Part shown: one piece after another, positions 1-18,668 of the stretch
Numbering within the stretch: the stretch's first letter is position 1
How the letters are laid out: each line of letters starts with the position of its first letter
NCBI GenBank assembly: GCA_038209745.1
Contig: JBBQXJ010000089.1
Location: forward strand, 1-18,668
DNA length: 18,668 nucleotides
Direction: 5' to 3'
Source: Verrucomicrobiota bacterium
Lineage (GTDB): Bacteria > Verrucomicrobiota > Verrucomicrobiia > Limisphaerales > CANJSG01
The notes under the pieces: model-generated
Seen by the model: only the letters and a program-made list of their open reading frames with translations
Database searches by the model: none
Told to the model about the DNA's origin: nothing
Position numbers and translations under genes: made by a program

Positions 1-463
1 CATTTGCAACGGTTTCCAGGTTCTCTGCGAGGCCGGGTTGCTGCCCGGTGCGCTGATCCGCAATCGGTCGCTCCAATTCCGCTGCGAGCAGGTCTATTTG
101 AAGACAGCGACGCCGGATTCACCCTTCACGAACAAGATTCCTGTCGGAAAGCTCCTGCGCGTCCCCATCGCCCACGGCGAAGGCTGCTACTACGCCGACA
201 AGGAGACGGTGGAGTCGCTCGTCTCCAATCGGCAAATCCTTTGGCAGTATGCGGATACCACCGGTGCGATGACCGATGCGGCCAATCCCAACGGCGCTCT
301 CCGGAACATCGCCGGCATCTGCAACTCAGCTCGCAACGTCGCCGGCCTCATGCCCCACCCGGAACGGGCCTGTGAACCGATTTTGGGCAGCGACGACGGT
401 CGCCTCGTCTTCGAGAGCATGATCGCTTGGTTTGCGGATCGAAATGTATCCAAGGCGGCTTGA
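1..463 (+). CDS. purQ: Phosphoribosylformylglycinamidine synthase glutaminase subunit PurQ (5'-truncated by window edge)
   Basis: Frame from position 2 reads [18 protein letters not shown] (catalytic Cys motif), then PIAHGEG, NPNG..NIAGI and GLMPHPER; stop at 461-463. Confidence 0.96.
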
Positions 464-681
464 GAGGCTTGAATAGGCCGCTTCCCACCCTCCATCGTCC
501 TTCCACCGAACTCCTTTCGTCAGGAAGACAAATTGTTTTGGGGGGGAATCAGATCAGGAATCGAACGGGGCTCTTTGCGGATACGAGGAACCCAAAGCGT
601 TGTCGGGCAGGTGTTAAGCGACCTGTTTTGGCGAGGAGGATGAAAAAGCAGGCCTGTTCGTTTGCGGGGCCCGTGACTTGT

Positions 682-1004
682 TTGTCAACACTCCGCAAAA
701 CAACCGTCACATTCCCCCCGTTTCACAGGGGTTTTTGGTGCCACTTTTTTGCATCGCCCCGTCCCGCTTGGCGATCCTCGCGGTGACGCGAAAATCGCCC
801 CTGAATGCGGCCCTTTTGAGCCTGTGAATAACGTGGGGACAACTGCGAGAACATTGTCCTCGTCAGGGTGCGTGAGCTCCCCTAAATAACCCCTCCCTAA
901 ATCGGGATCTCTTCAACTGAGGCGAACGCTCGTCGCCAGACCTGTTGGGCTTGTCTTGGGTGGAAATGTTGTAAAATGTTCAACGGGAAAATGTTGTAAG
1001 TTTT
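682..1004. promoter_or_regulatory. dnaA upstream control region / candidate oriC with DnaA-box-like sites and an AT-rich repeat
   Basis: TGTGAATAA at 823-831 (TTATTCACA on minus strand, matches TTATNCACA); degenerate boxes TGGGGACAA 834-842 and TTGTCAACA 682-690; AT-rich AAATGTTGTAA at 964-974 and 989-999; directly upstream of dnaA. Confidence 0.5.
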
Positions 1005-1140
1005 CTTGGTTGACTCGGAACCACGAGTTGCGGGTTTGGTTCTGGACGGACTTGGATTTTTAGGTCCCGAAACGGGACACGGGTCGAATGTGATCGACGC
1101 CGTCGCAGAACCGACACAATCGTCAGTGAACAAATCTGGA

Positions 1141-2532
1141 ATGACCATCGCTCCGACAGCCGAAATTTCGACGGACCAAATCTGGGCCAAAACCCAGGGC
1201 ACGCTCCGTTCGATCCTGCATCCGGAACTCTACCAGATGTGGTTCGCGACCCTGCGGGCGGTTTCCTTTGAAAGCGAAGTCCTCACGCTCGAGGCGGCCA
1301 ACGACTTCAGCCAGCTCTGGCTCCAGGACAACTACGCCGGGTTGATCCATGACGTTGTGCTCCAGGTCCTCGGTAGATCCATCTCCGTCCAGTTCGTCGC
1401 CCGAGTGGATGTCGGCGGAGCGGAACCCAAGTCCAACGTTCCTTCGCCCGCCGCTGTGGCCGAGCCGGAGGTTCGGGCAACCGGCAGCTATACCGCCACG
1501 ATCCATCGGGAGTTCTTCTTCAATCCCCGGAACACCTTCGACACCTTCGTCGTCGGAGGAACCAACGAGCATGCCCACGCTGCGGCGCTGGCCGTCGCCC
1601 GCGAGCCCGGCAAGTCCTACAACCCCGTGTTTTTCCACGGCGGCGTCGGGCTCGGGAAGACCCATCTGCTGCACGCCATCGGGCAATACGTCGCCACGAC
1701 CAAGCGAAACGCCAAGGTCAGCTACCTCACCTCCGAGAAGTTCACGAACGAGTTCATCGACGCGATCCAGAACAATTCCCTGGCGAAGTTCCGAAAAAAA
1801 TACCGCCAGACGGACGTGTTGCTGATCGACGACATCCAGTTTCTCGCCGGCAAAGAGCGCATCCAGGAAGAGTTTTTCCACACGTTCAACGCCCTCCACG
1901 AATCGCACAAACAGATCGTCATCGCCGGCGACCGGCCGATCAACGAGATGCAGAATTTGGAGCAGCGCCTCGTTTCCCGATTCGAGTGGGGCTTGGTGGC
2001 GGAGCTGATGCTGCCCGAGCTGGAGACCCGTCTGGCCATTCTCCGGAAGAAATCCGCGTTGTTGAACCTCAACGTGCCGGACGACGTCCTCACCTTCATC
2101 GGCACCCGCATCCGGTCGAACATCCGCCGTCTGGAAGGCGCGCTCGTCCGCGTCGGTTCCGTGCCCAAATTGACCGGCAAGGCCCTGACCATCGAAGTCG
2201 CGCAGGACTATCTCCGCGACATTCTCCAGGAGGAGGGCAAGCAGGTTGTCACCATCGAGGTCATCCAGAAGCGCGTGGCGGAGCACTTCGACCTGCGTAT
2301 CGCCGATATGACCGGCAAGCGCCGCCCGGAGCACATCGTGTTTCCGCGCCAGATCGCGATGTATCTCTCCCGCCAGCTCACCGAGGGATCGCTGAACACG
2401 ATTGGCGAGGCCTTTGGTGGCCGTGACCACGGGACCGTGCTCCATGCTTGCCGCAGCGTGAAGGACCGGATGGAGATCGAATCGAACGTTAAACAGGTCG
2501 TGGGCTATCTCGAAAAGCAGCTGATGCGCTGA
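1141..2532 (+). CDS. dnaA: Chromosomal replication initiator protein DnaA
   Basis: Walker A GGVGLGKTHL, Walker B LLIDDIQF, QEEFFHTFN, RLVSRFEWG, NIRRLEGAL, domain IV RQIAMYL...GGRDHGTVLHA. ATG 1141 (463 aa, domain I follows at once) preferred over TTG 1006. Confidence 0.97.
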   Translation: MTIAPTAEISTDQIWAKTQGTLRSILHPELYQMWFATLRAVSFESEVLTLEAANDFSQLWLQDNYAGLIHDVVLQVLGRSISVQFVARVDVGGAEPKSNVPSPAAVAEPEVRATGSYTATIHREFFFNPRNTFDTFVVGGTNEHAHAAALAVAREPGKSYNPVFFHGGVGLGKTHLLHAIGQYVATTKRNAKVSYLTSEKFTNEFIDAIQNNSLAKFRKKYRQTDVLLIDDIQFLAGKERIQEEFFHTFNALHESHKQIVIAGDRPINEMQNLEQRLVSRFEWGLVAELMLPELETRLAILRKKSALLNLNVPDDVLTFIGTRIRSNIRRLEGALVRVGSVPKLTGKALTIEVAQDYLRDILQEEGKQVVTIEVIQKRVAEHFDLRIADMTGKRRPEHIVFPRQIAMYLSRQLTEGSLNTIGEAFGGRDHGTVLHACRSVKDRMEIESNVKQVVGYLEKQLMR

Positions 2533-2688
2533 GCGGAACGGGGCTTCTTCGCTCCTTCGTTGCGCGAGGCTTCGCAGTCTGCAAACTTCCGACTCGCGCC
2601 TCAACCGCCCCCGGATCGCGTCTCTCACGGATTGGAATGGTCCGGAATCCGCGTCCAGCGGGGTTGATTCGACAGAATCGAGAACCGC

Positions 2689-3873
2689 ATGCCCTTTCCC
2701 GACGCCAAATCGCTGGTCCGCCCCCTCGTTCAGAATCTCCACGCCTACGTCCCGGGCGAGCAGCCCGCGATTCCGGATCTGATCAAACTCAACACGAACG
2801 AGAACCCCTATCCGCCTTCTCCCGAAGTGTTGCAGGCGGTGAAGGACGCGGTGGACCAGCGACTGAGGCTTTATCCGAACCCCTCGGCATCGGACCTCCG
2901 TGAAAAGCTCGCCAAACTGCACGGTTGCAGTCCGGACAACATCATCGTGGGAAATGGCTCGGATGATGTGTTGGCCTTGGCCACGCGGGCGTTCGTCGAG
3001 CCGCTCCTGGCCGATTCGGAGAAGGAGGCTCCCCGGCGCCGGGTGAAGTCCCGGAACATGGTGCAGTATTTTTGGCCCAGCTATTCGTTGTATCCGGTGC
3101 TGGCGGACACGCATGGCGGGAAAAAAAACGCCGTTCCGCTGAACGCTGATTTTTCCCTGCCCGGCGTGGCGGAACTCCGCAGAGGGAAGAAGTGGCGTTT
3201 CGACGCCGCATTGACCTTCGTCACCACCCCGAATGCGCCGAGCGGCCGGGGCTATGCCACATCTGATCTGGAAAAGCTCTGCAAGGCCATGAAGGGCCTG
3301 GTGATCCTGGACGAGGCCTATGCGGATTTCGCGGACGAGAACGCCATGGAGCTGGCGCTGAAGTATCCGCACGTGATCGTGTCGCGGACCTTCTCCAAGG
3401 CGTATTCCCTGTGTTTCCAGCGGATCGGTTATTTCGTCGGTGACCGGGATCTGATCGACGCGCTGCACAAGGTGCGCGACAGCTACAATGTGAACGGGCT
3501 CGGCCAGATCGCGGCGGCAGCGACGCTGGACGACCTCGACTATTACAAGCGGAGTTTCCGCAAGGTCCTCGCCACCCGGAAGCGGCTCAGCGAGAAGCTT
3601 GGTGCCCTGGGATTCGAGGTCCTGCCGAGCCAAACCAACTTCATCCTCTGCAAGCCACCTCAGCTGGCGGCGCGGTCGTGGCTCAGCTTGCTCCGCGTCC
3701 GAAAGATCGTGGTCCGCTGGTTCAACCAGCCCGAAACGAGGGACTATCTTAGGATCACGGTGGGGACGGATGCAGAGGCGGCGGCGTTGCTGCACGCGGT
3801 GAAGGAGATCCTTCGGGCCGGCGCCAAGGGGAAGCTCGATGAAGTGCTGCGAGCGGCGAATTTGACCTCATGA
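2689..3873 (+). CDS. hisC: Histidinol-phosphate aminotransferase
   Basis: YVPGEQP, KLNTNENPYPPSP, GNGSDD, PNAPSG, LDEAYADF, PLP-lysine motif SRTFSKAYSL, YLRITVGT. Confidence 0.93.
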   Translation: MPFPDAKSLVRPLVQNLHAYVPGEQPAIPDLIKLNTNENPYPPSPEVLQAVKDAVDQRLRLYPNPSASDLREKLAKLHGCSPDNIIVGNGSDDVLALATRAFVEPLLADSEKEAPRRRVKSRNMVQYFWPSYSLYPVLADTHGGKKNAVPLNADFSLPGVAELRRGKKWRFDAALTFVTTPNAPSGRGYATSDLEKLCKAMKGLVILDEAYADFADENAMELALKYPHVIVSRTFSKAYSLCFQRIGYFVGDRDLIDALHKVRDSYNVNGLGQIAAAATLDDLDYYKRSFRKVLATRKRLSEKLGALGFEVLPSQTNFILCKPPQLAARSWLSLLRVRKIVVRWFNQPETRDYLRITVGTDAEAAALLHAVKEILRAGAKGKLDEVLRAANLTS

Positions 3874-3908
3874 TGAGAGGCTGAAGGTCTTCCTGTTTCG
3901 CTGCGCCG

Positions 3909-6900
3909 CTACTTGTGCTTGCGCAGGAATCCGCTGATCCGGTCGAGCAGTTCGCTGGGTTGATAGGGTTTCTGGAGGATTTCTCCGTCGATGTCCAAGC
4001 GACCGTCGGCCTTGAGGAATTCGCCGCCGTAGCCGGAGGCGTAGAGAGTCGGCACTTCCGGATCCAGTTCACGGATCTGTTTCACCGCTTCGGGGCCGCT
4101 CAGGCGCGGCATGATCACATCCATCAACAGCAGGTCGACGCTTTCGTTGTGTTCGCGGAACAGCGCCACGGCTTCTTCGCCGTCCCGGGCGGAGAGGACG
4201 GTGTAGCCGGCTTTCTGGAGGATGCGGGTGGCGAGCAGGCGGACGGCCTCCTCGTCTTCGGCCACGAGGATGGTGCCTGAGCCGCGTTTGATCGGGATCT
4301 CCCGGGTCACGCGCTGGGCTGCGATGGTGCCGGGGCTGGCCGGGAGGTAGATGCGGAGGGTGGTGCCGAGGCCAACCTCGGAGTCGATGCGTAGATTGCC
4401 CCCGTGCTGCTGGATGATGCCGTAGACGACGGACAGGCCGAGGCCGCTTCCCTTGTTCTTGTCCTTGGTGGTGAAGAACGGCTCGAAGATGTGGGGAAGA
4501 TTCTCCGGGCTGATGCCGACGCCGTTGTCCGCGACGTTCAGACGGACGCAGGGACCGAAGGGGAGGGGTCCGATGACACTCGTGTCGCCCTCGGCCGATG
4601 CGTAGTTGAGCGGCGTGATGCTGATGGTCAGCCTTCCGCCACGGGGCATGGCGTCACGCGCGTTGACCGAGAGGTTCATCACCACCTGCTCGATCTGGCC
4701 CCGGTCGGCGTAGATGACCGCGGGCTCGTCGGCGGGCTGGAATTCGATCTCGATGTCGGCTCCGAGCAGGCGCCGGCTCATGTCGAGGGCTTCGCGGACC
4801 ACCAAATTGAGATCGAAGTGGAGTTTCTGGAGCGGCTGACGACGGCCGAAGGCGAGGAGCTGCTTGGTCAACTGCGCGGCGCGACGGGCCGCCTTCTTGA
4901 CTTCGATGAGGGAATTCTCCCGGTCGTCGGCCGGCACTTCCTTCTCCAGTGCGATGGAGCTGTGGCCCATGATGACCTGGAGGATGTTGTTGAAATCGTG
5001 GGCGACGCCACCGGCGAGCAGGCCGACGGCCTCCATTTTCTGGGCTTGGCGCAGCTGGGCTTCGAGCTTCTCGTGACGAGCCTCGGCTTCCTTGATGGGG
5101 CTGAGGTCGCGCATGACGAAGGAAAAGAAGTCGACCGATCCGTCGGCGCTCTTGTGGCAGAGCATCACCTGGGAGACGAGGAGGGATCGGGCCGCGTTCG
5201 ATTTCAGCGCCATTTCCCCGGACCACACGCCCCGCAGAATACTGGCCGGCACGGCTTCTTCGTGGAACCGCGTGATCGATTCCGAGGCAAGGACGGAGTC
5301 GAACGGCAGGGACCGGTCGAGCGAGGGCGCGGCCACTTCGAGCGTTCTGCAGCCGGCCGGGTTCAGGTAGAAGATCCTCAGGTCGAGACCGGCGAAGGCG
5401 ACGACGTCGCTGGTGGTTTCAAGCACGGAGGCCAAGCGGGCCTTTTCGCGGGCGAGGTGTCCCTGTTGTTCGACGAGCAGGTCGTGGCGCAGGATGTGGG
5501 CGCGGGAAGAATTCCAGACCAGTCCTCCGAGTCCGCCCATGGTTCCGAGAGCGATGAGCGTCCGGAACCAAAGCGTCTGCCAATACGCGGGCTCGATGAC
5601 AAAGCCGACACTGGCGACTTCTTCGCCCCAAGCGCCGTCGGAGTTCGACGCCTTGATCTGGAAGGTGAACTTGCCGGGAGGAAGGGAGTGAAACGGGACG
5701 GTGCCGGGTCCTTCCAGTTCGGTCCAGTCCTGCTGGAGTCCGAGCAGGCGGTAGCGGAAGTGGATCCTTCCCGGTGCGTCGAAGTTGATTCCTGTGAAGC
5801 GCACTTCGATCCGTCGAGCTTTCCTGGACAGGGTGGCTGTAGTGCCCAGAGGCAGCTGGACGGCCCGCTCTTTGACGGCTGGATTGAAGATCGAATCGGG
5901 GGCGGGCTCGAGCTCTTGGTCGTCTGCCGGGCGGTCGAGTGGTTCGAAGCTGACGAGCGACTCGATGATCGGTCGGCACGGCTGGGACTTGGTGTGGAGA
6001 GTCGCGGGATCCGCCGTGCTGAATCCTTTGCCGGTGCCGACGAGGAGCAGCGGCCGATCTCCTGCCGGGCCCAGCACCAGGGAGGCGCTCCGGATCATCG
6101 AGCCGGCGAGGCCGTCCTTGGAATCGAACCGGGCCCAGATCGGGGTGTCGGTTGTTGGACCAGTGGCCTTTTTCAATTCGTGCGTCGAAACGTGGAAGAG
6201 ACCGTCCTTCGAGCCGAGCCAAAGAGTTTCGGACCCATCAACCGCGAGACAGGAGAAGGCGGGGATGGCCGGCAATCGGGAATCGGAGACGGCCTCCACG
6301 GAACCGTTTTGAAGGACGCCCAGCCGACTGCCCGAACCTGAAAACCAGATCTTTCCATCGGGGCCCGCTGCCATTGCTGTTATTAGTCCGAGCCTGGCTT
6401 CCGACACCTTTTGGGCGGGCTCCAGTCGGCCGTCGCGCAGCGCGAACAGACCCGCCGGCAATGTGGCGACGTAGGTGGTCTTGCCGACCACGAGAAGGCG
6501 TACTGCCCCCGAGATTCCGCCGGGCGCTTCGATGGCCGTGGCGTTGGTGCCGCGGAGGACGAACAGGCCGTGCGAAGTGGCGATCAGGGTTTCCCCGGGA
6601 CCGGCCGCCGCCAAGTCATGGACCGAGACGGGGCCAGAGGCCGGGAGCGCGACTTGGGTCGGTGCGGATCCGGGGACCACTTGGAACAATCCGTCCGGGG
6701 AGCCGACCAGGAGCCGACCGTCGGAAGCGGCCACAGCGCATGTCGCATTCGGCACAAAATCCAGAAGACTACCCGGAGTCGAGGTGCCGTCGGAAAGTTT
6801 GATCGCCGGCCCAGTCCATGGATCGGCGAGCAAACGGGCTCCGGGGGACGATTCGACGAGGTGGGCCAATGCAAGAGAGGTGGTGCCGGAAAGGGGATGG

Positions 6901-7886
6901 AACCGCCTGGGCTTGAGCCGGACGACCCCCCCTCCGTCGGTGCCGAACCAGATGCCGCCTTCTCGATCCTCGAGCATCGCGAGGACACGGTGGTGGAGTT
7001 GGCTGAAGAACGGGGTGATCGCCCGGTCGACTCCGGCGGCGGAATGTCGAACGAGGCCGTTGTCCGCCCCGGCGGTCCAGAGATGGCCGTGCGAATCCTC
7101 CAAGAGCACGAGGGGCTCCGTCGTGGCCGGCTTGCGCAGGATCTGCCGCTGCACGGCATTGTTTCGGATCAGTTGGAGAGAGGTTGGGTTGGCGATCCAG
7201 ATACCGCCGCTGTGGGAAGGGCAGGCCCCGAGGATTCGGGCTCCATCGGTTGCGGAAGGAAGGGTCGCCCGGCTCCATCCAGTGCCGTTCCAACGACTGA
7301 GACCGCCCGAAGAAACGGACCAAAGTCCTGCTTTGGCGGTAGGATCCTGCAGGAGAGCGACAAGTCCTGGTGTTTGCGGTGACGGAATCGAAACGGGTGT
7401 TTCACTCTGGAGGCTGGCAATCGTTCCGTTCGTATCGGCGAAGCAAAGAACGCCGTCTGTTTCAGCGATCGATGCAATCCCGTTGGACGAGCCGGTGATT
7501 GCAGAAAAGCTCGAACCTTTCAGGAAGGACAGACCGGCTGACGTCCCGATCCAAAGCCGGCCGTTCGAGTCGGTCTTGAGCCGTTGGATCCGGTTGGCGG
7601 GCAGCACGGGAAACGTTTCATGGTTGAAACGAACAAACCTAAAACCGTCGAACCGGACGAGGCCCGAAGGGGTTCCGAGCCAAAGATAGCCGTCGGGAGT
7701 CTGTGCGAGCGTGGCGACGGTATCGTCCGGGAGTTCATCTGCGGTCTCCCAGGCGTCGAATTGATAGTCGGCATCGCCGAGACGGAGCGAGCGGGCGAAG
7801 GCTGTGCCTGGGGGGGTAGAAACCGCTAGAAGGATGAGGAGCGTCGCCCACACCGACATGGCTCCCGCTCCAATGCGGGGACGCAT
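3909..7886 (-). CDS. Hybrid sensor histidine kinase/response regulator (two-component regulator propeller repeats, Y_Y_Y domain, TM, PAS, HisKA, HATPase, REC)
   Basis: Signal-peptide-like N-terminus; [11 protein letters not shown]...GLVRFDG and [11 protein letters not shown] propeller repeats; FRYRLLG..DW...[26 protein letters not shown] before TM; H-box [52 protein letters not shown]...LLLMDVIMP. Start uncertain (7886 or 7859). Confidence 0.93.
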
Positions 7887-8114
7887 CGATCTACGAAACG
7901 ATGGGAGGCACCGGACTGTTTGCAACGTCTTGGGGCGGAACACGGCTTTCGTTGGAAGGTAAGCAAACCCCATGGTCGCTATCAATGCCGTTCGACGTGT
8001 TGTGCAAACCAAAGTCGGAATTCAGCCGGAAGGAATCCGAGAAACCGCTTGAGAGATCGTCGTCGGAAACCGATATTGGCCTTGGAGCGAGACGCGCTCC
8101 GAGCTCTTTCAGAA

Positions 8115-8294
8115 TTTACCCTGCCATGTTCGTGATTCGTGGACATATCCTTGAACCGTTCACGCAAAAAGGGGCCTTACCTTGAACCGCGGCCGACGGG
8201 CCTTAACTGGATGTCGAAAGCCGCTCATTCGGTCCCACCTAAAACCTAGGTCGTTCAAAGGAACTCTCATGACACGACATTGCGGTGGGGTAAA
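8115..8294 (+). ncRNA. ssrS: 6S RNA
   Basis: ~180 nt rod: TTTACCCTGCC (8115-8125) pairs with GGTGGGGTAAA (8284-8294); TCCTTGAAC (8148-8156) with GTTCAAAGGA (8253-8262); central bubble 8158-8170 opposite 8237-8251 (mini hairpin ACCT...AGGT); GGGGCC/GGTCCC, GCGGC/GCCGC and CGAC/GTCG apical stem. Lies upstream of rarA, 5-formyl-THF cyclo-ligase and rny, all known ssrS neighbours. Confidence 0.88.
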
Positions 8295-8333
8295 ACTCTT
8301 TGCCGGTTGCCGAAAGGCGCAGCGGCAGACTAC

Positions 8334-8365
8334 AAAGCCCGTCCGATTGGACGGGCTTTTTGTTT
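8334..8365 (+). terminator. Intrinsic terminator downstream of 6S RNA
   Basis: Perfect 11-bp stem AAAGCCCGTCC (8334-8344) / GGACGGGCTTT (8349-8359), loop GATT, T-rich tail to 8365. Confidence 0.8.
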
Positions 8366-9736
8366 ATGCCGAGCGATGACTTCTTCTCACCCGCGCCCTC
8401 CGCTTCGGCCGAGCCGTCGGCCGTCCGCTCGACCACGGCGGCCCAGCCCTTGGCCGCCCGCATGCGCCCAAGGTCGCTCGAAGACTACGTGGGCCAGCAA
8501 CACATTCTCGCTCCCGGCATGTTGCTGCGCCGCGCCATCGAAGCGGACCGAATCCAGTCCCTCCTTTTCTACGGGCCGCCCGGTGTCGGTAAGACGTCGC
8601 TCGCCCAGATCATCGCGGCGCGGACCAAATGTCGCTTCGAGCGGCTCAGCGGCGTGGAATCGACCGTTGCGGACATGCGGCGCGTGCTGGCCGCGGCCGG
8701 GAACCGCTTGGAGAACTCCGGCCAGCCGACGATTCTTTTCATCGACGAGATCCACCGGTTCAACAAATCCCAACAGGACGTGCTCTTGCCGGACGTGGAA
8801 TCGGGCGTCGTCCGCCTGATCGGCGCGACCACGCACAATCCGTTTTTCTTCGTCAACGCACCGCTCGTTTCCCGTTCCCAGGTTTTCGAGATGAAGCCCA
8901 TCGCCGAGGAGGATCTCCTCGGGCTCCTGCGGCGGGCCGTCGCCCTGCCAGAGCGCGGTCTCGGCCACATGCCGCTGGATGTTGCGGAAGAGGCGCTGGC
9001 GCATCTGGCCCGTTTTTCGGACGGCGATGCGCGGAAAGCGCTCAATTCACTGGAAATCGCCGCTTTGACCACCGCGCCGCAAGCAGGCGGGCGCATCCGC
9101 ATCGATCTTTCCGTGGCCGAGCAGTGCATCCAAAAAAAGGCCGTCGTCTATGACGGCGACGGGGACGGCCACTACGACACCATCTCGGCCTTCATCAAAT
9201 CGATCCGTGGCAGCGATCCGGACGCCGCGCTCTATTGGCTGGCAAAGATGATCTACGCGGGGGAGGACCCGCGATTTATCACCCGGCGGATGCTCATTTC
9301 GGCGGCGGAAGACATCGGCCTCGGGGATCCGATGGGGTTGGTGTTGGCCGTGGCCGCGCATCAGGCGGCGGAATTCGTTGGCTGGCCCGAAGCCCGTATC
9401 CCCATTGCGGAAGCGACGATCTACCTGGCGACGGCGAACAAGAGCAATTCCGCGATCAAGGCCATCGACAAGGCTCTGGCCGACGTCAAAACCGGTCGCA
9501 CGCTGCCGGTGCCGGAGCACCTGCGGGACGGGCATTACAATGGAGCCAAGACGTTGGGCCACGGCGTTGGCTACGAATACGCCCACGATTTCCCCGACCA
9601 CTTCGTCCCCCAGGACTATCTCGGTGCGAAGCTGCGCTACTACGAGCCGACGGAGCAGGGGACCGAAAAGAAGATCAAGGACCGGGTGGACCGATGGCGG
9701 GCCATGGCGGAAGAGGCATGGAAGAAGAAGTCGTGA
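8366..9736 (+). CDS. rarA: Replication-associated recombination protein A (RarA/MgsA AAA+ ATPase)
   Basis: PLAARMRP, YGPPGVGKTS, FIDEIHRFNKSQQD, IGATTHNP, HYDTISAFIKSIRGSDPDAALYWLA, AAEDIG, VPEHLRDGHY. ATG 8366 preferred because the upstream extension runs through the terminator. Confidence 0.96.
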   Translation: MPSDDFFSPAPSASAEPSAVRSTTAAQPLAARMRPRSLEDYVGQQHILAPGMLLRRAIEADRIQSLLFYGPPGVGKTSLAQIIAARTKCRFERLSGVESTVADMRRVLAAAGNRLENSGQPTILFIDEIHRFNKSQQDVLLPDVESGVVRLIGATTHNPFFFVNAPLVSRSQVFEMKPIAEEDLLGLLRRAVALPERGLGHMPLDVAEEALAHLARFSDGDARKALNSLEIAALTTAPQAGGRIRIDLSVAEQCIQKKAVVYDGDGDGHYDTISAFIKSIRGSDPDAALYWLAKMIYAGEDPRFITRRMLISAAEDIGLGDPMGLVLAVAAHQAAEFVGWPEARIPIAEATIYLATANKSNSAIKAIDKALADVKTGRTLPVPEHLRDGHYNGAKTLGHGVGYEYAHDFPDHFVPQDYLGAKLRYYEPTEQGTEKKIKDRVDRWRAMAEEAWKKKS

Positions 9737-9744
9737 GAAACGGA

Positions 9745-10323
9745 ATGACGGTTCCTGAACAGAAGCGCGCCCTGCGTGAAGATCAAAGGCGGCGCTTCGC
9801 GGCGACGACGCCGGAAGATCGGGCCGTTGAATCGCAACGGCTGTGTCGACGACTGGAGTCGCTCGAGGTCTGGGGCTCGGCCCGAAGAATCCTGGCCTTC
9901 GCGGCCCGGGGGGATGAACCCGATCTGGAACCGCTGCTACGGGCGGCCCTTTCCGTCGGTAAGATCGTCGCGCTTCCCAGGTTTCGGCCCGCGACCGGAA
10001 ATTATGAAGCGGCGGAAGTGCGGGATTGGGAGAGGGATTTGACGCGGGGCGAATTCGACGTTCGGGAACCTTCAAGCGCTGCCGAGGGGGTGCCGCTAAA
10101 CCAACTGGACTTGGTTTTGGTGCCGGGACTAGCTTTCGATCTGCTCGGTGCCCGGCTGGGAAGAGGGAAAGGGTTCTACGACCGTCTCTTGACGGGCGTT
10201 TCCGGCCACCTTTGTGGAGTGATGTTTGAATGGCAGTGGGTCGGAGAGGTTCCGTTGGAACCGCACGACCGGCTCATGAACTCGATCCTGACCCCGGCGC
10301 ATTGGCGGCCTGCCGCCCGATGA
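9745..10323 (+). CDS. ygfA: 5-formyltetrahydrofolate cyclo-ligase (YgfA/Fau family)
   Basis: EQKRALRE N-terminus, DEPDL, GKIVALPR, LDLVLVPGLAFD..GARLGRGKGFYDR, EPHD. Start ATG 9745 or GTG 9733 (overlapping rarA stop); the longer ORF from 9235 is an alternative frame inside rarA. Confidence 0.92.
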   Translation: MTVPEQKRALREDQRRRFAATTPEDRAVESQRLCRRLESLEVWGSARRILAFAARGDEPDLEPLLRAALSVGKIVALPRFRPATGNYEAAEVRDWERDLTRGEFDVREPSSAAEGVPLNQLDLVLVPGLAFDLLGARLGRGKGFYDRLLTGVSGHLCGVMFEWQWVGEVPLEPHDRLMNSILTPAHWRPAAR

Positions 10324-10338
10324 TGCCGATTTTGTAGA

Positions 10339-11901
10339 ATGAATCTATCCGAAGGTCTGATTGGCGGAACGACCGTCTTTTTTGTCGGAGCCATCACCGG
10401 CTATTGGGTGCTGCGCTGGAAGGAGCGCGGCGTGGCGGTAGCCCACGAGCTGGAACGACAATCGCGCCTCGATGCCGCCCGGCGCGAAGCCGAAGCGCTC
10501 CTGCGCGAGGCGAGGCTCGCCTCCAGCGAAGAATCCATGGAGATCCGCCGCAAAGCCGATACTGAGATCGGAGAGAGACTGAAAAGCGCGGCTTCCGTTG
10601 AACAGGCGGCATCTGATCGCCGGACTGCCGCGGAACGGATGGCGGGCGACGTGGCCCTCCGTGAGGAGCGGATCGACGCTGAGGCCAAACGACTCGAACA
10701 AAGGGCGGAGACGCTCGAGGCTTCTGAAAAGGAAGCCCGGGAACTGGCGGAGGAGGTAAAGCAGGCGCTCAGCCGCATCTCCGGATTGAACCCCGCAGAG
10801 GCGCGCGAGCAGCTGCTCAAGCAGATCGAGGGCGAATCTCTCAGCGATGCTGCACGGCTGGTGCGCAACGTGATCGAGGAAGCGAAGGTGCGATCCGAAG
10901 AAACCGCCCGAAAGATCCTGACCGTCGCCATCCAGCGGTTTGCCGGCACCCATACCTCGGATATTTCGACCGCGACCGTCGCGCTCAGCGGGGACGACAT
11001 CAAGGGCCGCATCATCGGCCGTGAAGGCCGGAATATCCGTGCCTTCGAATTGGCCACCGGAGTGACGGTGCTCATCGACGACACTCCAAACGCGGTCGTG
11101 CTTTCCGGCTTTGATCCGGTCCGCCGAGCCATTGCCCGGGAAGCGATGGAGCGCCTCATCCTTGACGGCCGGATCCATCCGACCCGCATCGAGGAAGTCG
11201 TCGCCAAGGTGACCGAAGAGATGGATGAAACGATCCTGCGATCCGGTGAGGACGCCGTCGTCAAGGCCGGCGTCGGTCCGATGCACTCCGAGTTGGTGAA
11301 GTTGCTGGGGCGCCTCAGATTCCGGCATTCGTTTTCCCAGAACATCCTCGATCACTCGGTGGAAGTGGCCCAGCTGTGTGGGCTGATGGCTTCGGAAATC
11401 GGCATTCCACTCATCCCGGCGAAGCGGGCGGGCCTGTTGCACGACATCGGCAAGGCCGTCAACCACGAGGTCGAAGGCGCCCATGCCCTCGTCGGTGCCG
11501 ACATCGTTCGGCGGTGCGGAGAGCCGGAGGACATCGTCAACGGCGTCGCGTCGCATCACGATGAGGTGCCTCACGTCGGATTGCTCGGGATCCTCGTCAG
11601 TGCGGCCGACGCCATCAGTGCTTCGCGCCCCGGAGCCCGCTCGGAAACCATGACAACCTATCTGCGGAGGGTGGAGAACCTCGAGCGGATCGGCATGTCG
11701 TTTCAGGGAGTTGAGAGGTGCTATGCCGTCCAAGCCGGTCGCGAGGTGCGGGTGCTGGTCCGGCCCGAACGCATCTCCGACGACGAAAGCCTTCTTTTGG
11801 CCCGCAACATTGCGCGGCGAATCGAGGAGGAATTGCAGTATCCCGGTCAGATCCGCGTCATTGTGCTTCGCGAAACCCGCTGCACCGAATACGCGAAATA
11901 G
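10339..11901 (+). CDS. rny: Ribonuclease Y
   Basis: N-terminal TM helix, coiled coil, KH domain KGRIIGREGRNIRAFE, DGRIHPTRIEE, HD domain GLLHDIGK, ADAISASRPGAR, AVQAGREVRV, YPGQIRV. Confidence 0.97.
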   Translation: MNLSEGLIGGTTVFFVGAITGYWVLRWKERGVAVAHELERQSRLDAARREAEALLREARLASSEESMEIRRKADTEIGERLKSAASVEQAASDRRTAAERMAGDVALREERIDAEAKRLEQRAETLEASEKEARELAEEVKQALSRISGLNPAEAREQLLKQIEGESLSDAARLVRNVIEEAKVRSEETARKILTVAIQRFAGTHTSDISTATVALSGDDIKGRIIGREGRNIRAFELATGVTVLIDDTPNAVVLSGFDPVRRAIAREAMERLILDGRIHPTRIEEVVAKVTEEMDETILRSGEDAVVKAGVGPMHSELVKLLGRLRFRHSFSQNILDHSVEVAQLCGLMASEIGIPLIPAKRAGLLHDIGKAVNHEVEGAHALVGADIVRRCGEPEDIVNGVASHHDEVPHVGLLGILVSAADAISASRPGARSETMTTYLRRVENLERIGMSFQGVERCYAVQAGREVRVLVRPERISDDESLLLARNIARRIEEELQYPGQIRVIVLRETRCTEYAK

Positions 11902-11963
11902 ACTTCTAAGCCCTCGGGCCCAAGTTTGGATTCCTTCTTCGCCGTCGTCATCAGTCGCCCGGC

Positions 11964-12191
11964 TCAAGACTTGGCAGCATTTAAATGGGTTCGAAAATAC
12001 CGGGCTCCTTGGGAGCGGTCGTACCATCGGAGAAGATGGTCCTTCCGTCCTTCGAACAGTTCCTGGGACAGGCCATTTTCCAAGCCTTCGGGACCGTTTC
12101 TCGGCTGCTCTGAGAGGAAGGCCAGTGGATTGCCGTCGCTCTGGCACTCGCTGGTTCCGAGGGGGAAGACCCGCGGGAGGGGAGTTTTATC
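11964..12191 (-). pseudogene. Degenerate duplicate of the adjacent small lipoprotein gene
   Basis: Minus frame reads LGTSECQSDGNPLAFLSEQPRNGPEGLENGLSQELFEGR, matching LGATGCQHEDDPTVSQRPWNSPKGWENGLPQEMFEGR; 45/53 nt identity (12046-12098 vs 12251-12303); in-frame TAG upstream at 12192-12194, no ATG, no intact signal peptide, original stop lost. Confidence 0.7.
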
Positions 12192-12196
12192 CTATG

Positions 12197-12229
12197 AAAC
12201 AAAAAAGCCGCTCCGATGGGAGCGGCTTT
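12197..12229 (-). terminator. Intrinsic terminator for the minus-strand unit
   Basis: Perfect 11-bp stem AAAGCCGCTCC (12204-12214) / GGAGCGGCTTT (12219-12229); minus strand ends TTTTTTGTTT; 17 nt past the lipoprotein stop. Confidence 0.85.
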
Positions 12230-12246
12230 GGTAAAGTTCCTGGATA

Positions 12247-12405
12247 TCAGCGTCCTTCAAACATTTCTTGGGGCAGGCCATTTTCCCATCCTTTGGGACT
12301 GTTCCAGGGACGCTGCGATACCGTCGGGTCGTCCTCGTGCTGACAGCCGGTGGCCCCCAAGACCAGGCTCAACAACACAATCAATTGGAGTAGGCGGGCC
12401 TTCAT
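12247..12405 (-). CDS. Small putative lipoprotein (52 aa), absent from the ORF track
   Basis: MKARLLQLIVLLSLVLGATG-CQHEDDPTVSQRPWNSPKGWENGLPQEMFEGR*: basic n-region, hydrophobic h-region, lipobox-like ATG-C21; begins 9 nt after the upstream stop and is followed by a terminator. Confidence 0.82.
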   Translation of the reverse strand: MKARLLQLIVLLSLVLGATGCQHEDDPTVSQRPWNSPKGWENGLPQEMFEGR

Positions 12406-12414
12406 GTCCGTAGA

Positions 12415-13173
12415 TCAGGGTAGGACCTTGTCGCCTTCCATCACGCCGTCGGTTCCCTTCGTCCATTCGGGAAGGATGTTGGCGATGGAGTGGGTGGGGC
12501 TGACGCTTGAGACGCGGAGCTTGGCGATGAGCTGGCCATTGCGGTTGACGAGCAGTTCGCCGCGTTCCTTGACGCCGGCGTCGCCGCCGATGTTGAGGAC
12601 CACGAAGTCAAACTTGGGATCGACCGCCACGACTTCGCCGCGGAGACCTTCGGGCAAGATCACGGGGCGGTTCTTGCCGAGGATTCCGTCAATTTTCTCT
12701 TGGAGACTGCCGTTTTTCTTCAACAGCACCTTGTTCTCGGCGACGAAGGCGTCCCGTTCGGTCGTGAGCTGTTTCCGTTCGGCGATGATGGCGCGAACCT
12801 GGTTGACGGTCTGTCCGACGCTGGCCCACTGGTTGAGCTCCTGTTGCAGGCTGTCGCGGCTCTCCTTCAGTTCCTTGCCGATTTGCGTGAGGCGCAGATT
12901 GGCTTGGGTCAACTGGTCCTTCTCGGATTGGAGGGCATCGCGTTGGGCGGTCGTGTCGGCCAAGTCCTTGGTGGTTTTCTCGAGGGTGGCCTCGGTGTCC
13001 TTCAGGGTCTTCTTGGTCTTGATGTGCGCCGCCACCTCCTTGTCGCGTTCGTCGTGGAACTGGTCACGATCATGGATGGTCGTGACAAGCCGCGATTTCA
13101 ATTCGGTGAAACCAATGATCGCAGTGGCCAGTCCTGCAACGATGGCCACGATCAAACTAATACGAATCAGCAT
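12415..13173 (-). CDS. Hypothetical membrane-anchored coiled-coil protein with C-terminal beta domain (252 aa)
   Basis: N-terminal TM (MLIRISLIVAIVAGLATAIIGF), long heptad-rich charged segment, C-terminal GEVVAVDPKFDFVVLNIGGDAGVK...EGDKV; promoter-like sequence upstream. The 436-aa ORF extension overlaps the neighbouring gene and is unlikely to be real. Confidence 0.85.
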   Translation of the reverse strand: MLIRISLIVAIVAGLATAIIGFTELKSRLVTTIHDRDQFHDERDKEVAAHIKTKKTLKDTEATLEKTTKDLADTTAQRDALQSEKDQLTQANLRLTQIGKELKESRDSLQQELNQWASVGQTVNQVRAIIAERKQLTTERDAFVAENKVLLKKNGSLQEKIDGILGKNRPVILPEGLRGEVVAVDPKFDFVVLNIGGDAGVKERGELLVNRNGQLIAKLRVSSVSPTHSIANILPEWTKGTDGVMEGDKVLP

Positions 13174-13205
13174 GGGTTGGGCAGCTATGGGTTGAAAACG
13201 GGTCG

Positions 13206-13235
13206 AACGTAAGGGCCGTCCTTTGCGAGTGTCAA
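13206..13235 (-). promoter_or_regulatory. Sigma70-type promoter for the coiled-coil protein/lipoprotein unit
   Basis: Minus strand TTGACA (13235-13230), 18-nt spacer, TACGTT (13211-13206), about 30 nt upstream of ATG 13173. Confidence 0.6.
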
Positions 13236-13283
13236 CGTCCCCGTTGGATCGGAACGGCCTCCAACGGCGGATTTTCTGCTCCG

Positions 13284-13769
13284 TCAGAGTTTGGAGATCT
13301 TTTCCAGAAGGCCCGTGGTGGATTTTCCGGGGACAAACGGGATGAACACGAAGCGTCCGCCACACTGTTCCACGACGCGCCGTTCGTCCTGATTGAGGGT
13401 TTCCAAGGTGTAGTCGCCGCCCTTCACATAGATGTCGGGTTGGGCCAAGCCGAGAAACCGAATGGCTCGGCTCTCCGGGAAAATGCTGACGGCGGAGACG
13501 GATTCGAGGGCGGCCAAAACCCCGGCACGGTCGGTTTCGCGGTTGATCGGTCGGGCGGGGCCTTTCAGTTCGCGCACTCCGGCGTCGCCGTTGCAGCCGA
13601 TGAGCAGGGCGTCGCCCTGGTTGCGGGCCGCCTCCAGGTAGGTGACGTGGCCGAGGTGGAGGATATCGAAGCAGCCATTGGTCACCACCAGCTTGCGTCC
13701 AGTCTGACGGAAGGCCGCTCGCCAAGCCGGCAACCCCTCGATGGGAACAATTTTTGACTGAAAATTCAT
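13284..13769 (-). CDS. rfaE2: D-glycero-beta-D-manno-heptose 1-phosphate adenylyltransferase (stand-alone RfaE/HldE domain II; cytidylyltransferase family)
   Basis: VVTNGCFDILHLGHVTYL, LKGPARPIN, PDIYVKGGDY, GKSTT motifs; ATG 13769 gives 161 aa. Confidence 0.87.
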   Translation of the reverse strand: MNFQSKIVPIEGLPAWRAAFRQTGRKLVVTNGCFDILHLGHVTYLEAARNQGDALLIGCNGDAGVRELKGPARPINRETDRAGVLAALESVSAVSIFPESRAIRFLGLAQPDIYVKGGDYTLETLNQDERRVVEQCGGRFVFIPFVPGKSTTGLLEKISKL

Positions 13770-13872
13770 GGGGCTGATTTTTGAGTGGTTTCCCCGGAAA
13801 TGTCTAGGAGCCAACCGGATTCCATCGGGCGTCCGGAGCCAAGCGGCCCGGGAATCGACAGCGGGGTCCTGG

Positions 13873-13953
13873 TGATGGCAGAATCGGACTTGCCATCAAT
13901 TGAACGATTGGATCAAGATATACCTACTTAACATTAGTAACTAACTTAAGTAT
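13873..13953 (+). promoter_or_regulatory. Promoter/operator region of the cys operon
   Basis: Perfect inverted repeat TGATGGCA (13873-13880) / TGCCATCA (13891-13898) overlapping a TTGCCA -35-like hexamer; very AT-rich block 13914-13953 with imperfect dyad TACCTACT-N7-AGTAACTA (13921-13943). Confidence 0.5.
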
Positions 13954-15663
13954 ATGCCCGAAGCCGCCAAAGCACCTGTTTCCGAGAAGCCTCTCGTCAA
14001 GAATGAGCACCTGAAGATCGCGATCCCCACTCTAGCGGGAAACATCGCCGCCACCCTGCACGATCCGGCGGCCCTTTGCTTCACCCATGACGACTACGAG
14101 TTCCTGAAGTTCCATGGCATCTACCAGCAGGACGACCGGGACGACCGCAAGACCGGCAAACACTATATCTGGATGATCCGCGGCCGGATCCCCGGGGGCG
14201 TTCTCAATGCCAAGCAGTGGATCGCCTTCGACGACGTCGCCACCAAGCGGGCGAACAACACCCTGCGTGTCACCACGCGCCAGAGCATCCAGTTCCACGG
14301 CGTCGTGAAGGAGGGCTTGGGGCCGTTGATGAAGGAGATCAACCAGTCGTTGCTCGACACCTTGGCGGCATGTGGCGACGTGAACCGCAACGTCATGGCC
14401 TCGCCTGCTCCGGCAATCACGGCGGCGCGCCAGCAGGTGTGGGAAGACTCCAAGCTCGTCTCGGATTCGCTCATGCCCCAGACCAAGGCCTACCACGCCA
14501 TCTGGATCGACGGCGTTCAGCTCAACCTGGAAGATCCGGCGAACAAGGACTTCGTCGATCCGCTCTACGGCAAGCAATACCTCCCGCGGAAGTTCAAGAT
14601 CGCCTTCGTCATTCCGCCGGTGAACGACATGGACGTCTTCACCAACTGCCTCGGCCTCATCGCCGTCATCGAGAACGACCGGCTCCTCGGCTACAATTTG
14701 ATCGCTGGCGGCGGCATGGGCCGGAGCCACGGCAACACCGTGACCTACCCGCGCCTTGCGGATGTGATCGGCTTCTTCCCCCGTGAAAAACTGGTCGAAG
14801 TGGCCAAGGCCGTCCTGACCATCCACCGCGATTTCGGCGACCGCACCGATCGCAAGCACGCCCGCCTCAAGTATGTCTTGGAGGAGAAGGGCGCCGCTTG
14901 GTTCCGGGGCGAAGTGGAGCACCGCATCGGCGCCAAGCTGGAAGAAACGAAACCCTTCAAGTTCACCACCACGTCGGACACCTACGGTTGGCAAAAGGGT
15001 CTCGATGGCCGCTGGTTCCTGACGCTCTTCGTCGAGTCCGGCAGGATCAAGGACACGGAGACCCGGAAACAAAAGACCGCGCTTCGCCGTGTGGCCGAGG
15101 TTTTCGGCGGCGTCGAATTCCGCCTCTCGGCCAACCAGAACGTCCTCATCGCAAACGTCGCGGATGCTGAGAAGGACGCCATCACCGCGCTCCTCGGCGA
15201 GCACGGCGTGAAGACCGAGAAGCAGACCACCTTGCTGCATGCCGCCGCCATGTCGTGCCCGTCCATGCCGACGTGCGGCCTGGGCTTGGCCGAGTCCGAG
15301 CGCTTCCTGCCGACCCTCATCGACCGCATCGAAGCCGTCTGTGCCGACGTCGGCATCGGCGACCAGGAGATCATCATCCGCATGACCGGTTGCCCGAACG
15401 GCTGCGCCCGTCCCTACATGGCCGAGATCGGGTTCGTGGGCAAAGGCCCCGGCCGCTATCAGGTCTGGCTCGGCGGCAACCAGAACGGCACCCGCCTGAA
15501 CAAGGTCTGGAAGGAAATGCTGAAGGAACCCGACACCGAGGCCGAACTGCGCCCGCTCCTCGTCCGCTACAAAGCCGAGCGCACCGCCGGCGAACGCTTC
15601 GGCGACTGGGTGGAGCGTGTGTTCTGGAAAGAGCAGCCGGCGGAAGCCGCTGCGGCGAACTGA
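13954..15663 (+). CDS. cysI: Assimilatory sulfite reductase hemoprotein subunit (siroheme/[4Fe-4S])
   Basis: LKFHGIYQQDDRD, TTRQSIQFHGV, ACGDVNRNV, YLPRKFK, RKHARLKY, CPSMPTCGL and RMTGCPNGCARP cluster-binding motifs; in an operon with cysH and cysD. Confidence 0.95.
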   Translation: MPEAAKAPVSEKPLVKNEHLKIAIPTLAGNIAATLHDPAALCFTHDDYEFLKFHGIYQQDDRDDRKTGKHYIWMIRGRIPGGVLNAKQWIAFDDVATKRANNTLRVTTRQSIQFHGVVKEGLGPLMKEINQSLLDTLAACGDVNRNVMASPAPAITAARQQVWEDSKLVSDSLMPQTKAYHAIWIDGVQLNLEDPANKDFVDPLYGKQYLPRKFKIAFVIPPVNDMDVFTNCLGLIAVIENDRLLGYNLIAGGGMGRSHGNTVTYPRLADVIGFFPREKLVEVAKAVLTIHRDFGDRTDRKHARLKYVLEEKGAAWFRGEVEHRIGAKLEETKPFKFTTTSDTYGWQKGLDGRWFLTLFVESGRIKDTETRKQKTALRRVAEVFGGVEFRLSANQNVLIANVADAEKDAITALLGEHGVKTEKQTTLLHAAAMSCPSMPTCGLGLAESERFLPTLIDRIEAVCADVGIGDQEIIIRMTGCPNGCARPYMAEIGFVGKGPGRYQVWLGGNQNGTRLNKVWKEMLKEPDTEAELRPLLVRYKAERTAGERFGDWVERVFWKEQPAEAAAAN

Positions 15664-15698
15664 CGTGTGCTTCACGCAATGGCGATCCATCTGACTCA

Positions 15699-15938
15699 AT
15701 GAACTCCTCGGAGCCAGACAAGCTGCACGATGCGGATAGAACCTTTGGTTCGGATAGCAGCTTGTCCGACGCCGACGCGGAACTGCGGGTCTACTGGCGA
15801 TCTAAGACGCCCTAGGAACGGTGGAAAGCCTTGGAAGAACTGCGAATCCGAATCTATGGCGAAGAGGCAATTAACGCCCGAGGTCAAAGAGTTTTTGGCG
15901 GAACTCCGAAGCGTATTTTAGCCCAAACAAGTTCATGA
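15699..15938 (+). pseudogene. Small hypothetical (antitoxin-like) gene interrupted by an in-frame TAG
   Basis: MNSSEPDKLHDADRTFGSDSSLSDADAELRVYWRSKTP*ERWKALEELRIRIYGEEAINARGQRVFGGTPKRILAQTSS*; TAG at 15813-15815; the final TGA overlaps the next ATG (ATGA 15935-15938). Confidence 0.6.
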
Positions 15939-16174
15939 GCAACGACACGCTGCTGCCCGATACGAAGAGCCCGCTCATCTGGATCAACCCAGAGCGGGTC
16001 AGCGGCGCGCCGTGCTTCTACAAGACGCGTCTGCCCATCGACAGCCTGTTCGAGAATCTGGAGGCGGGCGTGAGTCTGGACGAGTGGCTGGACGCCTTTC
16101 CCGACATCACCCGTGAACAGGCTCAGGCGGTTCTTGAGTTCGCCAAGCGTTCCATGTTTGCCAGCGCGGCATGA
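15935..16174 (+). CDS. DUF433 domain antitoxin (VapB45-like)
   Basis: INPERVSGAPCFYKTRLPIDSLFENLEAGVSLDEWLDAFPDITREQAQAVLEF is the DUF433 pattern; ATGA overlap with the downstream PIN gene. Confidence 0.92.
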   Translation: MSNDTLLPDTKSPLIWINPERVSGAPCFYKTRLPIDSLFENLEAGVSLDEWLDAFPDITREQAQAVLEFAKRSMFASAA

Positions 16175-16488
16175 AGGTGCTCTTCGACGTCAACATGCCG
16201 CGTCCATTGCGTCGGGAGCTTCCCGGACACGAGGTCGTCACCGCCCAGGCCATGGGCTGGGGCGAACTGGTGAACGGCGACCTTCTGCAAGCAGCGGAGA
16301 AGGAAGGCTTCGATGCGTTTGTGACGGCGGATCGGAAACTCCGCCATCAACAGAATCTGACCGGTCGTCGCATCGCGATCTTGGTCGTCCCGAGCAACAA
16401 CCTGCGCGTCCTGGCACGGATCGCTTCGGCCATCCGGTCGGCCGTGGACCAGCTCAAATCCGGCAACTACGTCGAACTGACCGCCTAA
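16171..16488 (+). CDS. DUF5615 family PIN-like toxin (VapC45-like)
   Basis: MKVLFDVNMP, GHEVVTA..MGW, NGDLL..AE..GFDAFVTADRKLRHQQNL; coupled to the DUF433 gene. Confidence 0.9.
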   Translation: MKVLFDVNMPRPLRRELPGHEVVTAQAMGWGELVNGDLLQAAEKEGFDAFVTADRKLRHQQNLTGRRIAILVVPSNNLRVLARIASAIRSAVDQLKSGNYVELTA

Positions 16489-16535
16489 TTGAAAAACGGG
16501 ATCGGCGCTTTGGCCAATCCCATCTGAATTCCACC

Positions 16536-17201
16536 ATGACTCCCGACCAGATCACCCAGGCCAACGTCGAACTCCGCGACAAGTCCGCCCTCGACATCGT
16601 CAAGTGGGGCCTCGCCCAAGCCGGCGGCTGCGCCATCGTCTCGACCAATTTCCGGCCCTACGAAGCCGTCGTCCTGCACCTCGTCACCCAGGCGCACCCC
16701 GACATCCAGGTTCTCTGGGTCGATCACGGCTACAACCGCCCGGCCACCTACCAGCACGCCGAAGGGTTGAAGACCCGGCTCAAGCTGAACATCAAGGCCT
16801 ACATTCCCAAGCTCACCGCCGCCCATTACGACGCCGTCTACGGAGGCATGCCCGAGCCCACGCCGGAGAACGAGGAGCGCATCAAAGCCTTCAGCACCGC
16901 CATGAAACTGGAACCCTTCCAGCGTGGCATGAAGGAACTCGCGCCCACCGTCTGGATCACCGCATTGCGCAAGGTGCAAAATCCGAACCGCGCCGGCCTC
17001 GACATCGTGAGCCCCGACGGCAACTTCGGCTCACTCAAGCTGAGCCCCGTCTTCCACTGGACCGACGCCGACATGGAAGCCTACTTGGCCCAGCACAACC
17101 TTCCGAACGAGTGGGACTACTTCGATCCCGCCAAAGCCGACGAAAAGCGCGAGTGCGGTCTCCATGCGGCGTGGGGTGGAAAAGCCGTGGCCCAAGCCTG
17201 A
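16536..17201 (+). CDS. cysH: PAPS/APS reductase family protein
   Basis: STNF, LWVDHGY, KLEPFQR, WITALRK, KLSPVFHWT, C-terminal catalytic ECGLH; lies between cysI and cysD. Confidence 0.9.
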   Translation: MTPDQITQANVELRDKSALDIVKWGLAQAGGCAIVSTNFRPYEAVVLHLVTQAHPDIQVLWVDHGYNRPATYQHAEGLKTRLKLNIKAYIPKLTAAHYDAVYGGMPEPTPENEERIKAFSTAMKLEPFQRGMKELAPTVWITALRKVQNPNRAGLDIVSPDGNFGSLKLSPVFHWTDADMEAYLAQHNLPNEWDYFDPAKADEKRECGLHAAWGGKAVAQA

Positions 17202-17205
17202 GGGA

Positions 17206-17717
17206 AGACACGAATTCCACGGATTATCACGAATGAAGACCTGCATCCTCATGCTTCAGCAGCAATTCGTGACAATTGGTGAAATTCGTGGCTCAACGAA
17301 AGGCTGCTCCGATGTCTGATCTCCTCTTCAAAGAAGAGAGCTTCCAGCTCGTGGGGCTTTGCATGGAGGTGCATCGCGATCTGGGCAAAGGCCATGATGA
17401 GATCATCTACAAGGACGCGCTCGTCGTTGAATTGAGTCGGGCGGGCATCCCATTTGAGCGGGAGAAGAAACACGAAATCACCTACAAAGGCGTTCTTCTG
17501 GCGCATCCCTATTTCGCGGGTTTTGTCGTTTGGAACAAAATCATTTTCGAGGCGAAAGCCATCGAATCCCTCGCAGACTCCCATATCAAACAAGTCCTGA
17601 ACTACCTGGCCGCGTCGAAACTCCGGCTCGGCCTGCTGGTCAACTTCGGCGGCGACTCCTTGGAATGGAAACGCGTCGTTCTCTTAGCATTCGTGCCTAT
17701 TCGTGAAATCCGTGTCT
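17206..17717. repeat. Three 30-bp arms of triple CACGAAT/ATTCGTG heptamers forming inverted repeats around the GxxExxY gene (candidate mobile cassette)
   Basis: Left arm 17206-17235 AGACACGAATTCCACGGATTATCACGAATG; inverted arms at 17264-17293 and 17688-17717, each 24/30 identical to the left arm after reverse complementing. Confidence 0.85.
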
Positions 17718-17719
17718 GA
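17312..17719 (+). CDS. GxxExxY protein (PD-(D/E)xK nuclease superfamily)
   Basis: LLFKEESFQLVGLCMEVHRDLGKGHDEIIYKDAL (GxxExxY = GHDEIIY), ITYKG, KIIFEAKA, QVLNYL, GLLVNFG..SLEWKR. Confidence 0.93.
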   Translation: MSDLLFKEESFQLVGLCMEVHRDLGKGHDEIIYKDALVVELSRAGIPFEREKKHEITYKGVLLAHPYFAGFVVWNKIIFEAKAIESLADSHIKQVLNYLAASKLRLGLLVNFGGDSLEWKRVVLLAFVPIREIRV

Positions 17720-17731
17720 GTTTTTGTTTCA

Positions 17732-18668
17732 ATGAGCAGCTATCATTTAGACCACCTTCAATATTTGGAGACCGAGGCCATCCACATCATGCGGGAAGTG
17801 GCCGCCGAGTTTGAGCGGCCCGCGTTGTTGTTCTCCGGCGGCAAGGATTCCATCTGCCTCCTGCGTCTCGCCGAGAAGGCCTTCCGCCCGTCCGAGATCC
17901 CGCTGCCGTTCCTCAACGTCGAGACCGGCCATGAGTTTCCCGAGTTGATCGAGTTCCGCGACCGCCGCGCCAAGGAACTCGGCGCCAAGCTCATCGTCCG
18001 CACCGTGGATGAAGCTGTCGCCAAGGGGGCCGCGACCTACACGCCCGGCCAGATCAGCCGCAACCAGCTCCAGATCCCCGTCCTCCTCGGCGCCATCGAG
18101 GAATTCCGCTTCGACTGTGCCATCGGCGGCGCCCGGCGCGACGAGGAAAAGGCCCGGGCCAAGGAACGTTTTTTCAGCTTCCGCGACGGCTTCGGCCAGT
18201 GGGATCCCAAGAACCAGCGTCCCGAGATCTGGAACCTCTACAACGCCCGTCTCAACCCCGGCGAAAACATGCGCGTCTTTCCGCTCTCCAACTGGACCGA
18301 GATGGACGTCTGGGAATACATCAAGCAGGAGAAGCTTGAAGTGCCACGCATCTACTTCAGCCACACCCGAGATTGTTTCCGCCGTGGTGGCCAGTGGATT
18401 CCCGTCCCGACGCCGCACACCGATGCCACCAAGCCCGATCCCTACGAAGGCGCGCGTCCCAGGCCGACCGATGAGATCAAGTCCCTCGTCGTCCGCGTCC
18501 GCACCATCGCCGACATGATCAGCACCGGAATGATCGAGAGCCCGGCCATCACCGTGGACGACATCATCGGCGAAGTCGCCGCCGCCCGCGTGACCGAACG
18601 CGGCACCCGCGCCGACGACAAGGCCAGCGAAGCCGCGATGGAAGACCGCAAGAAGGCCGGGTATTTCT
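17732..18668 (+). CDS. cysD: Sulfate adenylyltransferase subunit 2 (stop codon cut by the window edge; absent from the ORF track)
   Basis: From ATG 17732: HLQYLETEAIHIMREVAAEFERPALLFSGGKDS, GGARRDEEKARAKERFFSFRD.FGQWDPKNQRPEIW, MRVFPLSNWTEMDVW, ending MEDRKKAGYF at the window end. Confidence 0.97.
   Translation, partial: MSSYHLDHLQYLETEAIHIMREVAAEFERPALLFSGGKDSICLLRLAEKAFRPSEIPLPFLNVETGHEFPELIEFRDRRAKELGAKLIVRTVDEAVAKGAATYTPGQISRNQLQIPVLLGAIEEFRFDCAIGGARRDEEKARAKERFFSFRDGFGQWDPKNQRPEIWNLYNARLNPGENMRVFPLSNWTEMDVWEYIKQEKLEVPRIYFSHTRDCFRRGGQWIPVPTPHTDATKPDPYEGARPRPTDEIKSLVVRVRTIADMISTGMIESPAITVDDIIGEVAAARVTERGTRADDKASEAAMEDRKKAGYF

Follow-up and report, generated by a model that had tools for sequence, protein, structure and literature searches.

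The locus described here, a small gene between inverted repeat arrays, is best introduced through the systems that it resembles. RAYT (REP-associated tyrosine transposase) genes and their REPIN or REP-BIME repeats are treated in PMC3116915, PMC3333891, bioRxiv 10.1101/2022.05.22.493013 and 10.1101/2021.07.10.451892, and in the relevant part of one of these sources RAYT genes are given as single copy and vertically inherited (bioRxiv 10.1101/2022.05.22.493013). As far as those accounts describe them, our locus is similar in that a single-copy gene stands between inverted copies of its own repeat, which is also scattered through intergenic DNA as hairpin doublets, several gene/repeat families coexist in one genome, and inheritance is vertical with long persistence. 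In contrast to REPIN/RAYT, its enzyme has a minimal PD-(D/E)xK fold instead of being an HUH Y1 (IS200/IS605-like) transposase, each arm is made of three phased heptamers where the RAYT system is described with one palindrome, the doublet interiors are unrelated between loci, and the copy numbers are low (~8 to 25 loci per family).

Ssn enzymes (GIY-YIG) are site-specific single-stranded DNA (ssDNA) nucleases for which ssDNA cleavage and an effect on transformation have been demonstrated (Chenal et al. 2025, PMC11893778). According to the sections of that paper that deal with the NTS/SRM repeats, this small nuclease gene has, on either side, a repeat that forms hairpins and is dispersed in the genome, as ours has, and the association of SRM with ssnA across phyla comes from the same kind of co-occurrence count as that used below. 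However, the two nuclease superfamilies are unrelated and the repeat anatomy is different, and the cleavage demonstrated for Ssn is a proposal for our locus.

The intervening sequences (IVS) of 23S rRNA, as characterized in part of PMC4990558, are elements of ~430-444 nt that carry one small ORF, close with a 28-bp terminal stem and are excised by RNase III. Our unit shares with them, on that description, a size of ~0.45-0.5 kb, terminal inverted repeats of ~28-30 nt, a single small ORF (S23p in the IVS), a sporadic distribution and vertical upkeep once acquired (PMC4990558). Sibling cassettes at the cysH-cysD junction of three related genomes (G008, G030 and G033) even carry a gene of the IVS ORF family, PF05635. 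Unlike an IVS, the unit lies between the protein-coding genes cysH and cysD and not in a 23S rRNA helix, its ORF belongs to the nuclease-fold family PF13366 instead of PF05635, and its arms consist of repeated heptamers that pair at 24/30 positions.

Insertion sequences and MITEs have terminal inverted repeats, gene-less derivatives that share their ends, and insertion polymorphism between genomes. The unit likewise has terminal inverted repeats, gene-less relatives with the same ends, and presence or absence between genomes. Nevertheless, a DDE, HUH or serine/tyrosine recombinase is missing from it, no duplication of the target site could be seen, its gene-bearing copy is single and stable at its locus, and the gene-less copies share the arms only. 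The one functional entry that we found in the literature for the GxxExxY (PDDEXK_3) family is "Unknown", in a superfamily table of 2012 (PMC3424549, as far as that table goes). In the main texts of the literature on GxxExxY/PF13366, on IVS and on REP-like repeats, we could not find a description of this widespread gene-plus-heptamer-array architecture.

The window, that is, the whole stretch of 18,668 nucleotides that was analyzed, contains the following features in and around the unit.

13954-15663: sulfite/nitrite reductase gene (PF01077 and PF03460)
16536-17201, forward strand: cysH-like PAPS/APS reductase gene, the upstream flank (PF01507, E 1.5e-25)
17206-17235, forward strand: left arm, three CACGRAT heptamers at 17209, 17218 and 17228, set 2 and 3 nt apart
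17265-17293, reverse strand: internal array, heptamers at 17265 and 17284, a degenerate CACCAAT lying in between
17312-17719, forward strand: GxxExxY gene with a PD-(D/E)xK fold, ATG at 17312
17688-17717, reverse strand: right arm, three CACGRAT heptamers at 17689, 17699 and 17708
17732-18667, forward strand: cysD, sulfate adenylyltransferase small subunit, the downstream flank (NF003587, E 2.8e-121), running off the window

The unit is 512 bp long and fills nearly the entire cysH-cysD gap, starting 4 nt after the cysH stop codon (17199-17201) and ending 14 nt before the cysD ATG at 17732; the cysH-like gene also matches NF002537 (E 4.4e-40), under that model's curated cut-off. The arms are 30 nt each, inverted and complementary at 24/30 positions (80%), and their CACGAAT or CACGGAT heptamers follow each other with a start-to-start pitch of 9 then 10 nt, counted from the outer end. 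All these measurements reproduce the original prediction, as does the finding that the unit is free of DDE and HUH genes. Its inventory of the arms was right for the two terminal ones and overlooked the array at 17265-17293, which matches the left arm in inverted orientation (83% over 29 nt, 30 nt apart) and the right arm in direct orientation (83%). The anatomy of the unit is therefore [+][-] gene [-], where the left arm and the internal array make up a doublet of the gene-less hairpin type considered below; the ssDNA fold of this region (17202-17297) reaches -19.4 kcal/mol (z -4.25), equaled by 0/200 shuffles. In the window as a whole, CACGRAT has 16 matches against 5.63 expected, a number reached in 0/200 shuffles, and eight of the 16 fall within 17209-17714.

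The only cargo is indeed a GxxExxY gene, the sole ORF in the unit with a family match; its product matches PF13366, its only Pfam family, with 114.2 bits (cut-off 22, E 5.6e-33) and TIGR04256 with 128.4 bits (cut-off 35, E 1.7e-37). The motif reads G27-H-D-E30-I-I-Y33, with E30 invariant and G27 and Y33 near-invariant among 32 sequences, and E30, E80 and K82 are conserved among the aligned family members. Of the complete PD-(D/E)xK catalytic set (strand-2 Asp, strand-3 E/D-x-K), the window's copy keeps E80 and K82 and has lost Asp70, this column being Asp in 31/32 aligned sequences and Gly in the window's (codon 70, 17519-17521). The predicted structure (pLDDT 94.3) finds its best PDB structural matches in Cas4 SSO0001 (E 9e-4), Cas4 Pcal_0546, lambda-exonuclease-like enzymes and Hjc, and its fold matches RecB-like nucleases too; given these neighbors and the practice of the superfamily, Asp70 would be the expected metal ligand of the PD-(D/E)xK site. 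A sequence search of the PDB with the same protein gave 0 matches at E <= 0.01, and a homodimer prediction (score 0.10, mark 0.42) carries no weight either way.

The conserved GxxExxY domain stops at codon 124. Codon 125 (17684-17686) is TTA in the window and TGA in the orthologues and in three other populations; because this ancestral stop is now TTA, the stop of the gene lies at 17717-17719, past the right arm, which is read through by a 12-codon tail. The populations were compared through contigs from four metagenome runs on sediment or soil, all of which bridge the cassette. TGA at codon 125 was found in 3/4 runs and the Asp70 allele (17520 G>A) in run X9 only, the window's allele being the most degraded among the four. 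The variants listed, to which nine unlisted differences must be added, comprise at least 9 nonsynonymous and at least 3 synonymous changes in the GxxExxY gene against at least 4 nonsynonymous and at least 11 synonymous ones in cysH and cysD; among the arm variants listed, one falls in a spacer (17217) and one at heptamer position 5 (17710). Judging by the change of Asp70 to Gly, the lost stop codon and the excess of nonsynonymous polymorphism, the window's copy is probably inactive and decaying.

The framing of genes by arms was scored as the best inverted match between the two flanks of a gene, using 300 random pseudo-genes of the window's assembly as the null (median 9, 99th percentile 14.0). 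The 99th percentile was exceeded by 26/30 PF13366 loci in 41 related genomes, one of the four misses lying at a contig edge, and by 74/80 homologues from public genomes. These 80 loci were found with a single protein query and therefore represent close homologues only (63-86% identical to the window's protein); their record titles name Verrucomicrobiota, including Pedosphaera, Limisphaerales, Udaeobacter and Opitutaceae. The heptamer words vary (CACAGAG, CGCAGAT, CGCGAAG, CAGGAT and others) and the pitch is constant at 8-11 nt. CACGRAT arrays were also found around GxxExxY proteins 35-48% identical to the window's (G009:C29, G030:C48, G035:C4), so that the link between the heptamer word and the protein sequence is a loose one.

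Within the window's assembly (G000; 4.58 Mb, 140 contigs), each of the three PF13366 genes is framed by its own heptamer family: the window's by CACGRAT arrays, the gene at C12:4104-4451 by CGCTRAT arrays and the gene at C32:44674-45012 by two 137-nt CACAGAT doublets that match at 97% over 140 nt. The association of arms with GxxExxY genes that had been anticipated from the window thus holds for 3/3 genes here, as it does in the relatives and the close homologues. The window's gene and the other two are distant paralogues (34-37% identity), and the genome holds no recent copy of it. Exact triple arrays number 23 for CACAGAT, 8 for CACGRAT and 6 for CGCTRAT, with 0 for the patterns read backwards, and a loose array pattern has 109 matches vs 13 in shuffles. 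Most of these arrays are convergent pairs, 8-320 nt apart and without a gene between them, forming intergenic hairpin doublets. The CACGRAT spacers are 2 then 3 nt in 8/8 exact arrays. For CACAGAT, the heptamers are identical at 0.92 when the arms of a pair are compared and at 0.91 when different loci are, the corresponding values for the spacers being 0.60 and 0.63; in their spacers, paired arms are therefore no more complementary than arms of unrelated loci, and conservation acts on the heptamers, not on the stems. The contrast between conserved heptamers and variable spacers, noted in the window by the original prediction, is consequently a genome-wide one.

The origin of the gene-less doublets was considered along several lines. 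Their interiors are unrelated between loci, matching in two pairs only, so that copying of whole units was rejected. Descent from decayed cassettes is not demonstrable, as the doublets hold no gene remnants: hmmsearch --max on all six-frame pieces found only the three GxxExxY genes and six PF05635 genes. As for deletion between the direct arrays of a [+][-] gene [-] unit, the doublet at the cys junction of G023 differs in spacer style and therefore gives this model no support. One region (G000:C12:13290-14459) has three CACAGAT arrays, with interiors of 799 and 290 nt that contain ORFs of 134 and 115 aa. At several loci, the left arm begins right at, or within, the stop codon of the gene upstream, as in TGA|GACACG, TAG|ACACG and CGTTAA|T within a CGCTAAT-like word (L003, L015, L023; G000:C12:4060-4085), and the arm termini often read T(T/G)AACC; the arms may thus bring their own stop codons.

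The distribution of arrays among genomes was followed for two families in up to 11 genomes. CGCTRAT arrays number 6 in G000 and 26 in G020, where a CGCTRAT-armed gene exists (at G020:C229, arrays stand on either side of the gene), and elsewhere 0 in each of G001-G006 and G013, 2 in G011 and 1 in G023. CRCGAAG arrays number 24 in G001, 12 in G003, 11 in G004 and 7 in G005, all of which have a gene with such arms, and 0 in G000, which has no such gene, and in G002 (79% complete). Both families are thus shown to occur only or mainly where the matching-armed gene occurs. This co-occurrence makes the strongest case for a cassette that supplies or requires something specific to its family, for which its only gene is the candidate. 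As in RAYT systems, there is one gene per repeat family (3 genes, 3 families), the gene is vertically inherited, and the family is present where the gene is present (two families, up to 11 genomes). Against a strict association, G001, G002 and G004 have 1-3 CACGRAT arrays and yielded no protein with 70% identity or more.

Taken as a class, these cassettes consist of a GxxExxY nuclease-fold gene of ~120 residues framed by inverted arrays of three phased heptamers, and a resident gene accompanied by scattered gene-less repeats agrees better with the data than an insertion element that hops. We assign a probability of roughly one half to a partnership between the resident gene and its cognate dispersed repeats, like that of RAYT with REPINs or Ssn with NTS, in which we infer that the protein acts on the arrays. 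The GxxExxY protein would read its own heptamers, with one protomer per heptamer at the fixed pitch of 9-10 nt, and would cut at or near folded or single-stranded arrays. Such cutting would drive, in trans, the copying, replacement and upkeep of the gene-less doublets, analogously to RAYT acting on REPINs or Ssn on NTS repeats, with the gene itself staying put. Against the partnership stand the interiors of the gene-less doublets, unrelated between loci and hence unlike REPINs or MITEs copied whole, the dispersal of PF05635 arrays without a nuclease fold, the CACGRAT arrays around proteins of 35-48% identity, the few CACGRAT arrays in G001, G002 and G004, and the lack of a target-site duplication. 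If true, the partnership would provide a function for the large GxxExxY family and explain many "hypothetical" intergenic repeats of Verrucomicrobiota and other phyla. It would also add a third fold, beside HUH (RAYT) and GIY-YIG (Ssn), to the nuclease-plus-dispersed-repeat systems, pointing to their repeated evolution, and supply small proteins whose 7-base specificities are varied and readable.

The same framing is found around genes of the four-helix-bundle family PF05635, which are arm-framed in 19/28 loci by arms of contiguous 7-8-mers. Around GxxExxY genes the arms have a period of 8-11 (26 loci), compared with 6-8 around PF05635 genes (17 loci), and arm geometry therefore goes with the cargo family. 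In G000, the PF05635 gene at C12:11405 (unit 11261-11830) has inverted (GCCGGAT)n arms of period 7 and encodes no nuclease fold, and 46 (GCCGGAT)n arrays are dispersed in the genome, with 0 in the reversed control. Dispersal therefore needs no nuclease borne by the cassette, and a host or third-party activity behind it is possible. Some of these arrays occur as convergent pairs (examples of the arrays are C33:46403/46540 and C13:5106/5202), and a few seem to lie within coding sequence (C52:28588, C9:8105). We tentatively extend the partnership, at somewhat worse than even odds, to a general scheme in which GxxExxY nucleases and, in parallel, S23p-like four-helix-bundle proteins would be sequence-specific readers of their own phased arrays, that is, a second and a third independently evolved class of REPIN/RAYT-like replicators. 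In this scheme, the pitch (9-10 vs 7-8 nt) would encode the seating of multimers on DNA, and the heptamer word would co-diversify with the protein, which would amount to a natural library of small nucleases that differ in 7-base specificity.

The likeness to IVS elements raises the idea of a cassette acting at the RNA level, whose arms would pair in the transcript so that RNase III cuts the stem, frees the mRNA of the small gene and leaves the operon functional; the gene-less doublets would then be REP-like RNA stabilizers, and the job of the protein would be unrelated to the arms. Size and anatomy do match those given for IVS elements in the part of PMC4990558 concerned, genes of the IVS ORF family occupy arm-framed cassettes at cysH-cysD (G008, G030, G033), and the RNA fold of 17195-17735 is closed by the left arm pairing with the right arm. 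Yet this whole-unit fold is no better than those of shuffles (z -0.73, 24/100 as good), heptamer sequence is kept where spacer complementarity is not, and pairing as a stem calls for neither a word repeated three times at constant pitch nor a pitch specific to the cargo family. Only 1/24 classifiable doublets lies between divergent genes vs 17% of all intergenic regions, as a transcript-level role would have it, although this orientation bias must be taken as a weak hint because the GC3-based gene calls are crude (2590 genes; 10/34 units called "in gene"). Since an RNA cassette also leaves the family-specific co-occurrence of arrays and genes unexplained, we regard it as unlikely.

Another reading makes the genes passengers: a host or other trans-acting activity would move or convert arrays by their structure, and GxxExxY and four-helix-bundle genes would be interchangeable cargo, each serving its own function, for instance in defense or addiction. 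Indeed, the architecture and the junctions are common to two unrelated families of small genes, and the four-helix-bundle cassette also has a dispersed array family. Comparisons between related genomes moreover show that the occupants of a given site are swapped. At the C32 site, G000 and G005 have the doublet-gene-doublet arrangement with CACAGAT, G003 has one gene-less unit with hybrid heptamers, and G001 has one CACGGAT unit; the flanks are conserved among congeners, all interiors are unrelated, and the switch of heptamer family would suit a passenger role of the gene. Nevertheless, a generic activity explains neither the near-confinement of arrays to genomes with the matching-armed gene, nor the cargo-dependent pitch of the arms, nor the strong purifying selection on the heptamer sequence, and we consider this reading rather improbable. 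In one gene-less unit (L074; G003:C201, ~2700-2880), CACAGAT, CACGAAG and CACGAAT are mixed within one arm, which suggests either in-place conversion between families or recombination between units.

In the proposed partnership, the gene would stay in place. Among the 80 close homologues, 31 are located between cysH and cysD (Opitutaceae-labeled records included), 24-26 between leuA and a class I tRNA synthetase gene (arms CGCGAAT/CGCTAAT), 13-14 after an ECF sigma gene (arms CACGAAT/CACTAAT) and ~8 in rare contexts, each main context having its own heptamer variant. In the related genomes, the cys junction is occupied by an orthologous cassette in G006 (same genus), G014 and G039, by gene-less doublets of three different heptamer families in G005, G023 and G020, and by a PF05635 gene between other arrays in G008, G030 and G033, and is reduced to a 23-nt gap that ends like an array terminus in G001, G003 and G004 (same genus). 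Four congeners thus have no such gene there, and the gene-free junctions that the original prediction had called for are present in relatives. The junction offers an allelic series for the gain, loss and swap of occupants, its states being near-empty, a gene-less doublet of one of three families, a GxxExxY cassette or a four-helix-bundle cassette. The 23-nt gap (L006, L007 and L009, from G003, G004 and G001) contains CCGTGGTTAAG, which is similar to the right-hand end (…CTGTGGTTAAG) of the CACAGAT doublet filling the same gap in G005; on this resemblance, the "empty" gap may have been left by a deletion instead of being a naive site.

Ranked by protein identity, the cassette gene gives the same order as cysH, and its distances in the cys set correlate with those of the flanks (Mantel rho 0.41, 0/999 permutations as high), to be compared with a rho of 0.49 between cysH and cysD. 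Between the cys-junction orthologues, dN/dS is 0.06-0.10 at a pS of 0.61-0.77, where synonymous sites are saturated, and the arms of four of them keep CAC.-AT, nearly all change being at heptamer position 5 (A/G). These comparisons show that purifying selection acted on gene and arms between genera. Because of the 31/80 loci at the same junction, the correlation with the flanks and the low dN/dS, they also show that the window's unit is an ancient, vertically inherited resident of the cysH-cysD junction. The recent insertion supposed by the original prediction is contradicted by the presence of the same gene between cysH and cysD in those 31 of 80 species-level relatives, and its hopping element by the vertical tracking of the cys genes, which it had itself named as a result that would speak against it. 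Nothing was found in support of a nuclease that moves the whole unit, and the catalytic Asp, nearly invariant elsewhere, is lost in the window's copy; what stands of the mobile-element reading is the association of arms with the gene, the existence of gene-free junctions and the lack of a DDE or HUH gene, and what finds no support is the recency and mobility of this copy.

An autonomous insertion element, in which the arm-gene-arm unit transposes or homes with the GxxExxY nuclease as transposase or homing endonuclease and prefers stop/start junctions, would account for the ~10 different contexts among close homologues, the two close copies in each of four genomes, the different occupants of the cys junction and the C32 site in related genomes, and a homologous ABC-permease junction that holds a cassette in G000 and G020 and none in G001, G003 and G005. 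It is, however, quite improbable in view of the 68-71/80 loci confined to just three conserved contexts, gene divergence that tracks the flanks, the three G000 genes being distant paralogues (34-37% identical to the window's), the lack of any contig that skips the cassette in the four metagenome runs (where rare excision could escape, as contigs drop rare variants), and the lack of an evident target-site duplication in the junction comparisons, where flank divergence limits detection.

Several sites were considered as filled/empty pairs and set aside. The ABC-permease operons of G001, G003 and G005 that correspond to the C12 cassette have 62-66% protein identity, no closer than that of G020, so that orthology and the direction of change are uncertain. 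For the CACGRAT doublet at G000:C75:4793-4852, neither flank has an equivalent next to it in five congeners; the doublet lies exactly at a synteny break, with its flanks on different contigs in 5/5 congeners. The CACGRAT doublet at C25:47237 is in a region without counterpart. At the ABC-permease junction where G000 and G020 have the CGCTRAT cassette, G006 (L087; G006:C714, ~6060-6850) contains a different ORF of ~230 aa without arrays.

Returning to the window, the sole contig joints listed for the four runs fall within cysD, on short fragments that belong to other organisms. The summed contig depth over the left-arm region (17186-17239) in runs X2 and X9 is ~50 vs 31 on both sides, as expected if the community's other array copies also aligned there. 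A DUF433 gene (E 1.7e-16) and, after it with a stop/start overlap, a DUF5615 gene (E 7.4e-07) separate the sulfite reductase gene from cysH (15935-16488) and form a second small insertion in the cys cluster, a pair that we take to resemble the toxin-antitoxin type.
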